From Sphaerodactylus townsendi (lineage: Eukaryota): a stretch of DNA of 64,000 nt. How positions within the stretch are numbered: the stretch's first letter is position 1; each line of letters opens with the position of its first letter. Under the pieces are notes generated by a model. The model did not search any database and was not told the DNA's origin. It saw only the letters and a list, made by a program, of their open reading frames with translations. Both the position numbers and the translations under genes were made by a program. The stretch is taken from assembly GCF_021028975.2 (NCBI RefSeq), contig NC_059429.1:70990001-71054000 (forward strand). The letters are read 5' to 3'. Shown here piece by piece: positions 1 to 64,000 of the stretch.

Positions 1-2026
1 ATGCACCTTCTTCCCCTCCTACTTGGGAGGGGGACAAAACAGATACCCAGCTACATGGTACACTCCACATTGTACCACAAAGAGTAACACATCTTACCAT
101 GACATGCTTCTGGAAATGCCACCCATAGATGTCAGTGAAATGTTAGCAGCTAAAACTACCAGACCACAGCCACACAGTCCAGAAAACCCCAAAACAGTCA
201 GTATTATGTATCTATTTATGTTACTATATTTAATATATGTGTAAATAAGTTCAGCCTTCTCCTTCACATATCCTTTCATATTATCCTTCCCATTGTCAAA
301 CAGCACATCATCTCCATTGATCTTTTACCTTCTTTGGTGAACCTGGTTCCAGTGAGTGAGGGGAGAAGTGTAAGCCATTTACAAATGAGTGCAGACAACA
401 GAACTTTCATCTACTTCTCAGTTCTGTACCACACATTTATCAACATAAATAATTCTCACCATTGCCCTATCTGTGGGTAATTCAATCCACAAAGCTGGGC
501 CCATGAACAGACAAAACACATCTTTCTTCAAAGCCTTTGCTTGCTTACTTACATTTAAAGACCCCTTTTAAATGTTTCTCATAGTGATTTATGTTATAAA
601 ACTATTAAAAACTCAAACTATTAACAATTCAAACTAAGCAACAATAAAATCAAATAAATAAGCAACTCGAACCACACACACAGGGGACTATTGAAGGCAC
701 TTACACTATTAGAAAGGAAGGCACCTATCAGATTTCTCAATTGCTGTATACATGAAACTGATTTTCTGTTTGTTCTACCAAGCTTTTCTTCAGAAATGTT
801 GATTGACAAAATCTCAGTAAGAAAGAGGTGCAGGAAAACAGTGAAAAAAGGAGCCCACCAGAAAAGAAGAGTATGACCTCATGTAAAACGCCTGCTGCCT
901 CATTTTTATTGAGCAAGAAAGACAAAAAGTATTGAGGCGAACTTAAAAGATTCAATAATGTGATGACAGCTCCTATTCTAGAGAAAAAAGAAGCGAGGTG
1001 ATGGGATTTGGGCCCAGACTAAAGTCTTTACAGCAGGTAAGTCTTCATTATCTATTGAAAGGTCAGAAACACACAGGAGCTCATTTTAGAATAATAAAAA
1101 GCTTTTGACTTTATTAAGCTTTTATGGCATGTTTCTTTCCAGAGACACAACTGGAGAGCTTTGCTTGCTTGTTCAATGGAATTTGGCTTGCAGCAACATG
1201 TGGTTCCATATGCATTCTATATTGGTCAGTGAGGCACACTTGAGAATTCATATGGGTGGTTTTAAAAAAATCACACAAGACAGAAATGTGCGATTCTTAG
1301 AGATATGTGATATTCTTAGACAGACCCTCACAGCACATTAAACCTTGCTATTTTCCAACACGAACATCCACAGAGGAAAATACAAATTTATTTAAGATGT
1401 GAAGCATGATGAGGAGTTTCCCCCCTGTGCTACTATGTTCATCAGACAATAACAATATGCCAGGAAATAATAATGTACAACATGCTCCTCACAGACAGGA
1501 GACACAGAGCATCGGAGAAGTCTCTCACTCGTCTCAGGTTGGCCCAAATAACATGGAAGAAGCAGCTCAATGATCTCATCCTCAGTCCGATTCTAGGACT
1601 GGTAAGCTATGTCCCTATGTATTTCTATGGCCAGGCTGTATCTTTCCCTTCTGCCATTTTTATCTGCCTAAGAAATTGCCTGTTCAAGCCAAGTTTGACC
1701 TGCATCTCTTGGGTTGACTTGTTTAAAAGTCTGTGAAGGTTGTTTTATTTCAGCACAAGTTTTCATAAAGCCCACTTCTTCAGATGCAATCAATGGATCC
1801 TCACTTTGCAGACATTTTTGCAGGAGTTAGGAAAAACAAAAACAGGCAGCAGGATCAAGGGGCTGGAAACTGCAGGAAGTATAGGATGAAGTACATTAAT
1901 GAAAAATTCTGTTCTAATCACAACAAATATAGAGACTATCCACTATTTATGCTAATTAGTATTCCTAGTGTGTGGGGAGGCTAACATTTGTTAAGATAAC
2001 ATATAACATTGTTGTAAAGATAAAAT

Positions 2027-2240
2027 GCCCTGAGCTGGATAGGCCAGGCTTGCCTGATTTAATCAGATCTCAGAAGCTAAGCATGGTTGACCCTGGCAAG
2101 TATTTGGATAGGAGACCTCAGGAAATACGAAGGTCATGACACAGAGGCAGGCAATGGCAATGGCAAACCACCTCCGAACGTCTCTTGCTTTGAAAACCCT
2201 ACAGGGTCGCTAGAAGTCAGCTGTGACTAGCTGGCAGAAA
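2027..2240 (+). mobile_element. 5S rRNA-derived SINE
   Basis: Head GATCTCAGAAGCTAAGCATGG...TGGATAGGAGACC resembles the 5S internal promoter (box A/C); tail GGCAATGGCAAACCAC...GAAAACCC...GGGTCGC is RTE-like; further copies at ~13959-14127 and ~54678-54812. Confidence 0.8.
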
Positions 2241-2795
2241 ATGTAGAGTATAAATGAAGTACACGTGACATTGTATAGTGATTTGAAATAGGCATGTGAG
2301 TTAATTTTCAGGCTCTACCAATATAAAGTTGCATTAACATAGAAAGCCTGTCAAGACCATCTTCTATCCCTCCAGGCAAATCAGGCTCAATTCCAAGGCC
2401 AATGTACCTGTTTATGCAGATTTTGCAAAGTGTGTCATTAGCTTTTCTTGAAATTAAATTAGGATATTCATAGCTGAAAAATTACTGAACTTCTGGATTC
2501 AGTAGCAGTTGTATAATTACAAACAAGATAGCAAGCAACCATATTGTTCTTCAGAAAAAAATCTATAATAAAAGTTTTCTGATGCTTTTGATTAGGACTA
2601 AAACCCAACAAACAAGTAAGCGAATTTTCAAAAATTATCTGTCAGGCTTGATGTCCAATCCAGAAAAATAGGGGAGGCAGAGAAAAAAAAATAAGCTGAT
2701 TCAGAACAAGCTTCCAAGCCTGTAGCTCGTATGGGATGTACTGTGTAGTGAATTGGATTCTATGTGTACAAACAGAGGTGTAAGCAACTTAGATT

Positions 2796-3137
2796 CAGAG
2801 GCGTACTGGGAGGAAATGGCACCCGGAGACATCCATTCTCCGGGCGGCCCCCCACTACACCTGGGGGGTCCACTCCTGGGCCCCGCCCACTCCCGGCTCC
2901 AAGCTGGCAGCCGGGAGGGGGAGCGAGGCCTGGGGGGTCCTCTGGCTTTCTTGGCCCTGCCCATGTCAATGACAACATGGGCGGGCCAAGGGCGCCAGAA
3001 GACAAGGTAGCAGGACTTCCTGCTGCGTTGCCGTCTTCCTGGTCACGTGAGAAGCCAATTTTGTGGCCCCCACGTCACCAGTTCAGTGGCACCTGGGGAC
3101 AGAGGGTACCCCCTGTCCCGAGGCAAATACGCCACTG
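2796..3137. mobile_element. non-autonomous hAT element
   Basis: TIR CAGAGGCGTA / TACGCCACTG; 8-bp TSD CTTAGATT (2788-2795, 3138-3145). Confidence 0.88.
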
Positions 3138-3413
3138 CTTAGATTTCTTACTGGTACTGTTTCTCTGAGAGCTTGAAGCAGAGGATAGGATGGCCCACTT
3201 TTCTCACTTTCTTACCAATACTTGGTATCAGTCCATGCTAGCTTACTTTCATCTTGGGAGCAGAACAGAGTTTCAAGTTGTACCAACAACTGCTGAGGCT
3301 TCATTCAACTTGGCCCAGGGTCAGGGGTGTTTCAGGGAAACAGTTCACCAGGAACCTTCTTTGTAAGTTAAAGGGCCAATGAGCCCCTGGAGGATGGGGC
3401 GGTATAAAAGTTT

Positions 3414-3415
3414 AA

Positions 3416-3494
<79 letters not shown>

Positions 3495-3496
3495 AT
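3414..3496 (+). repeat. (AAAT)n microsatellite, tail of a short L2/SINE 3' end
   Basis: About 20 perfect units preceded by GGGCGGTATAAAAG. Confidence 0.95.
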
Positions 3497-5682
3497 GACT
3501 GCTATTGTTTAGGAAGCCATAACCACCACAGACACTTCAGATATTAAATTCCTTTGCAGAAGAGTCTGAAACACATACCCATTCAAACTCTCTAAGAAGA
3601 ATCTCAGATAGAAGGCCACATATATCCTTAAAAATGAATAATTTCACCGTAATATAGAAAGCACATTTGATGAAGGTCACTGGTACCTTACCACTTTAAT
3701 TAAGGATGCCCTTTAATTTTTAACAAGTTTGTTGTCCAAATTGCAATAACTAAGCTATTCATTTTCATGCAAAGTTTAGAGAAGTACTATACAATGAAAG
3801 GTCTTTTATTGCGAGCCTCCTATCTATTATACCCAATAGGTTTTTCTAAGCAGACACAGAGAAACATGAGTTACTGTCCTTGGAATTACACAGTGGCACT
3901 TCAAATGAAAAGCATATCATTTCTGATGTACCCCCTACTAATAGTAAAGAATATTGGGCTTCTCACAATTTATGGAAATTAAAATGTTGAGCTTTTGTAT
4001 TAGCTATTTTAATGCTCAAATAATTTTGGTACCCAAATCTAGGAGAAACAATTCCAATCTTTTACAATAGTTGCCATTGTCAATGTAAAACTATTTTAAG
4101 TCATTGCAACTAAAAATCGACAAATTAGAGGAAAAATAAACAAGCATTGTTGCTGTTGTTTTGCAAGCACCCCCCAAAAGATTACCTTGACAGAATAGCA
4201 GCATCCCAGGACCATCCTACTGTTTTCAGGCATGCCTACCTAGCTGGCATGTTGGAAGCCAGGGTCAGTCCTTTAGGGCCTATAAGAACTAACACTGTGG
4301 AGCAGTGGGTAGCATGTAGGCTTCAAGACCCCTGTTTTTTATCACCTAGCACATTTTCTGATCTCTGATCATCGTAATGAGAACACCCAACTTGAAACTG
4401 TAAGTTAAATGCTTTGAGTCCCACTAACCAAGGATGGCTTCATTCAATGGAGAAAGTCATTAATGGAGCAAGGCTTTTTCCTCTTGAGGAGTGCTCCTCA
4501 CTTCGCATAAGAGTTCATACACACCAACCAACTATGACAAACTTCCCAGGCTGCGCTAAAAAGAATTTCAAAGCTACCCACCACTCTGAAGCACCAAATC
4601 CACTATTAAGGCCCAGCTGATCAATACGAATCTGATGCTAAATATATGTATTGAGTACAGCTTTTCAAGGAAAACCTGTTAAAATACTAGAACTGTGAAG
4701 AGGTTTCTTATTTTTCTGACTTTGAAAATCATGTGGGAATAGTGATTTCAAGAAACATTTTCATTACTGTAATGTACATAAATGAGCTTGTCAATTGCGA
4801 GCTCTTGCTTTAAAAAGCAAGCACTCCCCCTTGTGGCAAACACAGAATAAAAGTGGTCACCTTCAGAAATCTGCCACATGCCACTCTTCCGAAAAGTTCA
4901 GCGGAAAAAAAAATCAAGCATTAGTCACACATTTATACAGAAGAAAATTAACTAGAAGCTTGGAATGCAAGCACTTCACTTCTGAGGAAAACGTAATTAA
5001 CCCTAGATTCAAGAACCTGTTTATATATAAATTGTTTACCTTGTTTCTGTCCCCCTGTCACCTATATAGTAGAAACTACTCTCTTCCTGTCCTGGATAGG
5101 GAGCAAAATGTGCTTCCCATACATGCGCCACCCCCACAGGAGAAGCAGGGGTGTTACTAATACCTGACGAAGCTCTGAGGCTTTATTCCAACCAATTCAC
5201 CAAAGAAACTACAAGTGTAGCAGAAACAAACTAAAAAAACCCTGCAACGTAGTTTTGTAATTTCACAACTTTCACATCGATGTCATTTTTATCTCTCCTT
5301 TCCTCCTAGTTGCTCAAAATGGCATGCACACTTCCCCTTTACTCCAGTATCTTTCATCATATAATTTTATATGACACATCTTGATGGATAATGATTTACT
5401 AGTATGTTGTTTTCAAACAAAGGTTTATTTGTGAACATTTTGAAGCATTATACAATTGGCAGCTACACAGAATTATACATTGGTCTACTGACTGCTTAAA
5501 ATGGGGGAGGAGACAAAGAACACAGGAGAAGACATAGCACTTAAGAAATCAATAAGTTATTAAAAATGAATCATTTCAAGTTGTTCAGAGCATGATTAAC
5601 CCCCAGATTCAATACTGGCAACATTTTTATTAAGTTGTTTGCCTTGTTTCATTTTGCAGTACATAGTAAGAAAGTACAACAA

Positions 5683-5880
5683 AAAGGTAAAGGTAGTCCC
5701 TTATGCAAGCTCTGGATCTGACATATCACGTTTACTAGGCAGACTTTGTTTCACCAGACAGTTTGCCGTTGCCTTCCCCAGTCGTCTCCACTTTACCCCC
5801 AGCAAGCTGGGTACTCATTTTACTGACCTTGGAGGATGGAAGGTTGATTCACCCCTGAGCCAACTTCCATTGGGATTGAA
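5683..5880 (-). mobile_element. Sauria-type SINE fragment; another at ~14411-14546
   Basis: (ACCTTT)n tail on the minus strand; GCTGGGTACTCATTTTAC..GAGGATGGAAGG body. Confidence 0.7.
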
Positions 5881-6870
5881 GAAAGTAATATACATTTATT
5901 CCTACTAATAGCTTAAAAGCCAAACAATATTATGTTACTATCACTACAAGGAGAACTTTTTTCTAATGGCGAGTTTCATGAAAAAATATTCTAAGAAGTT
6001 TTACTGATAATGCCTCTGTTCCACTTGTTACAAGGTTAGACTATTTAGAACCATACAAGTGGGATCAGTGTCCATGATTCTGAGTTCCTCAGCACAGTGT
6101 AACCAATGCTTCCAACATCAGGAAGGTGGCTGCAGAATGGTGAAAGGTTGAAGCCAGGATCCAAACAAGTTCACACAAGGACTATAATGTTCACACAATG
6201 CGCTATAATGCTTTACAACCCTGCCACCCCACCCCACGCATGTATACAAGCCTCTTTAGATCCAGGCCTCAACATCATACCTTGGAATTCTTTTGCCTCT
6301 TGCTCGCATGGAAAAGATGCCCCTACAACTGGATTTCAAAAAGTTGGTCCCAGAAAAAATCCCAACTCAAAATCACGTAATACCTTTTAGAGAAGGTATA
6401 TATATAAATATGCGATATAATAAAAGGCATTACATGGCTTTGAGTTTTACAGTTGGATTGTGTCTTCTGCATGGGAGAAGACACAGGATTTTATTTATGA
6501 CCCCTAGGATCTAGTTAGTTATTTCACGCTGAGATGTGCAGGCTTTTACAAAAACAATTAAGAGCTGCTTCAGTAAGGGGTGAGTCAGAACAAAGAAATA
6601 TCAGTGGGGAATGCTTAAGCTTTTTGCTGCAGCTGCTTCCCTTGTCCATCACTAACCCAGCAACATTTCTTCCAAACAAGAGTTTACTTTTACAAATAAT
6701 GCATCTAGAATCCTGTTGGAATGGGTGGAGGCAACTTGAATGCAGATATAGAAGGTGACAAAAAAAATTTTTTTAATTTCTCCCACTGTACTCCAGCTCT
6801 GACTCACCCATGTTAAATTATTTTCCTGTTTAAAAGGAAAACACACCACTAGGGTTCCATGATATACATT

Positions 6871-7021
6871 GGCCCCTTCCGCACATGCAGAATAATGCAC
6901 ATTCAATTCACTTTTACAATTGTTTGCAAGTGGATTTTGCTGTTCCGCACAGTAAAATTCAGCTGCAAAGTGCATTGAAAGTGGATTGAAAGTGCATTAT
7001 TCTGCATGTGCGAAAGGGGCC
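6871..7021. mobile_element. MITE (Harbinger-like); same family as 62647-62785
   Basis: ~30-bp TIRs GGCCCCTTCCGCACATGCAGAATAATGCAC. Confidence 0.8.
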
Positions 7022-7850
7022 AGAGACATTCAACATTAGAATACCATCACTTTCTGTGCACGGGAGCAGATGAATAATAAAAAAATTCTAAGTTTCCCCA
7101 CTGACTTTTTTTATCCAAGGCAAAAGGACTTTTTACCAATCAAAGTAAACATTGATTTTCTTGCCTTTCTTCCTCCGTGGTCTCCTAATACCTTTATTTC
7201 TCCTTTGTCTTATATCACTAGTTCTTCTCCCTCACCAGCAGCTTCTCTGTCAGCACTGTCGGAGAAACTAGCTCAGTTTCTCACTTGACTGAAGTTGATA
7301 GCCGCCTATCGGGAGGAAGAAAGAAGGTCTAGCCTCCTGAAACCTACTATGTCAACTCCCAATAGTCCTGAAATGCCCTACTTCTCAGTGCGTCTCTTGA
7401 GGCTGTAAGAAGAAATCTAAGGTATAACCAAATCATTCAGTCTGCCGGTCACACAGCAATAAGGGAGAAGGGTAGATTTCTCAAACTGTCAAATATAAAT
7501 TGGCTGTACTAATAGCAAAGAGTGTTTTTTATTATTAATGTAGAACCAGAGGCGAATGTCAATTCATTGTCTAGAACAGCGGCTTTCAAACTGCACTCCT
7601 AGCTTAATAGGGGTTCCTCAACAAGAACGGCAACAGCGGATAACCATCCCCAAAAGACAGCTTGCCTGTCATCAGCAATCTGTCTTACAAGGCATGGACA
7701 AGGTTGTACCATGGTTACATGGAATTAGGTCCAGACAGACCTTCCTTATTGAAGGTGCCCTAGAATTCTGAACACTGGACAGAGATTCCATGGCAGACAA
7801 ATGGATAGAAAACCAGAGATCTACTGCTCTAGAATCAAACTGTGTGATCA

Positions 7851-9581
7851 TTTATTCACATCTTTAAAAATTTCTATGTTTTTATCAACTGTTAAAATTA
7901 AGCTGCAGCACCTTTCAACAATTTTCTGATATGTTTTGTACTAATTTTGTAATACTTTGCATTTTTAATCAAAGATTTTATTTCAGGAATTATGTTTTCA
8001 TGTATACATTTCTGCTGCTGAGAAAACCACTAATCCAGTTATTCACCTGTGTAAAGTCAATCACAGAGCCTTGATTACATTTTAAAGACAAAAGAAATCA
8101 CTAACAATGCAACTTTCATATGTGATATGCACATAAATAAGAAGAATCACTCATAACTGTAAACATAGTCAGTTCAAATGGCAGTTCACCCAACACCACT
8201 ACCAAAAATATTAATGGGTAATAAGCACATATCAACTTTCCAGGTCCTCTCTGATAGATTTCTTAAGCATAAAAATAATGATCTTCAAACAAATCTATGT
8301 AGCAACCCCTTTTTCTGTAGAATGTTTTTTTTTGCTTCAAAAGTGTGATTAGAATGGTTGTGCAAACACACCTTAGAACATGTTCCACCCAATCATCTGT
8401 TTATTAAGTATTTATTGCTGCCACAGGCACCACAATGTATTTAAGCATCACAATATAGATCTAATACGGCTAATTAATTTTAACAAATGTGTTTTTACAC
8501 TGATCAAACCATATCAAAAGTATAATTAAATTACTGTTATTCAAGTTACGCTATTTTCTTGGGGGAGGGGGCAAACATTAATAATTAATATATTCCTGTC
8601 CTTCCTATCCTTTAGATCACTGAATAAATAAGCAATTCGCTTAAAAACCATTACAAGAAAATCATGACAGATGATAAAAAGATGTCATAGTTGCTCTCAG
8701 ACAAGCATAGCAGTATTTTGAAACTTAATTACCATTTGGTCTTTGAAAATATTGCAAGGGCCTTTATTACTTGAAAATATGGTGCCCTTGTAATCTGACA
8801 CTTCAGTTCTGAACAAAATGGTCATAGCCCAAAATCCTCATGTGCAAGAGCTTCTCATCCCCTTTGAGAAAGGAGCCAGATTATACTGACACAGGTATTA
8901 ACCATACTGAATGGCTCCATTTTCAGAGACCTCGTATATGTGAAAGACAATGTGTAAAATCAATGGGACACCTATTGTGTTTAATAGTCGAGAACGTCAT
9001 AAGGTTTGTTGCTTAATTTAAGTAATTTTGTGTATATTTCAACCAATTTGCATTCTAATAACTAAAGAAGCAAAAAGTACTCAAGTAAAATGGCATACTT
9101 AAAGCTTTTTTTATTTTTCAAAAACTGCTGGTCATTCAAAATAATCTTTTTGTAAGTAAAAAAAAACCACACAATTTTCCTACATTTGGTCCAAAACTAG
9201 AGGAAACAAATAATAATGGGTCCTTTCTATTATATTTACAATTTCTGTGTTTGTGGGATTCTAAAAACAACATGGCTTCCAGCAATAGGAAAAGAACTGA
9301 AGTACTGCTACCAATGAAAGGATAACCAGATGCTTCTTGGAAATACCATTTGAGTATTAGCTTTGTTCTAGAATTTGGGTTCTTTGTTCGGTTCAGTTCA
9401 GATGTACATACCTTTAACAGCAGGCCATTTGCAAGTCAAAGTTTAAGCCATGTTTTCAAATAATTAACCATTTACACAAGTTATTTAAAAAGGCATATTT
9501 TATAGTCATTACAAAAATGGACTATAGTAGCAGCTCTTAAAGCAAGATTCAAGCATGCTTGAAAAAGGTTCAAGTAGAGAA
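7851..9581 (-). other. CMPK1: probable CMPK1 3' UTR; candidate AATAAA signals at 8411-8416 and 7851-7856
   Basis: AT-rich, repeat-poor stretch after the stop codon, with minus-strand AATAAA hexamers; the true end is not determinable. Confidence 0.45.
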
Positions 9582-9623
9582 CTAGCCTTCTTTATCAAAG
9601 ATGCTCACAACTTTAGCAAAAAC
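9582..9623 (-). CDS. CMPK1: CMPK1 exon 6 (terminal coding part)
   Basis: CAG acceptor, then VFAKVVSIFDKEG-TAG, matching the vertebrate CMPK1 C-terminus. Confidence 0.95.
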   Translation of the reverse strand, partial: VFAKVVSIFDKEG

Positions 9624-10725
9624 CTGCAAGAGAAAGGACATTATAGAAAACCTTTGTACATTATACCAATAAGTATACATAATGTAAATTGTGCAGTGTT
9701 CACAAATGTAAATTTAAAGTAAACATGCAACTGCTGCTCCCATTCGGCCCATTCAGGGCACAAGTCTTTTACCAATTTGGAACCAATTTGGAAGTCCCCC
9801 CCCCCCCCCGCCACACTGCATTTAATTGGGAGTTCAAGTCATTTGTGGACAGCACTGACTGGTAAGATAGACCACTGAATTAGTGATCCACTTCGTTGAA
9901 TGTACATCTGTCACTCAAGCCAGCTAGGCTCATATAACTAGTAAGGAATTTACTGAGAATTCTCTTCTTATATAACTATACTCAATCTACATAGTGTCTC
10001 TTCAGTATTATTGTACTGGCAATAGCGATATGAAAAAATGACTGCCACCTGCAACACAAAGCAATAATTGGAATCCAAGGACCCAAGAGAGATCTTAAGT
10101 CTTGCAATCAGATTCACAGCCAAATTCCTATCATGAGGTGAAGTTACTGGGGTATAAACAAAAGCTTCTGCCACATCAGCAGCAATGACATCCTTTGTTA
10201 GACAGTGCCCATCAGGGTTCCCAGTCCAACTCTCTTTCTATACACCCCTGGCCTGAAAATTTGTCCCTGTGTTTTACATCAGCATTAGCCAATGTTTTAA
10301 CGCAGAAGGCAAGGTTGGCTCCCAGCTCCTCATCCCTAAAACTGTATTATGATTCTCAAGCATTACTCTTATGCAATGTACATTATGACTTAGTAGGTCG
10401 TACTATTCTGTAAACAGCTTTTTGATCAAGGCTCACAGCTGGGGTCCAGGAAGCAGCCAGCCCAGCAAATGAGAGCCTGCCAAGGATGTGGCTGATATGT
10501 TTGTTGTGTTATATGTTTGACTATATTACATGAATTTGGAAATTTCTGCGAGCCCTTTTGTAGAAAAAATCAGGACAGAAATGCCTAAATAAAATGTCAA
10601 ATGGAAATGGAACAGCTTAACAAAGTGTTGATCTGCATAGCTGTAACCCCTACCTTCCCCCACGAGGCAAAATTGTATGAGTTTTAAGAAAATTCAAAAC
10701 TACATCTTCAACCTTTGAAACTTAC

Positions 10726-10822
10726 TTCATCAACAGATTTGGAGGCATCCACTTTCCTGACTTTGCCCATTTTCTCATATAAGTCTATTATGGGCTTTGT
10801 AGATTCTAGATATGTATGAATT
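10726..10822 (-). CDS. CMPK1: CMPK1 exon 5
   Basis: 97 bp after an 83-bp intron; IHTYLESTKPIIDLYEKMGKVRKVDASKSVDE; phase consistent with exon 4. Confidence 0.96.
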
Positions 10823-10905
10823 CTGAGATGAAGAAAAAAACAGAAAATTACATAATTGAAAAGTATCAGAAAGCACAATTAAGGCAATTTGTTTGTACAT
10901 AATAC

Positions 10906-10982
10906 CTCTTCTCCAAACTTTCTCTGTTGTCATCACTTCTGCCACTGCTTTTCCCTCTTTCAAGGCAGCGATTAATACAGAT
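10906..10982 (-). CDS. CMPK1: CMPK1 exon 4
   Basis: 77 bp, AG/GT bounded; ICINRCLERGKSSGRSDDNRESLEK(R), the LID region. Confidence 0.96.
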
Positions 10983-12432
10983 CTACAAACAAAAAGAAAA
11001 GACTTACCAAAACATTTTGTTGTTTTTTACTCTGCAGTTAATCGTGTTACATACAAACGTTGTGCTTTCTACCTGGGGACAGATGAGCTCATTGGCTATT
11101 CAAGTACACAGCACATGAACTGTGGTAGCCAATTAGCCATCTGTCAAGGAAAAACTTTCACTGAAAGAAAAGCTGTTTACATTCTAAAAACTGCAAAATC
11201 AGAACAATACAAAAAACCAAGTTGAACCAGGAGACATTTTTAAAATGGATTTAACATAATGTCCCAGCATTCTAGTGACTCATTTAAAATATTTGTTATT
11301 TCATGGTATATTAAGTGATCAATGCGCGAGCACCTATATGCTAACAGTGACTTGTGGCCACCAGAGACACCAAACAGACTTTTCTGCAAATGTGCAGGTT
11401 TGTAGAAAAATCTAAAATGTTTAAATCTCCCCCACATTAAAATAAAAAATATAAAAAATTAAAAAGCGTTGTTTGTGCTTTGCTTCTGAGGTGACGACAG
11501 AAACTCTACCAGAAACTCTACCAGAATCCTGGAGTCCAGTCATGGCAGATGCCGGGAGCAACTTGAGGGTGAGTTATTGAGCCTGGGTCCATGCTGGTTT
11601 AGCAACAGGGGAGGAGAATGGGATTTTGCACCCTCTGTTTCATCTATTTTCTATATTAAGATCATATTTTTAAAATAGAACATTAACAAGATCTATAATC
11701 TCTCTGAGCAATTGCCAATCCAGTATGTTTATTTTTAATGAAATGATGAAAGACTCTCAGATGAGAGACGTGGAAAGAAAAGAAAAATTACATTAAAATT
11801 GCATGTCTTTTTCTGCTATGGGCAATCATTTTGCCTGAATATCTTTGTAGTACTTATGTTTACTGTGACTCCCTTAAAGAGCTAGCTCATTCATGAACAG
11901 ATATCAAGATTCTACACTTCTACTACTGTTCTGGCTACCAGGACATTTCTTCCCTACTGAATAATTTCTGTAATTTCGTATCTGGACAAATGTCTCTTAA
12001 TTCCAGGGTTTAGCTGCTCATGATGCAATAGAGCAGCAATCAAAACTTCACTTCTTATAAACTGAGAACCAGTGGGGAGGGGGGAAAAACACATGGCTCT
12101 AACTAGGGCCATGGCATGAAGGGGGGAGGTCTGCAATTGCTTCCTTCCCCATGGTCATCTCTCTTCAATTTAAATTGATTTTTCCAGGTGCTACTATTTG
12201 CCTCCCAGGAAAAAGCAGGCATAACTTAGGATAGGAAAGAGTTAAACCACACTTCCTTCCATAGCCCCAACTGCCTTCCCCATGTTGTTACCTTATTAAA
12301 AACAGCAAACCGCATGCAGTACCCAATTAAACTGATTATTACATAATCACAGCACATAGTGAGAGATAGAAGTCAATGTGTCCATTTACATACTACATGG
12401 GGAAGTTGAAAGTGCACTGATAATTAATTTAC

Positions 12433-12585
12433 CTCATTATTGCAGTCAAAAAAAAGAACAAAAGATACATCTGCTTTTCCATTCATTGTTTTGTTCCAGC
12501 CCTGAAGGTTATCTTCATTCCTGGGAAATCCATCAATTAAGAATTTATTCTTCTGTGCATTTCCCGCCATAGTTTCATCCATAAC
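12433..12585 (-). CDS. CMPK1: CMPK1 exon 3
   Basis: 153 bp, AG/GT bounded; VMDETMAGNAQKNKFLIDGFPRNEDNLQGWNKTMNGKADVSFVLFFDCNNE (NMP kinase LIDGFPR motif). Confidence 0.97.
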
Positions 12586-13126
12586 CTGAACGGTTACAAA
12601 GTTCAAACAAAAACATTATTCCATACTGACAATATGGGGAATCATAGCAGTAATCTCTGAAATGTTGCCATGAATTAGAATTTTTTCATTTGATCTGTCA
12701 CATTTGTATAGAACACACACAGGGTCAGATTAAGTTCAATTTATGCCCTAAGTACAGTCCAGCCTTGGTTCCCTGGCCCTTCCATTTGCAAGATTCATAA
12801 TTTAGTTTACTTGCAGGCCAGTCTGATCAGATTTCACAATATATTCACAATATAGTGTGTTTTTTATTTTAATTTATTTTGTGGGACTATATGAATTATA
12901 TTGCAATATGAAAAGGCCCTTACATAGCCTGGTGCCCTAGACTGTGACAATCCTACAGAGGAATCCTAAAGAGGAATATTATTATGATCATCATCAAGAT
13001 TTACAACAGCGATTCACTTATATGACATCACCTTATTAGTTACTAACAAAAGGAATGCAAAATCTCATAAAATTTATTTCAGTTTATCATGAAAAACTGG
13101 AACGTCAACCTTAATTTTAACCTTAC

Positions 13127-13273
13127 CCTCTTTAGCAAACTGATTGTTATTTCAACAGGTACAATTTTCCCCTCTTTAATATAGCTATCAATGAGCTCTC
13201 CATACTGAGAGCCTGGTCTCTTCCTCTCATCTCGAAGGAGGTCGCCTGCAGAAAGGTGGGTATAACCATATTT
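13127..13273 (-). CDS. CMPK1: CMPK1 exon 2
   Basis: 147 bp, CAG acceptor and GTAAG donor; [49 protein letters not shown]. Confidence 0.97.
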
Positions 13274-13958
13274 CTGAGGGAAAGAAACAAACAATAACAC
13301 AACTATTTAACTGTTTATACAATGAAATTTATGTTCACCTTTTAGTTCACCATCAATAAAATCCAATTCAAACAAAGTGATGGTAAGTCACCAATAAAAC
13401 CCAAAATATAAACTTCATATAACTCAGCATTTTCTTTTTAGACTCACATCTGGCTTGACAATCATGATTTTACAGCTTTCCTTGGAAGTTAGCAAAATCC
13501 CTTCAACTAGGATCTACTCTAAGTGAGTACAAATCAAATTACTGAGCCATTCATGTCCAGGTTCAATTGAAGGTGTTGATTTTCTCTTTAAAAGCCCTAA
13601 ATAACCTGAAGTATCACAGTAAGCATCTTTGCATATACAGAGCCATGAACCCTTCCTCTGTGTTTCAAAATCTGCTAATGAGGCCTTCTTCAGCACACAC
13701 ACTTTAGTTGATACAAGACTGGAAAGACTCATAGCAGGGTTTCTTCAGTTATCACCTGTCTACCAGGAAATAAATTTCTGCCCTCAGATCACTGAGAAGT
13801 TTTTCTTATTAGTTATTTAAAATTTTATATTCCATTTTTCTGACCAATACTCAAAACAGATGAAATAATAATCATTAAAACATTATATCAGTGTACTAAC
13901 TCTGTGACTCATGAACAGCCAATTCACCATTATCCAAAAGAGCTAAATTTATGTTCAT

Positions 13959-14127
13959 CCCTGCTCTGGATACCCCAGGCTAGCATGATCTCAACAGATC
14001 TCAGAAGCTAAGCAGGGTCAAGGAATACTAGGGTTGTGCCATGGAAGTAAACAACCTTTGAATGTCTCTTACCTTGAAAACCCCACCAGAGGTTGCCATA
14101 AGCCAAATGTGACTTGACAACAAAAAA
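13959..14127 (+). mobile_element. 5S-derived SINE, internally deleted copy
   Basis: GATCTCAGAAGCTAAGCAGGGTC head and the same tail as 2027-2240. Confidence 0.7.
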
Positions 14128-14178
14128 TGGCACGAGGCCTGTATTTCAAGGCGGATGGCAGCTTAACTGTTCCTCTGA

Positions 14179-14352
14179 CAGTGGCTGTATCAAAGTAAAA
14201 ACCACTTGCCAACCACAAGCTCCACCAGGGGCAACGGTTTTGCCCACTTCCCTGAAAATTAAGAACTTGAATTGTGGAACAGTGTTTTAAAGAGCCACAT
14301 ATGGCATTTCAGAGCCTCATGTGACTCCAAAGCCACTGAATGAGTATCACTG
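14179..14352. mobile_element. hAT-like MITE; related copy at ~26357-26465
   Basis: Shared CAGTGGCTGT..CAAAGT.AAAACCACTTGCC start and GCCACTGA.TGA.TATCACT end in both copies. Confidence 0.55.
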
Positions 14353-15208
14353 CATTAAGCCAACAGTAGATTCAAACAATCAGCTCAGCTGGTAGATAAC
14401 TTTCCATAACAGGTAAATAAAGTCCCCTGTGCAAGCACCAGGTCATTACTGACCCATGGGGTTATGTCACATCACAATGTTTACCAGGCAGACTATTTTT
14501 ATTGCATGGTTTGCCATTGCCTTCCCCAGTCGTCTAAACTTTACCCAAGGCCCTTTTAAATAACACAGCCTTGCACTTTCCCCTGAAGAGAACTGGAGAA
14601 TACACTCAGTGAAATTCTCCCATCCACCCATTCCAAAGCAATGGTAATAGGGCTATACGATAATGGAATGGTTCAGAAAAATGCTTTAAAAGGGATTATG
14701 GACTAGTCTACTATGTGGAGTGCCTACTATCTGTTGCTGTATGTATTATCCTACCATTTGATCTCTATCGTCTTAACACATCATGCTTTGTCTTGGGAGT
14801 TCCACTTGGGTTTCAGATTTCTGCAATCCTAATCTTACTACATGGATCATTGGATGTCCCATCCTGCTGACTGGATTGATTTACACTGCGTAGTCCACCT
14901 CAGTAAGAAACGTGGCCCATAAATAACTTAAATAAATTCTGAGTACAAGCTGAAACTGTGTCAACGAGGCAGCAGCATTTTGTACTAAGAGGTTTCCAAA
15001 TTGAAAAGCAGACCCATGCAGAGTGAACAGTAATCTAGTCACATGTTTACTGTAATGTAGATCACTATAGGAAGATCGGCCATAATAATGTTGCCCTTGA
15101 TCACTTAATACTTGTCAGTCCAGTTTCATTACATGAATACTCAACCACAACCCTCTCAATGTATATTTGTACGTTTTGGTTCTTTGAAAGATTACTAGAG
15201 AGAGAGAG

Positions 15209-15504
15209 AGAAGAGTTTTAGATTTATATCCCCCCTTTCTCTCCTGGAGGAGACTCAAAGGGGCTTACAATCTCCTTGCCCTTCCCCCCTCACAACAAAC
15301 ACCCTGTGAGGTGGGTGGGGCTGAGAGAGCTCCGAAAAGCTGTCACTAGCCCAAGGTCACCCAGCTGGCGTGTGTGGGAGTGCACAGGCTAATCTGAATT
15401 CCCCAGATAAGCCTCCACAGCTCAGGCGGCAGATCTGGAAATCTAATCCGGTTCCTCCAGATTAGATACACAAACTCTTAATCTCCTATGTCACTGCTGC
15501 TCCT
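15209..15504 (-). mobile_element. tRNA-derived CORE-type SINE (Squam3/MIR-like)
   Basis: ACAACAAACACCCTGTGAGGTGGG...GCCCAAGGTCACCCAGC core, tRNA-like head and simple-repeat tail. Confidence 0.75.
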
Positions 15505-16470
15505 AGAGCATCTTTATTTGAAAAGATAGACTGGGAGCACATTTGCACTACATGTTGAAATCAGTGTAAGTTAACATCAACAGTTTTGCCCCCACCCTTA
15601 AATGCGTAGCTCTGTGCAATTCCTAGCCATTTCACAATAACAGAATTGATGAGATTTTTTGATTGGGAGCCAGGATAGTTGCCTAAGTCTGTAACTGCCA
15701 CACATAGTAAAGACAGCACTACACAGTGTACAACACTCCTGGCAATTTTTCTTTAATGCTTACTAACATCACAGTGCAATCCTAATAACACTTTCCTAAG
15801 AATTAGCACCAGGTTTTAGGATTCTGATTATACCAGCACAGAATGGCACTGTAGATCATCAATGGAAACAGACACATTAGAGGTTCAGAATAATATCTCA
15901 CTTCCTTCTTTTTCTAACCTACACTATATGGCCACCCAAAATGCAATGATCCACATTCAACACAATATTGCCAGCCTAAATCATATGGCTTTCTTCAGGG
16001 TTATGATGCCCTTTTCTCAGTATGCATTCTAATGCCCTTGTAAAACAATGCAATTGACGGGATCAACTCGCAAACACGAAGCATGAGATTCCAGCAGGCC
16101 AGCACGATGTGCTCAGCCACATGCAGAGTGCCACATGCAAGCACCGTGCCCATCCAATTCAAACGCAGTTTTGCTCTTTCTGTGTTTTATTTTTATTTGA
16201 ATCCTTAGAAAGGACCACCTACTAAAGGAACATCTGGGCTTCGAATGATACATAACTTGAAGCGTCTGACAGCCAGACTCCCTCTACCAGCATCCAGTCA
16301 ATTTAACCGGTTTTCCAACGGCCTAGATTAGAAAACTACAACTCCCATCGCTCCTTGAGCGCCAGCTGTGGAACTTTCAAATATTCTTACAGGCTTCCTA
16401 CGTTGTAGTCCCGTCGTTCCGGGGGTGGGGGGGAGAGAAGGAAAGCGGGGGTGCCTTTTTCGGCTCTTAC

Positions 16471-16659
16471 CGCCACAATGCGAGAACACTGAGTCCCTTT
16501 GCCGGCGCCAGGCCCGCCAAGAACGAACACAACGACCGGCTTCATGAGGCGCGACAGGCGTCGAAGAGAAGAGGAAGAAGGGACGGCAAGAGGCCCAAGG
16601 CGAGCAGCCGGTGATCGAAGCCCAATCGCGGTAGCCGAGGAGAGACAACGACAGAACAT
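16471..16659 (-). CDS. CMPK1: CMPK1 exon 1 (UMP-CMP kinase); upstream ATG at 16659, canonical MKP ATG at 16545
   Basis: Translates MFCRCL...RLMKPVVVFVLGGPGAGKGTQCSRIVA with the P-loop GGPGAGKGT; ends at a GTAAG donor (plus-strand cttac 16466-16470); CpG-rich context. Confidence 0.95.
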
Positions 16660-16900
16660 GCGCCGCCGAGACAGAAACAAAACAGGGGGTCTCCGAGACC
16701 GCCTAGATTCTCCGGCTGAGGTGGCGCGTGAGGCGTCAGCAGGAAGAGAAAGCGCTTCCGGGTTCCTGCCAGCCCGCCGGTCACTTTCCTGACTGGTAGA
16801 GGCAGATGGCGGACTTTGAGAGGAGGCGAGGCCAAGGAGGAGTGGGCGGAGTTCAGCCCCGCGGGGCTCGGAGACCCGCCAGGAATCGTGGAGGGGGAAG
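16660..16900 (-). promoter_or_regulatory. CMPK1 CpG-island promoter / 5' UTR
   Basis: CpG-rich; Ets/GABP-like CTTCCGG (~16755), YY1-like AGATGGCGG (~16804), GC box GGGCGGA (~16844); ZNF143-like ACTACAACTCCCA nearby at 16335-16347 in intron 1. Confidence 0.7.
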
Positions 16901-16952
16901 CTGGAAAAGATGGAATGGCCGAGAGTGGGTGGCTGCAGAAGTGTCAGAAATA

Positions 16953-17083
16953 ATGTATTGGCGAAGGCTTTCACGGCCGGATTCAACTGGTTGTTGTGGG
17001 CTTGCCGGGCTGCGTGGCCGTGATCTGGTAGATCTTGTTCCTACCAGACCACGGCCACCCAGCCCGGAAAGCCCACAACAACC
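16953..17083. mobile_element. Penelope-like element terminal fragment with inverted end
   Basis: Matches Penelope-type ends also seen at ~100-200 and ~29130-29260; 43-bp inverted arms; 11-bp TSD TGTCAGAAATA (16942-16952, 17084-17094). Confidence 0.75.
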
Positions 17084-17389
17084 TGTCAGAAATAGCTTCG
17101 CATCTCCTTGCAGTTAAATTGGTTTTGATTCATGCACACTGATGATCTGATGGAAAAATTTTCTGTGTCACTTTGAGTGGTCCTAATACGCAAGATTGTT
17201 TTGATTTTTTTTTTACTAGCGAATCTATCTGCAACCTCAGTATACGAGTGATGACTATTTTTGCTTAAAGTCAGAAATCGTGTAATATCTGCACTAAAAC
17301 CTGGAAAGACAGAAATAATGCTGGTTGGGAAGTTCTTAAAGGACATTGTTTTTCCTACTTTCCATGGGGTTCAGCTGGTTCTTGCTGCA

Positions 17390-19850
17390 TATTAATGTCA
17401 AGGATTTCAGTTGTTGGCATAACAAGCTATCTATTGAACTTATATAATACAAAAGAAAAGAGCAAACAGTTCCTCCTCAGTATCTGCTTCCAGCTTCCTT
17501 CTAAACCCCCCGCCCCTGTCTTTCTACTTTCCTGTTTTATTTTGTTACTCCTCTCCTGTTCCAGCACTTAAATCAAGACTATATTGCTCCTTTTGAAGTT
17601 TACACTTTTCTTCTTAGTAGTATTAGCAACAACATTAAACTATAAACTGTTAACATTCTCTATGAACTTGCTGTCTTGATGTGGTGAGTAGACTGTCAGT
17701 TACCCATAATAGCAGGGATGATTCTGCCCTAAGGAAAAAGTCGTCTTTATAACAGTGCTGATTTCGAAATCACTCTGCCTCTTGAAGTACCGGTAATTCT
17801 CTCTGTGTTTGAAGGCAGAGGGCAGGATTTGCTGGGTGTAGGCTACACTTGGGTCTGATTCAGACATTGGTGTGTCAGTTCTGGTCTGGTGATTCATGGA
17901 CGAGCTTTGCACTGTCTTGAGTGCTCCATTTCTGGAGCTTTTGTTGGTGGCGTATCTGAACATTCTTCTAATCCTAATGCAAGCTATAAAAGGCTTCTAT
18001 TTCTCCTGCGTGTTACAGTACTGGTTTGCACAAGGTATGTTTGACTCTGTTTCAAAACTGCTGCATGATCAGACAGTTCCTTTTGTCATCAAGTTTTATT
18101 CTCATTTGTGACCCAGTACTGAGCTCTAGCAATGCCTGAACTCCATTATGTTATCATAATGTCGCTTATATGCAGCTTTTACCTTCTCAGCTGTGGCACA
18201 CACTTTTCCAAATTAGGCCATTGAGGGTACAAAGTTGTCTCCAAGGAGTGGAGTTCATAGTTGTTGACCCAAACTGTGCTGGACTATATCACAATAGATT
18301 AATAAAGTCAAAAAGGGATCCTCTTGTTTTAAAAACTGTTTTTGTACAGCTCTGTCTGCCTTTCCATTGGACTGTGGGGAAGTGGGGGCTAGCTGTAACA
18401 TGTTTGAAATAGTTGGGATTGATATGGTCCTAGCTGTGCTGCTGACAGCATAAGGTACAACATTTTTCTTTAACTTTATTTTTATTGGAGTGATCTGCAA
18501 AGTTCCCACCTCATGGTGGGGTCCTACAGGGAGTTAATCTAGACAATGTATCAAGCCCATTGCAACAGCAGTGTCCAAGCTCAATAGATTTCTAGATGGA
18601 GCTCAAAGCACATAGATCTAAAAACTGTAACCCTCCCCTTTGTGTTGAGTTTGAGTCTGGAAATATCCTACCTATACCATTCAGACTGTCTTTCCATGGA
18701 CTGGAAAATACTCAGGATGTTTGATGGAGATGAGGAGGGCTTATAGACCAGGGGTCGGCAACCTTCACCACCCAAAGAGCCATTTGGACCTGTTTTCCAC
18801 CTCCCCGAAGATCTACTGAGCCAGAGAGGCGGCTTCACATGAAGCTGCCTCCAGTTCAGCCCCTCCACTCACCTTTCCTTCCAGCGCTGGGAGGTGAAGG
18901 CGCCAGGCAGGGAAACCCCCTCTGCCCGACGGAGCAGGCAGCCACCTGCTCCGTGGGGCAGAGGGGCAATGGCGGCTGTGGCCTGCCCAGTGCCGCCACC
19001 TCTCTCGCTGTGGGGGGCAGTGGCACCGGGCAGGGAAACCCCTTCTGCCCGATGGAGCAGGCAGCTACTTGCTCCGTGGGGCAGAGGGAGGATGGTGGCG
19101 GCAGGGATGGCAGAGGGGGGAATAGCGGCTGCTCTGGAGGGACACGCCCACATGCCCTCCAACCTCCAGGGGTCGGAGGGCAGCATGGGCATGTCCCTCC
19201 AGCCCTCCAGAGCAGGGCTGGAAGGAGAGGTGATTGGAGGGGATGCGAAAAGCTGCGCCTTCACGCATGGAGCTGGCTCCAGTTCGGTCCCTCCACTCAC
19301 CTTTCCTTCCAGCACTGCTCTGGAGGGCTGGAGAGACATGCCCATGCTACTCTCCAACCTCCAGGCCATGTGGAGCCGCAGTATAAGGCTGAAAGAGCCA
19401 CATGTGGCTCCGGAGCCATGGGTTGCCAACCCGTTATAGACTGAATCTGGAATTACATCCACATCCACCCAGTATCTCTTTTGAATTCTAGAGGAAGGTC
19501 ATAAATGTGTAATGATACTACCCTTGGGTCAGTAATGGTTTTGGAGCAGCTGACTATCTGAGAGCCTTGACCATCTGTTGCTCTGTTAATCATAGTGCAG
19601 GTGTAGAAGAAAAGGGTCCAAACAATGCAGCAAAGTGGTGACTGAAGATTCAGATCTCTGATACCATACCTTATTAATATCAAGGGATGGAGTTGTTGGG
19701 ATAACAAACTATTTATTGGACTAATATAATACAAAAGAAGAGATCAAACAGTTCTCTGTTTGCAGACTCCTTCTAGCTCCCCCAGACTCTCTCTAGCTTC
19801 CTGTTTCCTTCTGTTGCTGCTCCCCTGTTCCCTCCTTAATTAATATTGCA
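17390..19850 (-). mobile_element. old, internally deleted Gypsy/Ty3 LTR retrotransposon
   Basis: Diverged direct repeats (~17390-17590 and ~19672-19850); tRNA-Met-type PBS TGGTATCAGAG (minus, 19656-19666); pol remnants PIKIKLKKNVVPYAV and integrase PQSNGKADRAVQ. Confidence 0.75.
18749..19433. mobile_element. non-autonomous hAT element nested in the Gypsy remnant
   Basis: TIR CAGGGGTCGGCAACC / GGTTGCCAACCCG; 8-bp TSD TTATAGAC (18741-18748, 19434-19441); GC-rich internal repeats. Confidence 0.88.
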
Positions 19851-20179
19851 TTTCACTATACCTGTAACTCAGTTAAAAGACTTGTGGTTATACTGAACCC
19901 AACATTACTGCTGGAGATACAATTTAATGCAGTTGCAAAAAAAAAAGCTTTCTTCCAACTATTTTGAAAAATGGCCCCTCAGATGGCTGATCTGGCCACT
20001 TAGATCAGTGGCATGAAGACATTGAGACTAGACTATTGAGAAGACACGAGGCTTCCCCTCAAAGTCAGTTTTTAAACTCCATTTTGTGCAGAATGGTATG
20101 GGCAGACTATTGTTGAGAGCTAGACAAAGCATGCATATTACTTCCATTTGTCAGTCACTCCACTGCTGCTCATAAGTTA

Positions 20180-20777
20180 CTGGGCACAATTTAAAGTATT
20201 GGCTATTACATACAAAGCCATGCATGCTTTGATTCACCGGGCAGCCTCATATCTGCGAGGCTGTCTCTCCCGCTGTGCTCCACCATGACAGCTTTACTTA
20301 TCGGAGCAGGGTGTTTTGCTTCTTCATTACAGCCCCCACCTTGTGGAATGGCCTGCCTGAGGAGGTCAGGAACACTCCCCCTCTTTGGGCTTTCAGCAAA
20401 CTATACAAAGCTGAATGATTCAAGAGGGCTCTTCTACACAGGCAACAAGGCCATGCTGTACAAAAGGCTTCACAAAGTGATTTGGATTAATTGTTAGGGA
20501 CTGTGGACTGTTCTACTGTGAATAGTTTGCTGTGGATTGGATCCTGTTGTGTAATTTTATATTGTTTAATTTGTCATGTAAACACTTACATTTTGTATTG
20601 TTGAAGGCTTATGGTTTGCTTCAGTTCTATATTTTAGACTTCTGATTGGTTCTAAAATCCAAAATCTAATTTAATTGTTTATTGAATGTCCCATCTTATT
20701 GATTGTATTGATTAACTCTGTGGAATCTGCCTTGAGTTCTAGTGGGAAAAGGCAGATTATAAATAACATAAATAAAT
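20180..20777 (+). mobile_element. L2/CR1-group LINE 3' fragment
   Basis: AQFKVLAITYKA...APTLWNGLPEEVR-like remnants, 3' UTR and (TAAA) tail; related 3' ends at ~14690-14935 and ~39530-39722. Confidence 0.65.
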
Positions 20778-21331
20778 CTAAATGTGAAAGAGACAGATGT
20801 CACAATCTCCTTTCTATGAGTTCCCAAAAGTTGGATAGTGAACTACTCCAATAAAAACAAAAATGAAACTGTGGCTTTCTTGACTGTTTGTGGACTTAAT
20901 TGTATGCATGAATTGTATTCCCAGATGGTTGATCTCATCTTTCTCTGTTGCTTTTTCTCTTCATATAATCAGAAATGATAAGTGGTACATTTGAACTTCA
21001 CACAGGAACATCTTAAGCAATACTTTTGGCCCATCTTACATTTCCCCTGTTCTATACCTATGTTAGGATCTAGAACAGTCAGGACCCAGCTGGAGTGTTG
21101 CCAGCCTCCCTCTGTACTTTGCTAGCCATCTCCCCAAGAACACAAAGAGGCTGCCTTACACTGAGTCAGACCATTGATATACTAAGATCAGTATTGTCTA
21201 CTTTGACTGGAAGTGATTCTTCAGGGGCTCAAGGTGAGGTCTTTCACATCACCTGCTATGTAATTTCATCAGCTGGAGGTGCCAGGACCTGAACTTGGAA
21301 CTTTCTGCATGCAAGACTGGTGCTCTACTGC

Positions 21332-21571
21332 TAGGGATGCCAACCTCCAGGTGGGACCTGGGAATTCATTGTAATTACAGCTCATCTCCAGGCTACAGAG
21401 ATCAGTTCCTTTGGAGAAAATGGGTGCTTTAGAGGGTGGACTCTATGGCATTGTACCCTACTGAAGCCTCTATCCTTTCCAGGCTCCTCCCCCAAAGCTC
21501 TAAGAGTTACCTAGATCTGGCAACCGTACACTCAAGTCCTGCTGGTTGCCAGGGTGGACTTGGTAACGCTA
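21332..21571. mobile_element. hAT-like MITE (TAGGGTTGCCA-type ends)
   Basis: TAGGGATGCCAACC ... TTGGTAACGCTA imperfect TIRs. Confidence 0.55.
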
Positions 21572-22149
21572 TCTATTCCTGAGCTACAGCACTCCATGGT
21601 CTTTCTCTCATACCCATAGGTATGGCAGTTTCAAGAGGCAAATGTATTTTATGCCATAAACAAACAATACACAGTGATTGTTTCTTTAAACACTTTAAGA
21701 TGCAGCTCTGTTGGAATGTGGTGCATAGCTAGTAGAGTTAGCAAAACCTTTTTGCAGAATTCGGGTCATGGGACATAGACAGTGGCTCAAAACATTTAGT
21801 GGTACTCTATTTCGAATATGCCTGGGACTGTTCTGCAAACATTAATCGGTCTTTAGCAGTACAACACGATTTAGTTAGTTACGATTTAGTTAGATCCTCC
21901 CATGCAAAGTAGCATATTGGGCAACAAGAGCTCTCCAGCATTCTCGGTTTCAGGCGAGCGTTTCAGCCTCTTCCCATGTAATATTCAGTGGCACAGTGCC
22001 TTCAGGTCTTGTTCTCCTCCAGGAGCTTCCTCGCTGTCATTTGGCAACGATACTATATAACCAAGTTAACTCTAGCTAGCTTATTCAGGGTCGCAGCCAC
22101 TATATAAACTACCGTTTTTGCAATAACTTAAATTCTCCGGTTCTCACTC

Positions 22150-22440
22150 CACCCCCATGGCGCTTGCGCAATAGCTCCTTGACTGCAACCGTTTAAAATA
22201 AGCTTTTCTTTTTAAATATCCCTCCCACAACAGCTTGTCGCGCGCAGGGACGCGCATTGTTGCACAGGAAATGTTGTGATTGGCTACGAAAAAACCGGAG
22301 GCGGGTATAGGTTTAGTGATTGGCTCGACGGAAGGCACAGAGTGCGGACGCTGGGCGGAGGGCGGTATTGTAGTGCTTGTGGTTGGCTGGCCGGCCTATG
22401 GTCGGGTGGAATCCTGATTGGTTGATAGTACCGCCATTGG
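22150..22440 (+). promoter_or_regulatory. STIL CpG-island promoter with tandem inverted CCAAT (NF-Y) boxes
   Basis: ATTGG at 22279, 22319, 22417 and 22436 (plus GTTGG at 22382), interleaved with GC boxes; typical of cell-cycle gene promoters. Confidence 0.75.
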
Positions 22441-22542
22441 AGCCGCCAGTTCAGGGCGCGGCAGGAGTTCAGTTATGAGTCTGGAGCCTCTGCTGGGGCT
22501 CGATTGATTCGTGGGAACGGGCCGTTGATGAGAAGCGGCGAG
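22441..22542 (+). other. STIL: STIL non-coding exon 1 (start approximate)
   Basis: Consensus donor GAG|GTAAGT at 22542/22543 at the end of the CpG island; STIL has a non-coding first exon. Confidence 0.7.
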
Positions 22543-23877
22543 GTAAGTTGCGGGAGCCGCTGCTTTCCCCCAGGCGAATTTTTCCTGGCGGATTTCTGAC
22601 CAAATGGCTAAACTTGGCCCTTTTTGCATCACATTGTCACGGCGCCCTCTTCCGTTGCTCCTTACTAGGTTCTTAAATCAATATTAGCGGTTTCTTATTG
22701 TAGGAAAGGAGGAGGATTTATCCTTCGCTCGCCTAAAAAGTACAAAGAGGCACGCATTTGCCGAGATTTACCAGTTGGTAACCTTTCTGTTAGGGCTTGT
22801 TTGCCATTGACAGCTGCATTTTAGAGTGATATCTCTCTCTACAGCAAACGTAGTATAATAGTAACTACAACGCTGGTTTGGGGTACAGGAAAGCCAGGTT
22901 GAGAACTGCACTCTGCTGTCATTTAAGTTCAGATTTGTCACGGTGTATAATAAATGCTACCATCTGATTTCTTAGCTCACTTTCTCTCTGGCATGAGTTT
23001 ACTTTATGGGGATTTACTGATTAGAATGATGTGTTGGTGAAGTGTTGGATGTGGTTAGTAGGAAAGACAGATCACTTCTGTCCTGATAATGAAATTAGAA
23101 TGTGTTTGAACTGTCTTCAAAAAATGCATACATTTGTAGTAGTTCGTTTATTCAGCTATAAGGAAATAGGAATTATGGGAAGAATGAAATTGGACTTGGA
23201 GAACAGTAATTAGTGGTAACCTGAACAAACGCTGTTATACTTTTTCAGTAGTTTCGAAACATTCATTTTCTGGGTTCGTAGAGATATGGGAAGGAATTTT
23301 TTAATTTTTTTTCTCACGCAGAAAACTTGCCTTTGTGAAATGTTCAGTGTTTCATAAAATTAATAGAAATGATTAATGTTGTTGCCAGTACAAATTTAGA
23401 CAAGCTTACACGCTTTTCCACAAACAGTTGACACTAAATTTGTATATTAATCAGTCATTTTTTGGACCTTCGGTATAATGGAATGCTCTACGGGGGTCTT
23501 AGTACCTACCTAGAAGAACTAGTTAGATACGAAGACCCCTGCAGAGCATTCTACAAAGAAGATTCGAGAAATGGCAGATTAATATACACATTTACTGTAA
23601 TCTTTTTGTGGAAAAGAGTATAGTAGTTTCAGAGTTGTGATTTTTTTGGAGGTGACTATTTCTACAGGAGTGAGTGTGAGAAAGTTCATACATGTTTTGT
23701 TAAGTTTGTAATGGCAGGGGGGACAAATAACTAAAATACAGAAATAATGGTCTGTCTTTTCTATCATAAATGGGAAAATTCTGCCCTCCTGCTTTGACAA
23801 AACAGGGTATAGTTAAACTGTTAGCTTTTGTCTCTCACAAATAAAAAGGACTCAACTTGTGATTGTTTTTCTTTCAG

Positions 23878-23985
23878 AGTTGTTTTGAGGAAAATGGTAC
23901 CTTTCAGCTTTCCTCCATCAAAATGTGCACTCTGGAATCCAACACCTACTGGAGAAAGCATTGAAGCCCACCTAAGTTGTCATAG
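23878..23985 (+). CDS. STIL: STIL exon (homologous to human exon 3); in-frame ATG at 23894
   Basis: 108 bp AG/GT; [35 protein letters not shown](R), matching the STIL N-terminus. Confidence 0.93.
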
Positions 23986-24299
23986 GTATGACACTATAAA
24001 ATTTAAGAACACACTATTGGTGAAAGTTTTATTCTGACTCCTCTCCCTATTCACTTTACATGGGTTCTGTGATCACAGGAATAAACTTTCCCAGGGTCAG
24101 AAATGACTGCTGAAGTGAGGGGAACATGGGGAAGATCTGCTATCCCTGTAGACACTTTCTGAGTAGTGAAGTCAAGCAAGTTTAGCCTTTGAACTAAGAA
24201 AGATGTACACGGAGGTGATCCAAGGAGAACCGTTCCCTTGTTTTTTGCTAACTTGATTTCTTATTTTTTCTTTCCTTGTTTCCCTCTTTCTTCCATCAG

Positions 24300-24415
24300 G
24301 AACCCTAAGTTACTTGTGACTGAAAAAACTGTGAGACTTGCCCATCGTCATGCAAGGCAAAGCAGAAAGAACCCCTTCACTTGTTTTCTAATTGGAACAC
24401 TTGAAATAGATGAAG
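24300..24415 (+). CDS. STIL: STIL exon 4
   Basis: 116 bp AG/GT; [38 protein letters not shown]. Confidence 0.95.
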
Positions 24416-25579
24416 GTATGTGTCTTGTCAGAATGGCCAGCTGTTTCAATTTTGATTAAATGGGAGATTCCCAATCTTATCTTTTGTAACATTACCTTGT
24501 GATACCAAAAGATAGTGAGTATATAAAAGTGCTATTTATTGGCAGACCATTGACTGATACAGCCCATGTCACCAACCTTTTCTTTCATTAGAGCTACTTC
24601 CGAGTAATGAAAAATATCATAAGCTACTCCCACTCCCCCGCAGCATGTTTCCAAATTTTGTTCTGTCCTTGACGATGGTGTAGTGCCCACAGGGCAGGGG
24701 TGGGGGATGCGATGCCCCAGGTGGAGTGGAAGCGTGGCCCGGGTGTGCCAGGGCGGGCAACGCCGTGGCAGGGGTGCACCTGCACCCCAGGCACAGTTTC
24801 CCCTTGCTCTGCCTCTCGTCCTTGAAACACATCATGGACGAGGAACAGCGCAGTTATTGGCTAAGAAGAACAAAGAAAAACATACAAAATAAAAGGCTTT
24901 TAAAAAATCATTGAGTAAATCTTTTTGCAGTAGTTTCTTGTGTATTTTAAGCAGCTGCTCATTTTGAATTCGTCCAAGATTTTTTCTGTCTAATATTAAC
25001 TGCCAGTAGCTTTTCAGAGTCTTTTGAGATCCTTTCAGGTCGAGAAAGTAGTTTAATCTGGAATTTAGTAGGCGCGCTGTAGTATTGAACTATGTTTTTT
25101 TCTAATTCTCTTTATACATCTGGAAGCTATCCTAGAGCATATGCTGATCGTACAATGGAGCATATTGTAGAGCTTCTGTAAAGTCTGGCATTCTTAGGGG
25201 TACAGCATATCAGCATAAACATTGGGAACTAGCTTTGTACTTTATGTAATCATGTTCTGAAATGGAGCTGTTTCTGCAAGGCTTAGAGCAGCTAAAGGCA
25301 AAGGTTTAACTGTTTTAGTATGTATACTACAACACAAGCCTCTTTTGCTTTCTCCATCACTCAGTTGCATGGTCGTCTAGCTTTCCAGGATCCTTTGCCA
25401 GCTCACTCCTGCTTGTCAGAAGCATACAAATGTCTCCTATCTGCTATTATTGTTAAGTTTCTAGCATGATGAGCAGCATGCAGAGATTAAAGTTTTCCCC
25501 CATTTCAAATATTGTTTTTTAATAGCTACTCAATCTTTATAACAGTCTTCCTTTAAGGAGCTCAACATATATTCATTTC

Positions 25580-25785
25580 CAGGTGGATAGCTGTGTTGTT
25601 TTGCAATAGAGGAGCAAGAGTTGCATTCAGTAGCACCTTAAAGACAAACAATTCCCAGGCTGTAAGCTTTTGAGAGTCAAATCTCCTTTAGTCAGACCCA
25701 AGTATGTGACAAAGAGAGCTCTGACTTTTAGAAGCTTATTTATATCCTGAAAATCTTGTTGGTCTTTAATGTGCTACTGGATGAT
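25580..25785. mobile_element. Penelope-like (Neptune-type) inverted terminal fragment
   Basis: CAGTAGCACCTTAAAGAC...AAGCTT / AAGCTT...GTCTTTAATGTGCTACTG inverted arrangement. Confidence 0.55.
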
Positions 25786-26791
25786 TCAGGATATTATGTG
25801 TGATTCTCGCTTCTTTCACTTTATCTCACTTTATCTCCTTGTGAGGTAGGCTGTGCCAAGTAGGTAACTAGCCAAAGGTTATCTACCAAGCTTCTTGGTG
25901 GAGTGGTAGTCTGAGTGTGTCAATCTAATCACAGTTCTGCTCTGAAGTATGTTCATGCTTCCTACATGCTGAGATATAACACAGCTACATGTCTGGGCAG
26001 TAGCTGTTCTTTCTGCTTGTATTTGTTCATTTTCATCCTTAATGCTTTGTTTGGCAAGCATGCAAACATGAACAGGTCTTTTTCCCAGAGATGGAGGGAA
26101 TCTCTGAGTTCTTCTTTTAAGTATTCTTTAAAGAAATAATTGCTTTCTATTATAATTTGGAACAGATTCGATTGACATTAAGTCAGGGTGATCTTAAAAC
26201 GCAATACAAGTTGGGTTTTAAACTCAGTAGTGTTCATTCTATAGATCATAGAGAATTGCATTCACATTTACCCTCAACCAAAAGAGCCATATCCACTCTC
26301 ATCCCTGGCATGAGACTTACATCTCAAGGAGGCTTGTGGCTTACCTGTTGTTCTAGCAGTGGCTGTTTCAAAGTGAAAACCACTTGCCTACCACAAAGCC
26401 CTTGCCCTCACGTTGAGGAACAGAAGAGCCACAAATGGCTCCTGAGCCACTGAGTGAATATCACTCTTAACTCTTAACTAAATAGTCATGCTTTTGAGAT
26501 GGACATGAACACTTGTTTCAATTATTTTCTAATTTATTTTGAATTGTTTATCAAGCAATGGTGCATGTATATATTATATAGATAAGATTTTAATAGCATC
26601 ATTTTTTCCACCATGATATAGGTTTGGTGCTATGTTCACACTGTTCCTTTTTAGATCAGTGCAGCATAGGTAGTCAGTTCTTTGATTGCTGGAGGCGAGT
26701 CATTTCACATGTAGGTGAAATCAGATAAGGTTCATGAGATGAGGTTCATATCCCTTCTAAGTATCCACTGAAGTCAGCAAATCCTTTAAGG

Positions 26792-26929
26792 CAGGGGTCT
26801 TCAAACTATGGCCCTCCAGATGTTCATGGACTGCAATTCCCATCAGCCCCTGCCAGCATGGCCAAGTGGTAGGGCTCATGGGAATTGTAGTCTATGAACA
26901 TCTGGAGGGCCATAGTTTGAAGACCCCTG
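26792..26929. mobile_element. palindromic hAT MITE (138 bp)
   Basis: Long TIRs CAGGGGTCTTCAAACTATGGCCCTCCAGATGTTCAT...; perfect 8-bp TSD CTTTAAGG. Confidence 0.92.
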
Positions 26930-27224
26930 CTTTAAGGCCTTGAGATGCAATGATTAAACCCAAGGGACTGCAGATTGTCCCAGGAACCTGTTTCGTAGAA
27001 GCAAGTTCATCATCTATTGAGCTTGCACCTGCTTCAAAAATACACCCATCTGATCCTTCTGGGCATTGTCTGAATACAGAGTATGCAAAAAGCATACCCT
27101 TGGACCAGAAGCCTGACAAATCTTTGAATTCTTGTTTTTAATCTATCGTCATGAAATCAGAAGTTAATGATCATAAGATGCATTCCATGTTGACTTGGAT
27201 AGTCCTTGTTTTTTTCTGCTGCAG

Positions 27225-27412
27225 ATTGCAAAGGTGTTTCTATAACAATAGACCGTTTTGATCCAGGTCGTGAAACAACTGGTGGCTTGGAGAAAATACC
27301 CACTGCACCTCTTCCTGGAGATTTTTTGATTCCATGTACTGTAAGTGCTTGGGGATCTTCCTCAAGCGACATTATAGTACATAATTCTGAAGATTTCAGC
27401 TTATCTTTTAAG
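27225..27412 (+). CDS. STIL: STIL exon 5
   Basis: 188 bp AG/GT; [16 protein letters not shown]...LPGDFLIPC...DFSLSFK. Confidence 0.95.
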
Positions 27413-27788
27413 GTAAGAATTGTTGATATTGAAGATTAGATTTCTTCCATTGTTAATGTTCAGCTGCTATTTACAGTCAATCTCAGAGCAATATAGCAAA
27501 GCAATATGTCATGGTTGTATTTATGTTCTTTATGAAGAATAATTTCCTCTGACCAGTCAATCTCCTTTTCTATTTTTCTCCATTCAGCTGCTGCAGCTCT
27601 TTATCTTGGGATAGTAAGATCATCTCTGGACTATCATATCCCCTTTCTTTGGTGCTGTTTTCAGCTGAGGCTCCTTCACTTCCCAAGTGAAAAAGCCTGA
27701 CCTAGAAAGGGTCCTCCTTAAGCCTTGTACAAATACTAGTAATGTTATGTCTGTGACTGATCTTGATTATATTTATATCTGTTTGTAG

Positions 27789-28036
27789 ATACTTCAACAG
27801 AATTTGAATGGCCGTGACTTTCTGGATCCTTCCAAATTGCTTACCTTAAGAGTTTATATCTCTTCTGCAGAGAATATGGACAATCTAAATTTTGTCTTTC
27901 ACTGGGCCGCTGTTACATTGGCTAATATTTTAAAATACACTCCTGTGAATTCTGTTCCAATCATTCCTACAGCACTTGCCAGAAACCTAAATAGCCATAT
28001 GAGCATTGCACAAGTTCAGGGGACCTGCAAATGTGG
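27789..28036 (+). CDS. STIL: STIL exon 6
   Basis: 248 bp AG/GT; ...HWAAVTLAN...PIIPTALARNL...QVQGTCKC(G). Confidence 0.95.
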
Positions 28037-29129
28037 GTAAGTTAAGGTATCACATTCAAACATTTCAGTTGCTTACATGTAGCTTCTGCTTATTTGAGCT
28101 ATCAAAAGTGGAAGAAATCACATTACAGTGAGTACCTTCTTCCATTCTGGCAGCATCCATCTGTCTCTAAGTCAATTACCGATATATAAGAAGTTAATCC
28201 TTCCTGTTTTTCTGCATAAATAACTAGTGAATGGCACTTCTTAACTGCAAATGGAATGGCCTGCTATATAATAACCTATGTCTTGTAGATATCTTCACTG
28301 ATTTTGACTTGAATAATTTTATATTTTAATATTTATGTTTTATGATATTGCATGTGTTCTAGGATTGTTTTTACTATGACAGCTGTGTATAGAATATTTA
28401 AGAGTAATGCTGCAGGACACTTTAAAAATGTTTACTGGCTAGAAAATGTTTAATGATCTCCCACATGGTAACTTCTCTAGGCAATACATTCAAACTTTTC
28501 TTGCCATGTAGATTGACAGCTGTTCTGTGAATAATTTCCATAATGATGCTACATGGTGGTGGTTATAAAAGCTCTCTTTATGGTACTGTCTGTTGTGGGG
28601 TTGTTGTTGTTTTTTGCACTGTGTGGCCTGGTCTGGATGTTTATGCTCCTAGCATCATCCCTACATTTTTTAAATTAAATTTTTATTTTATTCAATGTAT
28701 GGGGTCCCTTCCTCCATACAGGCTCGGGGTGGCTTATACAGCACTGGTTTATAACAATAACATTTATAAAACATAATCATCTATATTCTGATATTATCAA
28801 TCGCCTCGGAGAGATGGACAGTCCAATTAAGTTATACCCCCAATAAAACCCACATTCACACTATGCGCTGAAGAAGGGAAGGAAACAATGAGGGAAGGAA
28901 GAGAAAGGGAGGCCAACTAGATACCTTTGCTACCTCAGCCATAAGTCTGAAAGAACAGCTCTATCTTACAGGCCCTGCAAAACTAAAACTTGCAGGGCCT
29001 GGTTCTCACTTGATAGAACGTTCTACCATGCCAGAGTCAAAAAAGCTCTGGTCCTGGCTGAGCTAAGCAGATTTTGTGCCAAGGACCACCAGCCCCGACT
29101 GTACCACCAAAAGAAAACACATTTTACAG

Positions 29130-29262
29130 TGACATGCCTCTGAAGATGCCAGTCATATATGTGGGTAAAATGTTAGGAACTAAAACTACCAGACCACAGC
29201 CATACAATTTGAAAAACCCACAACAGTCCGTTGATTCCAGCTGTGAAAACCTGGACAATACC
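29130..29262 (+). mobile_element. Penelope-like terminal repeat fragment; related copy at ~100-200
   Basis: CCTCTGAAGATGCC...ACTACCAGACCACAGCC...CCCACAACAG...; degenerate hammerhead-like core. Confidence 0.65.
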
Positions 29263-29607
29263 TTTGTGATAGCTATGACTCCTGTCTTTCCCGGGTATAG
29301 TTTCAGTTTACTCATTCTTACCCTTTAACCCAGCAACACATCCAACAGTGATTTGCAATCCTTGCATGTTTTGGAAGTTACTTCTGTTTTTTCATGATGT
29401 TGATAAAAGAAGACATTGGAGGCATTAATTAATGGCTTTGGAATTATTGTAATGCTCCCTTAAGTATTTTTGTTATAACTCTCTCTGAGATTTTGTTATT
29501 TGGGATGGCAGTATAAGGTATAAATGTTATTAATTTTTACAGTTTTTGCCTAAATGACTTAAGAATTAACTATTGTAAGTCAGCAATATGTACATTCTTG
29601 CTTACAG

Positions 29608-29691
29608 ATACCTTACAATGGACCAGACCAGGAAACTGCTTCTAGTTCTGGAGTCTGACCCTAAAGTTTACACGATGCCATTAATTGGCAT
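29608..29691 (+). CDS. STIL: STIL exon 7
   Basis: 84 bp AG/GT; [27 protein letters not shown](I). Confidence 0.95.
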
Positions 29692-29831
29692 GTAAGTATT
29701 TTTCCTAAATTCTTTCTTCGATGGTTTTAGTTGTTAAGATGCAATATATGTTCATGTTTCGATAATCTATTCTGTTTGAGGAAACATCTGATAAAGCATT
29801 CATTCCATCAATGTTATTTTAATCTCTTTAG

Positions 29832-29918
29832 TTGGTTGAGTGGAATCACTCATATCTTCAGTCCACAAGTCTGGACCTACAGCCTGCGATACTTATACAA
29901 TTCCTCAATTCAAGAAAG
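29832..29918 (+). CDS. STIL: STIL exon 8
   Basis: 87 bp AG/GT; [28 protein letters not shown](R). Confidence 0.95.
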
Positions 29919-32631
29919 GTAATTAAAAATAGTTATTTTTAAAAGTTTCTGAGTAATCAACAGGGATCACTCTAGAGCTTGTATACCATCAAAATTCCTA
30001 TGAATGAATTGTGGTAAATAAATGGTCTTGATCTAATGCTCAGGGAACATTGAGCTATGTCAGCAGGAGTTTTATCATTCACTTTGGTATTGGGAACAAC
30101 TTGTAATACCCTGGCGTTATGCATATGAAACTATCCATTTGCTGTTGAAGTGAATACACTTGATCTGCAACCATTTTGTGTATGCATTCACTTAGTACTT
30201 AGAGGTCAATTATGCATAAGGTATCTACTGCACGATGGGGACAAATGTCTGTCTTTATGCAGCAGGGTATTTCCTCAAACTCTGTTCTCACTTTCTAGTC
30301 TCCCTGCCAGTTCACATGTTGCACAAATGTAATTTTTCTTTGCCACCAGAACACGGAGATTTTCCACTAAAAAGCTTTGCCCCGGATCTCTTCTCTTCAC
30401 CCTTGGCCAGCCTACCTGGCTCCATCCTTTCCACTCATTGCATTGTCATCCATGTCTTTACCCTTGCCCCATTGTTGCTGGCTCCTTCCTGCTTCACTAG
30501 TGCTCATTTCAATATGTCAGTGCATTGATAAACAAAGTTGACTTTTGCAAGGAATAGCACAAGCAGGGTTTGTTTCTGACTCCGGTACCCCTCTCCCGCT
30601 CTGCTTCTGTCCTCCCTAATGATCAGGAGGACTTTTAAAAACTTTTTTCCAGACAAGCCTCTTTTTAGAAACAAGCCCTCTCTCCCACTGCAGCAGCGAG
30701 AGAGAGTCTGTGGAAGGGAAGGGGAGTATTGGAACTACTGAGGGTTATGTGATCTGTGCCTTTAAGAAGGGCAGAGTTCAGAGAACCCAGAAACAGAGGC
30801 CTGTTGAGACTAGCTGCAGGAGAGGCCTGGGCTGCTTCCTCATGTGTAAACAGAAACATGAGGAGACCACACTTCAGCCCCACCATGTAGCTAAAAGGCC
30901 CAAGGTAAGTGTTCCATGAGTAATGGGACAATGGATGTGTGTTTCCACCTTGACTTGTCCCTCCACAGAAGTTATAACTACCAGTAGTTATAGTACTCTT
31001 ATTCTGCATGAATCTATATTCTGATGTTGCTGTTAACTGAAAATTGTGCTTGTACTGTTTTGGAGCAGGCACAAGTGGGGATTTATTTATAAGTATTTTT
31101 ATCCTGCCTTATACCAATATCTCTAGGAGGCATACATATGTTAAAAACAATTTAACCCCTCCCTAAATATAACAATTAAAACAACCATTAAAATAGCCTT
31201 AAAATAACCCCAATCCCCACGTTCACCCCATAGACAAACAGCTGTAGAGATGGGGTTTCAGAGTGGCTTACCAAATGCCTGGGCAAAAAATGCCTGCCAT
31301 GAAGATTTTCAAAAAGTAAGGTTTTCTATTATTAAGGTTAATCGCATGGTGAATCGCTTGAGGGAGACTATTTTAGAGGCTTTTTGCAATTCCCAGTTCC
31401 CAAGCCTGTTGTGAAGAATGATTCTCATCTAGAGTTCCACTCTGAAAGCCATTTGATTAACATTGGAGGACTAGTAACATGAAAGCTATTACCAGCAATG
31501 CCAGCAGCAACAATCAAGCAATCATTTTTTACTTGCTGAGGTCAAATGACTAAGAATAAACTGAACTTCCAACAAAACAGTGTGTTGCCAGTCTTATGGA
31601 CCAGCATTTGCTTTGGAGGGTTTTACCTTCCACATGAATTTCAGCTTTCTTTGATGGACACTATGAAGAGCTGTGAAGTCTTCTAGATCAAGAACTGTTT
31701 GAGAAACATGCCTTTTATCTTTTCAGTGTGTAAGTTCTTCCCTTTTTTGGTGGCTGCTCTGGTCACTCTGATGCATGGAACATGAACTTCAATGCCTGAT
31801 TTTTATAACATGTTGTACATGGTGCTGTCTTTGAAAAGTATCGAGAAGTATAATTGGTGTACTATGTAGCAGTCTATGTTATTTGAGGAGGGCTACATAG
31901 ATAATATTACACCTGTTTTGTAATTTTTGTGCTGGTTGCCTATTGGTTTCTGATACAAGATGCTGATGGTTGCCTTAAAGTCCTTCACAACCTATGGCCC
32001 ATGCACTTGAAGGGCTTTTTTTCCTGGTGTGATCTGGTGCAGCAGGTTTGTTTAGCACATCAATTTTTAAAATTAATCTTTCAACCCTCAAGTATATATT
32101 CTGCAGCTGCCCATTAGTGGGCTTTTTTCTGGTTGCTCGTGTAATGAAATAGCCTTTTGAAGCAAGTTTGAAGGTCTATATCTCTCTTACAGTTTCAGAT
32201 GGCTTGAGGTGCCAAAGGGAGGGTCCAAATCTGCTCTTGGGAGAGGTGCGCTGCCACACTGTCAGATTCACTTTCCCCAGGGAACTTACCCAGGGCAATC
32301 CCACTGACATGTGGGCACCACCACTCGCCCCACTGTGCATGGTGCTGGATGCCACACCAGCATCCAGGGGCCCTTCCACCACTAGCGTAGCAGGGGTGGG
32401 CCGGGGGCATGGACTTAAGTTTGGACTTAAGTCACCCTTTTGGATTGTGTAAATCCATTGCAGCTCATTGAGACTTCTCAGCAGTGGGAAGACTTTTACA
32501 CTTTGCGAGCCTTGTCATGCAACTAGGAAGTCTCTGTAGGACTAGCGGGTCAGTACTGCATGCAGCCTGCCATTTTGATGGGGCTGCCTGACTCTTTTAA
32601 AATCCCATTTTACAAGACAGTTGCTCTCCAA

Positions 32632-33803
32632 ACAGTGCCCTGTCGATTAATTATAACAAATCCAAAGTGCTGATCTTTTCGAATTCAAAAAAACTCAGCA
32701 CGTGGAAAATAAACGGTACATTGATTGAACAGGTCCATTCATACAGATATTTAGGAATCACCTTCCATCATTCCTTAACCTGGACCTCTCATATCCACCA
32801 GACTCTCAATACAAGTAAAATCAAAGTGTTGGCAATATCCAGATTTTTTCACACCAGAGGCGGTCAATTTTTTCCTGCCGCAATGGAAGTTTTTCAGTTA
32901 AAACTACTGCCACAATTACTTTACGGAGCTCCAATCTGGGGAGCAAAAACCGCTGAGAAATTAGAGAGTGTTCAATCTTTGTTTCTTCGTTGTTTATTGG
33001 GTCTTCCAAACTCAGTCACGTATCAAGTTCTTTGTTTAGAAACCGGAGCCAAGACAATTTTTTCCCGGGTTTGGCTCTCTTTGTTTAAATACTGGCTTCG
33101 CCTTCATTATAGAGCCCTCCCGGGCAGTCTCACATATTTTCTGTTAGCGACCACTTCCACTCCACCTGGCACACCAAAATTATCAAGCAAATAAACAACA
33201 TAGGTGTATCTTTTGACCAACTCCTACTGATGGACGAAAGACAGGCTTTCGGAGTTTTGAAACAACGTACTCTTGACATTGAAGGGCAGCTTCTCACAGC
33301 TGGAGCCTGCAGAACTTGTTCTCCCACATTTTATGGCATTTCACCACCATTGCCGGGTTTTATGGCTAAATATATGAGTAATTTAATCAATCCACATCTC
33401 CGCAGATATTTTATGCTTGCTCGGCTAAATGTGTTACCGACTGCCCAAACAAGAGGCAGATATCATGGCATCCCACAGGAGAACAGGACTTGTTCCTGTG
33501 CAGCGGGCCTACCCGAAACAACTGAACACGTGCTCCTTCATTGCAAAGATTTGGCAGTCTATCGGTTGCTTTTTCTCGAGGCCATCTTGAAGAAATTTTC
33601 AGTGAGATCAGACAAGGAAATAGTTTCACACCTGCTTAGTGACCATCATCCCCACACTACTGAATCAGTTGCCAGGTTTTTAACAAAGGCACTTGGATCA
33701 AGAGTGAAACCTTTGTGTAAATTTTAGTCAATTGGTTTTAACATAATCTGTATTTTACCACTCTTTATATGCCATTAAAGGTTTTGTATTTGTATTTGTT
33801 GTT
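32632..33803 (+). mobile_element. 5'-truncated non-LTR retrotransposon (RTEX/RTE-like) with 160-bp TSD
   Basis: RT thumb YRYLGITF, LLYGAPIWG and C-terminal C-x-C...ETTEHVLLHC knuckle; one frameshift near 33143; (TTGTAT)n tail; identical flanks 32472-32631 and 33804-33963. Confidence 0.9.
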
Positions 33804-34215
33804 GACTTCTCAGCAGTGGGAAGACTTTTACACTTTGCGAGCCTTGTCATGCAACTAGGAAGTCTCTGTAGGACTAGCGGGTCAGTACTGCATGCAGCCT
33901 GCCATTTTGATGGGGCTGCCTGACTCTTTTAAAATCCCATTTTACAAGACAGTTGCTCTCCAAGTTTCTTTAAAGGCAGTGATCTCTTTTTGTCAGGTGT
34001 TTAATTTTGTTGTTTTTGGAATTATGCTAATTTTATTGGGGTTCCAGTTATCTGGTAGAAGGATGAGTTTATGAATGTTTTAAATAGACCAAAAATTAAT
34101 TTTTATTTACCTTGAAACAGGACTATACTTCTTTGAATTTATGTCTAGAATGTATGCTTCATTTCCTATATTTTTTTCCCAAAAAATAATTTAATTGATT
34201 ATCTTTCTTCTTTAG

Positions 34216-34360
34216 GGTACTTTCGGAATCAGGAAGTTTTCTTATAGTTCTTTATTCTATGATACATAGAGATCCAGAGTTTTATGAATGCCTTCCTTGT
34301 GGACTTACTGAATTTGGTTTCCAACTACTTACAAGCAAGGAAACATTACATCTATTCAAA
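34216..34360 (+). CDS. STIL: STIL exon 9
   Basis: 145 bp AG/GT; [48 protein letters not shown]. Confidence 0.95.
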
Positions 34361-34592
34361 GTAAGTGATTGATTGTTTTTCCCCTAGTTTATATTAGAGA
34401 GATTACTGGAATGTGGTTGTCGGGTTGATTAAAATGTCATTCTTTCAGAAGAAGACATCAATATAATTGAAACTTGCAGATCTAAGATCATGGCCAATCA
34501 TTGGGACCCAAATATGAGGGGGCATTACTTTAAACAATCACATGGAGATTAAAACCTGATTGAATTAAAACAGCACATTAACTACTAAGTCA

Positions 34593-35796
34593 GAGCTTTT
34601 TTTGACTACTGTGATCTCAACAAACTAAAACTAAACAGTGAGAAGTCAAAAATAATCGTATTTTCCAAAAACTGGCGTCCTCTTTCCTGGAAAATCAGCA
34701 ATATTGAGATCAAGCAGGTACAATCTTTTAAATATTTAGGGATCACTTTTCAATACAATTTAAAATGGTCCCTTCATAGATCCTGCTTAATCTCATCAAC
34801 CAGACGTACCATGTCTGGCATAATCCAATTTTACTACGGAAAAGGAAACCAATCAGTAAAAGCCGTATTAAAAATTTTCCAAGCAAAGTTGTTGCCTAAA
34901 ATCCTCTACGGCATCCCAATTTGGATAAGCGATTTCCAACGTGATGTTGAACAAATCCAAGCATATTTTCTGAGAAGGATTTTGGGAGTCCCGAATAGTG
35001 TTACCTATCCAACTTTATGTCTCGAAGTTGGCCTCTCATATGTGGAAACAGAAGCTTGGATTGCCACCATAAAGTATTGGCTCAAAATACATTTTAGATC
35101 ACTTTCAGGTGATATAAACTCAAACCTTTTTAAAGACAATTTTCAATTCTATTGGTTCAAAGTCATTGAGAACAAAATCAGAACCATAGGATTTGATTTG
35201 GACAATGTCGGGACTGATAGTGAACTGCATATTTTCAATCAGGATCCGTGAAAGACTGAGGGATCTGGAACATCATTGTTTCTATCCAACAAAGGCGGCT
35301 GTATGCTCTCCCCGCTCCCTCGGAATACAACCAAGTTACAGAGCAAGAGCTAAATATCTCTCATCTCTGTTATCCATCAACCAACGTCGTGCATTCATGC
35401 TAGCACGCCTCAATATTTTCCCATCAGCAGAAACCTCAGGGAGATACCTCCAGATCCCTAAACATCAGAGACTATGCCGTTGCGGATGTGGATCTATAGA
35501 AACCATAACCCATATTCTTCTGGAATGCTGTCTTCACAGTAACCTGCGCGTGATTTTAATTCACCCTCTGCTGCTTCCAAGACTTGAGCACTCCAAGTTC
35601 CAGGCCACTCGCTTTCTGCTAAGTGACTGTAATCCATCGATCACCTTGGCAGTGGCTAAATTCTTGGAAAGCATTTTAAATACCCATATTTAAATGTTTT
35701 AAAAGTTTTCTCCTTTAAATGTTTTAAAAGTTTTCTCTTTTCTCTTTTAAATGGAAATAATTTGTATGCCATTAAAGGTTAAAATGAAATGAAATG
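34593..35796 (+). mobile_element. 5'-truncated non-LTR retrotransposon (RTEX/RTE-like) with 13-bp TSD
   Basis: FKYLGITF, ILYGIPIW, CRCGCGSIETITHILLEC; frameshift near 35240; (AAATG)n tail; TSD AACTACTAAGTCA at 34580-34592 and 35797-35809. Confidence 0.9.
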
Positions 35797-36175
35797 AACT
35801 ACTAAGTCACAGTGCTACTTGACAACTGAATGTGTTCGCAAGGCACATCCCTCATTCTCTAAGGAAGACGTTGAGGTTTATTTGTTTATTCCAGGTTCAA
35901 AGTGAAACATAGTTAATATATTCACTTCTATTTAAAATAATCTGATCATTCCAGATCTGATTAAGCAAAACATTAAATAAACAACATAGAACACTGGCAA
36001 ACCCTATAGAAACTCATCCTGTATAAGCATACATATTATTCCTATTCTGCCTAAATTGACTTTTAGAAAAAGGTTGCATTTCAAAGTTTCGTTCAGCACT
36101 TTGCTAAAAAGGGGGAAAGCAGATTTCAGGGAATTCCAGATCTGAGCGATTCAGAGATTCTAGGTACAGCTTGTA

Positions 36176-37211
36176 TCTATATAAACGTGAAATACCACTG
36201 ACTGACTCACTGACTCATCAAAAGAACTAAAAAACCACAGAACCTACAAAGTTGAAATTTGGCCCACTGGCTCATTATGTGGTTTAGGTGCTCACTATGA
36301 AAGGATTTTTCAAAATATTCAGTTTTACTCGAGTTATTACACATTTACTGTTTTCACTGCTCATCTCTGCCCATCTGCATGAACATTCTAAGGGCAAACC
36401 CACCACTCAGTCCACAGACATGCTGCATGAACATTCTAAGGGTGACAGTTCAACACCACCAGCTTCATGTCCTTCACCAACTGCACTCTACCACCACCCT
36501 CCACAACACATGTGAACCTATTTGAAAACAAACCCATCAGTCCACAGACAGACTGTGAGGAAATATGCTGCATGTCACCCCAAAGTTAAAAGACAGGCTG
36601 CAAAAAAGTACTCCTCCACCTGCCCTCACATTAACAACACTGCTACAGCCAAATACTATTAAAATACATTACAAACCACACTATCACCTTGGACTACTAA
36701 ACATTTGTCGGGTTTTGCATATGGACATCAGATTGCTTACTGTGGAGACAAGTTTATTGCTCTCGGCCTCTGATCGTCCTGTGCTGTGTCGTGCTCTGAA
36801 GTCTCCAGGAATGTGCTGCAGTGGCAGTACAGTCCAGCTCCCTGCCCTTCAACCCTACCCTGAACCTCTTCACAGCCTTCTCACTCATCAGCATCCAATG
36901 GCAGAACACTTCCGAAAATAAAACGGCTGCTTCCAAATGACGTCTTTTGGAGCCCACCAGGTGAAAGAGAGCAATTTCCTGCCAACATACAAAGTGCACA
37001 GACAGGTGTACTGAATGCTGAATGTCACCCTGAAATTCATAGAGAGGCTGTGATGAAGTATGCTGAATGTCATCCCGAGGCTAACAGACAGGCTGTGAAA
37101 AAGTATTCCTTGACCAACCCTCACGTTAACCAGACCACTACAGCCAATTACAATCAAAACAGATTACAAACATACTACAAACTACGTAGCGAAGCACAGG
37201 CATCCTGCTAG
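36176..37211 (+). mobile_element. internally deleted Helitron (rolling-circle transposon)
   Basis: A|TC 5' end, CTAG|T 3' end, no TSD; internal RepHel remnant GMCCSG..VQLP..PEPL..HFRK*NGCFQMTSFGA..FLPTYKVHRQVY (~36800-37012). Confidence 0.85.
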
Positions 37212-37213
37212 TA

Positions 37214-37721
37214 CTTTATATACTCGCATATAAGTCTACTTTTTCAGCACATTTTTTGTGCTGAAAAAAGCCCCCCTTGACTTATACACGAGTGAACGGC
37301 TGAGCTTGCAGACCTGCAAAAAAAAACCCCTTGCTTTGGGGCAGCGGCTGCCATTACCACGCAAGAATCTTCACTGTGTAATGATAAGCTATCCGTGTTG
37401 AAGGAGAACCTGTAGGGACTTGTTAAAAGGGGGATCTTGTTGAGCATCTTCCCTATGAAACTCTGAAGAGATACTGTCTGTGAGAGTTATATATTCCACT
37501 TCAGAACTTTTGAAGTTATTGTTGATACCATACTGTTTTTCTTTGAAATACATATTCAAAAACATTTTTTTGGTATCTATTTTTATTTTTGAAATTTACC
37601 AGTAGCTGCTGCATTTCCCACCCTTGTCTTATACTCGAGTCAACAAGTTTTCCCAGTTTTCTGTGATAAAATTAGGTGCCTCGACTTATACTCAGGTCGA
37701 CTTATAGGCCAGTATATACAG
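37214..37721. mobile_element. non-autonomous Tc1/mariner-superfamily (Tc2/pogo-like) DNA transposon
   Basis: Imperfect TIRs CTTTATATACTCGCATATAAGTC / GACTTATAGGCCAGTATATACAG with TA on both sides; internal GACTTATACTC repeats. Confidence 0.7.
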
Positions 37722-38614
37722 TAATAACTACTACATAGGCCTATATATGACTTTATTAAACTTTCTGATGCTTGCAAATTCTGTTTCACTTGTTGGAGTT
37801 ATTCTGAGTATAAAGCTATTAATTCATAATTTTTTCTTCAAGGCTGAAAAGTATAAATTAAAACAGTGAAAAAAACTTTGCAGGTGTACACAAGAACCTA
37901 AAGGCCTGTGTCAGAACCTTACAAACAGTGATTTAGAGTTAAAATCCATAACAATATTTTTAAATCGTCTTGCTTTTAGTCCTGTACTTCAGCACAAGCT
38001 TTAGGAATTTTGCATTGGGACTTTTTCCAAAGGTAACAATTCTAATTTAATAACAAATGCTACTTCATGAGAAAGTTACCGGTAGCTTGTTTGACACCCT
38101 AGTCATAGATCTCAGGGTAAATAGAGTTTGTGTGTGTGGTTTAAATGGCTTGATTTGTTGTTATGCCTTCTGTGCTAAACATTTTCATTAGCTGAATGCT
38201 TACTGTTGCTGGGAAAAATAAATCAGGAAGCTTTGAAGAGCTACTTATCCAGTTTATGGAAATATTTTAGAAATATTTCATGGGATTGGGAACTATTCAG
38301 GCAGGGCATAACTTTCTACTTCATGCAGGGTTGTTTATGTGGTGAATCCCTGTTGGCAGGCATCTGTTGAGCTTCTAACGCCCGAGTACTTCTGCATTAT
38401 ACTTGATACTACTGCTGGCAGTTTGCAGCATGTAATAGACTCTTAAGCCTTCAGGTGCTGAGCAGTTACTTGTTTGCAATAACTTCATAGCCCCCCTAAG
38501 GAGGCGGCATCTTCAGTTTAGCATTTAGAGGTAGGAATGAAGGTTAGGTAAGAATCAAGGTTAGGTTTACATGATAATTATTGCCCTTCAGTGAAAGCAT
38601 GAATTTCATTTCAG

Positions 38615-38724
38615 AATGTTGACCCTTCTGATAAGAATCCTATTCAATTTAATTTGACTTCTGAAAATAAAAATGCAGAAATTGAATTCTTTAGCAAAAT
38701 CTCCAAGGAGGATTCCATTAGGTG
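38615..38724 (+). CDS. STIL: STIL exon 10
   Basis: 110 bp, AG acceptor and GTAAGT donor; [36 protein letters not shown]. Confidence 0.93.
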
Positions 38725-39890
38725 GTAAGTATTTTTCATGTGTTTATGCATGCAGCATACCCCTTGTGTCTATTATTATGTTGTATCTTCCAGGAAATCT
38801 TTTATCTTCTGCAATAGGTACACGCCTTCAACAGGAAATGCTAGTATTTACAATACTGGGTGAAAGTATATGTACCCACTTCGAGCTATTTCTAGTGCAT
38901 GATATTTTTGCAATAGAATCCTGAGCACAGTCACAACCTACATTGCTGAGGATGATACTACTATCGTGTTAAATATAGGTGTAAAATAGGAAGTAAGCAA
39001 ATAAAGAGAACTTTTTTAGGTTCTTCAGAATTTCAAGGTGGGAACTTCCAGGTGATGTCATTAAATGTATGGTATAATAACATGTATATGTACTCGTTTC
39101 CAAAGAAACAAACAATAAAATCATGTTTACCATATTGGTTGACAAATCTATACCCTAGATAGCATAAGGGAACAAGTTTTCCTTCTGATATGTACAATGA
39201 AAGGCCATAATTAAAACATACTTTCTCAAAGTCGTATCAGCTGATAAGGTGGAAGGTTTCAAGTGCAGCTAGATGAAACTTATTTAGAAATAATACATCT
39301 TACCAGGAACAATCAGCTGTTTTTTGATTAAATTCAAAAATGTTTAGGACAATACAATATTGTTTATTAAATTGAATATTTGATGTAGTTTCTATGATTT
39401 GTATCCTATTGAACTTTCCCCCTGAAATTTTGTTTCTCAAGGCCTCTTATGAACAACTTAAGGGAAAGAGTATAGGTGAGGATTTGGGAAACTGCTCCTC
39501 CAATGGCAGAAATCATTGTTAGTTGCAGTATGATTCTAGTGTATAACTTTTGCATAATTTAATGTGTCATATTAATGCCTATACCTCCAGCTCTGTTTTC
39601 AGATTTCTGCAATCCAAACCTTATTTCTTTATTTTGGGGTACCCCATCCTGTTAACTGTATTTGATCTACACTATGTAATCTGCCTCAGTGAGAAAAGTG
39701 GGTTATAAACAACTTAAATAAACAAAAAAATCTCATTTGTAGTCAAAAGCAGATGGTGGTACAAACCAATATGCCTACCTCTGAATGTGGTGGGACATAT
39801 CAAAATAGATATGGCAAATTTGATAAAGGTTTCATGTTAAATGCATTGGTGAAATTATAGATTTTACGTGTAATAAAATTGTACTCTTAG

Positions 39891-40002
39891 CCCCAATCAG
39901 GGATCCTCACCAAGCAAACTGTCTGTTTGTGATCATGACTCTGGCGTAGAAGATGATGCATCTCCTAGGCCACTCCCCCGTCCTCACCCAAAGTTTCAAC
40001 AG
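39891..40002 (+). CDS. STIL: STIL exon 11 (DSG degron and CPAP-binding PRxxPxP)
   Basis: 112 bp AG/GT; PNQGSSPSKLSVCDHDSGVEDDASPRPLPRPHPKFQQ. Confidence 0.93.
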
Positions 40003-40892
40003 GTAACTACTGTGCTTCTTATTTCGTTTTTTCAGAGAAAATGCATTCTGCGCTTCTATATTTTTGTCGGGTAGAAATATTAAATGCCAATATTCTTCAT
40101 TGGTACCAGGCTGGTGTTATTTCACACTGTACCACTAGGCTGTACCACAGTCATATTAACCCTTTATCACCACAACCATATTTTTCAGTTCAGTTTTTTA
40201 AAAAAACAAATCTTTTAGAAGGTTGCAACATCCACCATGCAGACACAAGCAGAACTAAACCAGTTCCCAATTATTAATTTTGACATAAGAGGATTATTAA
40301 TTTTAAACATAAAAGGAGGTAGCAGAAATAGCAGGTGAGCTTTTTAACAGATGCCTATTTTCAAGTGTTTTTTTTATTTTTGCTCAGCAACACTATGCTG
40401 AGATTAATTCTGATTTTTCCCATTTCTCATAAACCTAAGCTAAATATAAAATACATTACTTCTAATTGTAATTAATACCTATGTTATCATGTTTTTATTC
40501 ATAAGGGCCATTGCACAATAGGGCAAATTTAGTGCAGTATTTCCTGGATTAGATTTTTCCATGCCATTGTCCTTATTCTAAGGCAAAGCTCTGTATTCCA
40601 GTTCTGAACTGTTGCACTAGTGTGTGATTCTACAGCAGTTTTCTGTAGTGGTTAAGTTGTCAGATTAGGGCCTTAAAGACTTGGGTGCACCTTCACACTT
40701 CACCGTCTATCTTACTGGAGGACCTTGGTCAAGTACTCTCAGTCTTACCTACATCCCAAAATGGTTGTTAAGATATAGTGGTGAAAATAATTGTGTACTA
40801 CACTAATTTTCTTGGAGGATGAGTGGGATAAAAATAGATACACCATCAAAATTTAACAAAGCGCTTTGATTGTAATATGTCTTTATTTCTAG

Positions 40893-41933
40893 ATTACAGA
40901 GATCCAGCCTTCAGTCCCTGAACTATCTGTTGTATTTGATGGCAACTTCATAGAATCTGTACCAGTATCCAAACATGTCTTGACTGTGGATAAAACAAAT
41001 CTACATGTATATCAGCCACCTAAGAAAGTATGTCCTGTAGGTCAACCATCCTGCCAAATGCAAAGCTCTGATCGCAAGAAGCAAAGCTGTGCCAGAGAGT
41101 CTTCTCCAAGGCAATTATCTAGCCAGTTAAATCAAAGAATGCCAGTTCTTATACCTTGCAGCAGAGTACAGATACCATTTCAACAGCAGCCCAGCAGTGG
41201 TGCAGCTGGATATCAAGCAAGAAAGAGCTTTGGGTCTTCCTCACCCTCCTCTTCACCTTCAACACCTTGTAGTGGATCCTCTCCAAATACATCTGCACAT
41301 CAACTTGGAACACCTGCTGAAAAACTGTTTGCAAAAAATGATGCCGTGCAAAGGAAAGAGGAACTTTCTTTAAGTGGACCTTTGGTACCTAATTCAATTC
41401 AGTCCCCTATACCTTCTCAGCCTCCTTGGCACAATTGTGCTTGGTCACCTCCAAACCTAAGGCCAGTAGAGTTTCGGATACCAGTTCAAGGTCCAACTTG
41501 CTGTTCTTCCTGCGCCTGCAGCTGTCAGTTACATGGTCATATGCAATACAATCCATCTAATATATTGCAAGGGATATGTAACATGGGCCCCAGTCAGACA
41601 TCTGAAATCCAGACAAATGTTGCTCAGGAGAGGACACAATTGATATTTCATCAGAATGTAGAATCTATAAATGGGGGATGCAATCCAACATGTCCCTCAA
41701 GTAGTCCTATAAACCTTGGCAACTATGAAATAATCGGAAACTGCTCTCCCCTTGCTGGGGATGTGTCCTCTACAGCAACCATTTCCCCTCCTGCAGACCA
41801 TGCAGTGTGTTCTACTTGTATGCACACTCCTTCACCCAGAATAGGATTAGATAACGGAATTATGGGATTATCTCCCGATGTTTACAGAATTCTTACAGAA
41901 CAAGATCGGCAGCTCAAGCTTCTGCAAGCTCAG
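40893..41933 (+). CDS. STIL: STIL exon 12 (large exon; start of the PLK4-binding coiled coil)
   Basis: 1041 bp open, AG/GT; begins ITEIQPSVPELSVVFDGNFIES and ends GLSPDVYRILTEQDRQLKLLQAQ. Confidence 0.95.
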
Positions 41934-42498
41934 GTTTGTTTGGTACTTGATCTCTGTCTTACCCATAATGTTAGAGTTTATTGAGTGTGGTTGACTGGAC
42001 TATAACCTTTTATTGAATGTATGATGCTTTTAAACTAGAACTTCATGATTCTGTGTACTTTCGCCAATGTTCACTTTCTATTAAGACAAGTAGGAAGGGG
42101 AGGAATATATAGTGATTAATGCTATCTTTCCAAATACATTCGCATGGTAAATAGCTATTCCTTCTGAATTGCTAATGCTGGCATGTTTATTGGTCAATTT
42201 AATGAGCCATTAACTTGCTTGGAATGGACATCAGCACTGAGTGAAAGCCTGCTAGATTTTAATTAATTAGCCTTACGACTGTAATAGCAGTATCTGTGTA
42301 CTGTTCTATGTACTACAATTCCCTGTATTAAATTCTTTCTTAAAGAGAGCTTAAAAGAAGATTTTTTCTCATTTCAAGGAAAGAATAGTCATGCATACGA
42401 AAGGCAATTTGTTGACAGTTTATATTTATTGCGTTAATTGCTTCTTCCACTTTTATTATCTCTGCAATATAATTAACACTGATCTTGCATGGTTACAG

Positions 42499-42661
42499 AT
42501 TCAGCGGCTTTTAGAAGCACAGACTCTTCAGCACTGTTCAACTAAGACTACAGCCAGCAATAGCATACAGTCTGAGAAGCAACTAGAATTTGTTACCATG
42601 GAAACTCGATCTTCCCTAGGGTTACAAGTGAAAAAAAGTGTCAGTATTGCAGTGAGCACAG
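42499..42661 (+). CDS. STIL: STIL exon 13
   Basis: 163 bp AG/GT; IQRLLEAQ...KKSVSIAVST(G). Confidence 0.94.
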
Positions 42662-43328
42662 GTAATGGTTTATTGTACACCTTCTGTAATTGACAGACAT
42701 TGATAGTGTAGAAACACCAGACAGTGGAGCCAGGCATTTTGATTTAACTGTTTTTGTAGTCTGCTGTGCTATTTCCTATTTGAGCTGTGGCCCAGCAGAA
42801 AGCTTTGCTGTCAATCATAGCTCCTGTGCCTGGTCTAGTTCAGTGGCAACATCCTCAGACCCTTTGACAGTTTCTGTCTCAAGGTAAATTTTCTTGTTTC
42901 AAATTCTGCTGAAAAGGACAGAATTTCAATTATTTGAATGCTGCAAGTCTGCAGAAAAATTAGCATGTTGAGTTGGTTTTGTTAATTGGTGAGCAAAACA
43001 TATTTTCAAAAACAAAATGTCTTCTTAAAACTGCAGTATCTCACCTATGCAACACATCTTACCTTGCCAATGAGAAACTTATAACAGGATCATAGCATGC
43101 AAAAATTGCATTTGAACGTAAAGCATTTGTTCCAGTGTCTTGAATTAAGATTCAGAGTTGATATTGTAAGGTGACCTATGCACAGTGCATTGCCCAATCA
43201 TGCTGTTCAACTGCCCAAAATAATGCTAGTATTGTCAGTTCCACTTGTTTAAAACTAACAATAATCTGGTGGCTAAGTACCTAGTATAAATCAAATTAAA
43301 GTTGCTTCTGTTTGATTTCTTTGTTTAG

Positions 43329-43551
43329 GTGCTAGTTTGTTCTTGAATACCCCCTTAGAAGGAAGCGAAAGGCCTACAAAACAGGAGGATGGTGAAATTT
43401 CTAATGAAGACATTCATATTTCTATGAACACAGAGAAAGATAGGAGTCAAGCAAGTATTGCTTCATCATTAGAAGCTGTTGACATACCCAGCTTTGTAGA
43501 CAGTATTCATGTTGCTGAAGAAGGATCTGGTGAATCCACTGGGGGCCTCTG
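43329..43551 (+). CDS. STIL: STIL exon 14
   Basis: 223 bp AG/GT; ASLFLNTP...SIASSLEAVDIPSF...; phase consistent with neighbours. Confidence 0.9.
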
Positions 43552-45119
43552 GTAAATTTTTAGATTGGAGCATACTCTTGATGTTCTTAATTTTGATTAT
43601 CTCTTGTTCTATCATGTGAAAACTGAATTGTGCAGTATTTAGGGTGGCATTATAACTCCATCTTTTTTTGTCTCTTCCTTCCCACCTCCCCCATACTTTC
43701 AACAATATATTTGTAAAGAGGGTAACTGCTGAGTAGATTGGTCCAAAGTGGGTTTGGGGAACGATCAGTGAACAGCCACTTCTGGGAGGTGCATAGATAT
43801 ACTACAATAGTGGGGAAACAAGAGAGGAGAAACAAGCGTGCTTCCCAACAACACTGAACCCAGGACAAATATCTTAGAAGTGGCCTAGGTCTTTAGAGTT
43901 TACGGAGGGAATAATAAAATTCCCTCACCTGTACCATATGTGCTAACCAACTCTGCATGCCATTGTAGTCTTTCCAGTGGGGTGAAACAGCACAAGCATC
44001 AATCAGTAGCCACTATCATTGCCCTTATGTGTAATTTGCTTGCTCATCCTATGGGACTGAAAATTGTAAGAATAAGCATACATTATTACATCAGCCTGAT
44101 GTTGCAATCAAGGGCAGTTTTGAGATCTCAGATTATATAGAAAGCAAGATTCATGGACATGTGATAACTGCAATTTTAAATAAGTGGTCTTTGGATAATA
44201 CTTGAGTCCCAGTTGCCCAAGTGACTTTAGGAAAGCTTAGCTTACATATTTTTGCTGAGAATGATGAAAAATCACCTTTCCAGCAGCAATTGATAACCTG
44301 TATTGACTAACTGGCACAGTACATGATTTAAATCTTATCTCTTTCAACATACGCAATTGATTGCCTTGAGCACCAGAATTTCGTAGCCTACATTTTTTAG
44401 GGGTCATTCTGTGACTTGTCTGACACTTCACCATTTATTACCCAATTCTCTAGCTTTACATTGTGTGTGTGTTTCAGATATACTTTAAGCTTTATTTCTG
44501 AGAGGCTGGGCATAGTTTAGTGCAGAATAATTGCACAGTTGTTGTCCACTTGATTGCATAGTTCCAGACTTCTTCCCTCAAGAAAGCGTTTGGGGGATGA
44601 TACTTTCTTCCACAGCAATATATTATTGCTCTTTTTCCCAACTAGTTGTGTGAAATCATGAGCATCTATTACACAGTGCCAGTTGCACTGTTGTTCTCCT
44701 GATGCCCTTGCCATTATTTATGTTTGAACAACAGCCCTTAATCTACAGAGAGAGAGAGAGCTGCTGGGAGCTGAAACTTAATCATTCAGGAAATACACTG
44801 TTTAGAAATGTATTCTTTGACCCAAAGGCCAGAACACTCAGGTGTGATGTGAAGCCCCATTTGTTGAACTGCCAACACCTAGAGAGTTACCCTTTTCAGC
44901 TACTTTTTGGAAGGACCTGCTATTAGTGTGCATGCATAGAGAGGAATGGCACCATCTGTTTGCTTATTTTATGACTTATGCTTAGAGGAACAGCAGAACA
45001 GCAAGGTGGTAAAGGTGGTGGAAAATAGTAAGGGTTATATCCTACAAACACCCAACAGAACCCAGATTTGTGGCTCTAGGTCTGCCAATACCAGCCTGCC
45101 GCTTTAACAGTGGCATATA

Positions 45120-45662
45120 TATGTGTGTCAAGTGTCATCAAGTCGCTTCTGACTCATGGTGACCCTATGAATCAACGTCCTCCAAAATGTCCTACCGTTA
45201 ACAGCCTTGCTCAGGTCTTACAAACTGAGGGCTATGGCTTCCTTTATAAGATCAAGTTAATTCATGCCATAGTGTTCCCTATTACTATAGATGGGTCTAA
45301 AAGCTGGACAGTGAAGGAATCTGACAGGAAGAAAGTTGATTCCTTTGAAATGTGGTGATGAAGGAGAGTGTTATGGATGCCGTGGACAAATAAGTGGGTT
45401 CTAGATCAAATCAAGTCTGAACGTCTCTAGAAGCTAAAATAACTAAACTGAGGCTGTCATACTTGTGTCGCATTGCGAGAAGAGCTGAGTCACTGGAAAA
45501 GTCAACAATGCTAAGAAAAGTGGAAGACAGCAGGAAATGTGAGATGGACTGACGTTAAAGGAAGTCACAACCCTCAGTTTGCAAAATCTGAGTTAGGCTG
45601 TTAATGATAGGATGTTTTTGAGGACATTGATTCAAAAGTGACTTGGCGGCACTTAACACACA
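45120..45662. mobile_element. RTE (BovB-like) LINE 3' fragments in head-to-head inverted arrangement
   Basis: Plus strand IVFPIT..SWTVKESDRKKVDSFEMW...; 45120-45245 is a diverged reverse-complement copy of the 3' end at 45560-45662. Confidence 0.7.
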
Positions 45663-45876
45663 TACGTGCAATGCATACACAGTGCAGAGGCTGTTGTCCT
45701 GTTTGATTTTAAGAATTCTTCATGTCAGTTAAAATTATTAAAGCTGTATTTTTAACAGTTGCTTTACAGCACATTCCTAGACAATTAATTGTTTAGCAAA
45801 AATGAACTCAGAAAAGTAATGATATATGTTGAATAACTAAAAAACAAACACACAACTTAAAATTGTAGCATTCTTT

Positions 45877-48726
45877 TTCTATCTGTGAAGGGAAGGGCAT
45901 CTTCAGATTATGGGTTACTCCCGCCCATTCCTCAAGGAGGCAGGATTAAATTTACACTAATTGGTCCTCTGTTGGCCCTTAGAGCTCAGTTTAGTTCCTG
46001 CCTTGGGAGGGAGAGTAGCTCATAGAGAGACTCTGGCTTCTCGTCAGTGTTTTTGATCTTTTCAAACCCTTTCTCCTCTTTTCCTAGCCTTTTCTGTTCT
46101 CTGTCTGTCTAGGACTACTCATCCCTGCTGTCTTCCTTTCTCTCCTTCCTCAACCTGCCCAGGAACAACACAGATCAGCAAAGACCTTTGGCCCCATCTA
46201 GGGGATCCTTCCAGTGAGGATCTTGATTCAACAGGCCCAACCAGTTCCTGTTCTTCCGGCCCAAGAAGATAGATTGGACCATGAAAAAAAGCAGTGATGC
46301 CATACCAGGTCAGATTGGGAGCAGCTTCTGGGGTATACGCTTTTTTTTAATGATCCCCAAGCGAAATGGGGACTGGCGTACCATTTTGGACGTTAAGTTT
46401 GAACAGACATGTGGTCCAAAAGAGATTATGGATGAAGTTGTTGAGGTTCCTCACAGAAGCCCTGACAATCAGTGCTTTCATGACCATTACAGATCTACAG
46501 AGTCCTACCTCCACATTCTAATCCTCTGTGTCCATTGAAGATACCTCAGATTCTGCTATCATGGCCAACATTTGCTGTTTTGTGCCCCCCCCCTTTGGGC
46601 TGGCCTCTGCTCCCAGGGTCTTCTCTAAGATGCTTTTCCACCTGATGGCCCTGGCTCACTAGCAGGGCTTCTAACGTTCACCTAATGTAGCGCTTCCTGC
46701 ATCTGTTCCAGCTGGACATTGCCAACAGAAAATACAAGTCACTAACCCTGAACACAGAAGTCAGAGCCTAGACTGGTGGACCAATCCTGGCCACCTACTG
46801 ATGAGTCTCCCCTACGTAAAAAGGGATATTCTCTAAAACAGGATCTTCCAACCTGTTGGACTGGAGAGCAGGGCTGTTCCAAGTCATCGCAACTGCATTG
46901 GGAAACCATCAGCATCCTGGCTTTGGTAGAAAACCATCTTCTGTCTGTCTCAGCAGAGCACATTCAGGGATCCTGCAACGTCTTCGCGGACTGACTGAGC
47001 CAGAAGTCCGTAGACAAGAATGAGTGGTCCTTGCATCCCACGTTTTTTCTGCAAGCCATGAAGAGGTTCAGTCAGCCCTGGTGGAACTGTCAACCCAAAA
47101 ACCATGGAGGTTACCTCTGTATCCAGACCTCCGACTGACTCGTGTGGCAACCAGACCCTGACTGGTTCCATCTGACCACCTGGTTATTGAGAGGGGCATG
47201 TTAACAATTCTCAGTTACGACCCTGTAGTGATAAAGCACATAATTGCCTGCAGGAAACTTCTACACAACACATATACAACACCTCCTGGAAGGCCGTCTT
47301 CCAATGGTACCATTGTAAGAAGGCTGACAACCGGAATCCAGACCTTGGTGTCTTTTTCAGGATAGAATCAGGCAGAGCCTTAAAGTGTCCACCCTACATC
47401 GCCAGGTTACGGCCATTTTCATTTTTGAACCCATCATAGTTGGAATATTTACCTCTAAGCGCCTGCCCATCCTTGCTTTTCGCGAAGGGGTCAGTAGCAC
47501 CTCCCAGCAGTCCATAGATTCCTTGCTTGGAGGCTTAATGTGGTCCTGTCTGCTTTCACTAAGTACTGTTCAAGCCACTAAGGCGGGTAACACTCAAGTG
47601 GCTGAGGATGAAGGTGTTATTTCTTATTGCCATAGCATTGGCCATAAGAGTTTCTGAACTGGGGGCACTTTCATAAAGATAAGGTGATCCAGATGCCAGA
47701 CCCAACCTTCATCCCCAAAGTTAACTTACATTTTCATTGAAAACAAGAAATGCAGCTCCAAATCCTGAGCATCCTGATCCACCTTAGATGTTAGAGTTCT
47801 GCATATCTACTTGAAATGTACGGAACTATCAGGAAGACAGACTTACTTTTCATCTTTTTAATGGCACTGAATAAGGGCAAGAAGATGTTCTGGGTGGCCA
47901 TCAATTATACCATTGAACAGTGCATCATTTGCACATACCTGGCCAGCAAGCTCATGCATCTGGAGGGCATCACCACTCATTCCACCTGGAATGCAGCCAG
48001 GAACTACCAAGCCTCAGTGGAAGCAATCTGCAAATCAGCCACATGGGCATTCTCTCCACATTTGTAAGGCACTATATATTAAACTCCTGGGTATCATCAA
48101 TTCTGCCTTTGGTTGCAGAGTTCTGCAACAGGTGGTATAAAAACGATAGATCCTCCAGAAGTACTACAGAGGTACTGCTTGTGGATGTCCCATACTCTGA
48201 AGATGCCCTCGTCCTCAGAGAGAGAACAGAACTTTGGATACTCACCATGAAGGTTCCTTCTTCTCTGAGGTAAGGAGGGCATCTTGGCCCACCCAGAGCA
48301 ACTAAGTCTAAGAGAGGAAGACAGTGAGCTATACCGGATTCAGATCAACTACTGGACAGTCAACAACTATCCCCCCTCCCCCACAAAAAAGAGAAAAACA
48401 AAGAAGGGAACATACTTTGCTGTCTTTCAGCACAGTCCTCCTGTCCTTTCTTGGGGGTAGCTCTCCATCTGACTGTTCATTTTTTCTTGCAGTTACTTTG
48501 TTGTTTCTGCCTTCTATTCATTGTCAAGTTTTGTTGTTGTTGTTGTTTAATCAGCTATTCTTGCTTTGAAAGTTTTTAAATTGAGTTCTAAGGGCTAACA
48601 GAGGGCCAATAAGTGGAAATTTAGTCCTACCTCCCTGAGGAATGGGCAGGAATAACCCATACTCTGAAGATGTCCTTACCTCAGAGAAGAAGGAACCTTC
48701 ACGGTGAGTATCCAAAGTTCTGTTTT
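45877..48726 (+). mobile_element. degenerate DIRS1-type tyrosine-recombinase retrotransposon
   Basis: Inverted terminal repeats (~45885-45992 vs ~48579-48678); internal complementary region at 48190-48285 pairs with both ends; remnants of RT (IPKRNGDWRTILDV, PFGLASAPRVFSK), RNase H (HIQGSCNVFAD) and YR (ITTHST, ICKSATW, FVRHY). Confidence 0.9.
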
Positions 48727-48813
48727 GCCACAAAGATGATAAAAATGTAATTGATGCAAATAAATAGATAAAGCGTCAGTCCTGTGGTTACTTATTCCCT
48801 GTTCTTTTCCCAG

Positions 48814-49012
48814 TTCTAGCAGTGTAGCAGTTGCCAAAGGAATGACCCCAAGTTCTGTACTTAGTGAAAATGTTGGCGTGTGCTTACAAATAAGGCCATT
48901 GGAGGGAAATGATGACCATTTGGTAACCATTAATGAACAAAATGTTGAACATGCCATCTCATCCCAACCATGTGCACTTCCAGATGATCAGAAGTTTCAC
49001 CAGGACATTTTG
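48814..49012 (+). CDS. STIL: STIL exon 15
   Basis: 199 bp, polypyrimidine-CAG acceptor and GTAAG donor; ...VLSENVGVCLQ...PDDQKFHQDIL. Confidence 0.88.
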
Positions 49013-49673
49013 GTAAGCTTTCATAGCATAATCTTATTTCACACTTCTTACAGCATCTTTCTGGAAAATTAATTTTTCTGTCAAAAGATAATGCCTTTTT
49101 CATTCAATAAACTGTGTCCCATTGTCCAGTAGATTAAGTCTTATGTTTTCTTTAAAGGTCCTGCTTGTGTTTATAATTCCATAATTTTTCACATCTTACA
49201 TGATTCATCCTTTCTAGTACTGTATGCCATAGCAGTAATCTAGGATTTCATTGATCTCTAAATTTTTAAATGATCAGATTATTTCAAAATTCAGAATAAT
49301 TTTTTTAAATAATTAATTTTGTCAATTTGTGCAAAAAGAATTGTGCTAATGAGCACAGGTTCATTTCAAACTTGTTGAGGCATAAGTGGTACTTTGACTT
49401 TCCTCAGTCTGATTTGTAGAGTAGATAACCCAGTAGCTCGTTTTAAGCAGATGCCGCAGAGTTACTGTGATGCTGATAGAGGCTTGCATTACAGTAACTA
49501 CAGTGGCATTGTGTCTTAGGCATTTGATTCTGATTCTTCTGCTACAGTTAGATACTTGCACAAACTTGTGCTTCTAAGAAGGCAAAGGCATATTTCAGAT
49601 ACAGCACTTGATTACAAAAATTGCTTTCTGACATCCTAGAGTCCTTTGGGGATTGAGCAGTATACCAAATTCA

Positions 49674-49787
49674 AATAATAATAATACTAATAATAATAAT
49701 AATTAATAATAATTAATAATAATTAATAATAATTAATAATAATTAATAATAATAATAGACTTACCAAATAATAATAGACTTACCAAA
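49674..49787 (+). repeat. (AAT)n/(AATTAATAAT)n simple repeat with a short tandem duplication
   Basis: Visible directly; AATAATAGACTTACCAAA occurs twice. Confidence 0.9.
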
Positions 49788-49851
49788 GTTGTAACATGAA
49801 GTACATTCAAATATGTTTTCTGGTTTTGTTTTGTTTTTGGTAATTTCTTAG

Positions 49852-50108
49852 GGTCAAGTAAAACACTTCTGGAAGGAATCTTCTGAAGAAATTAGTTTTT
49901 GTGTTACAAAGAAAGATCAGATTTGCAATGGAAGTACTGCATCCTCAAGAACAAGCAAGACAAAGAGTAGAAGTACAGCACCAAACCCAGACCTGAATGA
50001 TAAAGATAGTGTACTCAATTCCACACTGAAGCAATTAAAGAACCTTGGAGTTAATTTTGACTTTCCTGACAAGATGATGAAAAATGTACACAAAGTAGAG
50101 AATGCCAG
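49852..50108 (+). CDS. STIL: STIL exon 16
   Basis: 257 bp AG/GT; GQVKHFW...DSVLNSTLKQLKNLGV...HKVENA(S). Confidence 0.92.
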
Positions 50109-51886
50109 GTAACTGAAAGAAGAGTGATAAAATTACTATGCTGCCTCTCCAGATAAACTCCTAAAAGTGACTTGCAAAGTAAAACATAATGAAATAATAT
50201 AATTTAAAATTATGAATAGTGTGGGCTTTGGTAGTTGGACTAAAAGAACAAAATGTAAAGGATGATAGGTTGCTTTATTTGTGTTGAAAAGACCAAGCTG
50301 CGTTTGTTAGCCTCATTCAGAACTGTTTATGGGTCTGGTTCTCTGCACTCCACTGCTTAAGAATGTCATAATACTAGAGAAAATTTCTGAAAAGAACAAT
50401 TAGAAGAGATTATTGAATTGGCATATATTCCTTGTGGAGAAAGGCTTAAATTAAGATAAATAAGAGAGAACAGAAGACAGACTAAATTATGTGTAGTATT
50501 TTGCAGAACTTTTCAGCTAACTAGTACATTTGTAAACAAGATCTGTATATGTTTCCAGTTCAGTAATGTATCCTTAAACCCAGGGCTAGCAACTTGCTTG
50601 AACCTTAGATGACAACAGTTTACTTATTTAAGATATTTGTATGTCTGCCTTTCTTCTGGAAAAAAATGCAAGTCAACACAAGGGATATTTTTTGGATTTG
50701 GGTTTATTAGACCTGAAATTTTTTTAAAAAGGCAAAAAAGCCAAATACTCGTATTGATAAATAGCTTTTTTAATATCTGAAAATATTCAACTCCATTAAA
50801 GTCTATTTGGAATTTTGGAGGGGCTCTATGGTAACTGTTTTTCAAGGTAGAGACATCAAATTTGCAGCATAGCAGCTGTAGGTGACTCTCCTAAGAAGAA
50901 CCCTTACATTGGTAAATTTTGGGTCAGGGAAGCCAATTTTATGGGCCCACAAAGGAGATGTCCCCATCTACCCAATGGAGTTTTCAACTGCAACTATACT
51001 GGAGATGGAATGTTAAAACTTTTCAAAACATAAGTGCGCTAAAATATGTCCTGTCTACTGCAAGTTCTTGCCATTCCCAACAAAGTAACCCTGGAACCTG
51101 TTGCCTTGTCTGTAGTTGCTATAGGATGCTCTTTCTGCTGTTCAAAATGCGGGAAAGGGAAAGTCATTGTGGCAGCGCTTTTGGTTCTGCCACAATGACT
51201 TTCCTTTTGCCTTTTCTGGGTTTTGCACAGCAGAAAGAGCATCCTGTAGCAGTATTTTTAAATTTATTTATTGTAATAAATTAAACCTTGCACATCCTTG
51301 GCCACAGCCAGGCTCGGGGTGGCTTACAATTAAAAGCACTACACAGGACATAGCCTTAATATAAAATTAGAATATCAAAATCTAAAATCAAAAATAAATT
51401 TCAATGGTGATGAAAATAACAGTCCATTCAATCTATAACTCCAATCTCAGATTCCTCAATTGTTGTAGTCACCATAAAGATGAAGGTGGGAAACAAGATC
51501 AATTTCCAAATAAATATAAACAGAAGATGGAAGGTGCACAACTTGAATATAAAACAGCATGTGTTCTTTGGTGTTAAAGACTTGATGGTCAGTGGTGTAA
51601 TTGGTGGTAGTGGTCGGGAGGCCAGTATTATGGTACAAGACAATGCGTGACCTCAACCAAAAGCCCAGCGGAACATCTCTGCTTACAGTACATCATACTC
51701 TATATTTCTTCTGGTGATCCTATACCAGGAAAGACTAGGAGATAGTGCATGAAGATCAGAGTAGCCAGGAGCAGCTTGTACTGAGTGGTGCATTCAGTTT
51801 TTTTTGTCCTAATGATTTGTTAGGTAGAATAATTGCATTTGTGATTGAGTATACAAAAAGCTAAATAACGTTTTGTTCTCTTCTAG

Positions 51887-52709
51887 TACATTGGCCTGCA
51901 TTAACCCGGAAGCAGTCATCCCTGGCCTAAACTACATCTCTTTTGCTAATGTTGGTATGAGTGGCTTAACTCCCAGTGGAGTAGATCTGAGTATGGAGGC
52001 AAACGCCATTGCCCTCAAGTACTTGAATGAAAGTCAACTGTCCCAGCTTTCTTTGAGTCGTTCAAGCCAAAGAAATCCCATGGATTTATCAGTGCAGAAT
52101 CCTCTACATAATAATGCAGACAAGAGTTTAGTTGGCTTTAACTTAATATCACCAAGTAACATGTCTTTTGCAACCAAGAAGTATATGAAAAGGTATGGAC
52201 TCCTACAAAGTACCGACAGTAGTGATGATGAAGAGGAGCAGCAAGCTGACTGCCTTAGAAGAGGAGAGAGCTTAGAACCTGTTCTGCAGTTAGATATCAG
52301 TCCTGTCTTGGAAAACTTTTCCCACTGGAAGCATCCATCTGAAAGAGCTAGTGAAAGACAACTTTCTAATCCAGGGCAGTGTGAAACTGAGTTGCCTAAC
52401 AGTCATTTATCAAATTCAGAGGGCCTTGTATTAAAAAATGTTGCAAATGCAGTCTTTCCACTCAGAATCCTGCAGCAATCCAATGAAAATTCAGTTCCAT
52501 TTTTGAAGGAATTAAAGCCAAAAACCAAACTTCTGCCTGGCAAAGCAGAGTTTACACAACATCCTGACAAAGAGAATTTAGATGTCCCAGTTGTACCTGA
52601 AACTCTGCAAACTCCTATTCTTGGTCATTTAAGTCAAGGTGATAACATGCATTCAGTGGGTACATTTCTTGATGTCCAGCAACTCAGACAGCTACCAAAG
52701 TTATTCTGA
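51887..52709 (+). CDS. STIL: STIL terminal exon (STAN domain, KEN box)
   Basis: TLACINPEAVIPGLNY...DLSMEANAIALKYL...SPSNMSFATKKYMKRYGL...DKEN...LRQLPKLF-TGA. Confidence 0.97.
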
Positions 52710-53324
52710 CCTTTGTGGTTTTACAAGACAACCAGTCCTTAGTACAACTTTACATTTTCTTAGCGTTCAGTGAAATCAAGAGAAGACAGTGACTGTTCTT
52801 CAAAAAGCTGTTTGGCAGTAAGATAAATATGGAAAGAGTCCAGTTTCAGCCCAGCCAATCCAGTTGCTTAGTACGATGGCTTGGTTATCACATTGAATAT
52901 AGCTTTATTGTACTGTCGTGTCACATTTCATGTGTCCATACACTCTAAGTGGCCAATCAATTTAATGTAGGCATAAAATGTGAAACCAGTCTGTGCTTTT
53001 TAATTAATGTCTACTTTTGCATTAATGAAAGCAAGAGAGATTAAATGTCCATGCTTGCCCTGTCTGAGGTAAAACTCACTTTTTAAACCTGTTTATTTAC
53101 CATTTGCATATAACCAAGCATTAGAATAATCACTTCTGTTTACATCTCTGCTCCTTATATACATTTCAGATAAAATTCCTTGTTACAAATCCGATCATGA
53201 AGCACAGTTGAGGAATTCTGTCTTTTGTGTTTCTGATTATGACAAAAGGAAAACATTCCATAAACTGCTGGAGTATATCGTTTTTGTGGGTTTTAAACTC
53301 TTTAACACTTCATGTGTATAAATT

Positions 53325-53330
53325 AATAAA
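53325..53330 (+). terminator. candidate STIL polyadenylation signal
   Basis: AATAAA ~620 nt after the stop, followed by GT/T-rich sequence. Confidence 0.55.
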
Positions 53331-54677
53331 CTATGCTAGGCTGTTTTTGTAACAAATCTGTAAAATACAAGGTTTTTCTTAAAGCTAAGTTTTTGTTTTA
53401 TCTGTCCAAACTGATCTGTTCTTAGATCACAGTGCTACTAAATATTGATACTTATACCCTGTACTTCAGCTCTTAGTTGCTCAAAAAGAGTTACCATAAA
53501 GCAACTTTAAATGCCTGAAAGGAAAGGGAAATGCCTTCCTTAAAGCATTTTGTTTGACTTTGAGATATCAGGCCAGTTTGAATCTTTTTACCATTTATAA
53601 ATGAAAATAAAATGATGAGAGGAGTATTATATAAGCTGATTTGGGGACCCTTTGGAAATAAGGGCAGGGGATAAACTAAGTTAAATAAAATTTGAGTGCA
53701 CGTAATGGACTGCGGCTAACATAACAAAAATCTGAAATTCACTGTGGGTTGTGACATGTCAGTGTATAAATTCTTGATTAGAAGTAGCAACTTTACAGGA
53801 GTGCAGGTGGTGTGTTGAAAAGATAAGGCTTTATCCAATTTGGTAAGATCCTGTATCTTTCTATTTGCATACCTTTTTGACCTGTGTAAAGCTACTTTTC
53901 TGCTGTGAAGTGCATTCTTCTAGGTATATTTGGACTTAATGAAAGACATTGATGTTCCTTGATCAGAAGTACCTACTACTGAGAGTGGGGGTGTTCAGCA
54001 AAGCCAAACTGGGGTGGGGGGCAAAAATACCTTATCTGTATTTTTTGGGTGGGGTTGTTCCCTCCCCCCCCCCCCAATGGCAGCAATTTAAGGGAGCCAA
54101 AAAGTGGATCGCAGATTTATTTGGGCCACTTTGGCCCTGCTGTCCTTTAAAAAATCAGGAATCCTCTCTCTACCCTACCTCTCTGTGGCTGGCTGGGTGT
54201 CATATTGAGCTCTGTAGTACCTTCGAAGTCCACATAGGCTCAGAGTTGCAAGTGGTTCAGAACTGAACACTGGGTTCAGCTTTGCCAAGCCCAGCATTCA
54301 GCTCTGCCCCACCTGCAGCCTCAGAGATCCATGGTGAACTTTAGAGGCAACTTGAATTTGGAGGTTTGGGTTTAATAGAAAAAAACTGACTATCCAGAAA
54401 AGCTGACCCTTCCCCATATTCACATAGGCATGCAGATATGTTTTAATTTCCACATCTGTTAAACCTGATCGTTAAAAATACTGGGGAAATGGTGCATGGC
54501 CCTACCTACCACCAGAGAGGCATGTGCTCAGTGGCAAAGGTGACTTTCACAGCTAAGAAGAGTGGATTGGAAGGAGGAAGGTATGAAATACACTCCCTAA
54601 TATTTTAATGAATAATTGAAATAGACTATTAACCTTAATTTTTACCATGGCAAAAAAGTAAGATCTGTTCCAAAGGG

Positions 54678-54812
54678 GGTTTCCATTGCCTGCCTCTGTG
54701 TAGTAACCCTGAATTCCCTTTGAGGTTTTCCATTCAAATACTACCCAGGGCTGGCCCAGCTAAGCTTCCAAGATCTGATGAGATTGGACTGGCCTGGACT
54801 ATCCAAGAAAGG
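54678..54812 (-). mobile_element. 5S-derived SINE, partial copy
   Basis: Reverse complement of the same head through GGCAGGCAATGG. Confidence 0.65.
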
Positions 54813-55794
54813 TCATATACATGCAGCCAATGGGGATTCTGTAAAATGTTAACTATATTTCAAGTAAGTCTGTGTATATTTAAGCATGTTAATATTGAAT
54901 TATGGGCTAAAGGTGAAATAATCTTAATGAAACAGGATAGTGATTTGCACCAACAATGTTACTGAAAATCTGCTTTGAAGAAATACCAAAGAAGTGGCAA
55001 AATCCAAATTGTACAAAAAAAGAATCGAGGCCTCTGCTCTGAAAGTGGGCTGTTGTATGAAAATGGCACTTTCATACAGAAATTTGTCCTCAAACACTAT
55101 AACCCTTTGGGGTCATAGAAGTTACCAATTATGAGATTCATCAATAAAGATGGAGAATTAGTACTGAGTCATGCACTATTGGTATCGCAGGTTGCATGTG
55201 TAATTTAGACACCAGTGTGACATAGACACTGGAAATTCCTTCCAAAAGTTGATAATGGCATTGTGTGTGTTTGCTGTATGTTTACTGTAAACGTTCAAAG
55301 GCTTCTGCAAGCAAGCCATTGTTATGACAGTGTGGAGCAAAGTAGCTTTGTTTCAGGGTTCCTGTAAAGACAGTAGGAGCAGAGTCTGGAGGCCACAGCT
55401 GCTACCCACCCAGTTCCCGTATGGGTGGGATTGCTCTTTTAGAGGGGGGTTAAAGTGTTGGACTCACTAGGATCTGGGAAAGTCAGATTCAAATTCCACA
55501 ATACCTTGAAATTGTTGTGTGACCTCCCTGAATCTTATACCTTTAGCGCATGGTGGTTGTGATGATAAAATGGAAGGAGGAAGGACCTTATCTGCTGCTC
55601 TGAGCTCTACTGAGGAGGGTGGGATAAAGATTTTACTAGAGAGTTTCTGCCTGTCAGCAGTGCTGCTGGTCCCATGATTCACAGAAAACCAAAACAGTGT
55701 GTGTGGGTTGGGGGAGTGCCTTTTCTCAGGGCTTCTGTAGCTGCCTGGAATTGCAGTATGATCCCTCCCTAACCAACACCCACAGCTTAATTCT

Positions 55795-55915
55795 GTCTTT
55801 CCCATTTCCTGGCTCTGGCTAGAGGAAGTTGTCCTCCTGTTTCCTGGCTGTAACTTGGATGTGGAGCCTGGTGAGCAGTCGTGACTGCTGCTTCCAGTTT
55901 CCTGCCAGTGTCGTG
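55795..55915. promoter_or_regulatory. Ets-site cluster; probable orthologue of the TAL1/SCL 5' (-3.8/-4 kb) endothelial-haematopoietic enhancer
   Basis: Five GGAA cores in ~100 bp (55806, 55824, 55841, 55892, 55899), ~3.8 kb upstream of promoter 1a. Confidence 0.6.
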
Positions 55916-57701
55916 AGACTCTCTTTTCCCCTCTGGGGAAAGATCAAGGCTGACCCATCCCTGGCACCCCTCTCCCCTGCTCTTCCTCATATTTTGATAC
56001 CTGGGGGAGACGGGTGGGCTTGGAAACATTAAGCAACCCCGCACCGATGTCTAACTCCTTATAAAGAAATCCTGAACTCTGCCTTTACTAAAGAAAGGGT
56101 TTGGGCCCGATCTAGGCAAAGCTTCGGAACTGCTCCGGAGTTACATCCCATCCACCCAAACCTGTACTTCGACTTGGAAACAATTCCCATTCATTTCAAT
56201 TTACTGCTACAGCAATTCTGTATAGATGCAATTGGGATCTTAATCGTATACTCGCGTTGCTTTCATTTGTTTCACAGTAAGAGCTTTTCATGCGCGCGCA
56301 ACAAAGCATTACAATTCAGAGAGATTCCCCCCCCCCCACACACACACACACTACTTAGGGGCTGAGGTTGTAAATTTAAAAGAAGCAATATCGGGACCTT
56401 TCCAAGTTCTTCTGGACGTCCTGCGTCGGGGGCCGTTGCTTGAGCTTAGAACAAAGCGGATCGTGGCTGGGGAGAGTGAACCCCAAAGTTGTGGGAGTGG
56501 GCGCTGTATGGGATATCGCGCAAAAGGGACTGGGGGTTCCTGACTCCCGTGCTGTAGTTAACATAGAAAGAGGGCATCAGGCCTACACAGCTGGTGTCAG
56601 TGGCCAAATCCCCACTTATCCGAAATAGTAATAGTCACAAGAGGGCAGTTCTCTAAGTACCTCCACGTAGAACAGTTCATTACATAGTCCGGCGACCTCT
56701 ACAGAACGGGCATTTGTTGCAGGGGGTAGATGCTGCCCAGGTATGTCCAAATCAGGAGTCAAAAGTAAGCAGTCCTGAGGAAATCCGCTTGGAAGTCAGG
56801 TGTTCCTAGGATTGCACCCCCTAAAAGCGTCGGGGGCTGCAAATGTCATCAATACCGTTGATTAAGACTAACTGCAAACTGCCGCGCTTGTCCTAAAAAG
56901 CCTTGTCTGCCTTTCTTCAGCGAACGACTCGAATGCAGGACTGTTGTTTTAGCTAGAAAGCGTTCTGGAGCAGGACGCTGCAGGCACGGAAATAAACAGA
57001 AGGCGGCGGCGGGCGGGGGGTAGAAAGATTTTCAGTGATTGATGGTTTTAAATCTGATGAGCTGCACTACACCGATGTGTTTGCTTTGCATTTTGTCGCA
57101 GCCTTCCTTGAGAATCTGTGTGTTTACAGGCAGATTTATACATCTTAGAAGTCGTCGGAAACGGTGAGCTGTCAAGCCGCAACAGGTCTGCCGAGGGGAA
57201 CAGACTGGAGTCATTTGTCTGTATTTGCGAGACCTGCAGGCTCAGTGCGGCGGTCCCTTACTGACTGTGTAGGCAGCAGCACCCTTCAATGCCGCCCAGT
57301 TGTTCCCTGATTTAGTTAAGCCAATACCGCAAGCAGCCCGCTAAGGACGAGTGCAAGAACAGAAGATGCGGAAGGGAGGCTGGAAATTAACTGTACCGAA
57401 CAATAAGAGAGAAGACGGATGATCAAGAGACAAAGGGAAAGCATATCTTGATCCGCTGCGGGACTGATAACAGGGACGGTGATCTTATCTTCCACAGCGT
57501 TTATGACAGTTTCATGAGATCTGTCCTTCTTCCGTTCAGTTTTTACAGAAGTACCCCCCACCCCACCCCCAGCATCCGCACGGCTGATGCAAATCTAGTT
57601 CAATTCGTGCGAAAATGCCAGTCTTGGAAGAGACGGGTAGATCATTCGTGGAGAAAGTTTGGGTGTATAGCTCTCCTTTCACTACAAAGGGGCTAAAATT
57701 T

Positions 57702-58254
57702 AAACCGGCTATTTTAGCTCTGCAATCCTAAAACGCATTTCCAAAATAAATTCTATTAATGGGCAGTTGGCCCGCTGTGAAGAACACCCAGGAAGAGGGC
57801 GCCCCCCGCCCGCCCGCCCGCCCGCCCGCCACCCCACCCCGCTCCCTCTAGAGAGGCCAGTGGTTCTCTCTCGGCGGTGGGGAGCAGGGTCGGAGGCCCT
57901 CGACGTGATCCATGCAGACTCTTCCACGGGATGTGCTGGAGACTCTGCAGTATGTGAATCGTTCAGTTGGAGATGGCACGTTGCGGATCAAGTGCTACAG
58001 CTCCAACTGAACGATTCACATACTGCAGCACATCCCGTGGAAGAGTCTGCATGGGTCACGTCGAGGGCCTCCGACCCTGCTTCCCACCGCCGAGAGAGAA
58101 CCACTGGCCTCTCTAGAGGGAGCGGGGTGGGGTGGCGGGCGGGCGGGCGGGGGGCGCCCTCTTCCTGGGTGTTCTTCACAGCGGGCCAACTGCCCATTAA
58201 CAGAATTTATTTTGGAAATGCGTTTTAGGATTGCAGAGCTAAAATAGTCGGTTT
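57702..58254. repeat. long near-perfect inverted repeat (arms ~270 and ~254 bp, 28-nt loop)
   Basis: 57702-57972 is the reverse complement of 58001-58254 apart from ~4 transitions, a ~10-nt indel and a different (GCCC)n copy number. Confidence 0.97.
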
Positions 58255-59519
58255 GAAGCATCCCTATAATAATAACGTCCACCTCGATTTTTATGTGACA
58301 CTATTTCAATACAAATATGCCGTCCGGATTATTAGGACTCGTCGCCTGTTCTTTTTCACACGTTCGCATCAAACTCCACCCACATGTTAATTCAGAGCAC
58401 AGTAATGGGACTTTAGGCCAGGAGTCCGAGGGAAAGCGCAAAAATACAAGCAGATTCAACACAAAGGCGGTTTAAAACCACCTTTCCTTAGAGTGGGATG
58501 GGCTACGATCCATTCGATACGCTTAAGGAAACAGAAGAAAACTGGCTCGAGGAAGAAGTCCATTGGCAGCGCTGGATTTATGCGCACGACAACCAAGCTA
58601 CAATTCAGGGCTTCACATCATGAGGGGTCTCTAAATACACATTTTTTTAAAAAAGAAAAATATGTGATGGAACTACTAAAGCCTCAGCGTGTCTTAATCC
58701 GGCCCCACGCCCCGTTCGTGGAAAAAAGGCTCTAAGATGATGGGCACATCCTCCATCTTGACGCGATAGAGCTCAGGTGGAAGGGGCTACCTGAGCAAAC
58801 GACCCGCCTTTGTCTGCTCCTGCCCCTCTTCCATTTATGAGCATCCCCTTGATTTCAGGAGAATATTAATCGGAAATCAATCTTAGGTCGGGGAGCCAAA
58901 TTTCCCATTCCTCCAGCGGGCCTAGATCTGACCTGCCTCAAACTAGGGGAAAGGTAGCGAGGTATCTCGCAGGACGTGCTCTGGAGCATATTGGCGAGGT
59001 TTTGGACGGGAACCTCCAGCTCCTTTCTGACTAGCCCCCTCTTGGATTTGCCGGATCCAGCTCGGCTTGTAAATCTTGTGCTCAACCTTCGTGTCTCCAG
59101 TGAAGAACGGTGTTTTTTTCGGGGGGGGGGGGGAGTAATAAATAATCAATATCAACGTTTGTGGTTTACTGCACTGACTGACCCAGGCAGGCCTCTCCTT
59201 TCCCCCGGTTGCTCTCCAGCGGCGGACTTTCCTTTCCTTTTGCAATTATTGTGGCTCATTAAATTTAATTAAAGAGCCGAGTTGGTCTTCCATATTTAAT
59301 TGTGAGTGTGTGTGAGTGGGGGTGGGTGGGACACACACAGGAGAGGATAAAAACCTCCAAGAGAGCTAAAAGAAGCGCTCGTTATTTAAATGTGGGCCGT
59401 CCTGGCGAATATTTCATTCCTCCCTTCGCTCTCCCCAGTCAGCCTTCTCTTGAAAGCACACACACAAACACACAAAGCCAGGAGGCCCGCATCCCAAATC
59501 CCCCCTCCCCGCATATCCC

Positions 59520-59680
59520 AGCCATAATTTTCCGCTTTCCCTCGATAAAATTGGCCAATAATAATGAATCATTTTATAAATAATGGGTTTAGGGGCTTAT
59601 CAGGGCAGGCGGGCCATCGCTGGCGCCTTATCTCTCTTGGCCACATTGCTCCAGTCTTCCGCTCTCCATACTAAATAGGA
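59520..59680 (+). promoter_or_regulatory. TAL1: TAL1/SCL promoter 1a
   Basis: AATGAATCATTT (59563-59574) followed by two GATA sites (CTTATC 59596, CCTTATCT 59626) ~31 bp apart with a GC box between them, the known SCL promoter 1a layout; position downstream of STIL fits synteny. Confidence 0.8.
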
Positions 59681-61200
59681 AACTGGACGTGATGTGGGAA
59701 TGAGATCCCGGCGCTGTGAAGCCACCCGACACACCACGCCACGCAGCGCCGCGCTCTTGCTCTCTTCTTCTTCGACTTCTTCTTCTTTACAGCAAAGGGA
59801 GGCGGGAAGTGGAGCTATATAAATAAATATATCCAGGCCCAAAATGGCTCCAGTCATTGTCACCAAAGGAAAGCAAATTGGGGGGGGGGGGAGCGAGGTT
59901 TTCTCGGCTGCGCCGGTTCTTGCAGCCTCCGGCTGGGAAATATTGGGTAGAACATAATAACGGGTGGCGGTGGGAAGCCGCGTTCAAAGGAGGGTGCCCT
60001 TACAGACAATGAGGACCCCCCCCCCGCGCGCGCGCACAGTTCCTGACGGGAAAGCTCCCCTTCTGCACTGTATTGAGCTGCTGCCTGTCAGGAAGCTTCA
60101 GGTGTCATTTGGACTCTAGGCCTGGTCCTGGGGAGAGAGCAAAATGGGAGGCAATGTATGTTGATTATGTTTTGCAGGCGGCCAGTTTTTCCGCCGCAAA
60201 ACCCCTCGGGGAGCCCCGTAGCCCCAGCGATTGGAGAAGCCCCGCGGGGCCCGGCAAGCTCTTGCTCCCCCCACCCCACAACCCCGTTTTTTCGCTGCGG
60301 CCCGATGGCCACTTGCCAGGCCAGAAGCCACGGCCGAAGAAGGCGGAGGGCGTCTCTGCTCCGTCCGGTCTGGCTCGGCTCGGCCGAGGGCTTCGCGGAG
60401 CAAAGAGTCCACCCAACGAGAGACCAAACCAGGAGCCAGCCAGACCCTCCTCGCCTTTGGGGAGCCGCGACTCTCTTCTCCCGCCGCCTCCCTCCCTCCC
60501 CCTCCCTCCCTCCCGCACCATCGAGTCCGTGCGGGACCCGGACAGGCAAGAGGATTTCCTCCGGCCGGCCTAAAGGACGAGCCTCGGCCAGGACTGGGGC
60601 GCCGCCTCCTCCGCACCACAACCAGCCTCCGTCCGGAGGCCCCGTTTTCTGCTGTTTAAAAGCCGACCCGTCTGTCTCTGGGGCGCGCCGGGGGTGGGGG
60701 CGATTCTTCGGGGAGGCGGGCGGCACTCTTGGCGGCCGGGTCATCCGCCGCTGCAGTTCGTTTCTACTAAATTCTATGGGTCCCGCTGGCGATAGCGAGA
60801 GACGCGTCGTCCAGCCGCCTTCGTGCCCGAGAAGAGGGCGGGGGGGAGCTGTCGGTGGTGCAATCTGTACCCAGCCACCCACCCCCCGGTCATGTGGAAG
60901 GAACAAGGGCAGCACTCCGCGCCTGCACGCAGGCTTTGTGGGGCGCGGGGAGTGGCACAGCGCGCAAGTCTGCGGGCCCGTTCAGAAAGAAGGGCCCCGC
61001 CGCTGTGACCTTCATGACCACTTTGCACGGAAATGCCTGCGAATTTGGCACTCGGCGTCCACCAGTCGAACAGTTGTCATCCAGAGCATTGGTCTCGCCC
61101 TCCTCAGCAATGGGCAGCCAGGTGCCCTCTGGGCAGCTCTGGGGTGTGTGTGTGGGGGGAGGAGCTCAGAGGTAGGTCCAGAGAGATAGATGTTCCTGTT
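59680..61200 (+). promoter_or_regulatory. TAL1: TAL1 5' CpG island (promoter 1b and non-coding 5' exons; boundaries unresolved)
   Basis: High GC/CpG; GGCGGGAAGT Ets-like motif and TATATAAATA near 59800-59825; no TAL1 coding sequence (MTERP.../bHLH) in the window. Confidence 0.55.
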
Positions 61201-62646
61201 CTTGGGTTTTTCCCCAAATTTTTATTTTTAACTTATGAATATAGCGAAATTAAATGGTTGAATGGTGCTTTGCCGATATTATTTTTTGGTTAGATACCTT
61301 TTGTGAGCCAGTTTGAAGGCCTGGGGAGGAGGGGGACGGGCCATCGATGTAAATATAAACCAATATGAAATAAATAAGAGATTCAGCAAAGCTTCCACCT
61401 GGTCCTGCCGAGTATTTCAAGCATCTATAATTCAAAGGCATATTGCCTTCAAACACGGAAGTTCGATGCCTAATAGCCATTGATAGACTATATGGCACGT
61501 ATCTATTCTAGTGCTCTTCTGAAACCGCCATCACAGCTGAATAAATTAATTCCACAACAGTTAATTCGGCACTGGGATGCTCTGCAGACACCCACACACC
61601 AACACTTATTTGAAAGTGCGGGAGACATGAGCGGGGGTGGGGGGAGGGGGCAGCCCCTGGAAACCGTCTGCTTGCGACAAAATCCCCGAACGCAATTTAG
61701 CCCGCCAGATCCTCACTAAGGAGATGTCTGACTCGCACGCCAAAGCTTATCTGCCACTTGCAGACAGTTTACTTGGTTGATTGACTCGGGCTTCCTCAAG
61801 AGCCAGTGGTGCGTTTGGCGAGAACAATCCAAGTGCCTTGAGGATCGCGGTTTCCTCACTAAAGATCCGCATTGTTTTGTCCTAATTACGACAGGAAGGA
61901 AGCATCGAGCTGGCAAAACGATTACAGTCGGACCAGGCCGGGTTTCAACAACAGACTGCAGAAACAGGACTTTGGAGTTACAAAGGAATCTCCCTGAAAT
62001 TGCAAATATAAGGGCGTCAATAGGAAGAGGAGAAATAATAACTAGAAGGCGGTCTGTACAGTGAGCAACAGCAATATCTGCCTATGCTCCCATTCCCAGA
62101 AGAGTGTTTGAGGGGGAATAATTTTTTAAGCATATCAAAAGAAACCGAAAGGCTCCTTACGACCCAACTGATTGGTGAGATTGATGCGGGGTCTGTCATT
62201 TCCTGTGTAACCCCGACCCCGGGCAAATTCGGCCTGGCAGCTCCTTTCTGCTGCTCCAAGGTTTAGCAGAGACCAGCTCAAGCCGTTTTTGCCCCAAATT
62301 GAAGTTTGCATTGCTGCAGTCGGAGTCTACTTTAGGATCGTAGAGACCGGAGGAGAGCGAAGGACCGCGTTTGTTGCACGTTTTTCTCACTAAATCTGGC
62401 AGATGTGAGCTGCATCCTCCACCAAACAATATAAGAAAGTCCAATGCTGATCTGAGAATGACAATTTGTTATTCTCCGGGTCTGCCTCAATTGCGCACTG
62501 GCGAAGGCGACGAGCCCCGTCCAAAGCGATTTACCAGAAGGCAAATCGCGTTGGAATAAAGAGTGTGTATTCGCATACTGGTCGGCTGTTTGGAGTGGAA
62601 GATAAAGGTTATCGGGAACAATGGGACACTTCCATTGTATGAGTTA

Positions 62647-62785
62647 GGCCCCTTTGCACAGGCAGAATAATGCACTTCCAATGCACTTTGCAGCTGGATT
62701 TTACTGCGCGGAGCAGCAAAATCCACTTGCAAACAATTGTGAAACTGGATTGAAAGTGCATTATGCTGCATGTGCGGAAGGGGCC
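62647..62785. mobile_element. MITE (Harbinger-like), second copy
   Basis: Same TIRs and internal sequence as 6871-7021. Confidence 0.8.
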
Positions 62786-64000
62786 AAAAAAGGCAAATCT
62801 GTCAATTGAACCGGATTAAAATCGATTTAAATCCTAACGGATCACCCGGGTTATAGGGCGCTTGCTGTTGACTTCGGAACCTCTGGGCACAAAATATCCC
62901 ACAAAATTATCAGGGATAATACTGCGGACTCAGAGTCTTTCTTTGTCTCGTTTATAAACCACTCCGCATACAGTATGGACTTAAACGTGTTCAGCACATC
63001 TCTGTTCCCTTGAAATCCAGGTGTTCAGGGCTATCGCTTGATGATTAGATTTCCGCTGGAAAACAAGTGCCGCGGCCGCCGTAGAGAGCGGAGACCTGAG
63101 CTCGGCTTTCCCGGTTCCAAACTGTGGCCTTCAGGGCTCTCGTTGCGGCCCGGGGGGGTTTAGGGCGCGGCCTTCAGGTCCCTCACTGGAGAGTCGCCCC
63201 TTCGGGCCTTGGGCAACCGGTTGTTTCTCAGCACAGCAGAGCCGGGCGGCGGGACGGCGTTGATACCAGAGGCGTGAAATTAACCACCCGCCATTCAGGA
63301 GAGAAAAATCACTGGAAAGAATTATGCCGCATTAAGCGGTTTTTAAAAAGCAAATCTAACACACATTTCTTTATAACCCCTCGTCATTCGTTCCCCATAT
63401 AAATTTATTTCAGATGCCCGTGGTTGTTCTAAAATTAAAAACAACGAGAAACCCAATCTACTAGATTGAAATTTTTTTTGGGGGGGGGGAAGAGGGTTAA
63501 GGTTGCAGTCCTAAAGAGAATTGTGTGAGGGGTAAATGCGGTCGAGTTACTATAAACCCTGTTGTCTTTTACGGCACTTCCTCTCGAGTAAACGGGTTCA
63601 CGATTTGGCGGTGAACCCAGTCCTATGGATATTTACTGGAAAGGAAACCATCGAATTAATTACTCTTGAGTAAGCGCGCATAAGATTGCCGCCTTCAGTA
63701 GGTCAACCCAACCAACCCAGTGAATTCTGGACACGGAAAACGCCAGGGACGCTAGTCCGGGCCCAAATCCCTGCATTTCGCGGCACACTGCAGCCCATTT
63801 GGAACCGGCGCCATTCGTGCCGCGGGAGGACTCCGTCGAACGGGGCAGCTCGCAGCTTGAAACCCGAGGAACCGAAGTTAGGAACAGAATGAAGGGAGTG
63901 AAGGACTTTCGAAGAGCAATTTAGCTCGACCCAATAATCTAATTCCCCAACTGTGGAAAAAACCGGTCAGCTCCCCCGGTGCGGGGGGGGGGTGTGTGAC

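Follow-up and report, generated by a model that had tools for sequence, protein, structure and literature searches.

A 5'-truncated LINE lies in an intron of STIL, in the sense orientation, within the window (the whole 64-kb stretch of DNA that was analysed), and is bracketed by two copies of a 160-bp unit. The features located at and around the insertion are given below, with X1 to X5 denoting public runs, X5 being that of a relative, and TSD standing for target-site duplication.

32413..32591, no strand assigned: old dispersed host repeat, overlapped by the target (72–85% identity to other copies)
32472..32631, plus strand: upstream copy of the duplicated 160-bp target DNA (self-match of the window, two perfect genome matches, empty site in X5)
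32629..32631, plus strand: 3-nt microhomology between the end of the target and the element at the 5' junction (junction alignment)
32632..33803, plus strand: 5'-truncated copy, 1172 nt, of a young LINE of about 6.2 kb encoding an APE endonuclease and a reverse transcriptase (RT) (family comparison, translated frames)
33782..33803, plus strand: microsatellite tail, common to the family (two TTTGTA-type units, then TTG units)
33804..33963, plus strand: downstream copy of the duplicated 160-bp target DNA (contigs of X2, X3 and X4 start at its base 1 and enter the 3' flank)
34216..34360, plus strand: downstream STIL exon (Pfam STIL_N, E 1.6e-13; AG/GT ends)
34593..35796, plus strand: neighbouring insertion of a related LINE family (40% amino-acid identity, ordinary 13-bp TSD)

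The 5' end of the insert is found directly after the YADD motif, and the 1172 nt therefore hold only the end of the RT domain, a C-terminal Cys/His region, a stop at 33727 and a short 3' UTR. A single-base deletion near 33146 breaks the reading frame. The insert matches two other family copies at 99.7% identity in a comparison of 1153 nt; for a third, error-rich copy the identity is 97.2%. Pfam searches on the window's own element fragments gave sub-threshold matches only. The second 160-bp copy ends 252 nt ahead of the next STIL acceptor, so that the STIL exon is not duplicated; a first-pass annotation of this DNA had expected such a family to duplicate host sequence routinely, small exons or enhancers included, and at this locus no exon lies inside the duplicated 160 bp.

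Other elements were seen in the same window. The neighbouring LINE at 34593–35796 lies 630 nt downstream in the next STIL intron and has the AAAGGTT end motif in common with the present element, while its AAATG tail differs. Degenerate tandem units of 45–48 nt at 36375–37104 are possibly coding repeats inside a STIL exon. Self-complementary (MITE-like) elements are located at 57699–58257, 26786–26935, 19171–19359, 23407–23622, 6869–7022 and 62647–62787, the biggest of them measuring about 560 bp at 90%.

Self-comparison of the window showed 160 matches out of 160 between 32472–32631 and 33804–33963, neither side extending further, and no third copy of the unit was found in the 64 kb. This confirmed the structure of identical repeats around a 1172-nt 5'-truncated LINE from which the first-pass annotation had started. 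A genome search with the unit returned 25 matches, two of them at 100%, both within the window; the remaining 23 are partial, with 69–92% identity, and represent the old repeat. The duplication runs exactly from the tail to the 5' truncation point, without a separate short TSD. Three nucleotides at the 5' junction (32629–32631) and one at the tail junction can be assigned to the target as well as to the element, and the true duplication length is therefore 156–160 bp. The possibility that the 160 bp belong to the element, a concern raised earlier, was ruled out: they are absent from the other 176 copies examined and have only the two perfect genome matches. The 160 bp are host target DNA, and the repeat is most likely a TSD.

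With the 3' 391 bp of the element as query, 656 candidates were obtained in the genome, and the exact 39-nt 3' end occurs at 252 places. Of 40 scored copies, 34 are identical over the 391 bp, which bears out the earlier reading of a recent insertion and, together with the 252 exact 3' ends, marks the family as very young. Copies range from 28 nt to 6.2 kb in length (median 875). A full-length copy measures 6185 nt and has a 13-bp TSD; three further copies of 5.8–6.2 kb have TSDs of 14, 15 and 14 bp. In a 1063-aa frame of copy L170, Pfam domains Exo_endo_phos (E 6.8e-11) and RVT_1 (E 2.3e-38) were detected. With this ORF2, a common 3' end followed by a simple-repeat tail, variable 5' truncation and a median TSD of 14 bp, the family is an APE-type non-LTR retrotransposon inserted through target-primed reverse transcription (TPRT).

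A homolog search returned eight unnamed proteins of 26–35% identity. Classical members of the RTE clade (RTE-1, Bov-B) are described as 3.2–3.9 kb long with a rudimentary or absent ORF1 (PMC1291365, PMC3905857), whereas the full-length copy has 6185 nt and carries about 2.7 kb upstream of ORF2, with open pieces of 220–290 aa. This region speaks against a classical RTE and would suit a clade with an ORF1, for example RTEX, for which a substantial ORF1, in some members with an SGNH esterase, has been described (PMC3905857). ORF1 was seen in pieces only, the copies being frameshifted, and an esterase or other real domain was found in none of six partial, frameshifted fragments scanned from this region. 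The label ‘RTEX-like’ given earlier to the family is a plausible but tentative one.

A sister subfamily (L106, L242–L247, L249 and L254, e.g. G000:C8:92662681-92667950) has the 3' 3.7 kb in common with the family, a stretch that covers ORF2 in full together with the end of the ORF1 region, while its 5'/ORF1 region gave no BLASTN match to the 6.2-kb copy; judged from the sequences, ORF1 would seem to have been exchanged inside a young family. Two copies (L136, C4:118486508, and L231, C14:26532510) have a doubled 3' end, with a second short 3' piece carrying its own tail. In L161, L091 and L140, 60–230 nt of extra non-element sequence separate the TSD from the 5' end, perhaps as templated or chimeric insertions.

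The TSDs of the family were tabulated in 177 distinct copies, comprising the best 391-bp matches, the first 100 of the 252 exact 3'-end places in genome order and 57 copies from two tail-defined subsets. A TSD could be called in 137 of these. In 132 it measures 9–19 bp, with median and mode at 14 bp, and 108 lie between 12 and 15 bp (9 bp, six copies; 10 bp, four; 11 bp, four; 12 bp, 19; 13 bp, 25; 14 bp, 42; 15 bp, 22; 16 bp, one; 17 bp, three; 18 bp, two; 19 bp, four). Lengths of 27, 54, 61, 103 and 160 bp were found once each, the last being the window copy and the other four the following clean, exact flank duplications.

L035 (C3:58639730): 27 bp
L112 (C3:106037726): 54 bp
L170 (C1:169902672): 61 bp
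L229 (C12:47518422): 103 bp

By hand tally, 23 of 36 extra distinct long or sister-subfamily copies were called at 9–18 bp, without a long TSD among them. The window copy was left out of the rate estimates since it had been chosen for its long TSD, which gives 159 called copies. On this basis, TSDs above 20 bp occur in four of 159 copies (2.5%, CI 0.7–6.3%) and TSDs above 50 bp in three of 159 (about 2%). The long lengths are compatible with a flat spread between 20 and 200 bp (Kolmogorov–Smirnov p 0.13 and 0.39, n = 4–5).

The strict calling rule left 40 of the 177 copies without a call. Several of these have a short TSD by eye (L021, L085, L124, L135, L226), a further one contains an N gap and three are without a 5' end in the stretch searched. 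In an indel-tolerant BLAST search of the 40, L095 alone gave a long duplication at its 5' end. Around this 0.6-kb copy (L095/L172, G000:C2, near 54165478, minus strand), 2.0 kb of flank occur twice, the two stretches being 89% identical, with 66 gap openings, and running out in an ATG/ATA microsatellite. Either the TSD is of kb size and one of its copies was left unpolished, or the duplication was produced by the assembly; the case was omitted from the TSD counts. Duplications exceeding the downstream flank searched (about 1–2.5 kb) would escape the census. Apparent long TSDs at L094, L119, L143 and L216 were rejected as insertions into host tandem or simple repeats.

The flank of the window copy is present in five public runs, all as contigs, and the assembled sample is possibly among these runs. 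In X5, one contig covers 31808–32631 continuously; over these 824 nt it shows 17 differences and one gap, and after 32631 it continues in other sequence. It was read as the single-copy empty site; a search for this site had been proposed in the first-pass annotation, and the relative's contig crosses it without a break. Among the runs with the same sequence as the window, the 5'-flank contig stops at 32501 in X2 and X3, and an 818-nt contig in X2, X3 and X4 begins exactly at 32472 and runs into the 3' flank. In X1, a contig carries 26 foreign letters ahead of 32472. Such breaks are the pattern of a second path, putatively the element tail, that joins the unit at base 1. The tail-side junction is in this indirect way supported in four runs.

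The 5' junction (32631/32632) is crossed by no contig in four runs: the 23 pieces listed (there were 33 further) all enter the 3' flank, and the depth at 32600–32624 is that of one contig per run. This absence, and the contig breaks as well, would be expected from an assembly artefact at a heterozygous insertion, in which the true TSD would be short and the consensus would have merged the empty and the filled allele, repeating the 160 bp. The assembly is noisy and error-rich inside repeats (copies 89–98% identical, many gaps), the gap-rich 2.0-kb duplication at L095/L172 is a further point on this side, and microhomology would also promote a consensus switch. Assemblers of this type often prune short links into very deep repeats from their contigs, and the repeat containing the element has a thousands-fold depth; the lack of the 5' junction among the contigs is thus not proof of its absence, but the junction is a putative one.

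Against such an artefact, heterozygosity would be required in all three samples (S1, S2 and S3), in addition to an assembly error at a clean locus, because the flank contigs of X2 and X3 reach at least 30 nt into the unit and four runs join the whole unit to the 3' flank. The window element itself is clean (99.7%), and its junctions are as sharp as those in the 54-, 61- and 103-bp cases. Contig depth is not copy number and the runs are inconsistent with one another, but in X2 the observed depth of 101.9 compares with 100.9 expected for a doubled and 86.6 for a single unit, and in X1 a unit depth of 12.2 between flanks of 4 and 7.5 also fits a doubled unit; in X3 no model fits (28.3 versus 36–42). 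An artefact is accordingly considered rather unlikely, and we hold with good confidence that the 160-bp structure is real or probably real.

A pre-existing or independent 160-bp tandem duplication, with the LINE inserted at its junction, is very improbable: nothing specific speaks in its favour, the relative's site is single-copy, and the two copies are identical, end exactly at both ends of the element and leave no separate short TSD. Least probable of all is the proposal of the first-pass annotation that the family routinely places its second nick about 160 bp, or one nucleosome, from the first; R9 and Dualen-4b make long TSDs as a rule. The window copy is the only one in favour of this proposal; none of the 159 other called copies has a TSD of 140–200 bp (95% upper bound 2.3%) and the mode is at 14 bp, which rules out a nucleosome-length mode and refutes the routine mechanism, while a minor peak at 140–200 bp, under about 2% of the family, may exist. 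The tabulation of family TSDs that the annotation had itself suggested yielded 9–19 bp in 132 of 137 copies and no mode near 150–170 bp, and the family therefore makes ordinary TSDs. Of the original interpretation, the recent insertion and the origin of the repeat as target DNA, most likely a TSD, stand, and the distant, nucleosome-spaced second nick falls as a mechanism of the family.

The long TSD probably arose once, through an opening or an earlier break of the second strand 160 bases downstream from the first nick. The element endonuclease would have made its bottom-strand nick at 32471/32472; reverse transcription would have started on the tail and ended early, after about 1.15 kb of cDNA. 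The cDNA would then have been joined not at the usual top-strand cut, some 14 nt off, but to a remote 3' end of the top strand, with microhomology of 3 nt bridging the two. Enzymes of host repair or replication would likely have carried this out, and fill-in would have copied the 160 nt twice. About 2.5% of the insertions of the family may follow the same route, with scattered lengths. The context of the first nick, A before G, agrees with the family pattern, in which A is found at position −1 in 50% and T or G at position 0 in 89%. Microhomology of 3–5 nt was present in three of three measurable long TSDs, versus 16 of 98 short ones (Fisher p 0.006, a post hoc comparison with n = 3). It fits host end-joining, yet it also fits a consensus switch in the assembly. 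Since the family normally duplicates only about 14 bases, no new mechanism is likely to lie behind the long TSD here, which probably goes back to a rare accident of insertion of a kind described before. It is a by-product, without sign of function.

Long TSDs of this sporadic kind have been reported for other LINEs. For human L1 in HeLa cells, TSDs above 100 bp made up under 10% of events, and distant, unrelated DNA ends from replication or repair were proposed as second-strand primers (Servant et al. 2017, PMC5223499, citing Gilbert 2002/2005 and Symer 2002). For the L2-clade element ZfL2-2, whose background TSDs measured 20 bp or less, one of 25 insertions had a TSD of 1228 bp (Suzuki et al. 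2009, PMC2666801). A genomic survey of L1 and Alu described a TSD peak at 14–16 bp and 5' microhomology, and noted that extremely long TSDs accompanied 5'-truncated L1 in HeLa and that longer TSDs in vivo need study (Kojima 2010, PMC2912911). The present family resembles L1 as a short-TSD element with a minority of long ones, ZfL2-2 as a non-L1 APE-type LINE with a rare long TSD, and the L1/Alu survey, which collected TSDs of 5–30 bp only and so stopped at 30 bp, in its peak at about 14 bp and its 5' microhomology. The L1 cases come from cultured cells and the ZfL2-2 case from an assay in DT40 cells, whereas the insertions here are apparently inherited, in a reptile-type genome assembly, and belong to another LINE family with a microsatellite tail, counted as natural copies (4/159 above 20 bp). 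The span from tail to truncation point, the single-copy empty site and the short-TSD background probably place the locus in the class of sporadic large TSDs. The window case is an outlier; it belongs to a tail of about 2.5% whose lengths are spread out, as has been reported for L1 and ZfL2-2.

RTE-1 of Caenorhabditis elegans is a family that makes long TSDs as a rule. The rotifer element R9 has a TSD of 126 bp (as cited in PMC9977147), and in Chlamydomonas Dualen-4b over half of the copies have duplications above 50 bp, with a median of 900 bp (PMC9977147). Likeness to these three is confined to the duplication length of the window copy. Unlike in R9 and Dualen-4b, long TSDs are found in about 2.5% of the copies, with 3/159 above 50 bp, and have no fixed length. 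Set beside these families, the scanned ORF2 encodes one APE endonuclease plus RT. Elsewhere, tandem duplications of 1–10 kb have been treated as large TSDs from break-induced replication (bioRxiv 10.1101/2024.12.14.628481). The literature consulted on TSDs of RTEX and on large TSDs in the germline, including PMC5753468 and PMC7943196, gave nothing on the TSDs of the present family, which is not proof that none is in print.

A broader reading is that the 2–3% tail of long TSDs represents a second, host-driven completion pathway in the germline, in which microhomology links the cDNA to an end already present on the top strand, for example that of an Okazaki fragment. L1 has been linked to Okazaki fragments for first-strand cleavage or priming (PMC12809410, PMC12871754). 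Joining to such ends would let the lengths (27, 54, 61, 103 and 160 bp) spread up to about one nucleosome repeat. We regard this pathway as doubtful, and a limit on the long-TSD lengths set by Okazaki-fragment spacing as equally speculative. If the pathway were true, natural long TSDs would report, across the whole genome, on how TPRT deals with the second strand, a step still unsolved; they would have a ceiling near 200 bp and be biased by the direction of replication.

The single locus is of small import, being a rare known outcome in which no exon was duplicated. The useful product is the census, according to which about 2.5% of apparently inherited insertions have a TSD above 20 bp and about 2% one above 50 bp. 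The published genomic TSD surveys consulted stop, as described, at 30 bp (L1 and Alu, PMC2912911) or 49 bp (squamate Bov-B, PMC13295347), and the census goes beyond these lengths. If confirmed, it would provide, for a young non-L1 family, the natural rate at which LINEs create local duplications when not in cultured cells, and the long-TSD copies would form a test set for second-strand cutting.
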